DNA from: Setoptus koraiensis
Lineage: Eukaryota; Animalia; Arthropoda
DNA length: 64,000 nt
Direction: 5' to 3'
NCBI GenBank assembly: GCA_048013815.1
Contig: CM106586.1
Coordinates: forward strand, 1,798,001-1,862,000
Below, piece by piece: positions 1-64,000 of the stretch; positions within the stretch are counted from its first letter, which is position 1; each line of letters opens with the position of its first letter. The position numbers were made by a program, and so were the translations under genes. The notes below the pieces were generated by a model. The model ran no database searches, was not told where the DNA came from, and saw only the letters and a list, made by a program, of their open reading frames with translations.

Positions 1-1041
1 ACCGAGAGTATCATAATGGCCTGTAAGGCATACCGTGATTACGCCAGAAAAGTCAAACATATTAAGGGCAAACTTGAGATTATCGCACCGGTCACAGCAC
101 ATGCCGCTTTCGAGAAAGCAGCTAATTTCCTTGATTGTAAAATTAAACATATACCCGTCGATAGAGTCACCTACAAAGTCGACATGAAGTTGTTTAAACG
201 AGCTATCAGTCCTAAAACTATGATGCTTGTTGGCTCGGCACCACAGTTTCCGCATGGAATCGTTGACCCAATATCCGCCATTGGCAAGCTTGGCCTAGAG
301 AGGGATATACCTGTTCATGTTGATGCTTGCCTGGGTGGTTTCTTATTGCCATTCATGAAGGAGGCCGGTTTTCAGCTTGATGAATCATTTGATCTTACTG
401 TTCCTGGAGTTACTAGCATATCAGCCGACACGCACAAGTACGGATATACACCAAAAGGTACCTCTGTTATCCTCTATCGCCATGAAAAATATTTACATCA
501 ACAATATTCCATACAGACTGATTGGCCCGGTGGAATTTATGCCTCACCCACAATGCCAGGAAGTAGACCCGGAGCTCTCATTGCGACCACATGGGCCTCA
601 CTAATTTACCACGGCCAGACTGGATATGTGGATGCTACAAAGAAGATTCTTACCACAGCTAAGTTCATTCGGGATGAATTGAGCCAAGTTCGGGGAATCA
701 GGTTACTGGGCAATCCTTTAGTTAGTGTTGTTTCGTTTGCCTCTGATGATTTTGATATTTACGTTATGAATGACCAGCTCAAGCAACTTGGATGGAACTT
801 GAATGCATTACAATTTCCTAGCGCCTTTCATTTATGCGTCACTTTAATGCACACCTCAAACAATGTCGCGAAAACTTTCGTCAGAGATGTCACGAATATC
901 GCTCGAACTCTGATGAACGGTCCCAAAGAGAAACCTACTGGCTCGGCAGCTATTTATGGCATGTCGCAAACTATTCCTGATCGTTCATTGGTTGCTCAAA
1001 TCGCGAGAAAGTATCTTGACGCTTGTTACGCATTGGAATAA
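1..1041 (+). CDS. Sply: Sphingosine-1-phosphate lyase, C-terminal part (5' end outside window)
   Basis: Frame open from base 1 (TESIIMACKAYRD). PLP-enzyme motifs HVDACLGGF and SADTHKYG (PLP lysine), plus WPGGIYASPTMPGSRPG. No introns in this kilobase. Confidence 0.96.
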   Translation, partial: TESIIMACKAYRDYARKVKHIKGKLEIIAPVTAHAAFEKAANFLDCKIKHIPVDRVTYKVDMKLFKRAISPKTMMLVGSAPQFPHGIVDPISAIGKLGLERDIPVHVDACLGGFLLPFMKEAGFQLDESFDLTVPGVTSISADTHKYGYTPKGTSVILYRHEKYLHQQYSIQTDWPGGIYASPTMPGSRPGALIATTWASLIYHGQTGYVDATKKILTTAKFIRDELSQVRGIRLLGNPLVSVVSFASDDFDIYVMNDQLKQLGWNLNALQFPSAFHLCVTLMHTSNNVAKTFVRDVTNIARTLMNGPKEKPTGSAAIYGMSQTIPDRSLVAQIARKYLDACYALE

Positions 1042-1692
1042 CGCTCCTTTACGCCAACTATATTGCTCCAGCATGTTTTTTACTTATCTGTTCACTTAAA
1101 GAAAATAAATAGACCGAATTAACAGCAACTTTACCTTTTTAAGTTTGATTGTCAGTCCCAGTGAGATTTGAAGCCGAACAAAAGAAGAGCTTTTTGATTG
1201 TCCGATGGCGTTGAGAACGTCAGAAGAGAATGAGTCAGGCGGGACATTTATTGTAATATCTTTTTGAGATTCGCGCATCTCGCTATGGGCAGTTATTGCC
1301 GCTTCTGTCCTTGCACCCCATGAACACGTGGAGATTGTAACGTTATTTTGTTGCAAAACGTATTCTAACAAGCGTAATCTTTACTGATGTTAGAATTGCG
1401 AAAAATTATTTGTTAAAAATCAGAATATCAGCCTCATTTTCATGTTTTATTATACAGCACCGATAGCCTAGTAAAATTAGGGGGTAAAAAAAATTGTTGT
1501 CATTATTGCAAAAATTTCAAAAAACGTGGGCTTAAGAATAGCGTATTCTTTCAGCTCTCAATCTGGAACGTTCAGAAAAGCTATAGTTTGTTCCATTTGG
1601 GTGTCTCCGAATAAGAAGTTTACCTTGTAAGCAAGTTAACTATGGCTACTCGACTGACCGGACAGTAAATCTCAAGCAGGACGTCGAATCCG

Positions 1693-2862
1693 ATGTATCA
1701 GATGCTCAACATATTATCAAGATCAACTTTAGGATTGGTAACAGGGCCATGGAGAGCACAGCAAGTGAGAACTACGATAAACATATCATCTTTATTTGCG
1801 GGGTCAAACGACCATAAATATATAGCCACACACGATGGTATGTTTCACTGTGATGAAGTTGCGGCGTGTTTCATGCTGAAACAATTGGACACCTTCCGAG
1901 ATCATGATTTAGTAAGAACAAGGGATCAAAGAATATTGGATTCCGCTGACATAGTTGTAGATGTCGGTGGAATATTTAATGGCCATAGCAGAAGATTTGA
2001 TCATCATCAGCGCAGTTTTCAATTGACGATCAGAGACTTTCATCCTGACATTAAGTCTACAAATCCCAACAAACCCATCCGGCTAAGTTCAGCCGGCCTC
2101 ATATATGCACATTATGGCAAAGACTTCATTGAACAAGTGCTCCATATGACAACAAATGATCTTGCTGATGAGGATAGTGGCAGCAATGGAAACAAGAGCA
2201 TTGATAAAAATATGTTGGACGCCATATTTATGCAATATTATAACACGTTCATGGAGGAAATAGATGCCATTGACAATGGAGTTGAGATGGTCGAAGGTGA
2301 AGACATTGTTTACAATTATAATATCTCCACTCATTTGGCAGCCAGAGTTCGCCGATTAAATAACCAGGAAGGATCAGCTGATGATCGACTCAAGCAATTT
2401 CATGTGGCCATGTCCATGGTGGGCTCGGAGATGATTGAATGCCTGAAACAGCTTGCCACATCATGGTGGCCCTCCTTGGATAGCATGAAAAGAAGTGTTT
2501 TGAATCGATTCAACGTGCATGAATCGGGAGCCATTGTGCGAATTTCGTCTGATACTGCTTGGAGAACTACAATATTTCAGGCGGAGGAACAGCTCTCGAT
2601 AGTGGGTCAAATCAAATATGTGATACTCAATAATCCTAACGATAGACCAAGGTGGCGAATAATTGCTGTGCCGGTCTCACCCAAGTCTATCACAAGTAGA
2701 TTACCATTGAAAGAGCTTTGGAGAGGACTGCATGGCGACGAGTTACGTGAAAAGTCTGGCATCTCAGACGCAGTCTTTGTGCACGCTTCGGGCTTCATCG
2801 GTGGCGCAACAAGCAAAGAGGGCTGTATCCAACTGGCTAGAAAAACCATCGACTCCGAGTGA
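1693..2862 (+). CDS. MYG1: MYG1 (UPF0160) exonuclease, intronless, with probable mitochondrial presequence
   Basis: IATHDGMFHCDEV, VRTRD, VVDVGGIF, FDHHQ, LSSAGLIYAHYG and FVHASGFIGG motifs. Arg/Ser/Thr-rich N-terminus. Confidence 0.95.
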   Translation: MYQMLNILSRSTLGLVTGPWRAQQVRTTINISSLFAGSNDHKYIATHDGMFHCDEVAACFMLKQLDTFRDHDLVRTRDQRILDSADIVVDVGGIFNGHSRRFDHHQRSFQLTIRDFHPDIKSTNPNKPIRLSSAGLIYAHYGKDFIEQVLHMTTNDLADEDSGSNGNKSIDKNMLDAIFMQYYNTFMEEIDAIDNGVEMVEGEDIVYNYNISTHLAARVRRLNNQEGSADDRLKQFHVAMSMVGSEMIECLKQLATSWWPSLDSMKRSVLNRFNVHESGAIVRISSDTAWRTTIFQAEEQLSIVGQIKYVILNNPNDRPRWRIIAVPVSPKSITSRLPLKELWRGLHGDELREKSGISDAVFVHASGFIGGATSKEGCIQLARKTIDSE

Positions 2863-5772
2863 CGAAGTAAACTCACGGGAGTGTTATTTCATACGCTTCT
2901 TATGTGGGCATGGTGTCACTAAATCGACATTGTTTGGCAGCAAATTAAAACTAAGCTCCCCTGTCTGAACTCTGTCGATTCAACAATTATTAAATAATCG
3001 ATCAATACATTTTTTATTAGGTATATTATGTATATTTACTGTCATAAAATAATCATTTTACACTTGTTACGATTTGTTTCAAGTACAACGGATGTTGTAA
3101 GGGTTTCAAGCGAATTAATCAACCGCAGGAAAATGCCATTTCCTTTGAGCCATTTGATCCTGATATCGGCTAAGATTCAATAGCCGCCCGTCCAGCTACT
3201 AGAATATTTGGAAATTCCTTTTCAACTCATGTTCTTGACTTATCCATTCTAGATTCAAATCGGAACTCTTTGAGGCTCAATGAGGCTAAAGCGGTTGTAT
3301 ATATAGCATTAAGGATTAGTTCGTCCACGTCTTTTATTTTAGGTTGATTCACATGTGTGAGAACATCTCTTTCATGTTCACCGCGATGTTCATCATTAAT
3401 GTGCCATTTCAAGGTATATCTGGCATGTTTTCGATTTGATCTCTTTTAACTCTACATATCTATATCTATTCTGGATCAATCTAATAAGTTCATCGTCATG
3501 ATTGCCGATGCAGAAGCAGCAACGGCAAAGAAGTAGAAGCCTTAGAATGGTCAAACATTGGCTGTGGCGCTGCCGGTGGCGCTAGTAATGGTCGCAAACA
3601 TGACCTCGATCACCTATAATTAAGCGGCAATGATGATCTGATTCGGAATTCCATTAAAAAATAAATATACACGCCAAATGACCAAATGTGTGTATGTGTG
3701 TTAAGAGAGAATTTCTAATTTGTTTTTTGATTGAAGCTATGATAATTATCGGTCAGCGGCGTCAGTAGCAACCGCTTTTGGCGCTACTAAATCACGACCT
3801 GAATTTGCGACTTTTTTGCAGTCACTTTTTTTTCACCGCTACTCCACAAGTGTCGAATTTCGCACAATTATTGGTATTAGTAGTAATTAGGTTCGGGTTC
3901 ACTTTGCTATCATGCCAGTAACTTGTTGGAGTTGTTTTGTCGCTGTTCTGTAGTTGTTTTGTGCGCCGCACGAAAACGGAAGTCGAAAATATAGATATGA
4001 GGCGGTCAGTTGGTGTGTCAGCCTGTGTGGCAGTTCCATTGTAATGAGGCTCTAGTTGGAAGGTGTTAATTAAGGCTTGCATCGAGGGTTCGAAGGTGGC
4101 CACACAAACAGAGTTCGTTTTTTTCTCTCTCTCTCTCTCTCTGTGCTAGTAATTCTGAGAAAAAAAGAAAGTGAGAGAGTATCAATCATTTGTGTGGACT
4201 AATCAATTTTGTTCTCTATCACTGTCGAACAGGCCCAGTTGTTTTCTTTTATTCTACTAAGTTTCAGTAAGTGTGTGTGTCGTTATTGAATGAATTTATG
4301 AGAGTGAGAGTGGCAATTTGAGTGAGCAGTGGACACGTTAGCGGACGTATCTGTAGTGTATATCTGAGCATGTCAGTGGATATGTCAGTTGATATGAATC
4401 ATCATTAGTCGTGCGAGCGAGAGAGTACGTGCAAAAAGACGAGCAAATCTATTTTTTGTTTCTCGGCATGGCCTGTTGCTCGTGTTGGTACGTGCAACGC
4501 AAATTATCATGGGCATTGTTTATCAGGGTGTGTGGTCACATCACATTTTTCAGTTTTTGCTGGTGCTAGAACACGAGTAACACGAGTGTAACAGCCCAAG
4601 TACCTGAGCTACTTCGGCTGTAAGAAAAGAAGAAGGTGAGAAGAGAAGAAAAGAAGCGGAGCCTCTTTCTCTGGCCACTGTCATAGTGCCACCACTACTA
4701 TGGTCAGCCGAGAGAGAGAGCGAGTTTTACCTGAGAGTGTGCAGTGATTAATAAAGATGTAGTCAATTGCAAAGTAGGCAGTTTGGCGCTCACATTTGTA
4801 TGCACTTGTGTACAGTACGAGGTGCCCTCAAGTTGATCATTTTGGTCAGTATTATAATAATTGAAGCTGAATTCTTCTTGTCTTCTCTATCTGATTATTG
4901 AATTGTTGCCTGCTCTTGGTACTTGCACGAGCTTCGGTGCCCCATCTATTAGGCTCATCACAATCATAATAATGAGCATCATTATTATAATGCTGATAGT
5001 CGCGCCGGTGGCCATATTTACCATTATTGGTCATTACCAGCTAACAAAAACAACAATAAGAGAACTCGCGAAAATCGATTATCGTTTGAGTAGTAGCAGT
5101 GGTAGTACATGTGTAACTGTCACTTTTTGTGTTGTCTGTTGCTTGTTTAAGTTGTTGGGCCGACTTGGGGAACGTGTCGAACACACACACACACCAAAGA
5201 ATAGAAGATAAAAAATAAAAAAGCGATACTTATAGAATATTTGTAAGTAACAACAATAGAGCAAGTTGTGTGCCATTGTGTTTGCGCGTGTTTGTAGTGG
5301 CGCTTGTGGTGGCTTCATTGGTGGCAACTGGACTATCACTTTATATAGAGACATATCAGCGACAACAATGGCATTCTCTGTCACTTCTGTTCGGCTGCTG
5401 ATCCTTATACTCGCACTGACACACCGAACCCTGCAAGTTCGAGCATTCGAACTTGGAAAGCAAGTGACACTAGTGGTACAAGTAGTGATCACTCACCAAC
5501 ATTATACTCCAACGCGTGTGTGTGTGTGTGTGTGCAAACAATGGGCTAATTTACCTGGCCGAGATTGACCAAACATCTCTGTTGTCGCTGCACACCCACA
5601 AACAACAACAGTGACAACAGTGCCAGCAGAGCATTAACAAAGTGTTTTACATGTCGACGTGCCCAAAGTGAATATCGCCATCGTCGGCTTGCATCGGTGT
5701 CCAGATAAAAAGTGTCGGGTCTGGGTCGTTTCACCGACGTACACTCCACTTTATGTGATCTTATACTATAAA

Positions 5773-6290
5773 AGCAGTGTTTATCAGCGATGTTGCCTCG
5801 CTCAAGCCGTTCGAATGACAGTTGCTACATAGTTGAAGCAGACTGCATCATATCTTCACCATTCATTCTAGCATTCAATAATAGATCTTCGGTAACTCGA
5901 AAAATCGAGTCGCACCTTCTCCAATGTGGCTACATCGACAAAACTAGCGTGGTCAACGTTGCCTCAGTTTCTACCAGTGCAACGATATTTTTTCCAAAGC
6001 CAGCCTCGAATTGCTCAAAACTTGTGAATTGCGACGCTTCTTGTCGCTATTGTTTCAATGCATCTTTCATGATATGATTATTGGCGACACTATGAGAGAA
6101 TGCCTAGAAATTAACATCTTCTCTCATAGTGATGAATGGAGGTATCTGTAACATTGCATTGTGCACGTATGAAATGTACGACCATGAAATAGTCGCTCTA
6201 CGGAACGTCCGTTCATCTGACTGTGCGCAGAGGAAGTTTACGAAAATGAAACTGAATGATACTCCGATGGAACGAGCGTGTCCAGAAAAG
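5773..6290 (+). repeat. Dispersed degenerate repeat, copy 1 (unclassified; homologous to 16541-17050 and partly to 10566-10716)
   Basis: Alignable by eye to 16541-17050 over ~500 bp (e.g. agcagtgtttatca, tcaagccgttc-aatgacagttgctacat, tcaaaacttgtgaa-tgcgacgct, tgaaatgtacgaccatg). Confidence 0.85.
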
Positions 6291-9042
6291 TGTCGACAGG
6301 TAAGGCACACACACACTGTCGCTGGCTACCAGTGTGCTCATCGGATCATCTGATTAGGATGTGGCCAATAGGTTGGGCCAGCGATTGCAATTGAGCTGTC
6401 AACAAGATAATGGTGACCATCATCATTAATGATTATCACAGTGGTGACACACAACAACGACAGCCACACAAAACGACACCCGATGTGCGATGTGCGATGC
6501 GCGATTTGCGACAAGAATAAATTGGTGTATGACAAAAACAAGAATGCTCACTAGTTGTACGAAGGTGCAGAGTCAACAAGGCGATAATTCTTTCTCTCGA
6601 ATGTGCTTGTTCGGTCGTTTCTCTCCATGGTGAGCAGCACTTTTTGTGGGCATCACAGCACACCAAACTGCTGCCACAGATACGCCAAAAGAGAGCATCT
6701 TTTGCCGGACTTTGCCGCTTCATGCTGACTGTGTGGCCCACAAAATAGGGCACCAGCACCAGGGGCGACCAATCATCGTCAAACGCCCCTGAACGAATCA
6801 CGAGCTGAATGAATGTTTCCCGAAACAGAACAGCAGACAGGAATTGGTTGCTTTTTCTTCTTTTCTTTTCTGCCCTCTGCTCTGTGTATTAGGCTCTGTG
6901 TATCTGTATTAGGCTGTTGTTGCAGCTAATGTGCTGCCGGCGACGCCGGTATGTAAATCGCCAGAACGGGGCCTACTTTCACGCTACGCTATTTTCTCGC
7001 GCCAATTGCACGCTGCTGCCAACGGACGGGCCAGCCAAGCAAAAAGCTGCTAATATTACAAAGATTCACAAAGATTCAATTTGGGTTCAAGTTGGAATTG
7101 AGCCATTGGAATATTGTCATCCGATTCGAATTGCCATTCGAATGCAACCAATGTTGCAGCCAATCGTTAGCGATTGTTACAATGGTGTGCCCATACACGG
7201 GACCATTTGTTTGTATTACTTCTGCTTCGATAGGCACGTACACGCGGTTGTTGCTGTGGCTGGCGGACGGTTTTTCAATGACATTCGCACACAGACAAAC
7301 AAACTGTGCAACAAGTTTGTATCAGGTTTTGGCCCCCGTCATGTTAGAAATTAGTTGTTTGTGGTTGTGTTCAGTGGGCCGATTGGGCCAAGTTGGGTGG
7401 CCGGCGAGCAAGGTGAGCAAGTCGTAAGACGCATATATAAACGGCTAATTTCTAACGCCACTCCGAGAAGCAATCCGAAAAATCTCACTGCGACACAAAC
7501 TTGGCCGAACAATGGAATACTCATAATGCGCATATTTTGCAACTATTTATAAATAAAACATTAAAATATGGTCTATATTATATGGAGCATCAATGTCATT
7601 GTTATTAGCGGCATTATTATTGCTATTATTATTATTATTATTATTATTACTATTATTGGCAGCATTATGGTTGTTATCGAAATGATAATGGCAAATAATA
7701 ATCATCGACGAATCTGCATTTGAAACAGGCCGGCGCTGTTCGCACCGTTAGAGATTCAATAATTTCGCCCAAATACACATGATTTGCACCACGATAATGA
7801 TAATGATGATGCGACTGAATGAACCATTAACAAACTCAAAAGCCGACTCAATGGCACCAGTCGAGATTAGCGGCAGCTACTCTAAAGGATTCTCTCTCAC
7901 TCCTCATACTTACACTGTATGATTAGTGTTTGTCCGTGTGTTAGCATATTTATACATTTCGGCCTGTATTTCATCAGCGTACACTTCACTTTATATGGCA
8001 CTTTATACCATGATACAAGTATATTTCATCGACACTATATTTCATTTAAAGTATTCATGATCAAAGCGTACATTTCATCGAACATTTCCAGATGAGCCAC
8101 TCGTAGCAGACAAAGAACAAAGCTTCCGTCATTTTTGAAAATATCTTTGATCTCGTTCCATTTGGTTTATCTCAGCGGCATGGTGTGTTGGAACTTGCAA
8201 GCTTCACCTGTGCTCTCGGCGCTAGTTACAATAACCTTTCTCTGTGAGTCCCATCAATGGACTGTCACCCGAGCTTTAGATCCAAAGATCAGCGAGTCAC
8301 TGTATATTATTTGTATGATTAGCACGTGTATGATTTAAGAGAGTTCACAGAGATGAATGTTGCAAATCGTTCAATCGAAATCGCATGTGAACTCCATCAC
8401 GTCAGCGAGCCGCTACAATCGGTCATTCATTCAGTCATCTCTTATAGGTGCCATGATAAATTCAATTTCAAGCACGAGCCAAGTCACTCTGTTGGTATTG
8501 TGGGCTTTGCGCGGCTTTCAGTTGTCATTATTTAGATCTGACCCATGTAAGAGACTCACCGGCATCATTGATCAATGCCAATAGTTCGTTTATAAATTAA
8601 TCGAATGCATCCTGGTGGGACAGCCATTGCGGCCACTGGACATGACATATCTGGATCGGCCCCAACCGCATATGAGACTGCCAACAATTTCCAATTGCGG
8701 GCCCCGAGTCACCCAATTCGACGAATGAAATGTTTTGGTCGTTGCTACTGCTACTGCTGCCAGAGCTCCCACAAGCTTGGGCCAAAAAAGAAAGTGCATC
8801 TATGCATGACAATCGATCGCGAGCCATCATGGTCTCAGAGAAACTGTTGGAAATGGCGCAATTAGTCAACACAGTGATAAATGTTATCTGCCTCAGATGC
8901 CAAGTCAACAGCGCGTCGACAGTGCCTTTGATACAGGTCATGGTCATCGAACGCTTCTTTGGGCTTCTTCGGGCTTCTTTTGGCGACGCATGCGCGTCAG
9001 GCTTCCTTCGCAAGTGTCAGCAAGAACATGCGCAAACATGCC

Positions 9043-9266
9043 GTGAGTGTGTGTGTGTCGGCTTCTTTTTCTCTTTCCTCTCGTTGCAGCTATTTAGTAG
9101 TATAGTCAATGTATAGACGAGCTACGTTCCAACTTGCGACTTGCAACTTCCAAGTTCGAAGCGGCGCACAAAAGAACGGCGAGCGAAGCAGCGACATCAC
9201 ATATAAGAACAACTAATCATCATATTCATGTCTCGGTGTATCTATGGGGTGATTTATTTATTTCAG
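9043..9266 (+). other. Probable 5' intron of the Wnt1 gene
   Basis: Consensus donor cc|GTGAGT at 9043. Acceptor atttatttatttCAG ending at 9266, 8 nt before the Wnt ATG at 9275. Confidence 0.55.
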
Positions 9267-9274
9267 GCATCATA

Positions 9275-12200
9275 ATGAAGATCTCACTTAGATTGTTTTT
9301 TGTTTTAGTGTTTGCGGCAACGAGCCTCTTTTTTGCAAATATAACACCGTCGCAGCAGCAACCACAGCAACCGCAACAACAAGCGTATCAAATGCATCAA
9401 ATGCAACCACAACAACAACAACTACAACAACTACACCAACAACAACCACATCAACAACACCAACAGCAACATCAACAACACCAACCACAACATCAACAAC
9501 CACAACAGCAACAGGTATCATTCACAAATCATCGACTGGACGAGTGGCGATTATTGGACAATGTGGCACGTGATTTGCACGATCTGACGGACAAACAGCG
9601 CCGCTTAATCAAGGAAAACCCCGGCAGTCAGATGGCCATTGTGCGCGCCATTAAGATGACCATCAACGAGTGCCAGTACCAGTTCAAGGACGACAAATGG
9701 AATTGTCCCATTTTCAATTACACAACTCGCACTCGTGATATATTTGGCAAGATTGTGCAACGGGGTTGTAGAGAGACGGGCTTCATTTATTCGCTGTTCA
9801 GCTCGGCCATAGCGCATTCGGTGGCAAAAGGTTGCACTGAGTCTATGATAACAAGTTGTGTTTGTGTCAACGACGATTCTTACTCCAATCACCACAATCA
9901 TCATCAGCATCACCAACGGCAGCAACAACAACAGCATTGCGGCGACAATATTGAGTTTGGCATTGAGTTTGCACGAGCTTTTTTGGCAAACGATGTTAGC
10001 AAATTCACCTCGCCGGCCACATCGCGCAACGACCTGATGCGCAAGAAGCCCACACAAAAACACCAAAAACGACAAAAACGACAAAAGCAACAACAGCAAC
10101 AACCCATTGAGCTGGAATTGATGACCAAAAAGGATCGAGAATTGCTCGCCATTATGAATGCCCACAATAGCGAACTCGGCCGCTCGGTAAGTCAATTATA
10201 TAATTAGTCGCTTTCGCTCTTTCTCTGTGTCTTTTCGTCCGCATCTACGAACACTTCACTTAATGTGATACTTTGAAGAAAGCTTTTTGTTATGTTCTCT
10301 TGACATGAAGAAACTCCAAATTATGGCTGGTGCCAAAAAACGGAACTAATTCAATTATCGTGAATGTTGTCGCATGCAACAATAGTCACCAACTACAGCC
10401 TAAGCTTACAGTGATCAGTTGTAATCAATCTTGCTAAAAACGTTTAACAGTCTATAAATGAAGGATCTTGATCCAAAATGGAAACTTCATGAAAACTTTA
10501 GAGTTGCCCTGTAAACATCGATGAGCATTGAATTTCTGCATTCGCGTAAATCGCTCGACATGCGGATTGCGACGCTTTGTGTTGCCCTATATTTCAATAC
10601 ATCTCTCATGATTATTGGCGACACTAAAGAGACGGCCCAGAAATCAACATTTTCTGCTCGTAGTATTTCTAACATTACATCATGCATTTATGAAATGTAC
10701 GCTGATGAAACGACCGATTCTTTTGCGTCCACGCTCGGCCACCTGTCGGCCTGTATAGCGAAAAAGAGAAGATTTCATTCATCTTTTGCACGTTCCATTG
10801 ATGTTTTTCGGCGATACAAAACAACGAACGCAATGAAATCTCAACTGACCGTTGCCATCTAAACTCGCCAGTGAGAACGGATGTCGTTGGCCCCTCGTCG
10901 TCGTTTTCAATGACTTTTGACGGCTGCTTTCGCTCAGAGAAATCACAGCCAGAAAAACGAAATGAAATGATTGGCTCAAAATGATTTTGCCTTCTACAGA
11001 GCAAGCACACACATTTCGAGTTGACGTGGCACGTAACGACTTGCGGATCTACGCCACTTGCAACTATTGTTGCTGTTGTTGTTATATAATAAGCGGTTGC
11101 ATAACAACACACTGTCGAGCACGATGGCCCATTATAGGTAGTTGTGCTGGCGATGCTGCCAATTTTACACGTAAGCGCAACATTTATGAGCGAGTTAAGC
11201 GACTAATTTGTTGGCTGTAATTGGAACAGTGGAAAATTGAGAAATATCGGCACGCCACTTACGGCCACAATGTCAAACGGTGTGTGTCGACGTAACTTGT
11301 TGGCTTTGCCCGTTGAATTATTTGTTCATGTCCAATTTCGTTGTTGCTGCTGTTGTGGTTGTTGTTGTCGTCGTTGCTGTTGTTGTTGTTGCCATGGAAA
11401 CAACATCCAAATAGTGTTTTCGGGCGCAAACATTCTTAAACACTCACAAACACGAACCAGCCAGCAACGTAAATAAATATAAACGACGCGAATTGCGACT
11501 TTTCACTTGCAAATGACTGCAAGGAGAATATTTTCAGCCACCAACAACAATTACAGATTGCGTGTTGATTTTATCGGCGACGACTTTCGATTTGTGCAAC
11601 CATCAACGTGAGACGCATAGAAACGCATCAGAAATGCTACTCAACCGAGATTGTGCCGGAGTTTTGTTGGCCGTGCGTTGGCATACGGCACACAAAGCGA
11701 GCCAAGACGCATTTGCATCCTATTGGCAAAATGAAAAGATGAAACGAGATTGTTATCAATTGAGAGAAGCGCTTATTTAGCGTTTTGTTGAACTGTTATT
11801 CAAACACATGGCTGCTCAAATGGCCAGTAGATACAATCATCATATTTATACATATATATATTTGCATTGCTCACACAGCAACCGATACTGGGCCGACGAA
11901 TGGCCCCAATGTGGTTGCGTGCCCAGTCGGCTCGTTCGAGTTACTGTTCGAGTGACGTTATCAGCGCAAATCATCTCTCATTGGCGAGCGGATTAGCTCA
12001 GCGGTGGCACCAATGACAGCAACCAGTGCACTATGATTGAGAGGCCAGCATGAGAGATGCATATTGAATTGATGGCCGACACAACTGTCAGAAGTGGCAA
12101 AATTGCCAATTTCCACGAGAAGAATCTGCGTTTGCGCTGTTGTTGCGGTTGACGTTGTTTATTTGTTTGTTTGTTTGTTTGTTTGTTTGCTTGTTTGTTT

Positions 12201-14123
12201 GTTTGTGCAATCTCGTTATCTAATTAATCTAATGTATTAGCAAAAGAATGAGCAGAGCGCGAGAGGCAGCCAAGAGACGGGGAGAGAGCGAGATAGCGAG
12301 AGAGCGAGAGATGCCAGAGAGACGAGAGACAGCACAAACGAGAGACGCAAGCGAATCCCCTTGGCGTCTTATCTCATTATGTCGACTGTGACGGGCAACA
12401 TGATGTTGAATTAATCCCACTCGTCATCGCAACAGTCGAATTGTCGTCGCTGGTTGCTGGCCGCGATTCCAATTTCCAGAAACAACCATAAACTTATCAT
12501 ACCTTTGCCATTACCCACCAATTTATGCCCTGCATTTAACCTGTTGTTGTCATCGTTGTTTGTCGTCGCTGTCGTTGGTGCCGTCGTCGTCGTCGTCGCG
12601 CTGGTTGTTTGACATTCTGCACAATGTTATGCACAATGTTGCCTGGCTCCCGTCGGCCGACAACGACGACGACGACGACAACAGCAGCAGCGACGACAAC
12701 GGCAGCAGTGGCAGTAGCAGCAACAGGTGAACAGGAGTATGTCGTTAAACTCATAAAAAACGAACCAACCAACCGGCCAGCTCGTTGTATCTCGTTTGCA
12801 TACTATTCAAACGACGGCCAGAGTATACGTGCCCACTAATCAACTGTTGCCACTGCTCGGCTAGACACTGAAACTTAACTCCACTTGCATTACATTTGTC
12901 AGTGTTGCTGTTGCCAGCCAATGGGCAGCAGCAGCAACAAGCGGCGAATGGCAAATGTTCGTACAAGCGGCCAGAGAGATAATCAAATTTAGAGAGAAGC
13001 GAAAATAGTTTCTGGCTTGTGCTTGTGCGTTTGTGTGTCCACATTTCAATTAATTTAGCTAATTCTTTGCATCATTGCGACTCGATTTGTTTGTGCCTTG
13101 GCTCTGTGAGACTCGCTGCTCGCCATTCTTTACCTGTTGCCCATAACAAACAAACAAACAAACCAACCAACGGACGGACAGACGAACGGACAAACGAACA
13201 GATTTGTTGTGGCATCCATTTGGCAGCCATTAGATACGCGAACAAGCGAATAAGCCAAGACTCGAGCTCAGCTGAGTGGCGCGATTCGCGGCCGAATGCT
13301 GGCCGGCCTATAATGGTCAACTGGTCAGGTGTCGGCGGTCAAGTGGTTAGCGAATGGACGCGGCCAGAGAGAGAGAGAGCGAGAGTGGAAGCGGCAAAAA
13401 GGGGCGTCAATCATCACACCTGGCGGCGAGTGGGCAAAGATAAAAGAGGAAAGATAATTTCTTTCTCTTCTCTTGTTTCTGTTGTCTTGTCGTTGGAACA
13501 CACACACTTCGCAACGGCAACAGCACGCTGTCGGTTCGGCCGCCGATTCGGCCACTTCGGTCAGTTCGGCCTGCTCAGCTGATTCAGCCGATTCGCCGAT
13601 TCGACGATTCGCCGATGAATTTTCGAGCCGACGATTCAATTGTGAATTATCAATGTTGTGCTGCTACAGGTTATTAGTGAAAGCTGAGCACGCAACAAAT
13701 CTGATGACTTCATTACCTGCAATCACCTGTATTATATTGTATTATACTGCATTGCACTGCATTACACTGCATCATGCTGCATCATGCTGCATCATGCTGC
13801 ATCATGCTGCATTATATTGCATTATATGGCACGGCAACAATGCTGCCATTATATGTATAAAAGTTGATAGCGGCGATACCAAACGAGCAAATGAGCAAAT
13901 GCTCAAATGGTGAGCCCATGATCATGCGCCATCGTCGGCCGCATCATTGCATATTGGGCCGGCACCATGCCGCCAGCAGCACAGGTAAGCGATGCGCACT
14001 TTCACTTCACCTGTATCGCCCGTAACTCGCCTCTACTCACCTGTGCTCACCTGTATCGGCCAGCGAGAGTGGGCGAGAGCACGCCTCTCGACCATGACAG
14101 CGAGCCTATATTTGTGCTGGCCG

Positions 14124-14187
<64 letters not shown>

Positions 14188-16273
14188 TGCGCCGAAGGAA
14201 GAAATTGAATTATCATAATGTCATAATAATAATAATAGTAATATAATAATATAATAATAACAATATAACAACATAATAGCATGTCGGCCGCCCAGCATGA
14301 CCACTGTTGTTGCTGCTGTTGCCTGATGTTGTTGTTGTTGTTGTCGTTGTTGCTGTTGTTGCCGCTGTTGCTGCTGGCCAGTGGTCGGTGGTCCGTGGTG
14401 CGTGTTGCCGTTCAGCCACCAACGAAGTTTGTGTTGGCCATACCAACAACCGGTCGTGATATATATCAGTCATAATCGTGAGAGCTCGCTCTTGTCGCTG
14501 CTCATCCATTAGTGGTGATCCGCGTTCCGACAAGCGTCAAAACACCCGCCACACAACGCCTAGAGACGGCCCACCGAACACCTACCCACCAGCACTGTCA
14601 TGTACTAGTAGTAGTCGGCCAGCCGACCACCAGAAATTCCGACAACGGCCAGCAGGTGAGCTCGAGTTCATTCTTTTTTTCGCTTTTCGTTTGCCTCTTG
14701 GCGCTGCCTGTGTGAGCAAGCAACAACCCGCTTGCAAGCTAAACAACAGCAACAGCAACAACAACGGCAACAGCAACATCAGCTAATTTAGCCATTGTGT
14801 GCCGCGCCGATGGTGTGGTCTCTCTGGTCGGCACACACACACACACACACGCACACCTGATGATATAAAGCCGGCCAATGAGTGAACACAATTAGCCAGC
14901 TATTTGTGCTCACCTTGATTCGCGCTGTCACTGTTTGCTCGCCCGCCTGCCTGCCTCTTCAAGCGCCTGCCAACAAAACCTAATTAACATTGATATGCTA
15001 ATTAGCGCCCCCTCCCCCTCCAATAACAACAATTATATTGTTAAGCTTATTAGCTTATTATGAGTGTTGTAGCAGACGACGACGAGCATCATTTAATTGT
15101 CCGTTTAACAATTGCAAGAGCCCGTGAGATTGGCCTCTGTACGTGTCCGCTATGCGCTAGCATCCAGCATCGTATAGTTTAGTGGTCGATGGGCCGTATA
15201 GCCACTATGCGGCCCATCGACAAACAGCGCGCCGGACAAAAGCGGCCATGACTTTGAATAACTTTTAACTTTCAACCTGTGACTTGTGACTGATAAACAC
15301 TGATGACACACACGAAAACTAATAAATACTCTCTCTGTGTTTGTCCGTTTCTCTCAATTGATCATGAACATGTGATGTTGCCGGCTGTAACTCCACTTTT
15401 GGTTTGTATGTTGGTCGCTTGTTTGTAAATGAACCACGTTACAGGTTGTTGACGATAGGAAGAAACTCAAATGCAAATGCCACGGAGTGTCAGGTGAGTG
15501 AGCTTGCGGACACGTTGTAAGGGTCGTCACGCAGATAATGATAATGATAATGATAATGATGATAATGTTCTCCTAACCAACCGAGAAACAAAACTAATCA
15601 AACAAAACAAACACAATCTCCCATGCCAAACAACGCACAGGCTCGTGCACGTTCGAAACCTGCTGGATGAGGTTGCCCGATTTTCGCGATGTCAGCAACA
15701 GGTTGCACGAGAAATACAATGATCCGCTGCGTATAGTGTCCATCTCTAGCAAACAATTGACAAGCAGCAACAACAACAATAAGAACAAGCGATCTCAGAG
15801 ACAAACATCATCATATAAGTATAACAACAACAATTTAATTGCCTACAATTCACATGGTGTCAAATTAAACAGAGCGCCCGCCAGAGACGATCTCGTCTAC
15901 TACGACGATTCGCCAGATTTCTGTATCGCCAACGACAGGTTCGACGTGAAAGGTAAGCACTCTCATATATTCATCATCATATATGTTTGTTTTTATTTGT
16001 ATTTATTTGCATATATCGCATGCAAATGATTATCGATAGACAACTGATCGTTTTTTTTATCATCTATTTACTATCTATTATTGACTAGGCACTCGCGGAA
16101 GGACGTGCAACGAGACGTCCACGGGCCCAGACAGTTGTGACAATCTCTGCTGCGGAAGGGGATACAAGACAGAGATCAGAGAGGAACGTTACAAATGCGA
16201 ATTTGAGTTAATATGGGTCAAACCAAAATTTAAATGGTGCAGTCGTAAAAAGACTACACACTCTTGTCTATAG
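9275..16273 (+). CDS. wg: Wnt1/wingless ortholog, ~485 aa; coding exons 9275-10186, 15445-15493, 15641-15952, 16089-16273
   Basis: Signal peptide [21 protein letters not shown]. Wnt1-type [89 protein letters not shown] and CCGRGY. All junctions are GT-AG with compatible phases (0,1,1). Confidence 0.93.
10566..10716 (+). repeat. Dispersed degenerate repeat, partial copy in Wnt1 intron
   Basis: Shares gcgacgct, tttcaat..atct.tcatg, attattggcgacacta.agag and tatgaaatgtacg with the 5773-6290 copy. Confidence 0.65.
13731..13830. repeat. 10-bp tandem array (consensus atyatrctgc), 10 units, 4 of them identical (atcatgctgc)
   Basis: Read directly from the sequence; units fall in exact 10-base register. 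Confidence 0.9.
14127..14186. repeat. (TG)30 microsatellite
   Basis: Perfect dinucleotide run of 60 bp. Confidence 0.98.
15185..15221. other. GC-rich inverted repeat / hairpin (17-bp stem, 3-nt loop) in Wnt1 intron
   Basis: gtcgatgggccgtatag-cca-ctatgcggcccatcgac. Arms are complementary except for one G-T pair. Confidence 0.85.
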
Positions 16274-16540
16274 GAACACACTTGTACAAAAAATTGTAAA
16301 CAATAAACAAGCAATCTTGATATCATTTTATACACAATCACTATCAAAAATCTCCATACAATCGATTAAGCCATTCCTTTTTCATCGCATCCGAACGGCT
16401 TACAACTTTCAGGCAGATGTCACTTTTGTGCCGTCTAGATGGCTATTATAACGAGATCATATGGGCAAAGACGAGCTAAAATAACCGGAGCTTTCATTTG
16501 ATGAGCTCGAGGCGGTTCGTGAGAAATTTCTAGAGTGGGT

Positions 16541-17050
16541 AGCAGTGTTTATCAACCATATTGCCTCTTGCTAATCAAGCCGTTCAAATGACAGTTGCTA
16601 CATCGTTGAAGCTGACGGCATCATATCTTCACCATTTATTCGAGCATTTAGTGATAGATCTTTGGTAATTCACAAGATCGAGTTAGACCTTCTTCAATGT
16701 GGCTACCCAGGCTAGATCAACAAAACTAGCGTTGGTCGAAGTTGCCCCAGTTTCTACGATTGTAACGATATTTTTTCTGAAGCCAGCCCTCGAATCTCTC
16801 AAAACTTGTGAACTGCGACGCTCTTTGTCGCCATTGTTTCAATACTAAATAGAAAACCTAAAAATAGGCATTTCTCTCATGGGGATGAATAAATGTATCT
16901 CTAACATTCGATTACACATGTCTGAAATGTACGACCATGCAACACTCGTTCTATGAAATGTCCGTTCTTTGGATTGTGTTTCGAGGAAGTGCTCGAAAAT
17001 GAAATGTGCGCTGATGAACGACCCTATTCCAGTAAATTGACGGACATCAT
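16541..17050 (+). repeat. Dispersed degenerate repeat, copy 2, same orientation as copy 1
   Basis: Colinear alignment with 5773-6290, with small indels. Confidence 0.85.
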
Positions 17051-17186
17051 GAGATAGTTTGTCAGAAAATATGTCAAAATCGTGCCCCGAAGCTCTTCAT
17101 CGGCGTTTGTGCTAGCTCCCTGACGATCCAAAAAGCTAAAATTAGAAATGTTTGAGTGCAAATACCTGGCTTCGATCTCGAATGGC

Positions 17187-17195
17187 TATATAAAA
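17187..17195 (+). promoter_or_regulatory. TATA box of the secreted orphan gene
   Basis: TATATAAAA ~200 bp upstream of the ATG at 17392. AATAAA poly(A) signal at 18147-18152 just after the stop. Confidence 0.6.
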
Positions 17196-17391
17196 TTGAA
17201 TACTCAACATTTTTTTATTTATTTTTCGTAAAACACAAACCCGCTCAGCGCAGATTATCTGTCTACCATACTTACAGTAGATGAATAACTTCTATATCGA
17301 GTCCTCTGACAAGATTTGCTTCTCTCAATACTACAACCAATTAGACACTTGATAAGTACAACGAACTATACTAACTGACTATAGCTAAAAA

Positions 17392-18144
17392 ATGAAGTTC
17401 ATCGACGTTATCGGTGTAGCCGTTATAGCTATTTCATTGTTTATAAGTTACACGCACCCAATCGGAGCAGAGCCAAGGGAACTTACTTTTCATATGCAAA
17501 TAAAAGAGATAAATGTCGCAATAGAAAAATGGTTCAACGAAGAATCGAATGTCGGAAATGCGACCATGGCTTTGTTCGGTATATCTAGCGAAGCTCATCG
17601 TCAAAGTAAGGCCAATCATTGGCCCAGACAAATGATGCGAGTATTGCAAGTTGCCACTGGAGTGTCCCCGTCGGACCAGATAGATATAGCAAGCATGCAT
17701 CTTGTTGTTGCTGGCTTGAAGTACAATGATGAAGCAACAAAGCAAGTGTTTCTTTCTCGATTTGAGAGGTTCTTGGAAACAAAATACCCATTTTTGGATG
17801 CGAATAATGCGCTACAAAAAAGAAAAGTGTTTTATAAACAAGTGGATGAACTGTGTGATCCTTACAAGGCAACAACTAAAAGAAAATACAACTTCTATGG
17901 TGCCATCCAATGGCTGCTCCAAGCGAAAGCATTCGAATATTTAAACGATAGAGAATTTATCAGTTCTGTTTCTCATACTGATGAACCCATTTCTCAATTA
18001 TATGCTGCTGCAATGGTTTGTCATTTCATTCGGTCTATGAGAGTGTACAACAGTAAAGGAGATAAGAACTTTGAGTTATATTTGCCAAGTTTTAGCGCTG
18101 ACGAGGTCTCTGGCTGGCCTTATGCACCCTTTGATAATCAATAA
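17392..18144 (+). CDS. Intronless secreted protein of unknown function, 250 aa
   Basis: Long ATG-started ORF with non-repetitive composition. Signal peptide MKFIDVIGVAVIAISLFISYTHPIGA. Flanked by TATA box and AATAAA. No family motif recognised. Confidence 0.85.
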   Translation: MKFIDVIGVAVIAISLFISYTHPIGAEPRELTFHMQIKEINVAIEKWFNEESNVGNATMALFGISSEAHRQSKANHWPRQMMRVLQVATGVSPSDQIDIASMHLVVAGLKYNDEATKQVFLSRFERFLETKYPFLDANNALQKRKVFYKQVDELCDPYKATTKRKYNFYGAIQWLLQAKAFEYLNDREFISSVSHTDEPISQLYAAAMVCHFIRSMRVYNSKGDKNFELYLPSFSADEVSGWPYAPFDNQ

Positions 18145-19321
18145 TCAATAAAACGATCAGTGAGTTTAGCAAATGGATGCGATATCACTGTGACATGATC
18201 ACAATAAGAAGCCAATATTTAGCAGCACAAACTCGATGGGCTTTTTGCTCTTTGACTTAATCTTCATCCGAAATCAACCGATTAAGCGAGTGATTCAGAT
18301 GGACAAGTCAACCGTTTGTTGACGGATTCTCGCGCTCGGTGTCGCCTGCTAGCAATCTTCGTACACTTCATAATTTCAGAACGGATTTTTCACGCGATAC
18401 TATAGTATAGTGATACGATACTATATTACCTAGGAGCTGTAGTAAAACAATAAACTCATGAGACACTCACATGTCTTAGAACTGTTTTCTAGCAATATCA
18501 GTGATGCGTTCGACTGTATCATTTGCATAGGTACAAAATCAAATATCTCTGCATACTGACATTTATTTGGACATTCAATTAGGTGTTTATCGCGCCTGGG
18601 ATATATCAAGTGGCAATAGAGCATGCCGGTGGATAATCGGCTTGTTTTGTTCCAAAAATAAATCTGTTGTGATCACTGATCGGAGGCCACCTACATTGAT
18701 GCCAATCTCACTTATGTTCGATAAAGACGTCCGATTTCAACAAATCCCTTCAGCTATTTTGTTCTACGGACCAGAGGTGATGGTCGGCAATTTATACTTT
18801 TGCTGTGCTCTAAATGCAGCAGATTTCGAAGCATTGTGTTTCGGTTGTTAATATCGAACATGGGTAATTTTATTGAGAGCGAATTCCGCCAAAGAGAGTA
18901 GGAAAGAATTCTATGGCCACCTAGCTTTGTATAACACTAACAATTCTTTTGACTTTAAAATCAAAATTTAAGCCTTAATTAGCATTGCTATGTTAATTTG
19001 CACTAATAAATAGTGTTTTGTTTTAAATGAACACCGACAACAACATGTTAAGTTGCCAGCAAGTTGTAGATGAAAGAAGCGCGGATGCCACCGGCCGTCA
19101 AAAGAGTTGTGAATCATGTCCTTTGATGCTTATCAATTGAAGGTTCCAACAGTCGCGAATTCATTTTCTCCTTTATCTTTTTCTTGCTTCCTCTCGTTGT
19201 GTTGCTCAGTGAAGGAAATTCGACTTGAATCCATTTCTCGTAAACAAAGCTTTCTAATTGCACTCAGTTTGGACTCAAATGGAACAACATGGAACCATTG
19301 AAGGGCAGCCCTCCACAGACA

Positions 19322-20112
19322 GTCACAGCACATGCCGCTTTGGAGAAAGCAGCTAATTTCCTTGGTTGTAAAATTGAACATATACCCGTCGATAGAGTCA
19401 CCTACAAAGTGGACATGAAGTTGGACGAGCTATCCATCCAAGAACTATGATGCTGGTCGGCTCGGAACCACAGTTTCCGCATGGAATCGTTGACGCAATA
19501 TCCGCCGTTGGCAAGCTCGTCCGAGAGAGGGATATATCTGTTCATGTTGATGCTCGCCTAGGTGCATTAGCGCGATCGCGCTCAACAGTCTCGATTTGAA
19601 ATAGGAAAGGCTAGGTTTTAAACACAAATCTCTTCGGTTGATATCAAAAGCACGCAAGCTAGACGATCCGAGAATACACTAATGAATTATGTACGTCAAA
19701 TAGTCACAAAAGATATCAATATTAGTCCTATGAATGTTTTACATCAACTCAGCGATGAGAACAGATCTGTAGCAAATAATTAGTGTGCGCAATCTGTATC
19801 CGGTTAAAATAGTAGATATTTGTTGAATATCATCTTTTTCCTAATGAACAATCAAGACTACGAGTTAATAAGGGAGAAAGGCAGACTGATTGGCCCGGTC
19901 GAATTTATGCCTCACCCACACTACCAGAAAGTAGACCTGGAGCCCTCATTGCTTGGGCCACTTGCGCCTTGCTAATTTGCCACGGCCAGACTGGATATGT
20001 GGAGGCCACGAAGAAAATTCTCGCCGAAACTGAACTCATTTGAGACGAATTGAGCCAAGTTCAAAGGTTCGAGTTACCTGACAATTCTTCAGTGAGTGTG
20101 CTCTCGTTTGCT
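19322..20112 (+). pseudogene. Sphingosine-1-phosphate lyase pseudogene in two blocks (19322-19564 and 19882-20112) split by unrelated DNA
   Basis: Blocks align to window positions 91-337 and 513-741. There is a 4-nt frameshifting deletion (aagttg----gacgagc), an in-frame TGA (att tga gac), and the SADTHKYG segment is absent. Confidence 0.92.
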
Positions 20113-20137
20113 TGATGGCAACAAATATATTTACAGG

Positions 20138-22024
20138 TCAAGCGGACTCGAGTGGGCACGGAATCTCGTCGTTGATTTGTTGATACAACGAACGAGATGA
20201 TCCATGTGAAACAAACGAGTTTGGTTTATTTATTATTGATTTGTCATTATCACTACTATCAATACTGTTGACATGATTATCAGCAGCATAACTATTGAGC
20301 CTAATTTGGTCAATTGAATTGCCAATCGACACTGATCTAGTTCTTTCGGACACATTATGTTGCATATAGTTGCCACCATGAATAACATTATTATTACTAT
20401 TACTATATGACTGTGATTGTTTTATATTTGACTTGCTACTAGTATTGCTAATATCACTTTTGTCAGACATCACCGGGCTCATTATGTCAGCCTCGAGTTT
20501 GGATTTAAATGCGGCAATCGGAACTTGTTGGCCTCCTAGAATAATTTCAAATTTCGATCCTTTTCTTTTCACTGCCAACGATTGTAAGAATGTCAACAAA
20601 TTGTATAAACTTTGTAAAAGTTCTTTCCTAATGTTAGGCACTGTCTGCCAAATTTTCTGCATGGCAATCATAGCTACATCAATAGGTATGTAACAGGGCG
20701 TTGTAATCCAGGTGAGAAATTTCACTGGCCTAGATTGAGTAAACCAACTAGTGATACCTTGGTTGGCCGGTTTACTGCTAGCTAAATTGGGAAACTTGAG
20801 GATCTGTGAATCATTGTTCGCTGTACAAATGCAACCTACGTGATGATTGTTGTCGTTGTTGTTTATATCTGTTGTTACAGTATCGTATGCTGTCACAGGA
20901 ATCAACATAACACTAACATCTTCATCTTCTTCTGTTTCGTCGTCATCATCATCATCGTCATCATCTATAGACAGGTTGTCAAGTACGTCCGAATAGGAAG
21001 ATCCGTACAATGTGGTTGAGTCACCAGGTGACGACGATTGGACAACATTGATGGGAATACAATTCAATTTTAGTGGAACACACGGTATACAAGCTAATTG
21101 TTTTCGTTCACGCAAGTATGCTAGAGCATCATTGAAGCCTTGGTTATACAATTTGCTCAAAGCTTCCGGTGGTGGCGGTATCAAAGAATTGAAAACTCTG
21201 TAAATGTTGCCTGGTGAAATTGAAAATGATGTATTGGATAGACTGACTTGCAATAGGTGCAAATAGTCGTCCTTGGGACAAATGTCGGCCTCGCCAGCAA
21301 ACGGTGACACTGTGATGGTGGTAGAGGGATCTTCAAACTTTAATAAATTATTACTGAAACCGCCATCCATGTAGGAGACACCTTTGTATTTGGGCGGCAC
21401 AAAACCCGACCAAAATGGTATGAAGGAGCTACAAATGAGCGCCTGAATAACATCTTCTTTCGAATCAAACTGGCTTATAATAACATTTTGGCCATCTTCA
21501 ACTCGTGTCAGCGAGATATGCAAAATTCCTGTTACTGTCTTGTGGACATCGTCGGACAAACTGTTGTCGAGGGCATTATAAACAAGCTCGTTGACATTGA
21601 ACGACGGATGAAACGGACCTAGAGCTCTCTCACGAGCCTTCAAGGCCACATTTAATATGGCATTGAGACAATCGCTGATGTGTTTAGCTCCAGAAATGTG
21701 AGCCACTGCCACTATGGCTCCCACTGAGGAACCGGCTATTTTTTTTAAGGACATTTGCGGGGCGTACTGATTGATACAACTAGACACTCCGACGTGATAC
21801 ATTCCTAGGAAGCCGCATCCACAAAATGAGAGATATTCGCCACCGTGAGATTCACTAGTAATTGGTGTTGTTCCGCATTCATTGTGTTTTTTATTGCTGA
21901 CTAAATCCTCTAATTTTTTTCTATCTAGCTCGACCTCTTGCTGCTGGTGCAGATGTTGTTGCTGTTGTCGTTGGTGCTGTTGCTGCGACCTCGGAGGGCT
22001 GTCTGCAACTGTTTGATAGTTCAT
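20138..22024 (-). CDS. bmm: Patatin-like phospholipase / adipose triglyceride lipase (brummer-like), intronless CDS, 628 aa
   Basis: LSFCGCGFLGMYHVGV oxyanion loop, GSSVG nucleophile elbow, ALGPFHPSFN, ALICSSFIPFWSG, YMDGGFSNNL and TITVSPFAGEADICP. Confidence 0.93.
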   Translation of the reverse strand: MNYQTVADSPPRSQQQHQRQQQQHLHQQQEVELDRKKLEDLVSNKKHNECGTTPITSESHGGEYLSFCGCGFLGMYHVGVSSCINQYAPQMSLKKIAGSSVGAIVAVAHISGAKHISDCLNAILNVALKARERALGPFHPSFNVNELVYNALDNSLSDDVHKTVTGILHISLTRVEDGQNVIISQFDSKEDVIQALICSSFIPFWSGFVPPKYKGVSYMDGGFSNNLLKFEDPSTTITVSPFAGEADICPKDDYLHLLQVSLSNTSFSISPGNIYRVFNSLIPPPPEALSKLYNQGFNDALAYLRERKQLACIPCVPLKLNCIPINVVQSSSPGDSTTLYGSSYSDVLDNLSIDDDDDDDDDETEEDEDVSVMLIPVTAYDTVTTDINNNDNNHHVGCICTANNDSQILKFPNLASSKPANQGITSWFTQSRPVKFLTWITTPCYIPIDVAMIAMQKIWQTVPNIRKELLQSLYNLLTFLQSLAVKRKGSKFEIILGGQQVPIAAFKSKLEADIMSPVMSDKSDISNTSSKSNIKQSQSYSNSNNNVIHGGNYMQHNVSERTRSVSIGNSIDQIRLNSYAADNHVNSIDSSDNDKSIINKPNSFVSHGSSRSLYQQINDEIPCPLESA

Positions 22025-25000
22025 TTGAATAATATCTTAATATGATTTTATATTGTTTATAATTAATTTATTTTATTTTATGTTGTGTTATGTTTTCTTT
22101 TTCTTGTTCTTTTTTGTTTCGTACAATTTATCGTTGCAAATAATTTGAAATTTGTGAATATGTGTGTATGTCTATGTGATCGGCTGGTCAATATGGTGGC
22201 ATAATTTTCTGTTTGTTTTCTGTTTGTACCAAAAGAGCCAATAGAGTAGAGATGGCAATCGACAAGCGATGCTTATCTAATCAATAATCTGTCTGTTTTA
22301 TGATGACGGTCCAGCAAGATTGTATCATCATTTGTTTGCGCTACAGCAGTCGTCGACGTATTTGATTGTATGTTAACATCAACTATCTGATCAGTTGCTC
22401 TTTGTCTGGCTGTGTGTTTGTATCGGTTATTAGATAACAGCCAGCCGCTACACGTCTGTATCTTGCGTCAGTGGTTAAAGTTGTTACTGGGTCAACAAGA
22501 TTATCGGGTTGGTTTTACTCAATTCTAGAGCGCTGCTAACTTGAACAGAAAAGAATTTTTCTCTCTCTCTTTCAGTAATATATTTTATCATAGAAATATT
22601 GAAATTGTGTGTGTTGAATGTCTAATACTTTCAAGCGTTGATTGTTGCTCGATACTTTGTATATATAGTGATCTTGTGTGTGTGTCTGAGAAAACTTGAG
22701 CCTGATAGCAACAAGTAATCATTAGCTAATGATAATTACGAGCAATGCAAACAACAGCGTTTATTAGCTAACTAAACAAAACAACAACAACACCAGCATC
22801 AACGACGAGCGCTGCTCTCTCTCTCTCTCTCTCTGCTGCAAAGTGGCTCTTCCGAACACTAATATTCTCTTATATGGAAGTGGCTAGACCTTTAGTACTT
22901 AAATTGAACATGAAAGAAAAAACTAGACAAACATTGAATCGAAACTAGTCAGGTTGAGAAGTCAGTTAGTCATACTTTGCCAACAACACTTGTATACACA
23001 CACACACATACAGTCTGTATGATACAGACAAACTCACAAATGTAAATGTAAACTCACTACCGACAGCTAAACCAGCATTGGAAATATATCTGATGCCCTT
23101 GTGATGACGTAGGAAGTTGTTGTTGTTGTTATACATCTGTTGTTTCTCTTAAATTATTGCAAATAACTTTACAAAACGGTATAGCCATTGTGAGTAGTTT
23201 GTTGTCGGCCGCTCACTAGTGTTATAATGGAGCTGTCTAGCTGTTGGTGTCATCTTATTAGTGAGGACGCTGAAAAAGTAGATCGATTTTCAGTTAGCTT
23301 TGATTTGCGATTGCGCACAAAAAGATGGCCTACAAGATTAAGAGTATAATTAGTTGTGTTAGGCCACATTGATCGCGCGATGATTGTTGTGACCAAAACA
23401 TTATTGCACACAAACAATAGATGGGGCCATCGTAATCTATTGATATATATCACTATTGCTCACTTATTGCTTATGATCTAGATAGGGCTTTCAAACATGT
23501 TGCCTCCAATTAGGTTGTAACTAATTAATCTGAATTTGCGCGGCAAGATAGACGGCAAGATCAAGAGCGTTGTCAATGGAGCGCGTTCAAATAAATCACA
23601 ATCATGAGAGATGCAGAAACATGCCAGGTATGATGCAACTTGTTTTGGTGAGCGTCTTTTCTCGTTGCGATTGTGTTAGCGACTATTTTAGGTATTGTAT
23701 TAATACAATTTCGTTGTTGCGATTGTCGCGATTGTTAGATGGTCGCAAGGATAATAATATATCATAAAAACGAGCGAACAATGTCGTTTTAGATATAGCG
23801 TGCAGCTACGAAATTAAAATTGAACACACCAATGATGACTAGTGAGAATGCCATTCGATCGTATTTTTTTGCCAACAAATAGCAAAAAACAGCCAGAAGG
23901 TATTGATATCAAAGAGTTATTATGAGAGCGATGCATTTGGGATGATCGCACAAAAGAAGAGAGAAAGTGTCTGGCAGAGTTGTGAGCAGGAAGCCAACGG
24001 CATAAAGCTTTTTGGGCGGCCATCTTTGTTGTTGATGGCACCAGAAAGATCAAACGAAATTGATGAGCCGCTAATATATGTTATAAATCACACATCATCG
24101 CATTTATTTGTGTATGCGGATTAGAACATAAATAAATAGCATGTATATGTACAATCAATAGGGCTGGAATGGTGGATACACACAAGTAAATCATCGCTCG
24201 ACTCATCGATTGTTATCGATCAAGCAGAGACGGAAGGATAAATAACAAGCAACAAACAACTGACAACCAAAACATGTTTTCTCTCCCATTTATTGCTCAA
24301 GTGAGAGATTTCTCTCAAAACCAATCTCTTTCTACGTTAATCAAATCTCCATGAGGTTTCACAACTAGACTCGAGCCACTCACCTGTTGCTGCTCACTGC
24401 TGCTGCTGCTATAGCCTCTGTTGTCCTACCTGTTTGCGTGTCGCTTATCTCTTCGTGTCGTGAAATATCGTTGTCCCGGTCGTTCATGCCATAACACACT
24501 CAATCTTGAATTGCAAATTGCAATAAACTCAGACCCGGCAATGTTGCAATGATCGACTGATTGACAGTAATAGCAAATAGTATTCATACTACCATTATAT
24601 AACACTTGATTCACCTGTGCTATGAACAATTAATCAATTCATGATCATGTTAGCTGCATGCGCCTTTTATGCTTGGCAAGTTTAATTCGGGGAAACCATT
24701 TAATGCTTACCATCGCAGATTGTTGCACCGGCACCATGTTTGTTTATTAGATCGTAGGGAGGTTACGAACTTACTTTCTTTTTATTGTGTTTGCGTTTAT
24801 AATCAACGACCAATTAATCGCAGGAATGACTTTTTGTCACCCTGACACCCCAAAGTTTAATCAGGCTGAAACGTCTAATCGATGGTAGACGCAACTGCAC
24901 AAAAACTAGTTGCCAATTCTCTGCGATATTGGACGGCGATTGTGCGAGATTATGCAATTCAAATAAATATATATATATATTTATATAAATGTTAGCCAGT

Positions 25001-25228
25001 TTTGATTTAATATAAATTGATTCTGCGAGCTTATTATCGTACTGCAGTGTTACGCAATATCAAGCTCGCAACAGATTTACCGCATGTTTATTGGCTTCCG
25101 CACAGCAGTAAAGAAAAAAAAAATATACAGGACCAAAACTGATTCTTTCGCAACAATTTCATCTTGAAAAACAAAACAAGCGTGTTTGTTTTTGTTTGTT
25201 TTTTTTTCTCGTTCGATGTGACGTTTCT

Positions 25229-25527
25229 TGCTCGAAGACCTTGAGAGCTTTATTGGAAAAAGAAAACACCAAAAGACAAATCTGATAAACAGAAAGAAAT
25301 AGATTTTCGGGTTGAATAACTGCACGAGAAAACGCCATCCATTGACTTGCTAGTGCTATTACATCATGGCATATTATGACAAAGCTAGTAACACGTATTA
25401 TCGGCTTTTCATGGCTTTATCGCTCAATCTGGCTAAGAACATGTGTGATCAATCTATTGGATGGCATCTGAAGAAAATCGAAACTGCACGACATCTATCT
25501 ACATACTTTTTATCGCCACCTGATAGT
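25229..25527 (+). repeat. Direct repeat unit A (~300 bp)
   Basis: Aligns to 26466-26767 at roughly 80-85% identity (estimated by eye). Confidence 0.88.
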
Positions 25528-26465
25528 TGTTCATAAAACTTAGTGACAACTCGGTTCCTCGAACTAATTGTACAATGAGCTATGGAAAACTTTCTTCCCG
25601 ACGAAATAACTAATCAAACCTATTCTTCAACTAATCAGAGACCATACAACACTCTTAATTCGGCCTGTTCAATTCGTATAATCAACTGACCGATTTATTT
25701 CACTCGAATGTCTACTGCTATGAGAACACGGAGAAAATGGTTGCAATCATGCACCCCGAACTGAGAATAAATGCAAAGGATAACTTGCATCCTCGACAAC
25801 TACTTTCAATGATAATCTTTTAGTGTACTGCCATCCTCCCTTATCATCAAATCGTAACGTTCGTTTGGGTTGGTTTTCTATTTTTCTAATCTTTCACATA
25901 ATTGATAATAAAAGGTGATCAATTCGTCGCCGTCATCAATCTCTCTCTTTAATTCTTGAATCTCTTGCAATGTGAAGGGATTCTGCTCTTTCAACATCAA
26001 ATCTCTCATTTGTGCATATGCTTCTCTTTGGTTCAGTCTGGTCCTCTTGATTAAATCCCTGTTATGTTGAATTCTGGATCGATCTGTTTTATCTCCAACC
26101 TTATAATCTATTTTAGCTCCATTTTCAGACGGAAGACTAAAATCGTAGTCATATTCCAGTCTGCTGCCATTTTTCAGGTACCAATTGATGACTTTGAATT
26201 TTATTCAGAGTTTCAATCGTTTGTAGTATTTCGACGGACTTTTGGAATAATATAAATTAGTATGGTGTCATGTCTTTGAAATATTCTGATGGCGATTAAA
26301 CAGACCACCAAAATATAGTGCAGATATATAATGCATTTGTACCACTCTAGGATCTATTTATAGATGAATTGTCACAAGATCCATAAGCTTCATGGGAAAC
26401 TTGTAGCTTGATAACAGTTCAATTGTCTAGCACAAATGAGGCAAATGTCGCGTGTGTTGGTCGGT

Positions 26466-26767
26466 TGCTCGAAGAGCTTGAGAGTTTTATTTGGAAGTGA
26501 AGACACCCAAAGACAAACCTGATAAACAGAAAAAAATAAATTTTCGGGTTGAATAACTACACGAGAAAATGCCAAAAGAAAAGGCCATCCATTGACTTGT
26601 TAGTGCTATTATATCATGGCATATATTATGACAAAGCTAGTGACACGTAATATCGGCTTTTCATGGCTTTTCTCGCCCAATCTGGTCTACAGCATGTGGG
26701 TTCCATCGAAATAAAATAGAAACTGCTCACCATCTGTCTACATACTCTTTATTGCAACCTGATAGTT
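26466..26767 (+). repeat. Direct repeat unit B (~300 bp)
   Basis: Shares tgctcgaaga, ttttcgggttgaataact, gccatccattgacttg.tagtgctatta, tatcggcttttcatggcttt and cctgatagtt with unit A. Confidence 0.88.
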
Positions 26768-27412
26768 ATCTCTGTTACTAATTACATGGTGATTTTTACA
26801 CATATTTCTGTGACTGGCTGATATCTATGGGCGCTCATCGAGCATTCTAGATTATTCCTAAAAAAAAATCTGTTGATCAATAGCACTACTGTGTGTATAC
26901 TCAATCTAGTCAATCATAAATTATGACGCTGCTCAGTATAAGACAGTGAACATCGATCCTATCTTCGGGTCTGGATCTTGTTTGTTTTTATCGTGCTGAA
27001 CTAGACGGAAGTGAGAATTGATGGTCGAGGAAAGTCGTGAAAATTAATTGTTAGCATAAATAAATTGAAAGAGCAGTTGTTACTGTGTATTCTAGTTACC
27101 TATTGCCTGAAATGGACTGTTGGTCAGAATCATCAGTTAATTATAATCATAAGCGTGAACCCGAATATTTACCTCCAAAAAGCTAGTTGATACTTATTGC
27201 ACGCTCATTGAGTATCACAGTGTCATCATTCTCAAAATCCTAAAATCTAATACTATCATCTAATAACAGGGCCCCAAGAAGTTACTATTACATACCTAAT
27301 CTGACACAAAGAGATAAAACAAAAATCCATACTTAAAGTTTATGTTGAGAAGGCTCCAGCTCCGCCGATTATTCGAAAAGAATGTCAGTTTCACAAATAC
27401 ACTCAATTAGTA

Positions 27413-30037
27413 CTAACCAATTTTTTTACGCGTAGCTCTTGCACTGTTGTATTGCACCAATGGTGGCCCGGTGATGAATTTTTTCGTCACATAATGATCT
27501 ATAATGGCAACTAATGGGCACTCTATGGTCAAATGAACCACTAGCGCGACCAAATAGGAAACAACTACCAAAGTTATAAGATAAATGTAGGCATTTGTCC
27601 ACGAGAAATGGATCGCTCTATGTTGACGCGACAATAAGGTACGATTGATTTCATTGTGTATCAATATCAAGCACAGATTCAGTTTGACCAAATAATTCCA
27701 GCCAGTCCACCTAAGTATCTTGTGTAAACTTTCTGGACCTCTGACTTTCAATAGATGATACATAAGAATAAACCAGCTGACTTCGTTCATAAATGTCCAC
27801 AGTGGCTTGAAAACAGCTCTGGAGAGCTCCTCACCAAGTGTAGTATATGCTAGTTTTTTGATACAATGTGGTGTTGCCTCGACAAATGTCATCATGACAA
27901 CAAACACCATTGAGTAGAGCAAATTGCGCGCTGTTGTCAATCTTCTGATTTCAGTTCTTTCGATATCCGCGCCCTGTTGATTTGCCTCGTCGCATTTCCG
28001 GTTTCTTCTTTTCTTTTCATAATCTACAATTATGAAGGCCAATACAACTCCCATATAGAAGCTGCCAAATCTGTAGATTGGATTTACGTAGGATGCACTA
28101 GTTCGAGCCATATATGCTCTGACAGCTATGCTGGATCCGTCGAGCATTAAATGGCCAAAATTAAATGATCTATTCCTATAGAAACTCAACGAAGACAATA
28201 GAGACGATATTATCACCAATGATAAACCTAACAGTAGTGCCCAAGACCGCCTAGTTTTTTTCATAAATGTCACCAAAATAGGTATGGTGAGCGTAATCTG
28301 AAAATCGTTGGCCAAATGCCAACCAGTGATGAGACAATGTGCAAATGGAGTGATAAAATTTGCTAGTAACAACCAGGGTATAAACCAGGATTCTTTGGAA
28401 CATTGGCGCCGTTCGCTGTTCTCAGACATGCCGTAATCCCAGAAGGGTCCTGAGCCTAGTAGCGGGCCAAACTTTTTAACAAACGTATACACCACCAGAT
28501 AGAGTGGCAATAAACGAATGTATCGGCTCGCAATGACTTTCCAAGTGATAATTGGTTTGTTAGAGGCAAATAGTTTGTATGACATTAAAAAGCCGGCTAT
28601 GATGAAAAAGATCGATACCATGTTTACACCGTGACGTAAGATGGCTGTGTTGAAACTGTCGCCCATTTGAACGTGCTCACGATTATTGTCCAATATGCCA
28701 CGATAATAAATAAGGCCATGCGAAGAAACTAGCCAGATACCGCTGATCACTTTGACTACGTCTAATACATAAAAAGCTACTAAACTGTCTTGTTCTTTGC
28801 AGGCAATTCCTTCCGGTATGGCTGGCCTAGCCAGATAGCTAGACGGCGTAGTGAATCTCTCGAAATGGTTGCATAACGACCAATTCTTTATCCAATCGAA
28901 GCCTTTCTCTCTATTGACTTGCCTATTTTCCAGAGTTGATTTGCCAGTAGACAAATCAACTCCCCTATCGTTGCTTTGATCAATATTCATGGTGGTCAAG
29001 GCAATGTTAATGTCTTGCTTGCTAGTGACAGTGACAGCATCATTGTCCCGTCGCCAAAATATTGTTGAATAAATTACGGCCGCCAGCCAGACTGTTGTCA
29101 ATATCAAAATAACTTTACTACTTATGTCCAATTGTCTCAATGGTGACTCTTCATCTGGCAAACAATAGATATCTGTCAAATTGTAGTCCAATTTAAAAGG
29201 ACTTATCAGATTGTGATTGGCCAATGTTTGCGCAATTGCTTTCAATTGAGGCACCTCATTCATCATTCTTGTGTCACATGATCTCGGCAAACATAGTCCC
29301 ACTCTAATAAAATAATTCATGTTTTGTGTCTCTTTCGCAGGTTGTCGCTGAGACCAATTGACGCTTTTCATGGCGCCCAGACAATATCGCATTTGCGTGG
29401 ATGTTCTAAATAGGAATTGTCTGTTTTCATCATCGACACACATTGCATAAGATCCAGTCCAATGTATGTTACCTTCAAGAATATTATCAGGGACATGACC
29501 ATTGACTTGAGAGATCGTTACTGTTGTACTATTTGAGGTTTTGGCTTCCATTGAACTTTTACCATCTTGCGTTCTCAGTGTATCTTCGAGTAACTGTTGC
29601 AATTGCTTCAGACATAAAGTTTGATTCATGTAGGGTAAACCCGATTTCGCTAGGTCCTCTCGAGATTCGTAGCCCCATGTCGAATAAGTACAAGTAGGCA
29701 CTGTTAAAACGGTACTTTTAACATTGACAAGATAAACTTCGTCGTCATTGTTACTGTTGTAATACCTGTCTCGTTCATCGCTCTTTCCTAATAAATAACT
29801 CACAACAGCATTGTCTTCAATCGACTTGTTCAATCTTGTATCATGACAGTACTCATCTATTGGCCAAATGTCACCTAGAAGTATAGGCAACAATGATGAT
29901 GACAGGTTTTTATAAAATGGTTGTGCTGTTTCATTGTTTGAATCTGACACTTTCGAAACACTGCCGATTGTTGTTGCCGCTGGTAGTACCAATGAAATGA
30001 CACCAATAGTAATGATGAGATTGTATATAGCGCTCAT
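27413..30037 (-). CDS. NRF-6 (nose resistant to fluoxetine 6)-like membrane O-acyltransferase, intronless, 874 aa
   Basis: Signal peptide; NRF domain (GNIHWTGSYAMC, RYCLG, GLCLPRSC). Acyltransferase-3 region: LDVVKVISGIWLVSSHG, VSIFFIIAGFL, SRYIRLLPLY, WHLANDFQ, YVNPIYRFGSFYMG and HLTIECP. Many TM segments. Confidence 0.92.
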   Translation of the reverse strand: MSAIYNLIITIGVISLVLPAATTIGSVSKVSDSNNETAQPFYKNLSSSLLPILLGDIWPIDEYCHDTRLNKSIEDNAVVSYLLGKSDERDRYYNSNNDDEVYLVNVKSTVLTVPTCTYSTWGYESREDLAKSGLPYMNQTLCLKQLQQLLEDTLRTQDGKSSMEAKTSNSTTVTISQVNGHVPDNILEGNIHWTGSYAMCVDDENRQFLFRTSTQMRYCLGAMKSVNWSQRQPAKETQNMNYFIRVGLCLPRSCDTRMMNEVPQLKAIAQTLANHNLISPFKLDYNLTDIYCLPDEESPLRQLDISSKVILILTTVWLAAVIYSTIFWRRDNDAVTVTSKQDINIALTTMNIDQSNDRGVDLSTGKSTLENRQVNREKGFDWIKNWSLCNHFERFTTPSSYLARPAIPEGIACKEQDSLVAFYVLDVVKVISGIWLVSSHGLIYYRGILDNNREHVQMGDSFNTAILRHGVNMVSIFFIIAGFLMSYKLFASNKPIITWKVIASRYIRLLPLYLVVYTFVKKFGPLLGSGPFWDYGMSENSERRQCSKESWFIPWLLLANFITPFAHCLITGWHLANDFQITLTIPILVTFMKKTRRSWALLLGLSLVIISSLLSSLSFYRNRSFNFGHLMLDGSSIAVRAYMARTSASYVNPIYRFGSFYMGVVLAFIIVDYEKKRRNRKCDEANQQGADIERTEIRRLTTARNLLYSMVFVVMMTFVEATPHCIKKLAYTTLGEELSRAVFKPLWTFMNEVSWFILMYHLLKVRGPESLHKILRWTGWNYLVKLNLCLILIHNEINRTLLSRQHRAIHFSWTNAYIYLITLVVVSYLVALVVHLTIECPLVAIIDHYVTKKFITGPPLVQYNSARATRKKIG

Positions 30038-30914
30038 TTGAATATTATAACCAGGCGTCTATTGTGACTATATAGAAACACAATTAGTTTTGATAACAAA
30101 ATGAAGCATTATGACTAAGAGATATTTCGACCTACAGGTAAATTAGGCTGAAAAAAAGCAAAGAATTTGTTCGAAAGTATCAAAAATATTGGTTAGTTCT
30201 ATCGCAACTTGAGTATCTAATCATCACCACATTGAGTTGAGTCGTATGTATATCAACACTTCGCAAGTTCATAATTCAACCGTTTTTCTGGCATCTAACA
30301 TGTTATTTTGCGAACGACAACATAAACTCAGTTTGCTTACTATAATAATTGTTACTTTGAACTTACTGTCGATAGCTCGTCTAGTCTGCAAGTGTGAGTT
30401 ACGTAAATATATCACCTCGCTAATGACTAATCATAGACACTTGATTGATATTGAACTCTCTTTTTCTTGTCAGTTTTGTCGCACTTAAATGTTAGACATG
30501 CAACGCGAAAGTTTAACTCGCAAAGATGTGGCTCGCACGGTGATCTCTTTAGTGAGTAGGTGTCCGCGTGTCGTTAATGCTATTTGAATTCTCAAACATA
30601 CCAGAAAAGTTAACGAGATGTGAAAAACGGCTACGCGAGACTTAGCGACAGAGATAAACAAGACAAATACGAGTGCCGATGATGAACTCAAAAATTATCC
30701 TGTTGTTGGTGGGGAAAATGGCTGCACTTTGCAAGCCATAAGTAAACATGTGTGTGTGTAAAAGATCATCGCGGAGAGGTAGCCATAATAATGATGGTAA
30801 TAGTAGCTATTGGTGAATGTATAACAGTTGAGTATCATATTTCAGCTTTAATATTGCAACGTTACACAACATTTGCTAGTATGACTTAGAATGGCGTTTA
30901 ACTTTTGGGAAACT

Positions 30915-31310
30915 TCAGAGTTGTTGCCTTAACTGAGCCTTGCCACGTCGGGAATTATCTGACAAAAACGGAATTGAAATCTCGGAGGGCTTGCGAGTCC
31001 TGGCATTCTCTAACTTATCTGCACGACACGCAAATACAGACATGGTCGGTGTCCTAGAGGAAATGTGGCCATTGTTGCTATATGTTGGATATAATAGGGG
31101 ATAGACAGGAAAAAAGATAGTTAATGGCTGATCAATTGTAAACTTAGATTTCATTGCTATAATGAGAGTGTGGCGCCAGCATGAAGCTTGATTACCAATG
31201 ATTGGTACCAAGAGATTAATGGGGCCTTTATTATTTAATTTTCCCTGACCACGATTAGGACACTTGCTCTGGATAAAAGCTCGTCCTTGCCCAGTGTAAG
31301 TAGGGGACAT
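30915..31310 (-). CDS. Hypothetical ORF, 131 aa from first ATG
   Basis: 148-codon open frame with non-repetitive composition between two minus-strand genes. No recognisable motif; it could be spurious. Confidence 0.25.
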   Translation of the reverse strand: MSPTYTGQGRAFIQSKCPNRGQGKLNNKGPINLLVPIIGNQASCWRHTLIIAMKSKFTIDQPLTIFFPVYPLLYPTYSNNGHISSRTPTMSVFACRADKLENARTRKPSEISIPFLSDNSRRGKAQLRQQL

Positions 31311-31697
31311 TATTCTCACTGTTTTCCATCTTCCATTTCGTTTGTACTCACCTGGCCGCAAACAGTTACTCTACATTTTTGATTCTAAGAGTGAAGCGTG
31401 GACTCCACAAGCACCTTCAACTAACAAGGCCGATGGATGGACACAACAAATAAGATACAACAATATATTTTTATCCTAATAATTTATTACATATTCTAAG
31501 ACAACATGGCGCCCACATGTGAAAAGTGGAAATGATGAATACATTTAGCAAAGATTCTTGCACGCGGCAGCCAGAAATGCACATGCTGCATTCCTGAGTG
31601 GCTTGGCGCGTACTTCAAACACAGTAATTTTGAATTTCTAATTTTCAACAACTAGCAAAACATTCAGCATCGCCACCTAAGCCTTCATAGGTGACTA

Positions 31698-33245
31698 TTA
31701 TTTCTCATCTAACTTATTTTCTGCTGTTATTGCTTTATCCAAGTTATTTTCTGCTGTTATTGCTTTATCCAAGTTATTTTCTATTGATATTTCTTCATCC
31801 CTTTTGTCACACTGCTTCATCCATCTCTTTATGGCGTCAGCACAGTCTGTCGCGTTACCCATATGAATGTGATGAGTACCGCTTATTATCTCCTCTTTGA
31901 ACGATGCAGTCACCTCCTTGTATGTTGCATAGAAGCTTGCCAAATCACCTAACTGCTGATGGTCAACCATCGCTGCTCTGAGAATCAGTAAGTGACACCT
32001 GAGATTTCTGTAGACGGTTAGAAAATGGCTTTCAGTTGGATATTCCAAGAATAAGGATCTGAACCTTACATCTCTGTTGAACACGTAAACTGGATTTTCT
32101 TCTGTACCTTTCTTCGAGGCGCCTCTCTTGATCATTATTTTTGCATCGTCATGTGATAATGATTTCATGTGACCCTCTACTATTCTTTTAACTGCGTCAT
32201 CATAGGTGTAGGTGTTTTTATCCGGGGAACGATTGACATTTTCATCGATAAATAATCTTGCTTTACCTTGCCAAGACTCGGGCTTTAGTACAGGGGGCAT
32301 AATATTATCTATTGATATGATCCTTTCAACCTCGTTGGTGTAAATGGATGCATAGGTGAAAGATGTTATAGATCCGAGCGAATGTCCCAAAAGTATGTAT
32401 TTTTCCCATGAAAAGTATTTCACGATCCGTCGAAGAGTGATCAAGAGTAACGCTCTATCATAATGCATACCATCCGGTACATGAGATGAAAGGCCCACAC
32501 CAATATCATCGTAGGCCACTATGTAATAGTCTTCAGTGTCGATAAGCAGGGGTATCAGTTTGTCAAACGAGCCTGAATTGTCTAGCCATCCGTGTAAAGC
32601 TATTATTTTAGTTTTTGCATTTGGATTCCCCCAAGCTTGAGCAGCAACATGACCAAAAGGCACTGGTATTTTGATTTGCGTTGGAGTGATATCTATGGTG
32701 GCGACAGTCCCATTTTGATGAAAGCCGTTCACGGCTTTACTGTCGTTATCCTTGCTTTGTGATAAGCTAGAATCAGAGGCCATATCTTGATCTGTTTCAG
32801 ATAATGTTTTGATTTTCTCAGCCTCACTACAATTACCTATCTGTCTATGTGAATCCTGAGTGCAATCGACTTGATGGCTCCGATACACTATCCTATCTGA
32901 CAGAAATGTTGCCGAGACTTGATTAAATAATCTGTTCTGGTGATTGTATGTGTCACGGAGTCTTGTTATTACAGGTGCGCCTGAATAAAAGCGCCCACAT
33001 CTGAGGTAATGATATCTTAGCTGTGGAGTAAATTGATGTACATGTCCATTTATTTGCGTGAGATCCTTTAGAGTGCTCGAAATCGCACGATCAGAGCCAC
33101 AGTTTTTGAATATATTCTTAGTGATACTATAGTGATGAAAGCTCAGATGTAATGAAAAAGGAAATACCAAGACAATTGATACTAATCTGTGTGGTGGTTT
33201 CAGGCCTAAGACGCAACTATTATAGGTGAGGCTTGATATGGCCAT
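31698..33245 (-). CDS. Serine hydrolase-like alpha/beta hydrolase (SERHL/kraken family), intronless
   Basis: IPVPFGHVAAQAWG, ALHGWLDNSGSFD, GVGLSSH, LLGHSLG nucleophile elbow, ISID and GTHHIHM catalytic His. Start could be 33245 or the downstream ATG at 32783. Confidence 0.9.
   Translation of the reverse strand: MAISSLTYNSCVLGLKPPHRLVSIVLVFPFSLHLSFHHYSITKNIFKNCGSDRAISSTLKDLTQINGHVHQFTPQLRYHYLRCGRFYSGAPVITRLRDTYNHQNRLFNQVSATFLSDRIVYRSHQVDCTQDSHRQIGNCSEAEKIKTLSETDQDMASDSSLSQSKDNDSKAVNGFHQNGTVATIDITPTQIKIPVPFGHVAAQAWGNPNAKTKIIALHGWLDNSGSFDKLIPLLIDTEDYYIVAYDDIGVGLSSHVPDGMHYDRALLLITLRRIVKYFSWEKYILLGHSLGSITSFTYASIYTNEVERIISIDNIMPPVLKPESWQGKARLFIDENVNRSPDKNTYTYDDAVKRIVEGHMKSLSHDDAKIMIKRGASKKGTEENPVYVFNRDVRFRSLFLEYPTESHFLTVYRNLRCHLLILRAAMVDHQQLGDLASFYATYKEVTASFKEEIISGTHHIHMGNATDCADAIKRWMKQCDKRDEEISIENNLDKAITAENNLDKAITAENKLDEK
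31714..31782. repeat. 30-bp tandem repeat (2.3 copies) encoding ENNLDKAITA at the hydrolase C-terminus
   Basis: ttattttctgctgttattgctttatccaag repeated perfectly twice plus a partial copy. Confidence 0.95.
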
Positions 33246-35498
33246 ATTCTAACTGTGCAACAATACTGTACATGGCGAGGCTCAGATATTTGTATTAGCT
33301 TATGATATATGATGATAGCGTGATATTGTTGAATAGTTGCGTAACAAGCTTTCAAGGAAATGGTCTTATTAAAGCTTATTCACACAAATGTTGTCTCTGA
33401 CAGATGAGATTGAATTGAAATATGAGCTACCATCAGCTGCGAGACTCGTGCTTGAAAGATGTCTATCCTCTCTTGCACCAATATTAGTACTCACATGTAT
33501 GCTGCTTCAGAGTGGATACTATCTCGAGATATGTCAATCTAGCTGCAAGAGTTATATGTATGTGTCGTATAAAGTAATGACTAGAGACGCGTTGATGAAG
33601 ATTTGATGATAGTTGTATAATATTGTTGCCCTTTGTTGTATGATTTCAAGTTTAACATGGTAAGTTTGTTTTGAGTACAGTTGTAGAAAAATAATGACTT
33701 GGTTGCACTTGGAATGAACCTGCTACAACAATTTTAACGCTGCACAACGCAAGATTCGTTGATCATTAAGTCAATTTCATTTGATCAATGAGTATCCTGG
33801 AGGTAGATAATTGTTGAATCTAATATCCTCTATACCTATACTACCTAGCCAAGTTGTTTTTTGAAACCGGCTCAGCGCGAGGACGAAGTGTAGCTAACAA
33901 GATATAATATGAATCCCATCCCCTGAGGTTACGTCAGATAAAACTCAACATGTAACCTAACTTGTAGAGATATTTCGCTCGTTACCGATTCAGTCGGTTT
34001 TTTGTTCAGGTTGTGTTGTCATGAATAGTTAATCCTACCTCGTTTATTCATTATTTCACCCTATCAGTGGAGATCCATGCGAAAAGTTAATTGAAAATTA
34101 TGCAATCCAGCTACTAGATAGTGACTAGTTTTATCTCCAAGATGATTCTTTGTATCATTCTACTTCTCACAATTTGTCTATGTAGAAATTAAATTGTCCT
34201 TTAGTCATTTGAGAGTCATTTCTGCTTGTCTTATATGAAAAGTCCTGCCATAGTTTAGTTATTGTTCGCTCAACAGCTGATCGCTCGCTCTTTTCCCAGG
34301 CCTCTTCTATACACTAGGCTATCTGATAAAATGATCTAATGAGTAAAACCACGAGAAATACTGATTGTGCATCCTACTGATAGCATTTTTTGTGTGTCTA
34401 GAGGCAATATTGTATGATGTAATGCCACCTCTAAGTGGACAATAGTTGGCTTTTGTTTGAGGTTCATTGTGTTGGGCCCAATTTAGTGTTTTGATTTGCG
34501 TTTCGTCATGCAGTCGCTAGCAGGAGATCAATCAATAATTATCTGAACACATTATTGACATCGGTTTGTTTTTCTTTCATGGATGGATCGCGAACTAAGC
34601 AATCTTAGTACCAGCAGAAAACACAGGTACAAAGTCTAGACGAGGGATGACTCCGATGAAGAAACTTCCTTTGTCAAATAATTAGCACTGCGACCACCTC
34701 GAATGGACTTTGCCCGGGGGGTTTGCTAGAGGGGTGATAACTTCATTTGCACTGATGCATGAACCATGTATGTGTTTCGATCGGTATATCACTGATGTTT
34801 CATCATTATCATTTACGACACATAGCGACGCTATAGCGACAGGGGGCCACAAGGGAATCTAAGTCGTTGGCGACACTGTATTCCTCCTCTAATTAAAGGG
34901 CCGTTGACTTATAACTAAGTGTTCATGACTTATACAGTGGCGTATATTAATCAGCAACATTAATCAGTTTCCAAGGTTATAATACCACATAAATAACAAT
35001 GTTAATAATAACGGAGTTTGCGCAATATTTGTCTTGCACAGAGCGCACTTCCCTTTGCATCTTGAGCTCGTTTGGGTACAGTATGTACGGTATATATGGT
35101 ACAATTACACAAGTTCTGGTGACACTGTCTCTATGTACCATTTCTACTGGGCACACCATACACAAACTGGTTCTGGCACAGAGAGTTTCGTACAATTTCC
35201 GTAGGCGCTGCAGAAAAAGAATAGAACGACACAATAGAAACGGTTACAATACATTGTGGATAATTGTATTTTGGTTGCTAATGGGGACCTTATTACCTAT
35301 GCAAAAATGCGGCATCATATTTTTTATTCGCGCCTCATGTAATTATTTACATCCATCTTGAGCATATACTTATAATTGGATAGCATCATTATTGACAGAT
35401 ATACACACATAGGAAGGAGCATCTTTATGCAGCCATAGATAGTTATAAATTGATTGTTATTATCAAGTCGCTGCGTCCAAAAACATTAGTCAATCAAC

Positions 35499-36996
35499 AT
35501 GGCCTTCCTACCCGGTTTTAAGAAACAATTCAACAAGGCCAACCAGATCATCAATGAGAGGATCTTGGGTGTCGAGGGCACCAAACTCAATGAGGAGTAT
35601 ACAGAAATGGAGAGAAAAACCGATCTCACCATTGAATTGGTTGATGAGTTGATCATCAAAACTAAAGAATATCTACAACCGAATCCAGCTACTAGATCTA
35701 AGATGATGCTCAATTCAAAAGTAAACAAGAATACACGCGTAAGGAATTATGCTCAACCAGAAGGTGTTCTAGGTGAGACAATTCTAAGAGTGGCACATCG
35801 TTATGGTGAAGATTCGCCATTTGTCAGGAGCCTACTAGAAACTGGTGAGGCATTCAAACAAATGGCTGAGATTAAATATGCCCTAGAGGATGATATCAAG
35901 CAGGATTTTCTCGAACCACTTGGTCTTTTGCAGAACAAAGATCTAAGAGATGTCATTCATCATAGAAAAAAACTAGAAAGCCGTAGATTAGATTTTGATT
36001 GCAAGAAACGTAAACGACCCATTCAATCTGCTGGTGCTGTTGCACCCCCAAATGGTGCAGTGGACGAAGAAATGAAAGTAGCAGAAGACAAATTTGAGGA
36101 ATCATTTAATTTAGCATCACAAGGAATGCATAATCTTTTACAAAACGATGTCGAACGAATATCGCAATTCTGTGCTCTAACGGAAGCTCTGAGAGACTTT
36201 CATAAGCAATGCGGTAGTATACTTGAAGGTTTAACTGAGAAACTAGTCGATTTGTAAGTACCTATAAGTATAGACAACAAAACTCAGTCTGCACTTCAAC
36301 ATCTAATGTTGTTTCTAATATCGTCAACAATCCTGTTGAGCATAGGCGCACAGAGTCAGAGGGTCGCCATCGAAGTCAATACACACCAAAAAAACTAAAC
36401 GAGATCAATATTAACAACAAGGTTGAACCTATCGAGGCCACACCTGAGGTCAATAATAATAATTCGCAAAATGTAGCTGCCGGTGAGTAGCATGTCTTCT
36501 CGATTATTTCACAATGTGTTGTTTGCATGCTTTTTTGGTTGTATTATAAAGTTATCTAGTGATCGAAAAATTCTTAACATCATCTCTCTCTATTATAGCA
36601 GCGAACGGATCCAATAAAGAGAAATCCACTGAGGATTATGAGGACAAATCACCCTACGGTTAGTATCAAGTCAATCAGATCATAATTTTTCTGTCAAAAT
36701 AACTAAACATTCACGCATCTAATTGTTATGCACCTTGTACGACAGATCAAGGAGACCAGAAATGTGGTTATTGTGTTGCATTGTACGATTTTCAAGCTGA
36801 GAATCCGGGTGAATTGAGTTTTTCTGAGGGTCAGATAATAAAACTGATCGATCAGATAGACGAGAATTGGTTTGAAGGTTCAGCCGAGACAAGTAACGGA
36901 AAACAAACTGGAATGTTCCCTACAAATTATGTTCAAGTGACAAGGCCAATTCCAGAACGAAGTACCAATAACGGGTCCGCTATCAATGGAAACTAG
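35499..36996 (+). CDS. EndoA: Endophilin A (N-BAR + SH3), 400 aa; exons 35499-36253, 36346-36482, 36599-36658, 36746-36996
   Basis: GFKKQFNKANQ amphipathic helix, EYLQPNPATR, KKLESRRLDFDCKKRK and SH3 ALYDFQAENPGELSF...ENWFEG...GMFPTNYV. GT-AG junctions with compatible phases (2,1,1). Confidence 0.95.
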
Positions 36997-38163
36997 TCGA
37001 ATATCTTGATTTTTGAATTTTCTAGCAACCGATGAAAAGCTTATATCTATAATTTATATTTCGCCAAGCCACAGCAGCAATATGGACACAGGGCACTGGT
37101 CATGATCTCTTTTTACAGTGAGACCTCTGAGAAGAAGTCCCACTTAGCTGAGAGTCGTTCATTACTGGATTATTAAATAATCATTCTTTATTTCGAAGTG
37201 TGAACTACCTTGAATCAGAGGCCATAATATTTCGATTTGTTTCACTTATTGATTATCCTGATTTATCAGCCTCAATTATTATCTAAATGAATGAATTTTG
37301 TGTATACTCTATGTGTTAAATATCATCCCATTTGATAGAACAATTGTTGTGACTAAAATTAATAGTCTGCAATGGCAATCGAAAATGTCACGGAAACTTT
37401 GCTAAAATTAGCACAAACTTTTCAGAGTCTGATACAACACTGCACGCAACTATTGATATCTATCTTAATCAATGATGGTTGCGTGATGAGGTTGCAATTG
37501 CAACGACTGCGTAATAAAAGGAAATTAAAAGAAAACTTCACCTTAATTTATATACAGAGTATTGTCTCTGATTGAAGCAAGAGTTGGCTGAATGAGGCTT
37601 TTTTGAGAGTTATCTCGATCTATCTCTCGACAATGGTCGTACAAGAGAAGAAATTATATTGATAGAGCAGCCTAAAAGTAATATTAGAGGTACTACTATA
37701 AATTGTCGAATGAAGCAAGAATTGTTGCTGCTTTTAAGACTATGTCGCTCTATCACCTTGGATTAATCAAACACATCTCTTCTTATTAACGATGACCAAT
37801 CGGTCTCTTTGTGAAGCTCCAATCATGCTAATAGAACTAACGGAAATCTGTTAGTTGGGAAGAAAAAAGTTGTCTATTCTAGTTTGTGAATGTATAAAGT
37901 AATTCTTGTAGTCTCTCACGTTGACGAGTGTGATAGTGATGTGTGTTGACTCCTTTCGTAATATGTGAGGCCCCGTTGCTGTTCGCCCCTTGTCAGCTGA
38001 TCGGCCTCATTCACTGCTGGGCCTCCTAATACAATTCAGCCGTTTGCTACCATTATATTTTCTCGGCTATTTTTTACTAAACAGTATTCTATCAACAAAT
38101 TCTCCTACATAAATGACGAAAATCTAGTCAACATACTTGTCGACTATTTTTGATTAGTTAATC

Positions 38164-38779
38164 ATGTTTCTCATATACATGTTTGCCCTGATAGATTCAG
38201 CCGGATTAGCCATGGTCGTTACCTATGAGGTAAGTAGCTGTCAAATTCATCTATGCCAATGCAGAATAATAATGTATCATCTTCTGACAAATACAAAACC
38301 TTCATCATCTCTAATTTGAAAAGTTACTGGCCCTCAGCGATCTAGAATGCAATCACATAAACCCCCACCAATGTTGCTCAAGTTTGAATCAGGTCAGTAT
38401 GGACTCTGTTTTCAAATCATATCAGTAAACTCTTTTAGATATAAGCTAACTATACAGCAAAACGTTTAAATTCATGTTGAATCTGATTTCCATTTAGTTG
38501 GTTGTGCCGGAAATACTTGCTTTTGGATTATTGGTCATTATACATCTTGTTACTATGAACTGGATACTTTTAGCGACCAATGTTCCCATGCTGATGTATT
38601 TAGCTTATAAATATTATTCTGTACCAAGAGGCAACATTGGAATGTTCGATCCTGTCGAGATTTATAACAAGGACAAAATGCAAAGTTATGTTCGGCAATA
38701 TCTAGTAAAGATAGTCTTCCACGTAGTGCACAGTGTCGCCTATATGTATCTTGCATTGATAGCTTTAATAACTATATAG
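38164..38779 (+). CDS. cni: Cornichon family cargo receptor, 138 aa; exons 38164-38229, 38324-38392, 38498-38779
   Basis: LSDLECNHINPHQCCSSLN, LVVPE, NVPMLMY and GMFDPVEIYN motifs. Phase-0 GT-AG introns. Confidence 0.9.
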
Positions 38780-39102
38780 TGTCTGGTGTCATTGAGACTC
38801 CTTCCTATTGATCTCAGCTTACGATCTAAATATATGCACCAAGTTTTATTACAGAATCTCAATCGATTTAGGGCCAACAGCATCAAGGGATAAATGGAAA
38901 AGAACTTTGAATGTCATAGACAGAGGCAATCAAACACTATTATAAAAAACAGTATTGGTTATATTATGAGTAAAAGAGGGCTATTTTAATAAACAACAAA
39001 ACTTATGCATGCAAGTAAATATGACAGTTTTTTTTAAGTAGTTAACTATAAACAATTACAACAATCATTATTGAGACCTTAAAATTTGATGATAGTGTAT
39101 TT

Positions 39103-40719
39103 TTAGTCTTTAATTGTCTTTTGTTTCTTTTTTTCCTCCAATTGTTTTCTGATTCGCTTTTTAAATTCATTCGGAAATTTTTTGAAGCATTTCTTGCAAC
39201 AAGGCTTCGAGTCAACATCGTAGAATTTTGATTTTTGATTCATGCTCGAATTGCAAAAAGAACAGGCGAAATGCTCAGTACACCAAGCCTTATCTAATGC
39301 CATATAGACGTTTCCTTTGACGACAATGTTGCAAACGTAACAATGTACACCAAACAATTCATGATAATGGTCCTCGCAGTAGGCCAATCCCTAATGAGGT
39401 ATAGACAGAGTTTAAGTTTAAGAGAATAGGATGTAGAATAAAATGATGAGTTTTATATAGGTGAGAATGGAAACAGTGAAGTTGACACCCAACCATAGTT
39501 ACCTTGTTTTCAAAATGTTTTTTCCCAAGGAATGGTTTCTCACAGTGGGAGCAAACAAAATGTTCAACGTGCCATTTTTTGCCTAAAGCCGTAACTACTC
39601 GTTCCTCGATGGGTCTTCTGCAACTTCCACAAACAGATATTTCTAATTGGTCGTGACATTTTAGACAATATAAATCACCTTTTACCTCTCTAGAGTCGTG
39701 TCTTAATTCTATACCACATGTGATGCAATTGAAGTGATAGGCATGAAACGGCCGATTCTGTCGTAGTGAAAGAAATATACATTTATATGAGAAAAGTTCA
39801 CGAGTGAAAGACAGAGATCATGATTGTATAAAGTTTATTTTTTTTTGTATTAACTATTACTAACCTCACGCATCAAGGGGGGTCCATCAATGAGACCTTG
39901 ACATTTGGAACAAGTATATTGTTGGTTATTCGAAGAGGACTTTTCTTTTTCTTTGTAGTTACAATCATGACATAACGGCCGGCCTATAATGTGCGAAAAA
40001 ACAACAATTAACAATTATGGTTAGCATACTAAAGAATCCATCGAGTTACATTGATGAATAGAATGATCAACTTTGTTTTCATTAAACTTACCCGCATTCA
40101 GAATAAATCCGTGATCTGCTAGTGCCTTAGTACATAGAGCACAACAAAAGCAGGCCGCGTGCCAACTTTTATGCATCGCATATATAACTCGACCTGTTGA
40201 TTGAAAAATTACCAAATAGAATAGTAGATTGTAATTAGAAGATGGTGTCTATCATGGTGTGTCACTTCGTAGAATCGAATTGTGCACTTACCTATGATAT
40301 ACTTTTGGCACTTGGAGCAACAAGGGGCGAATAATGTTTGGAAGTCTTTTTCGCAGTATTTTCTTCCGCCGTAGTCATAGTATTCCTTTTTCTCATTAAA
40401 TGGCGCAAAGCATCTACAACAAACGAAACAATCCATGTGCCAAAACTCGTATTCACCTGATTAAGTTTAATGGAAGCATAATGGGTCATCTAGTTTAGTA
40501 ACTGTGAGTTAATTGTCTTTAGTGACGCTAGTCGAATGAATATGTGAGAAAGTGATTCGATATACGATATGTAATGATAGATAGCGGTTGTCTGATGGAA
40601 TAGTTGCGGCGCATACCTGTGCAGACCATGTCTTCGTATTCTTTGAATCCCATGTTGCATCTGGCACAGTAGGCCGGTGCAACATGGTTGGCATAGTTTG
40701 TTGTTGATGGCATGTTCAT
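39103..40719 (-). CDS. stck: PINCH / LIMS five-LIM-domain protein, 343 aa; exons 40719-40617, 40456-40292, 40193-40092, 39983-39865, 39757-39503, 39390-39103
   Basis: Five LIM zinc fingers (CARC...WHMDCFVC, YCEKDFQTLFAPCC, CRRPIEERVVTALGKKWHVEHFVC, YDVDSKPCCKKC) and the C-terminal FPNEFKKRIRK tail. All junctions GT-AG and in phase. Confidence 0.95.
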
Positions 40720-42016
40720 GCTGATTGTGGATATGTAATGAATAAACGCAATGTATTATATTTGGTAATATAGTAATATTTTGAGTCTTCTTGCCAGTGT
40801 TATTGCTCTATTGCGGACGATAATATGAAGATTTTTGTGTTGACGATTGCTAGTTCGGTGCATGTGAATAGTTGTTATGTGAAATTGAAAATAGTAAAAT
40901 GAGATGTTCACTTCAAGTTCATTGTACAAAATGATGATGGTTGACTGGTACACACATGCAACTTAGGCAAGGCTAATACTAGTGGTCGGGCATTCTTGAA
41001 TTTGTGGTTCAATAACACAATCGGTAGCTACTAGCTAGGGCAGTTAGCAATGGTAATTAATCCATCATTAATAATTGAAGCGTTGCACAAACGTTTCCAA
41101 CAGCCACTGTTTACATCCATGTGAATATATACAACAAAGAGAGACTTATTGTCGCCCAATTTAATTTAGCAACAACAGTTTGTTGCCATTGGCAGTTAAG
41201 CACACACTGATACACACGCTATGCACGCAGCAACAGCGTACGTACAACAGACTGAAGCTAGAACAAATCAAACGAATAAAATTTCTAAAACTCGAGACAA
41301 GTGCAATTGTATGTTTGTTATTGGTATAAACGCCAGATCCGACGGTTTAGCCACTACAAACAAACAAACGCACACAACATATAGTGATGAACACACTAAC
41401 AAAAATCTGTTAAATCCATCTAAAGGCTAGAGTCAAATTGAGCTATGCGAATAGTGCGACCGCTAACAGACCGCCAATAGACGGACACAAAGCGACGACA
41501 ACGTTGCCACACCATCACAAGCTAACATGGTAGCCGACGGAATGGAATAGCTAATGTAAAGAAAAACAACGATTGACATCTGTCACTCACATGTGAAACA
41601 AGAGAGAAATATGAAGCGTCGTGTAAAACCAACAACAGTGTTGTAATATTATCACAATAGAGATGGGATGGGCAATCTCATCGACACCATCATGAGGTTG
41701 CTTTTGTTTCTAATTCCTCTCCCTTGTTCTTCTCGATACTATGAAAAAACTAGAAGAGATGCTAATAGGTTTGTTATGCAGCTAACTTTAAGTTTGTTAA
41801 ACTCCAGCGAATAATGGGTTTGTGTTAATATTTTTCTACGGGTTCGAATAGTGTACATTTCCACAACAAACAACAACAATGTTCGCCAACAATATTTGTG
41901 TCGGTTGTCGCTTTAGACACCGACAAACACACGAACAATCATCTACACACAGATTTCCTACATAGACATGGTGGTGTTTCCATACATCAAGTTGAATACA
42001 TCTTGTCAAATTTGTT

Positions 42017-44660
42017 TCAATGGTCGTACTTCCTGCCGTGCACACGAAACCTATACAAACAAGTGTACTGTAACTCTCCATGGTTCGATAATATTATCAA
42101 TTCTATGAATCTAGTTGGAATTGGATTTGGATTCTGCACATTGAACTGTTGTAATGGTTCTCCATTGTCGTTGAACTGATAGTCGCCCAAAACTATTCCT
42201 CCGTGATCAGAGGCGTCTCTGAGACTCTTAATTCGAAAATTCTTTGGGGCCGACACTATGGACAGATCTGGCGATAATTGTTTCCTGATGTGTTCGTATG
42301 TAAATGAAGTAGGTATAATTGTGCGTGATAGTTGCACCACCATTTGGCCCTGGCTACCAGCAAATGCCCAACATTCTCCAGGCACTATGGTCGGTTGAAT
42401 AACAACTCTTGGTGAGTTTGAGGTAAGAAACAAAGGAATTAGTCCGTTCAATGAGTATTTTATGTTCTTGTCGGGATAATTTTGTGTACAACGAGTGGAT
42501 ACAATGGTGGCACCTGGTATTAGTAGAAAAAGTAGGGAAGTAAAAGAGTATTGTCGATTATATTTCTGTTTGCAACTTAATGGATATTGCGCGCCAAAAT
42601 ATTCAAAATTAATTTTCAGCGCATGAGCAATACGAGGTAGTTCATTTTTTTTTTCAACAACGGCTTTACCAGATGTATATCAACTGGTGAAGTTCTGGTC
42701 AACTGCCTATTAAATAATGAGGGATTTATTTTAACGACACTGTTGTAGCGATACTTTCTCGTTTTGATCTATCGATCAAATGATCAATGGCACATTATAA
42801 AAAATTAGACATGCCGAATGCAAAAAGAACCGTAGTTATGTCCAGTTTGCCTCATGTACCAAAAGGACCTCTGCTACCATCACAGGAAGTACCAAGAAAA
42901 ATTATCCATGCACCAACAACAAACAAAAGACATATCTCACCCAACATGACACGCTTCTCGACCCGTGACACTACCGGCCACACAACAAATCACTCTCTTG
43001 GTCACTTCTGTGGGAAGATTCAAACTTTGAATGATAATCTAGAACAATTTAGAAACTCGCAAATTACAGCCGGCGTCACACCACCAAATGCACGCACACA
43101 TCCCAAATCTAGACAAGACTCAGGCGTCCAAACACTGGACAATGCGATGCCATTGACCAGCCAACCTATTAGGTCACCGCCCTCACACGACAGACATGAA
43201 GTTCTCGATCCTAGCGTTCCGGTGTTGCCGCCTAGCATTAATAAATACGCAACAGATGGATCTTATCGCCCTGACTGTACACCCTCTACCGGACCCACCA
43301 GGTCGGCGTCCGTTGTGTCTTCTACGAGGTCTACGAGCTCTGTTATGTCGGATTCAATGATCAAGATCCTTAATGAGCAATTGAGTGAAATAAAAAAGCA
43401 GCTAGATACTCTTGTCAATATTTCCACAAAACAGACTAGATGTAATTCCCCGGCTATGAGTATGGTTTCGGAGCGTTCAAGCAAAAGGGACGTCATGGAC
43501 ACGTCCTATCACACACAGTCGGAATCGCCCCCAAAAGAGCGAACAAGGGAACGACGGAGAGAGTGTTCATCATCGAATGATTTCTCCGATTTCTCTTTTG
43601 CAAGCAAAGAGTTTTTTGAGGGGAGAGTTCTCAAGAGAGATCTCAATTATCTCAATTTGTAAAATATATTATATTATAGAGAATGGTAAAAAAAAAATCA
43701 AATATCGCTTTGGTACTCACCGCTAGACTCTAACGCATAATCCGCTAGATCAGTTTTATCGGCGTCGTATTTGTTCAAGGCTTCTGTTATCAGCTGGTTA
43801 CACACTGCCTCAATATTAAGATTTTTTGGTTCCAGTTTCTCACTGACTGCTGGTTGAGTTGTTACAGTGGTTGGTTGTGAGGTATTGATTATCTGAGCTT
43901 CGAGTAGATGTACGTGATTTCTGGTTGACTCTAGTAGATCTTCGAGCGTTTGAATGCGTTCATGTTGACGATCAGTTAGGGACGGTCTGTTGACTTTGGC
44001 TAATTCGACATTTAGCTTGTTTTCTAGGATGAAATGAACGAGATATAAACCAAAAAAGTTCAGTACAAATAAAAGCGTTATTAAAAGTGTGGAGTTGCGT
44101 TTAACATGAGAGAATAAAAATGATCCTTTCATGGTGGTTTCATGTGTAAGAGATGGCCTCCTCTCAGATTGAGTTTGGACAGGGCGACGGCTGTGAGTGT
44201 TTTTTCTATTGATGTTGCTGTTGTTGGACAAAGAGGAGCTTAAATGTTTCTTTGCAAACAAATTTCTAGTAATTGCAGATTTGGGAGTTGAGGTATTGTG
44301 TCGATCACGTAGGTACTGTTTGGCCTTCAATGAAGCTATGAAAGTTTCAGGATCAGCTTCTGGCATGGCATCCTGTTGATTCTCGTCTAGGTCGTCTTCT
44401 TCGTCGTCGGACGTTTGTTCATCATGTGAGTGTTCGTCATGATCATTGTCAGCATCCTCAAATCGACTGATGGTGTCCACTTCTCCGTCCGCCATCATAT
44501 CATCGTCTGAAAATTCTGATTTCATTGGTTCTAACTTCTTTGGTGATCTCCTTCTAGTATTTCTATGTATTTCGCACGTGGCACTACAAGATAGTCCACC
44601 AGCGCATTTGCTACGTAAGAAGGGCGATTGTTCTGCGCTGTTCACGCTGCTGTTCATCAT
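42017..44660 (-). CDS. SUN-domain inner nuclear membrane protein (LINC complex), ~478 aa; exons 44660-43721 and 42513-42017
   Basis: Single TM (LLITLLFVLNFFGLYLVHFIL) and coiled coil. SUN domain split by a phase-1 intron: YDADKTDLADYALESSG|ATIVSTRC, PGECWAF, FTYEHI, SAPKNF, NHGELQYTCLYRFRVHG. Confidence 0.92.
42787..43662 (+). CDS. Nested antisense gene inside the SUN intron, 291 aa, disordered with a short coiled coil (possible Ana2/STIL-like; identity uncertain)
   Basis: ATG-started 291-codon ORF lies wholly within intron 42514-43720. S/T/P-rich, with coiled coil MIKILNEQLSEIKKQLDTL and C-terminal DFSFASKEFF. Confidence 0.8.
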   Translation: MAHYKKLDMPNAKRTVVMSSLPHVPKGPLLPSQEVPRKIIHAPTTNKRHISPNMTRFSTRDTTGHTTNHSLGHFCGKIQTLNDNLEQFRNSQITAGVTPPNARTHPKSRQDSGVQTLDNAMPLTSQPIRSPPSHDRHEVLDPSVPVLPPSINKYATDGSYRPDCTPSTGPTRSASVVSSTRSTSSVMSDSMIKILNEQLSEIKKQLDTLVNISTKQTRCNSPAMSMVSERSSKRDVMDTSYHTQSESPPKERTRERRRECSSSNDFSDFSFASKEFFEGRVLKRDLNYLNL

Positions 44661-46276
44661 GATGCTTGACACGTATAACTGGTGATAGTGAGGTAGTGGC
44701 CAGTGACAAGTATTGCTTCACTAAGCGTCCGAACAATAGAAATATGTATAATAATAATAAAATATATGAAAATCCCTTAGTAGATAAATCGAGATATAGA
44801 ATAAATGATATGATATAATATAATATACAGAGTAATGTTACGAGGTGGTATAATTTTAAAAATATAAATAACTAATGATATGTCCAATAATAAAAGACGC
44901 GGCTCATAGTTTCAAAATCAATCCGGTCTCCTCTCATGTTGTTGCTGTGAGTCCAGGATGAGACATTTGGTAGAATAATTATTATAGTAAGACTGTAAGA
45001 TAATTGTGAGTTTACGTAATATTATCATTTAGATGATGCATAGACAAGAATGGTTGAAGTAGAAGAATGAGTGTGTTGGTTGAAGACATTTCTTGTAGCT
45101 GATCATCACTATTATTTGTTATTTTGTTGTTGTCTCAATTCCCAGCGCATTTTGCGTCTCGTTCAACTTGAGCTTAATGTCACGCTGGCTTAACTGCCGA
45201 CGCAACTGGGTAGCGGTTTTAATGGCACCATGTGCGAGGTACTAAATGATGTAAAGCCGGCTTGATCGTGGGTATTGTTGTCGAATCTAAAAGTTTGTTA
45301 GGTCGTAAGCCCGCAGCATCACGTCCGGCACCCGGTGCTTGTGTGTGTGGGTGCCTCAGCCCATTATCTTATGTGTGAATAATTATACCCGACGCGCGAG
45401 TGCCGCCCTCACTGCGTGACTTGCAATGTTGCAGCCACACTTGTTTGTTTATAAATTGTTTGTTGAGCACCAAATGCTAATATACAAAAATATCTCATCG
45501 ATATTGTGAGTGACAACAATACCTCTACTATTGTTATTATTATTATATTATTACAATATTTACACAAATACATAAATTCTTATTCTGGAAGATAAACTAA
45601 TCGAATACAATAATAAAGTAGGTAAATTAGTAATATAGGAATCTTCAAGACACGATCTTCTCTTGTATATCATGTGGATCAGGCGAAATAATTGAGTTGT
45701 GATTGATTTTAGTTGTTACGCACGCAAAAACAAATTTACATTACTTGCTAAGAGATTCAAAATCACTACATTGGAATTTGCCAAAAGATAGCAAGATCTC
45801 ACATCATCGTCACAAGGAAACGCTCACATAGACTTCCCTCGCTACTATACTTGCTGTCGTTACATCAGATAGGACCGGTTTTGAGATTTACTCACAACAA
45901 GCACGTCTAGTCACACATAAAACTGGAATGAATAAAGAAATAGCGTAACCATTATTTATATTATTCACCTTTATACTATCTCCTCTAGAACATTGCCACC
46001 ACACTCGATGATTAACAACAACAACAGCAGCATTAGCGATTATTATTTTTAATTTCTTCTAATATATACAATCATGCTGCTTTAGTACCACCACACACAT
46101 GCACCATTACATTGAATCACCACTTGTACGAGTATCAGGCTTGGGAGCGTGTCCTTCAATTTATTAGTTACATTTACCTCACAAACAACCGCCCACCACT
46201 TCTGAGATTAGCAGTCTCAGAATTTATTATTGTTCTTTCTTGTTAGCTGTATCGACACACTTTATACACTTGCCAA

Positions 46277-46972
46277 ATGCGATTGAGATCTTCAACAAGA
46301 AAGACTAATACTACAGCAAATAGTGCAACCGAAACTAAATCATTGGAAGAAAATCCTGCTATGATAATGGAAAGAAGCTCAGGATCAGTCACCAGTGTGC
46401 CATATCAGAGGCCCATAAGAGGACAGGAGCTGAAAAAATTGATGAGAGTGGCAATTGCGGCTAGTGTTGCTGCTGGTCTCTTTCTATTAGTATCGTATCT
46501 CTTGTGTCACCACGATAAACTCAGACTGTATCCAAGTGATGTCAATCCGGAGCTCCTGAAGGACTTTGCTTCAAAAGCAGGATTTACACTAAAATACCAA
46601 GTTCTACTTGTATTATGGCTCATAATTAATGTCCACATAGTCATCTACCATCGAATTAGTAGAGGGGCTCTTAACCCATTGACAGAGTGTACCGAGCACC
46701 TAGCTCAGGCATCCAAGCTTATATTAACAAACAGTTGCGAACAAATACTCATATCTCTGTTCACCCAGTTGATATTTGTTGCCTTTGCTGACGGGGCTTG
46801 TGTTCTCAAAGTAATTCCATGGTTCAATCTGGTGCAATTTATAGGTCGAATTGCCTTCTTTGCCGGATATCCATTATATAGAACTTTTGGAATCATGCTC
46901 ACTCTCACGCCAAATACTATACTTACATTTTACAACGTCTACAAGTTTGGAAGCTTCCTCAATTTGTACTGA
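46277..46972 (+). CDS. TMEM79-like / MAPEG-superfamily membrane protein, intronless, 231 aa
   Basis: Several TM helices. GFTLKYQ, ALNPL, ILTNSCEQ and FIGRIAFFAGY...RTFGIMLTLTP match the MAPEG/TMEM79 pattern. Confidence 0.75.
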   Translation: MRLRSSTRKTNTTANSATETKSLEENPAMIMERSSGSVTSVPYQRPIRGQELKKLMRVAIAASVAAGLFLLVSYLLCHHDKLRLYPSDVNPELLKDFASKAGFTLKYQVLLVLWLIINVHIVIYHRISRGALNPLTECTEHLAQASKLILTNSCEQILISLFTQLIFVAFADGACVLKVIPWFNLVQFIGRIAFFAGYPLYRTFGIMLTLTPNTILTFYNVYKFGSFLNLY

Positions 46973-47873
46973 GCTAATTTAACCTGTGGTGTGTCTGCTT
47001 TTAGTATTTTTCTAAGTTGCGACATTTTCGTAAAAGACTATCGGCGAACTCCACTCGCAGATGGTCCTTTCGCGAATAAATGAAAATTTTTGCGCCCTCG
47101 ACCAACTAAATCTAATTGATTGGAACACATGTAGCAAACAGAAAAACAGATCACAATACTTTGTAACGTTCAATAAATACAACAAATCCTCATAGCTTAC
47201 TTCGAAGTTTTTACTATCCAGGTGGAGAGGTTGTCATAACTGGCCCAGTTTTTATCCTGTGACCCTTTAGCATAACTAAGGATAGCATAGAAACAAATCT
47301 GGGAAATTAATGAGGTCGATTCCATTGTGGCCCGGACAATTGTGAACTACTGGTAGTCACACAGTAGTCATAGCTTGCCGATGCCATTTGCATCTTGACG
47401 TGTTTTCGCGGCATAAAACATGAAGGCTATGTTCAAGTGTACAACTTTGGTATATTACATTGCGTTTTAGTTTAGTTTTTGTTTTTCCAAGATGGAAGAC
47501 GTGATTGAAGATTGTGGAAATGTGATATCGCATTTGCGTAAGACTTTCATCATCTCATTTCTTCACTATTGAACCTCGATAACAACTTTTTAATACATGC
47601 TTGTACATTATTGTATTGGCAATGTTTGCTACAAAAAAACGAGCTTTCATCAACCATGAAGTAACCAGCTTGTTTGGTCTATCAGTTTAGTGAGCTGTTG
47701 CTAGCTAAGTTGATCAATGACAAAAGATGAGCAATCACAATTCTAGGTAGATCATTTCATTATTGTTGTTTGATCAACATCATAAGTTCTAGGTCCTGTT
47801 AATATGAGTACTTACAATTAGCGGATCGGCGAACAATAAAAATAGCGACGAAATCAGTAATAGCAACATATAA

Positions 47874-49298
47874 ATGATGACGGATTCGCCTTTATTGCCT
47901 GTATTACCTGAGGTGCAAGTTGGACACTCAATCAATCATTTCGGTACAACATTCTTACATTATTTAGAAACAGACACGAATACCATCTTTTCGCCACTAT
48001 CATTGGTAACCGCCTTATATATTATTTCGTTGGGCTCTAAAGGGTGTGGCATTGTTCATAGGGAATTAGACAGAATAATAAACTATTCCGATGTTGATCT
48101 AGACAATTATGACTTGAATAATCATCATAAAGGACTTGCAGCAATCTATAAGTACCTTTCAGGGAATAATGGACACAATCTCAATAATACGCTGGCAACT
48201 CGCGGCGATCTCAGCAGAATTAGGCAGCGTAAATGGTTTAAAGATTCCAGCCACGATCGTCATCAAGCAACCAACGAGAGTAAAAGTTTTGAGTTCAATG
48301 TGGGAAATTTATTTTTGTATCAAAAACGCAATCTCGGTCTGAAGAAGGCTTTCACGAATGTACTCGATACCTACTATAATATAACACTAGCACAGTATAA
48401 AGTGTATCATGACTTAGATTCTGACATGGATAAAGTTTCTCCCATTGATGCCCTGACAAAGCCGGTACCTATAACTGATATTATTGTCCGCGGCAGTAAA
48501 GAACGACTGTGTGCTATAGTCAACCACTGGGTGGCCACTAAGACCAAAGGTAATATCAAAGAATTGTTAAAATGTGATGATAGCATCGACATTGGAGACA
48601 TTTTCATGAACGCGGTCCATCTCAAAGCCAAGTGGAAATACCAATATTTTGATGTCAAACACACTGAAGAACTTGCTTTTTTCAATGAGGGAAAAAAATT
48701 GTTAAAAACAAAAGTGCCCTTCATGAAAACCAGCAAAACTTTCAGATTAAATTACTATGATTCCGAGAGATATTCACAGCGAACCGTGCGCTCCGATGTT
48801 GCCTTCGAAGCTCTAGAAATACCCTACGAAGGTTCAGATAGTCAGACTATCAGTCTAGTGTTGTTGTTGCCCAAAAACATGAGCACGTTGCCCGAATTAG
48901 AGAAGCAATTAGGTTGGCAAGGATTGGAGCAAATCTACGGGAGATTTTCTTTAGAGAAAGTTGAAGTTGTTTTGCCAAAGTTTAAATTTGATAAAACATA
49001 CGAAATGAAATCTTTGCTAACCAAAATGGGTGCCGAAGATCTATTTTCTTATAAAGGTAAACCGACTGAGATTTTTGAAGAAAATAATGGAGAAATAATA
49101 AAAGATATTCTTCACAAGGCCATGATACAGGTGGATGAAACTGGTGTAGAGGCCGCGGCATCAACTGCTGTTCTTATAAGTCCACGAAGTATGAATCATC
49201 GGATTGTTAAATTTGTAGCCAATCATCCATTTTTATTTGTGGTAAGACACATCAAAACAAACACTGCCGTGTTTATCGGTAGAGTGACAAAATTTTGA
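47874..49298 (+). CDS. Serpin, intronless, 474 aa, no evident signal peptide
   Basis: NTIFSPLSL, VNHWVATKTKGNIKELL, MNAVHLKAKW, LEIPY, LVLLLP, VVLPKFKF, ILHKAMIQVDETGVEAAAST hinge and FVANHPFLFVVRH signature. Confidence 0.96.
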   Translation: MMTDSPLLPVLPEVQVGHSINHFGTTFLHYLETDTNTIFSPLSLVTALYIISLGSKGCGIVHRELDRIINYSDVDLDNYDLNNHHKGLAAIYKYLSGNNGHNLNNTLATRGDLSRIRQRKWFKDSSHDRHQATNESKSFEFNVGNLFLYQKRNLGLKKAFTNVLDTYYNITLAQYKVYHDLDSDMDKVSPIDALTKPVPITDIIVRGSKERLCAIVNHWVATKTKGNIKELLKCDDSIDIGDIFMNAVHLKAKWKYQYFDVKHTEELAFFNEGKKLLKTKVPFMKTSKTFRLNYYDSERYSQRTVRSDVAFEALEIPYEGSDSQTISLVLLLPKNMSTLPELEKQLGWQGLEQIYGRFSLEKVEVVLPKFKFDKTYEMKSLLTKMGAEDLFSYKGKPTEIFEENNGEIIKDILHKAMIQVDETGVEAAASTAVLISPRSMNHRIVKFVANHPFLFVVRHIKTNTAVFIGRVTKF

Positions 49299-49769
49299 AT
49301 GCTTAAATCTTTTACTATCGGCAATGTAAATCCAAAATGTATACCACATTCGATAAAACAAATGCTAAATGATAATGATGATCAATTAACGAAAGTTTCA
49401 CCTATTGTTGTGTCTATACAAATATAAGCAACCAATTGATGAATTTCAAATAGTGAAAAAGTTTCGATCCTAATGTACTTGAACCGAAATGATCAGGTAA
49501 CTTTTTTTTATTATCAATTCTGTAACATAGCAGAGTGATTTGGCACGATTGCCGTAACCCTGGGTTAACACTAATACCAATAGGCTGGATTTAGTCGTAA
49601 ATGGTCAATGTAAACTAATGTATTCTCAATTTGAAGATGTCTTGCAAACGCTCACATCAATTATGTCCGTGATAGATAGCAAGCATCTAAATAACCTCTG
49701 AATTGGAAAATAAAACTTGAGCAGTTTCACATAGAAGATGATTCACCTAATGTATCCGATAATTATTAG

Positions 49770-50543
49770 TTAAACTGTATAGTCTTCTAGAATGTCTTTC
49801 ATATGCTCATTGTGAGATTTGAAATTCTTGTTCTGTTTCCTTGCTATCTTTCTCCTCTTCTGAACTGGCTCTAATTTGCGTGAGGCTAGATCTTGTATAG
49901 ATTTTATACCATGTTTTGCTAAATACTCTTCAATTTTGTCTTCTGCGATACCCTCAACTGATACAGAACGCCATAATTTTAAGAATTCTTCATCTATTTT
50001 GATATCTTTCCTGCCTTCATTATAGAAAACAAGTTTCTTTTTGTCAACAGTCCTCTGGACAGTTACTACTAACTCATGTTTGACTAGATATTTGACTGCT
50101 TCATTGGCATTAGGCATAGACTCAAGAATATCATCCAAAAGCACTCCTCCTTGTCCGCTTTGATATTGTTTCTCTAGATATCTTCTCAATGATTTCCTAT
50201 CCTTGATATTGAGTAGTGGTTTAAATTGATATTTGATAGGGCCTGTTTGCCCCAGTTCTGGTCTAATAACGTTAACGCGTATGTTTTGTTCTAAAGCTTC
50301 ATTCTCAAGCCAAGTTCGTTGCCTTGAGCTTATTTCATGTTGATTTGTCTCATCAAATATTTCTTCTAAGGTGAGAGGTTCACTGTCGCCGTCTAAATAA
50401 CGTTGTTTTAATGATTTAACAATTTTGGCTAGAACACTAAAGTTGTTTTGTGATAATGATGTCATAGTCTTGTAAGAATAGGGATCGTTTATTGGACGGC
50501 CACAAGCGGCAGCGGCCGTGGCGATTGCGTTTGCAGCATCCAT
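49770..50543 (-). CDS. TfIIEbeta: General transcription factor IIE subunit beta, intronless
   Basis: FSVLAKIVKSLKQRY, PLTLEEIFDE, WLENEAL, YQFKP, GGVLLDDILESMPN, FLKLWRSVSV and FKSHNEHMKDILEDY. Confidence 0.94.
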   Translation of the reverse strand: MDAANAIATAAAACGRPINDPYSYKTMTSLSQNNFSVLAKIVKSLKQRYLDGDSEPLTLEEIFDETNQHEISSRQRTWLENEALEQNIRVNVIRPELGQTGPIKYQFKPLLNIKDRKSLRRYLEKQYQSGQGGVLLDDILESMPNANEAVKYLVKHELVVTVQRTVDKKKLVFYNEGRKDIKIDEEFLKLWRSVSVEGIAEDKIEEYLAKHGIKSIQDLASRKLEPVQKRRKIARKQNKNFKSHNEHMKDILEDYTV

Positions 50544-50904
50544 TGTTGTTACTATTAATGATTAATATTAGTAGCGGTTGATGAATATTGGGTCAGTGTA
50601 TGAGGTCAGTCTTACTAATGTATTGTTAGGAATTATGATAATATTATTATAAATACCGATAATAATAGGTCTATACCCAGAGCGCTCATCGGCAAGAGAT
50701 TATCTTTGCCGAGATGTTGAGAGATGGACTGTGCGCAGAAATAATCGAATAATCTTGTACTTATCGATCATATGTTTTCATTTTAGACTGTGAGGTGTGT
50801 CGGCTAACTAGTTCCATTATCAGCAGCTAGGGTTCGTTTTACGCTTTCGAATGGCCGCCCGAGTGAAATTTGATTCTACGTAGTGGATACGGCTTGTTGG
50901 TTCA

Positions 50905-50912
50905 TATCGATA
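50905..50912. promoter_or_regulatory. DRE-like element (TATCGATA) in the bidirectional TFIIE-beta/IMPACT promoter
   Basis: Exact palindromic DRE octamer between two divergently transcribed housekeeping genes. An identical octamer also occurs in a Wnt intron (16031), so chance is possible. Confidence 0.35.
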
Positions 50913-51382
50913 AAAAAAGAATAAATCGACAACAGAGGCACATTACACATTTCACATAACACCAGCCATTTTGCATTTGCACTGGCAAGTTGTTTCTAAC
51001 GCTACTTGCGGATTTCTTTCGAACTAGCTAGAATCACAAGCTCACTGACGAATATCATTGTGATAAAATCATCATCAGCCACATGTGGCCCTGACTAACC
51101 AAGATAAAATCAACAATTATTTTATCATCATTGTTGTTTAATTGCTGCTAGCCCACACTTTACATTATGTGGAGACTTCTTCATCCGACTACAAAGACCA
51201 TTATCCAATACAAGTCCGTCTAGTCTATAAATTGCCAAAGCACACACAAAAGAATCATGAAATAATAATAACAACAACGACAAGCGTATTAAGCTCGGGA
51301 TCTTTTGTGACAAGTGAACAAAAGAGTTAGTGATTCAGATACGAGAGCTCTTCATTTGGCTCTCTTTCCTCATATCAAGACC

Positions 51383-51988
51383 ATGGACTCTGATTACTCG
51401 GACGATGACAATTTCAATCCTGAAATATATCATGGCGAAAGTATACGAGATCGTAAGTCAGTATTCCAAGGCCATTGTGCGCGTGTCTACAGTTATGACC
51501 ATGTCAAAATCATGCTAAATAAATTAAAAGAGAATAAAAAAATAGAAAATGCCTTCCACAACATGTACGCATATAGGATTGACAAAAGTTATTATCAATA
51601 TTCGCCTGATAGTCCAACGCACAAACACAACAATAGTAAGGCCAGTGGTGGTAACAAGGGCTCATCATCTAGTAACAAATCTTCAAGCATCATTCAAGAT
51701 TGTGACGACGATGGCGAACACGCTGCCGGTGGCCGAATGTTGACTCTATTGCAAATATTGAATTGTGTAAATGTTGTTGTTGTAGTGACACGATGGTATG
51801 GGGGTATTCAGTTGGGACCGGCCAGGTTCAAGCATATAAATAACGCTGCCAGAGATGCTCTCGTCAAGGCTGGCTTCGTTAATAACAGTGCAGGTCCATC
51901 TTCTTCTTCGGGTAAAGATACAACAGTGACAGCAACAGCCAAGAGTTCCAGTGGTAGCAACAAGGCCAACAAGAAAAGAAGCAAATAA
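51383..51988 (+). CDS. IMPACT: IMPACT family protein (UPF0029 ancient domain only; no RWD domain visible)
   Basis: DRKSVFQGHCA, HNMYAYRI, QDCDDDGEHAAGGRMLTLLQIL and VVVVTRWYGGIQLGPARFKHINNAAR. First in-frame ATG is at 51383. Confidence 0.88.
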   Translation: MDSDYSDDDNFNPEIYHGESIRDRKSVFQGHCARVYSYDHVKIMLNKLKENKKIENAFHNMYAYRIDKSYYQYSPDSPTHKHNNSKASGGNKGSSSSNKSSSIIQDCDDDGEHAAGGRMLTLLQILNCVNVVVVVTRWYGGIQLGPARFKHINNAARDALVKAGFVNNSAGPSSSSGKDTTVTATAKSSSGSNKANKKRSK

Positions 51989-53534
51989 TATCAAAGACAG
52001 CCCACAATAATGAGATAGTGTTGCTCTAAATAAAAATGAAATTGAATAAGAAAATATATCTCAAAACTGGACAATTATTACGCCATGAGATTCGATTGGA
52101 AGATGGTGTGGATACATGCGCATGCAACGTCGGCTACTTGATTAGCGAAAGGATATCAGAGAAACAAAGATTAATCCAGTGATTAATTTAATTACAGAAC
52201 AATTAAATTCTTGATCACACTTTAAAAGCAGCAACAACAGCAATAATTACAACAGCGACAATAGCAATAACATTTGCTGTAAGAGAGAAGAAAGTAACTT
52301 TTTTCTTCTAGAATATTAGGCAATTTGTTTCACACATGCAAAGTGACAAATGTTATAATGAAAATATGGTCTCTACACTTGATTATAAAAGACAGTCAGA
52401 AAGATTGTCTGGAAGTCTTGCATGTCTGACAACGTTAACGACGTATGAGCCGAAATTTACCATTGCACCTGCTTTGTCCAACAAATGTCGTGAAGTTTTG
52501 ATGTCATTGTAATACTTGACGCTGTTGTTGTTGCTGTTGTCGTCGCTCTGAAGCTGTTAGATAACTACTGCCTAAATGAAGCAACCCCTGGCTTACCTTG
52601 GTAATTGTGGTTGGTGTTGGTCTAATGCAAAGGTCTACACCCACCGCCGTCGCCGCTTTTGAATGCCCAAGTGGCTAACTAGATGATTGGCTGGCTGACT
52701 GACTGGCAATTGTTAGTAAAATGAGTAAAGTCGGATCAAAACAACGCGAATTTACACAACATTGATTAATTCATCATGGATCATGCTGATAGTTTCCTAA
52801 CAAGACTACTTCTTCATCCGTTCATTCAAAATGCAGAATTTAAAATACAAAAACTGTAGGAGGACATGTTATGTTTTCGTGTCTTTCACTTTCATCGGTT
52901 GTGTTGTTTATTTTAGAAAATAATAAACAGAATGATAATTTATTTTTCGATGCAGATAACATCCTTCTTAACCTTGCCAATTCAATCTTCATTGAGAGCC
53001 ACTAAAAAAGAAAGTTTGATCAACAGCAACAACAAGTAAACTACAAGCAACCCTCTTGTAAAATGCTATAGATATCGTTTTAGTCTTAGTTCTTCGAACC
53101 TCTCCCAGTGAAAAGAGGTGCATATCTAGAGAAACCGCAAAAGAAAGTCACTTCCGTCTGAAAATGAGCCCATTTATTCGTATCTGTTGTCTACAATGAG
53201 ATGCATCTGTTATTTAATATACCAAGAAGAGTTTATATGATATATCAGGCATCACATCAGACAAAATCTTGACCAAGATAATCGCCGCCAAACATGTGAA
53301 AGATGTAACACGAATGCAATGCATGCAGTGATACCATCAAAAACTTTCATGATATCGCATCATATAATAATAATAAAAATAGATTTCCTACGTGACCGAT
53401 ACTTGGTCATCAACGCTTGTCTCAATCAATCTATGCGATACCAATAGATAATTCGCGATCTCTTAAGTGTGTCATGTTGGAAACAAAACGAACCCAATGA
53501 AATCATGATAGCTATAGCTCATCACAAAATAAGA

Positions 53535-55303
53535 ATGTTGAAACATATATTCATCTTGATAAATCCACTATCCTCAAGGCTCACCTTAGTATTGTTATCG
53601 TGTTCATTGCTATCCACCTGTGTTTTGTGTGTCTATGACAACACAAATGCACTTCGAACATCTTCTGTCGTCTACCACACCGAACCCAAAAGGGCTCCCC
53701 ATAATCAGTCCCATCGAGCTGGCTTTGATATATCACGAAACAAGAACGAGCGAAGAGACAGGGCAACAGTCAGTACTGATATCGGCATCAATTCAACGCT
53801 GCCCAATCAGTTGACTGAGTGGCCCTTTGTAAAGTCATTTCATATAAGTAGATCAAATCGCCAGAATCCAATGTTTACATCATCTGCTCCGTCGTCACTC
53901 GCATCGTCATTGGCATCACCAGTTGCATCATCAACGGCGACAAGTGTTGATTGGCCGAATGTCACGCCGACACTGCGAGTCAACGGTCACCAGAGCAAAC
54001 AAGACATACAAACAAATCAGAGGGAGCCAACTGCTCGCATAATTGAAACTAACACCAACAATTTGAGTGATCAAGAAAGGCTCTCTAGTGGTGATGGAAT
54101 GCAGAAACAAAACAGCAATAGCAATAGGATCAGCGATGAATCTCACTCAGAGAAACTTATTAGCTCGGCGGAAATGCCGTCACTGGCATCTATGCCAGCC
54201 AGTAAAATGGCAAGCGCAAATAAGGATTCTGACACAACTGAGGCCGAGCACATCAAGCTACAGTCAGGCAGGATAGTGAGGCCCGGCGAAATGATGACGG
54301 CGAATATCGGCCAACAGCAGCCACCAAAACAGTCGGACCAGCACACTCTGTTCGGGCGACCATTCCATCGTGACATACAGAATGTGATTGATGCGTTGAT
54401 TTCAGTGACTGCGGCTAGCGATAGCGCCAGCAACACGGATAGCCAGTCGCCAACAAAATTAAACAATCACCATTACAATCAGATGGCATCAGTGGGTACA
54501 GGAAGCGGCAACAGTGTTCATCAGGATAACAGAACAGCAAGTGGAGCTGGTCAAATACCGCTGAAGGCAACATCAGCACTGGCAAACAATGAGCATAAGG
54601 TGAGTATGCTAATTAGAAGACGAATCGCAGATTAGCGGATAGATCTAAGTTGCTGCAAGGTTACGCAGGCTGCTTTAGGTTGTCGCTGAATTGGTTGCAA
54701 CTTGCAAGCATATCAATGCACTTGCTTTCACATTTGTATTGTCTTCACCAGAAAGATCTTTGCTCCAAGATACTCCAGTCTCGATTGTAATTCTCATACA
54801 AAACTTTCATCCCCAAAAACGTAACAACTATCACACTTGCAACAACAACTGTTGACTAGACACAAAGCGATGATAATAATCAGCGCCATAGGACGTCACT
54901 TTCGCTGAATGTTTTGTTGAAGAACTTTGGCTTGAGCAATCTCACTGATATTGATCAGATTGTCCTCAAATCATCAATAAGAAATCATAAGGCACCGGCG
55001 CTCCCATCCGGCAAAGGTGAGTAGATTAGGTTGTTGTGTTGATTCAAAGTGTTTTTGTTATGCACAAATGTACGCTGATATAATGTACGGTCGCGGACGT
55101 ATGATGAAAATTAAGCAAGGCATGAAATAAATGCAAATTAGTTCACCGAGACACAGATACTTTTATGAGTGAACGTATTTTGGCACAGATAATAACGGCG
55201 ATAATGGTCGCCGGTCACATCATCACAGTCAAATTACAGTGCGTATTATCATGGTGGTAGCGGCTCGCTAGAGAGTTGCCGCTAGACTTTTCGCCGGCAA
55301 CTC

Positions 55304-55337
<34 letters not shown>

Positions 55338-58077
55338 TCGGTATCTGGTGCTTGATTAGCACGGTTAGACAAAATAATATAATTATTTTGTTTTCGCTCA
55401 GGCAAAATTCAACTGGCTTGCATCGCATGACAGCATCATAAATAACTTATAACGTCACCGCTGTGTTACGAAATATAACCATAACCATCATGCAGTGAAT
55501 GTTTGCGGCAAGAATGTTTTCTTATCAAGCAAATTGTCAAGACGATGATGACAATGAAGGCATCCTGTCATTGTTGATGCTCATGTAATGTCATATGTTA
55601 AGTTGTGCACTAATGATCCGCCAACAATGATTACCTAGTGTCTAGTCTCAATGTTTAGAGTGATTCAAAGTGGTCCTAACAAGCACCGATTTACACACAA
55701 GTGGTGGAGCTTTTTACCAGAACGGATGTAATCAATTCAAATTTATTTTGCCGTGGTTACGCAACAAACAATATCCACCACCTGAGCATTAGCTCCGCTA
55801 TAGTTGTGTCCTGTACTAGCCGTCCAGTGGCAGTTCAGTGGCTGTCCAGTGGCAGTTCAGTGGCTGTCCAGTGGCAGTTCAGTGGCTGTCCAGTGGCTGT
55901 CCAGTGGTTGTCAACCAGTGAGACATGTAATAATGTGGCGCGAGTATGATTGCTCAAAATGCTCCAGTTGACCACTCTCACCTGCGCGCTTTTTGTTGCA
56001 CTAGTCAACTTGTTCACTTTGTTGTCCATCTCTGCAATGACCTGTCAGCTTACGTAATTGTCCACTAATGCAACTGATTCTCTAACTCGAGCGAGCTTCA
56101 TTAACGTTTTTATGTCCCCTGTTAATATTTATTGCATGTTGTTGATAAGCGACAGACAATTTCGACGACGATGCAACGGCCGCAACAACGCAAACGCCAC
56201 AAACAAGACCCACCGTAGGTGACAAAACAAACCAAGATGCCGTGTCGTCTAACGGTCACTCGTTCGGTGGCGCTCACAACATTCAAAGGACCACACAAGC
56301 GCCAACTTCGACAGGTGATGGTGCACAGTGGACGACACAATACGACGAGGACAATAGTGGCCGCAAAATGATGACCGCTGACCGACGGCACCAAGCTAGC
56401 GCACAATGTCGCTTTGAGTATACATTGAAACATGTTAATATAACTATCAGCAATCAATTGGGCCACTATGCTTGCTCGTATGTGCTAAACAGGAAACTTC
56501 AGTCGCTTGACAATTCATTTCGTCAGGTCAATATGCGAACTATGAGCATGGCAAATCAAAACAACAACCAACAGTCGTCTTGCAGTTTGAGACTAATGAG
56601 CCAACACTTCATGAACAACAGCTTGCTTGAGTCTGATTATAACTCGGACAATTGTGCCGCTGAAACCTACTTGCAAATTGGTCGAGAAAGATTTTGTTAC
56701 ATAACGGGTTCCTCAACTGGGCTGGTTCCGTTGAACAGAACCTTCATGTTTCCCTTCAGTATGCCCATGTTTGACGTAACGTTTGTGCATAACAACAACA
56801 ACAACAACAACAACAACCACGACGCCAACAAAAGCTTGCGTCGTGCCACCGATGACGAGGACGCTCCGATGAGCCATATTGAGCTTGAAATTCAACCTTT
56901 GAACGGTGCCAGTGATTGCGACAAGTTTGATTCAACAACAACAGCAACAACAACGACAACTCTGGCCAACGGTCAGTTGTCATTCACAGATGAGACGAGA
57001 TGGCCAAAGTCCTTGTTGGGCGACATGCAACAAATGACACAACGGCCAATAGCAACAACAAACGTGATACATTCGTCGTCATCTGAAAATAGTGGCGATT
57101 TAGAGATGCAATTGAGCACAACGTCGCCAACTACAAGAACAACAACAACTTCCACTGAGACCACTCCAATATCAACTCATTATTTGGGTTCAAGCGTCGC
57201 CACAATGGATACGACAAACAGACCTGGCATATCTTGGAACACGAACGATGACATGCCAATGAGCATGCTTCCTGTCAACAAAAAAGAGACAAATGATGGG
57301 GCCCTAACAAGTGCAACAGTTGATGCTGGTCGTAATTGTAACAGTGCAAGCATGTACCAAGATCTGGAATTTGCAATAATGTCACCCAGATTTCCGCAAC
57401 AATATGGCGAAAATTTGCATTGTGTATACAAAATAAGACGCGCCAATGAAAGAATATGCAAATTAGATGTGAATTTTGTTCATTTTAATCTCACTACAGT
57501 ATCCCACTCGACAGGACAACATTGCCCGTCAACCTATTTACAGGTGAACGAGATGAAATTTTGTGGCATCATCCAAACAAACACAATGAAGAGTTACATG
57601 TTTGATGAAAAGCACACAGAAATCGATCTGGTATTCAGATCAGCACGCCAAATGGGCCACTCCATTGCGAGCCGTCAGACGGGCGATCACAGCATGGCTC
57701 AGCAACATCCGGTCGGTTTCTTGTTGAGGCTATCGCAACGCGAATGCAACGACCACACTGTGATACCTGAAAAAGCTCCCGATAATAATAGCAAAGACTA
57801 TGCAAATAGCAACAGCAATCACGACAACAATCAAGCTGTAAGCAGAAATTTAACTCAATATACAATGTTTATGGATTACGATAATAATGCAGTGGACCAT
57901 AAATTGAATAATATGATTAATTTTAGGCCGCCATCTGCTACTACACCGACTGGCTTCGAGGCTCGAGGTCAGTTGGTGACAGAATTGAGCTTTGAATCGC
58001 CGGCTATTGCGACTATCGGGCTTGCGAGACGTGACCCAACAGCAACAAGCGAACAACCAACGCCATCAATGAAAAAT

Positions 58078-58137
<60 letters not shown>

Positions 58138-61100
58138 TCAACCACAATCGATTGCGATGTCACCCAGCAGTCGGTGATTGGTCAGCTAACTAGTCCGGAA
58201 TATCCTCACCTGTACAGGACCAATTTGAATTGTCGCTACAAATTGAAACGATTGACCAATCATTGTAGGATTGTATTACATTTCAGAGATTTCGATCTAG
58301 AGCGAAATCAAGAGGATCTAGATTGTCGAAATGACTATTTACGCATTATTCCAGCGGACAATAGTGGTCTGCATACAGACTATTGTAACACTAGCCTGAT
58401 TGGTCGCAAATTGTTGTATGAGTTCAGTGAACAAGTGGATCATTTGCAATTAATTATGCACAGCGACAACCAAAGAAGTGGGAGAGGCTTTATGGTGCGT
58501 TATCGCCAAATACCTTGCGACCAAAACTCAGAGCCAATTAGTCGGGCAAATCAGCACATACGCACAAACTCAAACGACAAAAATAGCGAAGGTTCTGGTC
58601 AACAGTGGCCGACATCACCGGTGACTACTTCCGGTCAGTCAAATTCAAACCCAATCAACTACAGACAACAATTGTCAACAGCTGCTAGCCCTTATGCAAT
58701 GAGTACAACTGAGGCCAGCAGCTCGTCGCCGTGGCAGCAGCAGCAATTGCTGTTGCCAAGCTCGTCGTCTACCGTGGAATCTCTCATAACCACATTAGAC
58801 ACACCAACGGAGTCGCGGGTGTCGCTGGATCATTATCGGTCGCCCACACAGGTATCGTCATCATCGGCGCCAGAAGAAACAAGATCTAAAACAATAATGA
58901 GAAACGATTCTGTGAGCGAGCCAACAACAATCGCTAGCTGTAGTGAATTGCACGACGAGAGATCGTTTCTGTTAAGAAGTGAAAATTTTCCCCAGAATTA
59001 CAATGACAACACCCAGTGTATGTACTTTGTCAAGAGAAACAATTCCAAGGTGTGCTATATTGAATTGACGTTTCTTCGTTTCGAATTGGAGGCCGACCCG
59101 GACTGTCGTTTCGACTATCTCGAGATCAACAATATCCGCCTATGTGGCCAATTGCTGGATGCGCCCTACAAGACAACGCGAATCTATTTCTTCAATGAAT
59201 TCCTCAAGATAATTAAATTTAGAACTGACAGTTCAACCAACAAGCAAGGATTTCTCATTCGAGCTGATCAGCTAGAGTGTCAGGGTGGCTCAATAATACG
59301 CGACACTAGCACAGTTGCATCGCCTAGCCCGGTCGATGTCAAGGACGACAACAACGCCAATAGCAAGCAAATTGATTCACCGTCAGACCCAACATTGCAA
59401 CCCAAGAACATCCAAAACTATTCACCTGTGGAACCCTCTGCACAAATTGGCGAATTGTCCCCGTCTCCCATACCAACAAGCACAGCTTCCACTTCCGGTG
59501 GCCGGAATAGCAAAGCAGAAGATACAGCTACTTTCAAATTGGACGTGCCTGCAAACAATGTATCGCCACTACAGACTACAAACGATACTATGCGTTTGAT
59601 GAGATCTATGGCAGCTATCAATGAGTTGCAACAATCGTGTGATCAAGTATTCATTCAAAAAGAATTTCACATAACTAGTCCTCATTGGCCGGCCGGTTAT
59701 GATTTGCAGCAAGTGGACGTTTGTCGGTATTCTATTGTGAAACATTCACTATCTAGTGGTCGTGTGTGCCAACTAGAGGTAACATTCTTAGATTTACAAT
59801 TGGACGTGGGCGATTGTTTGGATTTCAACGGTGACAGATTGTGCGGTCCAGTTAGTTGGCGAAACTCCGTCAAATTATTCCCGTTTGAGAGGCGATCATT
59901 TTTCTCTCTACTGTTCACACAATCGCATCTAAGCAGCGCCAAAAAGTTGTTTATAAGACGCTATTGGCTCAAGATTAAACAATTAGAATGTGTGTCTGGC
60001 AGCAACAATGTGACGCCAAATGCATTTACAGGCACAAGGGAGGATCAGAACAGCATCAGGAAACTGGCATCACAAAATCGCAATAACGCCAATGTTGACC
60101 CATCAAACCAGCCAAACATTAGCGACGAGCAGCAGCAACAACAAATGGGGCCCGTAAACTCAATGATTCAGCGAGGCCGAGCTCACATAATTCCAGTTAG
60201 TCAGACGGCGACGATGCGACAGGAAAATCGGACAAGTCCCAATAGTTGTGATCAATGGTTTGCTTCAAATTCTACCGATAGCGTTCAGATTTATTCGCCC
60301 AACTATCCGCGCGACTACGAATCCAATTCAGACTGTGTCTACACCATTGAAAAGATACACAACAACATTTGCGAGCTTGAGCTGGAATTTTACGACTTCG
60401 ACCTGGAGCCGTCCAATCAAAATTGCGACTTTGACTATCTCGCCATGGACAATCAGCGCCTGTGTCACTTAAGTCAACTAAGCAACAAGAGCAACACTTC
60501 CACAAGATCCAAATGGCTGTTTTCTTTTCGACAGAACGAGCGCGAGAAGATACTTACCTTTCACTCGGACGGAAGTAGAAACGGTCGTGGATTCCTACTG
60601 AAAGCCAACCAAATATCATGTCTGAGCCGAAAGACAAGCGCAATCGCGGATCAGCAAGTCGTGGCGCGACATGAAGCAATGCCAACAACAGAAATGATCA
60701 GTGCCACTGGAGAAGAAAATTTGCAAAAATCTAACATTTGCGAGATGTGCTACAGTCAAGCGTCTGGCCTGTTGCAATCAATTAATTATCCTCAATTATC
60801 ACCACCTAATGTCGATTGCGAGATAAAAATAACCGGATTACCTGGCTACTGTTATGTTCAGCTGAGTTTCTTGATTTTTGACCTGGAAAAACAACACAAC
60901 GGCCATTGTCATGACTATTTAGAGATCGAGCAAGAACGGTATTGTGGCCAACAATTGAGCAATCGTGATCTCATCGTCGATCTGAAACCATCAAGTTTCG
61001 GCGGTTTATTGCGCGAACTTTCGATGCGTTTTGTGACAGATTCTATCCTGTCGAGCAAGGGTTTCAAGGCGGTCTACAGGCAACTGGCCTGCGCCCAACC

Positions 61101-63933
61101 GCCGGACAATCTGGCACCAACAAACATCCAGCAGCAGTATAACAACAGCAACAGCAATAACAATGGCGGTTCGTCGACTCCGTCGACCAGCAAGCATCCA
61201 CAACAGGAAACTAGCAGACAGGTGGAGCAGTTGCACTCGAGCAGTTTCTCGCAACAGCTTAATCCGGCCTCAATTAATGTAACAAAATTCAAAGAGATTC
61301 TCATCAATGACAGCTTCTTCGAACTCACCAGCCAGAATGCCATTCTGTCACCCATGTCGCCAGACTATTATTCTGTAACAGGTGCCAGCAGCAACGGAAA
61401 CGCGACCAATCCCAACCAGTTGTTCAGTGCCCAATATCCGGCCAATTTTTATCTCATTTACAGGATCGCTAAAAGTCACCATCAGGCCAATGATAGCAGT
61501 AACTCGTTGAATCATCAGCAGCGACCGTCACAACAAATTTGCGCAATCAGATTAACATTTTACGAGTTTGATCTAGAGCCATCAGACGATTGCCAAAACG
61601 ACTATCTCGATATTAACGGTATGGACAGAGTTTGCGGTCAGCTGCTGTCACAATTTCAACGAGATTATCCCTTTCCTCGCGAAGAGTTCAAAATTAAATT
61701 TATCACAAATGCTCATCATCAGCGCAAGGGATTCACTATCTTTGGCCAACAATTGGCATCCGACACATGCCAGGGCCAAAGTAGCAACAATAAATCGTCA
61801 CATACTGACACAGAGGAGTCCACAGGCAATATGGACACAACAATATCAACAAATCTCAAACTCACCTCACGTTTCGGTGAAATAATGACCCCAACCAACG
61901 AGCAGGATTCTAGAAGAAGCTCGGCCAGCGACGAAGCCAGGCCCCAACAGACTACTCCCGGTATAGCTAGCTCCGGGAGACAAATGGCGAGACCGCCTCC
62001 GATGGAAAGTGATTGTTACCAGTTGCATTACGAATTGCAATTCGAGTTGAAGAGTCCCGATTGGCCCCAGTCTTATCCGGCTAATAAGTCGTGTTATTAT
62101 CTAATTCAGCGCTTCGATTCAGATATCTGCTCATTGAAATTGAACATAATCTCTATGATAATCGGCTCGCATTCTCCAGCATCTTCGTCAAGCACGAGCA
62201 CATTCACCAGCGATTGCGACGAGAACAAAGACCATTTGAGTTTGGGCGATAAGCGCTTCTGTGGCCTCATCACTAGACCTCACGAGGAAATACTCACCTT
62301 TAATCAATCGTTCATCATTGTCAACTTTCAATCTATTCGAGGCTCAGGTTTTGGTTTCTACATTGAAGCCAAACAAATGAGGTGCTCAAGGACTCCGGAG
62401 AGTCCCCAGCCGATGTTGGCTCCAGTTAGTGCAGCACGAGGGAACCAACCGGAAATAATAAACCCTGGAGCACAAGTGAGAGACAGTGGTAGTAATCAAC
62501 AGCACTCAGGGTTAGTTGTGGAAACACGCGGAAATTGCAATCAACTCATCGCTGGTCTTCAAACGATAGTGACTAGTCCAAATTATCCGCAATTCTACAG
62601 TGACAATTTGGATTGTTTATATGCTGTTAGGCGTGCCAACAGTTCTGTTTGTGCTATTGATTTGCAATTCAACAGTTTCAATTTGGAGCCAGCTCAACAA
62701 CAACTGACGTCACAAGAGGCCATACTTACTGGGGCTGATCACCACTCTTGTCTGAATGATTATCTCGAGATAGACAACAGTCGATTGTGTGGCTCACTAC
62801 CTCAACAGCATATAATCAGATACAACTATTATGAGCACGAGTTGGACAAAGTGCTCAGATTTAAGACTAATGGTGCCATTACAAACACCGGCTTTTCCGT
62901 GCAAATAAATCAAATTGTTGATTGTAAATCTAATCCAATTGGATTCCAATCTAGCACTATGCCAACCGCTAACCACTCGCCAATGACCTCGCTTCCGTAC
63001 AATGATGAGACTAGAGACGGCAGCACTGGTGGACAGAGGGGCCATATTCAGCGCAGAATGGACCCCAGTGCTTTTATCTGCAAGTCTATATTGCAAAAAT
63101 CAAACGATTGGATACAATCGCCGGGTTACAATAATTTTAGGCGAATCTATAGCGACAATTTAGACTGCCTATACAAAATTGTTGCCACCGGTTACGATGT
63201 GTGCCAAGTGAAATTCATTTTTCATTCACTGGACATAGAGGATAGTGTTGGGTGTAGTAAGGACTTTCTCATGATTGACAATAGACGATACTGCGGCCAA
63301 TTAGCCACTGATGAAACATCGGTCACTCCTGGTGAATCTATGAATATGATGCGTCAAGGAAATAATAGTCACAGAGCAAAAAAACAAACAACAGTTACAG
63401 TTGCCGTGCCGGATAGTTTGCCGCGTGAACTTGATATTATATTTCACACCGACACATCGATCACGAGCAAAGGATTTAGTATAGAGTATCAACAAGAGTC
63501 TTGTACTATTAACTATCGACATTCAGCGGACAACCAGAATGAATTGACAAACAACACTAACATCGGCGTACACCTGTCGTCTCACCAGCATCGCGATCAT
63601 CAGGATTTCGACGAGCGAAGGGTGATAGCTTTGAATGATGAGACGGCCGACAAGCGACAATTGTCTTATCCCAGTGACCACGTAGCGAGTGAGACAAACA
63701 AGTTGCAAACAAAAGGATTGCCCTTGATTGTAACTGGTGCGGGACATCAATTAGCGACAGAGCAAGATTTCCATTTAAGCGATGCCCAGTCTGACACTTA
63801 TTTGGGCACCGATCAGCCTATGAGCAGTGTAAAACTAGAATCAAACAAACAACATCAATATTCCACCCTCTCTCGACTGGTTCGAGTGCAAAATTCAAAA
63901 AATGAAGCTCGACTTGATTATAGTGTCAGCTAA
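53535..63933 (+). CDS. Very large secreted multi-CUB (cubilin-like) protein, ~3000 aa; exons 53535-54599, 54860-55016, 56156-63933
   Basis: Signal peptide in exon 1. Donors aag|GTGAGT (54600) and aag|GTGAGT (55017) have phase-compatible acceptors (54859; 56155 or 56149). About 11 CUB repeats (SP.YP..Y..N..C, F.LE...C..DYL.I, R.CG, F.SD.....GF) are separated by S/T/N/Q-rich linkers. Confidence 0.88.
55822..55909. repeat. Minisatellite of 11-bp half-units (gtccagtggca / gttcagtggct) forming a 22-bp period, in CUB-gene intron 2
   Basis: Read directly; three full 22-bp units followed by degenerate 11-mers. Confidence 0.92.
58075..58137 (+). repeat. (AAC)n coding microsatellite, poly-Asn tract in the CUB protein
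   Basis: About 21 consecutive Asn codons in frame. Confidence 0.95.
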
Positions 63934-64000
63934 TTAACACATCAACTAATTATTATTATATAGTGTAAAGTATTAGGGTCTATTATATCACACAAATCTA

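Follow-up and report, generated by a model that had tools for sequence, protein, structure and literature searches.

Wnt proteins share a family pattern of 22–24 conserved cysteines, and those of the C-terminal index finger are regarded as near-invariant and as structurally essential for the contact between Wnt and Frizzled at site 2. The finger hairpin of the family has three disulfides; one joins the vicinal cysteines at the tip, and the remaining four finger cysteines presumably form the outer and inner cross-strand bonds, as in the XWnt8 and Wnt3 structures. Mutants of Wnt that lack a single cysteine are known to oligomerise.

The positions at the finger tip have been mutated individually in Wnt3a, where the vicinal C334–C335 bond is described as "inducing a tight turn" and F331, W333, C335 and V337 have roles at site 2 (Kumar et al. 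2014, PMC4068752). Reporter signalling by mouse Wnt3a is abolished by C335A and by bulky or charged replacements of V337, including V337R, and the site-2 mutations lower reporter signalling while leaving in-vivo activity largely intact (PMC4068752). We describe here a mite gene in which these positions have changed naturally. What is new is that a Wnt1 ortholog which is expressed and maintained has an index finger poor in disulfides and specific to its lineage; the Wnt1 family itself is known, and a literature search on eriophyoid Wnts or natural loss of finger cysteines returned nothing relevant.

Gene structure and protein family

The gene lies on the forward strand of the window (the whole 64-kb stretch of DNA that was analysed) and is modelled as four exons with GT..AG borders, 9275–10186, 15445–15493, 15641–15952 and 16089–16273, which together comprise 1458 nt and encode 485 amino acids; the join of exons 1 and 2 is predicted, and the 2–3 and 3–4 joins are seen in RNA-type contigs. 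Exon 1 is an intact 304-codon frame that encodes a signal-peptide-like start (the N-terminus of the predicted protein is hydrophobic), a Q/H-rich tract and the Wnt N-terminal domain; it ends in a GTAAGT donor, is in phase with exon 2 and has the canonical 10-residue spacing to CKCHG. The 368-codon open stretch at 9101–10204 contains the Wnt N-terminal domain and Wnt1-type motifs. Exon 2 is only 49 nt long and encodes 16 residues and contributes the first base of the Gly codon that follows; it carries the predicted acylated-serine codon (S320, 15490–15492), and the acylation motif (pattern C-K-C-H-G-x-S-G-S-C) is present across the exon 2/3 junction, which the RNA-type contigs confirm. Exon 3 encodes a wingless-type low-complexity linker. 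Exon 4, preceded by a TAG acceptor, encodes the C-terminal domain with CCGRGY, the remodelled finger and the terminal CL, and ends in TGT CTA TAG at 16273; a polyadenylation-type signal, AATAAA, follows at 16302–16307, 29 nt past the stop codon. A motif scan in all frames places CKCHG at 15472 and CCGRG at 16148, and the Pfam wnt family (PF00110) is matched by exon 3 with E=1.6e-15 and by exon 4 with E=9.6e-13 (48.7 bits, cut-off 20.3). The PDB matches of the last exon are Wnt5a, Wnt3, Wnt3a and Wnt7a. No second Wnt gene was found within the 64-kb window. A 250-aa open reading frame downstream of the Wnt1 gene has no entry in the protein collection.

The first-pass annotation, made from the letters alone, had called this gene Wnt1/wingless, and the phylogeny agrees: in a quick IQ-TREE search with 42 Wnts the predicted protein, on a long branch of 0.85, falls within a 21-row Wnt1 clade (SH-aLRT 99) whose sister is the Wnt6 clade (99), and it stands apart from Wnt6, Wnt5 and Wnt2. 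A phmmer search of 1.84 billion representatives with the last exon gave as its top match, at 65% identity, the Wnt-1 of the eriophyoid mite Fragariocoptes setiger (P0001). From this nearest named relative the host of the window is itself most likely an eriophyoid, of the gall or rust mite lineage. The two proteins form a 7-row group (SH-aLRT 98) with P0004, P0029, P0031, P0038 and P0039, five relatives that come from compact, intron-poor contigs. Homologous-protein searches with other parts of the gene were less productive; the exon-3 open reading frame gave no match, and the search with exon 1 was dominated by poly-Q words and returned no relative.

Fragariocoptes Wnt-1 and the five relatives have in common with the window protein the KTEIREE-x-Y-x-C motif and the SRK..HSCL tail. 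They differ from it in having a canonical C-x-C...CC...C-x-x-C finger, in a tip aromatic that is Phe or Tyr rather than Trp, and in lacking the intron that splits DVKG/TRGR in the window gene. Compared with Wnt1/wingless proteins at large, the window protein has the Wnt1-type motifs, the terminal CL, the acyl-Ser hairpin and the wingless-type linker insert, but in place of the D-W-x-W-G-G-C-S-D-N motif it has a Gln run that ends in HCGDN, and it contains long Q/H/K-rich inserts. Alignment with 13 Wnt1 orthologs, ranging from ticks to fish, shows changes in 55 of the 144 columns conserved at ≥92%. The finger is the most striking, though not the only, departure from Wnt1.

The index finger

The finger hairpin, at 16196–16240, reads TGC GAA TTT GAG TTA ATA TGG GTC AAA CCA AAA TTT AAA TGG TGC. 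The last exon was aligned by HMMER to the solved Wnt3 (6ahy) and Wnt3a chains, and the alignment runs end to end with one gap, pairing K-C-E-F-E-L-I-W-V-(gap)-K-P-K-F-K-W-C with K-C-H-C-I-F-H-W-C-C-Y-V-S-C-Q-E-C of Wnt3/3a. Phenylalanine occupies both inner cysteine positions, that is, the second Cys of CxC (F463, 16202–16204; Cys329 of Wnt3/3a) and the Cys that precedes the last finger Cys by three residues (F472, 16229–16231; Cys339 of Wnt3/3a), and the two lie opposite each other in the predicted hairpin register. At the tip, V468-K469-P470 (16217–16225) puts a Val and a one-residue gap in place of the vicinal CC, and a Pro where Wnt3a has Val337. Still present are C461 and C475 (the outer pair, which begins and ends the finger and between which the hairpin lies), both cysteines of CCGRG, the terminal Cys and the Trp at the tip; the outer pair is all that is left of the three finger disulfides. 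Three MAFFT alignments give the same cysteine pattern. The predicted protein has exactly 19 cysteines, below the usual Wnt 22–24; the four absent ones are the inner and vicinal finger pairs and all others align, with 11 of 11 kept in the N-terminal domain and 8 of 12 in the C-terminal domain. Every particular of the first-pass description of this loss as two complete disulfide pairs is thus borne out, including the total of 19, as are its TTT codons at both replacement Phe residues and its undisturbed flanking spacing, in which 10 residues separate CCGRGY from the first finger Cys and 8 lie between the last one and CL.

Codon-by-codon comparison with the Fragariocoptes DNA indicates how the change arose. 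The finger is homologous throughout and differs by point substitutions, namely TGT to TTT twice, GTG to GAG, TTC to TTA, AAA to ATA, TAT to TGG, CTC to CCA and GAG to AAA, together with the deletion of one codon. This agrees with the earlier claim that no frameshift is involved; a simple or compensated frameshift was considered and rejected, since the codon-wise alignment works and the other frames of the window and of the Fragariocoptes DNA give stops and no resemblance. Only 3 of 14 residues of the finger interior are identical to Fragariocoptes, against 34 of 45 in the rest of the same exon, so the tip has been remodelled much faster than its surroundings. That both partner positions, which lie 27 nt apart, underwent the identical Cys-to-Phe change would fit compensation of one by the other.

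An AlphaFold2 model of the 60-residue last exon, made with 33 homologous tails, has a pLDDT of 88.4 and forms the hairpin at fragment residues 25–41 and 44–59 with its turn at W467-V468; F463 and F472 are directly opposite in its register (38+47 = 42+43), and its best Foldseek match is the Wnt3 C-terminal domain of 6ahy (TMq 0.80–0.82, rmsd 1.7–2.1). A single-sequence model is poor (pLDDT 54), though it still forms a hairpin, with the turn one residue earlier, and the alignment of canonical Wnts largely imposes the fold, so that this modelled evidence is permissive and not decisive.

Distribution of the cysteine loss

The canonical pattern C-x-C-x-F-x-[WFY]-C-C-x-x-x-C-x-x-C is intact in the Fragariocoptes protein, in each of the five relatives and at six metagenome loci, and a metagenome scan returned solely canonical, more distant Wnts. 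Among 195 Wnt tails, 177 have the full nine cysteines after CCGRG, and most of the shorter counts are open reading frames that run into introns. The same four-cysteine loss was found in no other Wnt1 ortholog among these 195 tails and the six metagenome loci. Every relative that was retrieved is canonical, which places the loss on the branch of the window itself as a recent, narrow change and not as one already spread through a broad clade.

Partial and parallel cases do exist. The vicinal CC alone is absent from P0002, P0012 (from the ostracod Notodromas monacha) and P0133, which resemble the window protein in that the tip disulfide has been naturally lost as a complete pair, and which are unlike it in that they keep the inner pair and belong to other subfamilies or taxa. 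A fuller parallel is a Wnt of the sponge Oscarella pearsei (P0082), which lacks the same four finger cysteines, keeps the outer pair and the terminal Cys, and has Lys-Pro-Pro at the turn; it differs in not being a Wnt1 ortholog, in its loop of 16 residues between the outer cysteines (13 here) and in having no Phe/Phe pair. The sponge loss is independent of that in the mite, a convergent precedent from outside Bilateria.

Divergence and selection

A sister species, organism E, is represented by run X12, whose contigs align to the locus at 90–95%. At the 3' end of intron 1 divergence is about 20%, with numerous gaps, and introns 2 and 3 cannot be aligned at all, against 4–5% divergence in the exons overall. 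Exon 2 differs at 2 of 49 positions and exon 3 at up to 18 of 326, with in-frame indels only (−6 and +3). Exon 4 with the 3'UTR (16084–16329) differs at 13 of 246 (5.3%), and its one gap, of 2 nt, is in the UTR; the contig is alignable up to 16329 and divergent beyond. The coding part of exon 4 has no indel, and the tally of 55 changes contains no unlisted T>G or G>T, so organism E has no Cys at either TTT or at the GTC. By these tallies of kinds of change, organism E very probably shares the shortened, Cys-less finger.

By the Nei-Gojobori method, exon 2 and exon 3 to 15895 give pS 0.107 and pN 0.022 against organism E, a ratio of 0.21 from small numbers. The gene, including its last exon, is under purifying selection, and because the sister species has neither an indel nor a Cys-recreating change, the remodelled finger seems to have been kept by selection.

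Transcription and the upstream exon

Three runs on samples distinct from the likely source (X1, X2 and X4) contain 100% of the 31-mers sampled from 15400–16400 and 15641–16330, and the X4 contig has 0 differences from the window over 15573–16500. X7 and X8 were judged RNA-like from their spliced contigs, at a low RNA depth of 3.5–4.8. Contigs of X7 skip 15494–15640 and 15953–16088, which have GT..AG ends and are exactly the predicted introns 2 and 3, and so carry the joints 15493/15641 and 15952/16089; an X7 contig over 16087–16246, finger included, has 0 differences. Since these spliced contigs read through it, the Cys-less finger is both transcribed and spliced in the predicted way, and independent DNA runs and RNA-type contigs alike give the Cys-less and not the canonical sequence. 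No alternative canonical last exon was found in any frame of the 64-kb window by a scan for WCC, CxCxFxW and similar motifs. That the unusual finger stems from an error of assembly or sequencing, or from a wrongly called last exon, is extremely improbable, given that three runs from other samples hold all the sampled words, that the X4 contig is identical, that the RNA-type contigs splice precisely to the predicted last exon, and that the window has no other Wnt C-terminus. Nor is this a gene that is silent and drifting, as RNA-type contigs are present and pN/pS is about 0.21 over exons 2–3.

A different doubt attaches to the 5' part of the transcript. Only one X7 contig extends past the 5' edge of exon 2, and it runs into 145 nt of upstream sequence (putatively 14511–14655) and not into the end of exon 1; the last 30 letters of its loose end map to 14623–14652 with 2 mismatches, and the donor CAG/GTGAGC follows at 14655. 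In the frame of exon 2 this upstream exon is open back to 14485 with no ATG after the last stop, and in-frame acceptors lie at 14485 and 14593. The exon could be a cassette, which would insert 57 or 21 residues ahead of CKCHG, or else an alternative non-coding 5' exon or a splicing intermediate, and would result in either an in-frame insertion or a transcript that lacks the N-terminal domain. The latter outcome admits the possibility that the locus no longer makes a full Wnt, in that transcripts starting at or including this exon would encode neither signal peptide nor N-terminal domain and the finger changes would be tolerated in a non-coding or truncated product. The observed join to exon 2 and the missing ATG speak for such a product; exon 1, however, is intact, with all the N-terminal-domain cysteines, a perfect donor and the correct phase, the indels of exons 2–3 are in-frame only with the low pN/pS given above, and the in-frame acceptors allow the extra exon to be a cassette. 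We regard the loss of full-length Wnt as improbable.

A rebuilt or a degraded finger

The reading that we favour, and hold to be probable, is that this gene encodes a working Wnt1/wingless ligand of the mite whose finger tip was rebuilt by point substitutions in a recent and narrow lineage. The inner cross-strand disulfide would have been exchanged for a Phe-Phe pair and the vicinal Cys-Cys turn for a Val-Lys-Pro turn one residue shorter. Retained would be the outer disulfide, both bonds anchoring the C-terminal domain at its base, and the hydrophobic tip Leu-Ile-Trp-Val. If it folds in this way, the hairpin would be held by one disulfide, aromatic packing and a Pro turn in place of three disulfides, and the protein would still be secreted, lipidated at the intact thumb Ser, and able to bind the Frizzled CRD by both thumb and finger.

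The main competitor, which we consider rather unlikely, is that site 2 is functionally degraded. Constraint on the finger would have been relaxed in a miniaturised, fast-evolving mite, the ligand would depend mostly on its lipid thumb (site 1) and on co-receptors, acting either as a weak agonist or as an antagonist that competes, and the paired loss of cysteines would reflect nothing more than the harm done by unpaired thiols. Relaxed constraint is plausible, since 55 of 144 conserved columns are changed and WxWGGC is lost, and change in the finger interior far exceeds that in its flanks. The first-pass annotation had taken the exact pairing of the lost cysteines as a sign of selection. The loss is indeed paired, but the finger disulfides are nested, so that any rebuilding of the interior removes whole pairs automatically, and the pairing is weaker evidence than it first appears. 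The engineered Wnt3a mutants bear on both sides, as they hit the same positions as the mite change (C335, V337, F331 and W333). Loss of reporter signalling by C335A and the V337 mutants counts against a working finger in the mite, and the largely intact in-vivo activity of site-2 mutants fits a ligand that can dispense with site 2 (PMC4068752); in those mutants, however, one residue at a time was replaced in the laboratory and a Cys was left unpaired, whereas the mite change is a paired, evolved replacement. Against degradation stand the retained hydrophobic tip with its Trp (L-I-W-V), the identical Cys-to-Phe changes at opposing positions, which look compensatory rather than random, and a sister species whose introns have diverged by about 20% while its finger shows no indel or Cys-restoring change. 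The earlier proposal of selected remodelling rather than decay is accordingly upheld in part: the finger is transcribed, spliced, kept in organism E and part of a gene with pN/pS of about 0.21 (exons 2–3), but the whole protein is fast-evolving and the finger is one change among many. The further first-pass suggestions, that a Frizzled site 2 may have co-evolved with the finger or that the protein may be a site-1-only ligand acting as a partial agonist or antagonist, are conjectural.

Implications

The locus offers a natural experiment on whether the finger disulfides are needed. The mite protein and its canonical Fragariocoptes relative are a ready pair of constructs for comparing folding, WLS-dependent secretion and Frizzled binding, and the Phe/Phe pair with its Pro turn is a design hint for disulfide-poor Wnt C-terminal domains or mini-Wnts. 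If the finger merely reflects relaxed constraint in a degenerate lineage, the case is of modest interest. A bolder possibility, which we put forward only tentatively, is that this Wnt1 does its developmental job with one of the three finger disulfides, a Phe-Phe pair and a Pro turn, and may belong to a lineage-wide dismantling of disulfide scaffolds in the secreted morphogens of eriophyoids; if true, this would imply a changed regime of oxidative folding or of receptor recognition. The gene also serves as a marker of the drift that core developmental ligands can undergo in mites that are miniaturised and evolve fast.

N-terminal domain of the Wnt1/wingless protein

The window's Wnt protein begins with a signal-peptide-like start, immediately after which lies a Gln/His-rich tract of ~55 residues (9350-9515). 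Where nearly all Wnts carry the motif D-W-x-W-G-G-C-S-D-N, the window protein has a different 14-residue sequence (amino acids 211-224; 9905-9945) in which both tryptophans and both glycines are lost and the cysteine is retained. A K/Q-rich insert of 20 residues (10040-10105) precedes the MNxHN motif, and a word-based protein search was swamped by this insert and the Gln/His-rich tract.

Gene structure and flanking sequence

The intron at 15953-16088 (intron 3), which divides DVKG/TRGR, is absent from Fragariocoptes and the other relatives (compared at the relatives' DNA loci L001, 5823-6140, L002 and L003); unlike the window gene, theirs encode the entire Wnt C-terminal half in a single open frame. 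This difference indicates either a gain in the window lineage or a loss in the relatives. One low-depth contig from X10, a read run labelled organism D, is identical in sequence to the window despite that label, and in it intron 3 at 16063 runs back into 15093 (segment 15940-16063 joined to 15093 onward) across a 5-nt microhomology, ATCAT; this joint may come from a chimeric read, or it may mark a tandem duplication of roughly 970 bp.

Within intron 1 there is a long (GT)n microsatellite (14118-14188), flanked by CTG/CAA-type simple repeats at about 14290-14380. One RNA-type contig from the read run X7 joins exon 2 not to exon 1 but to an upstream exon, within 14485-14655, whose donor at 14655 is CAG/GTGAGC. 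The last 30 nt of this exon carry 2 mismatches between contig and window, as against 1 difference in ~549 nt for X7 contigs over exons 2-4. It may be a cassette exon or serve as an alternative 5' exon; the contig may also represent an intermediate of splicing.

A single-exon ORF of 250 amino acids (17392-18144) lies 1.1 kb 3' of the Wnt stop codon; its exact sequence was not found in a collection of 15 billion proteins.

Finger cysteines in other Wnt proteins

The same four index-finger cysteines lost from the window Wnt are missing from P0082, a Wnt of the sponge Oscarella pearsei, which has K-P-P at the turn, and the vicinal CC alone is lost from the finger in P0012 (Notodromas monacha) and two further Wnt proteins, P0002 and P0133. 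These four sequences are natural Wnts, besides the window protein, from which finger disulfides have been lost.
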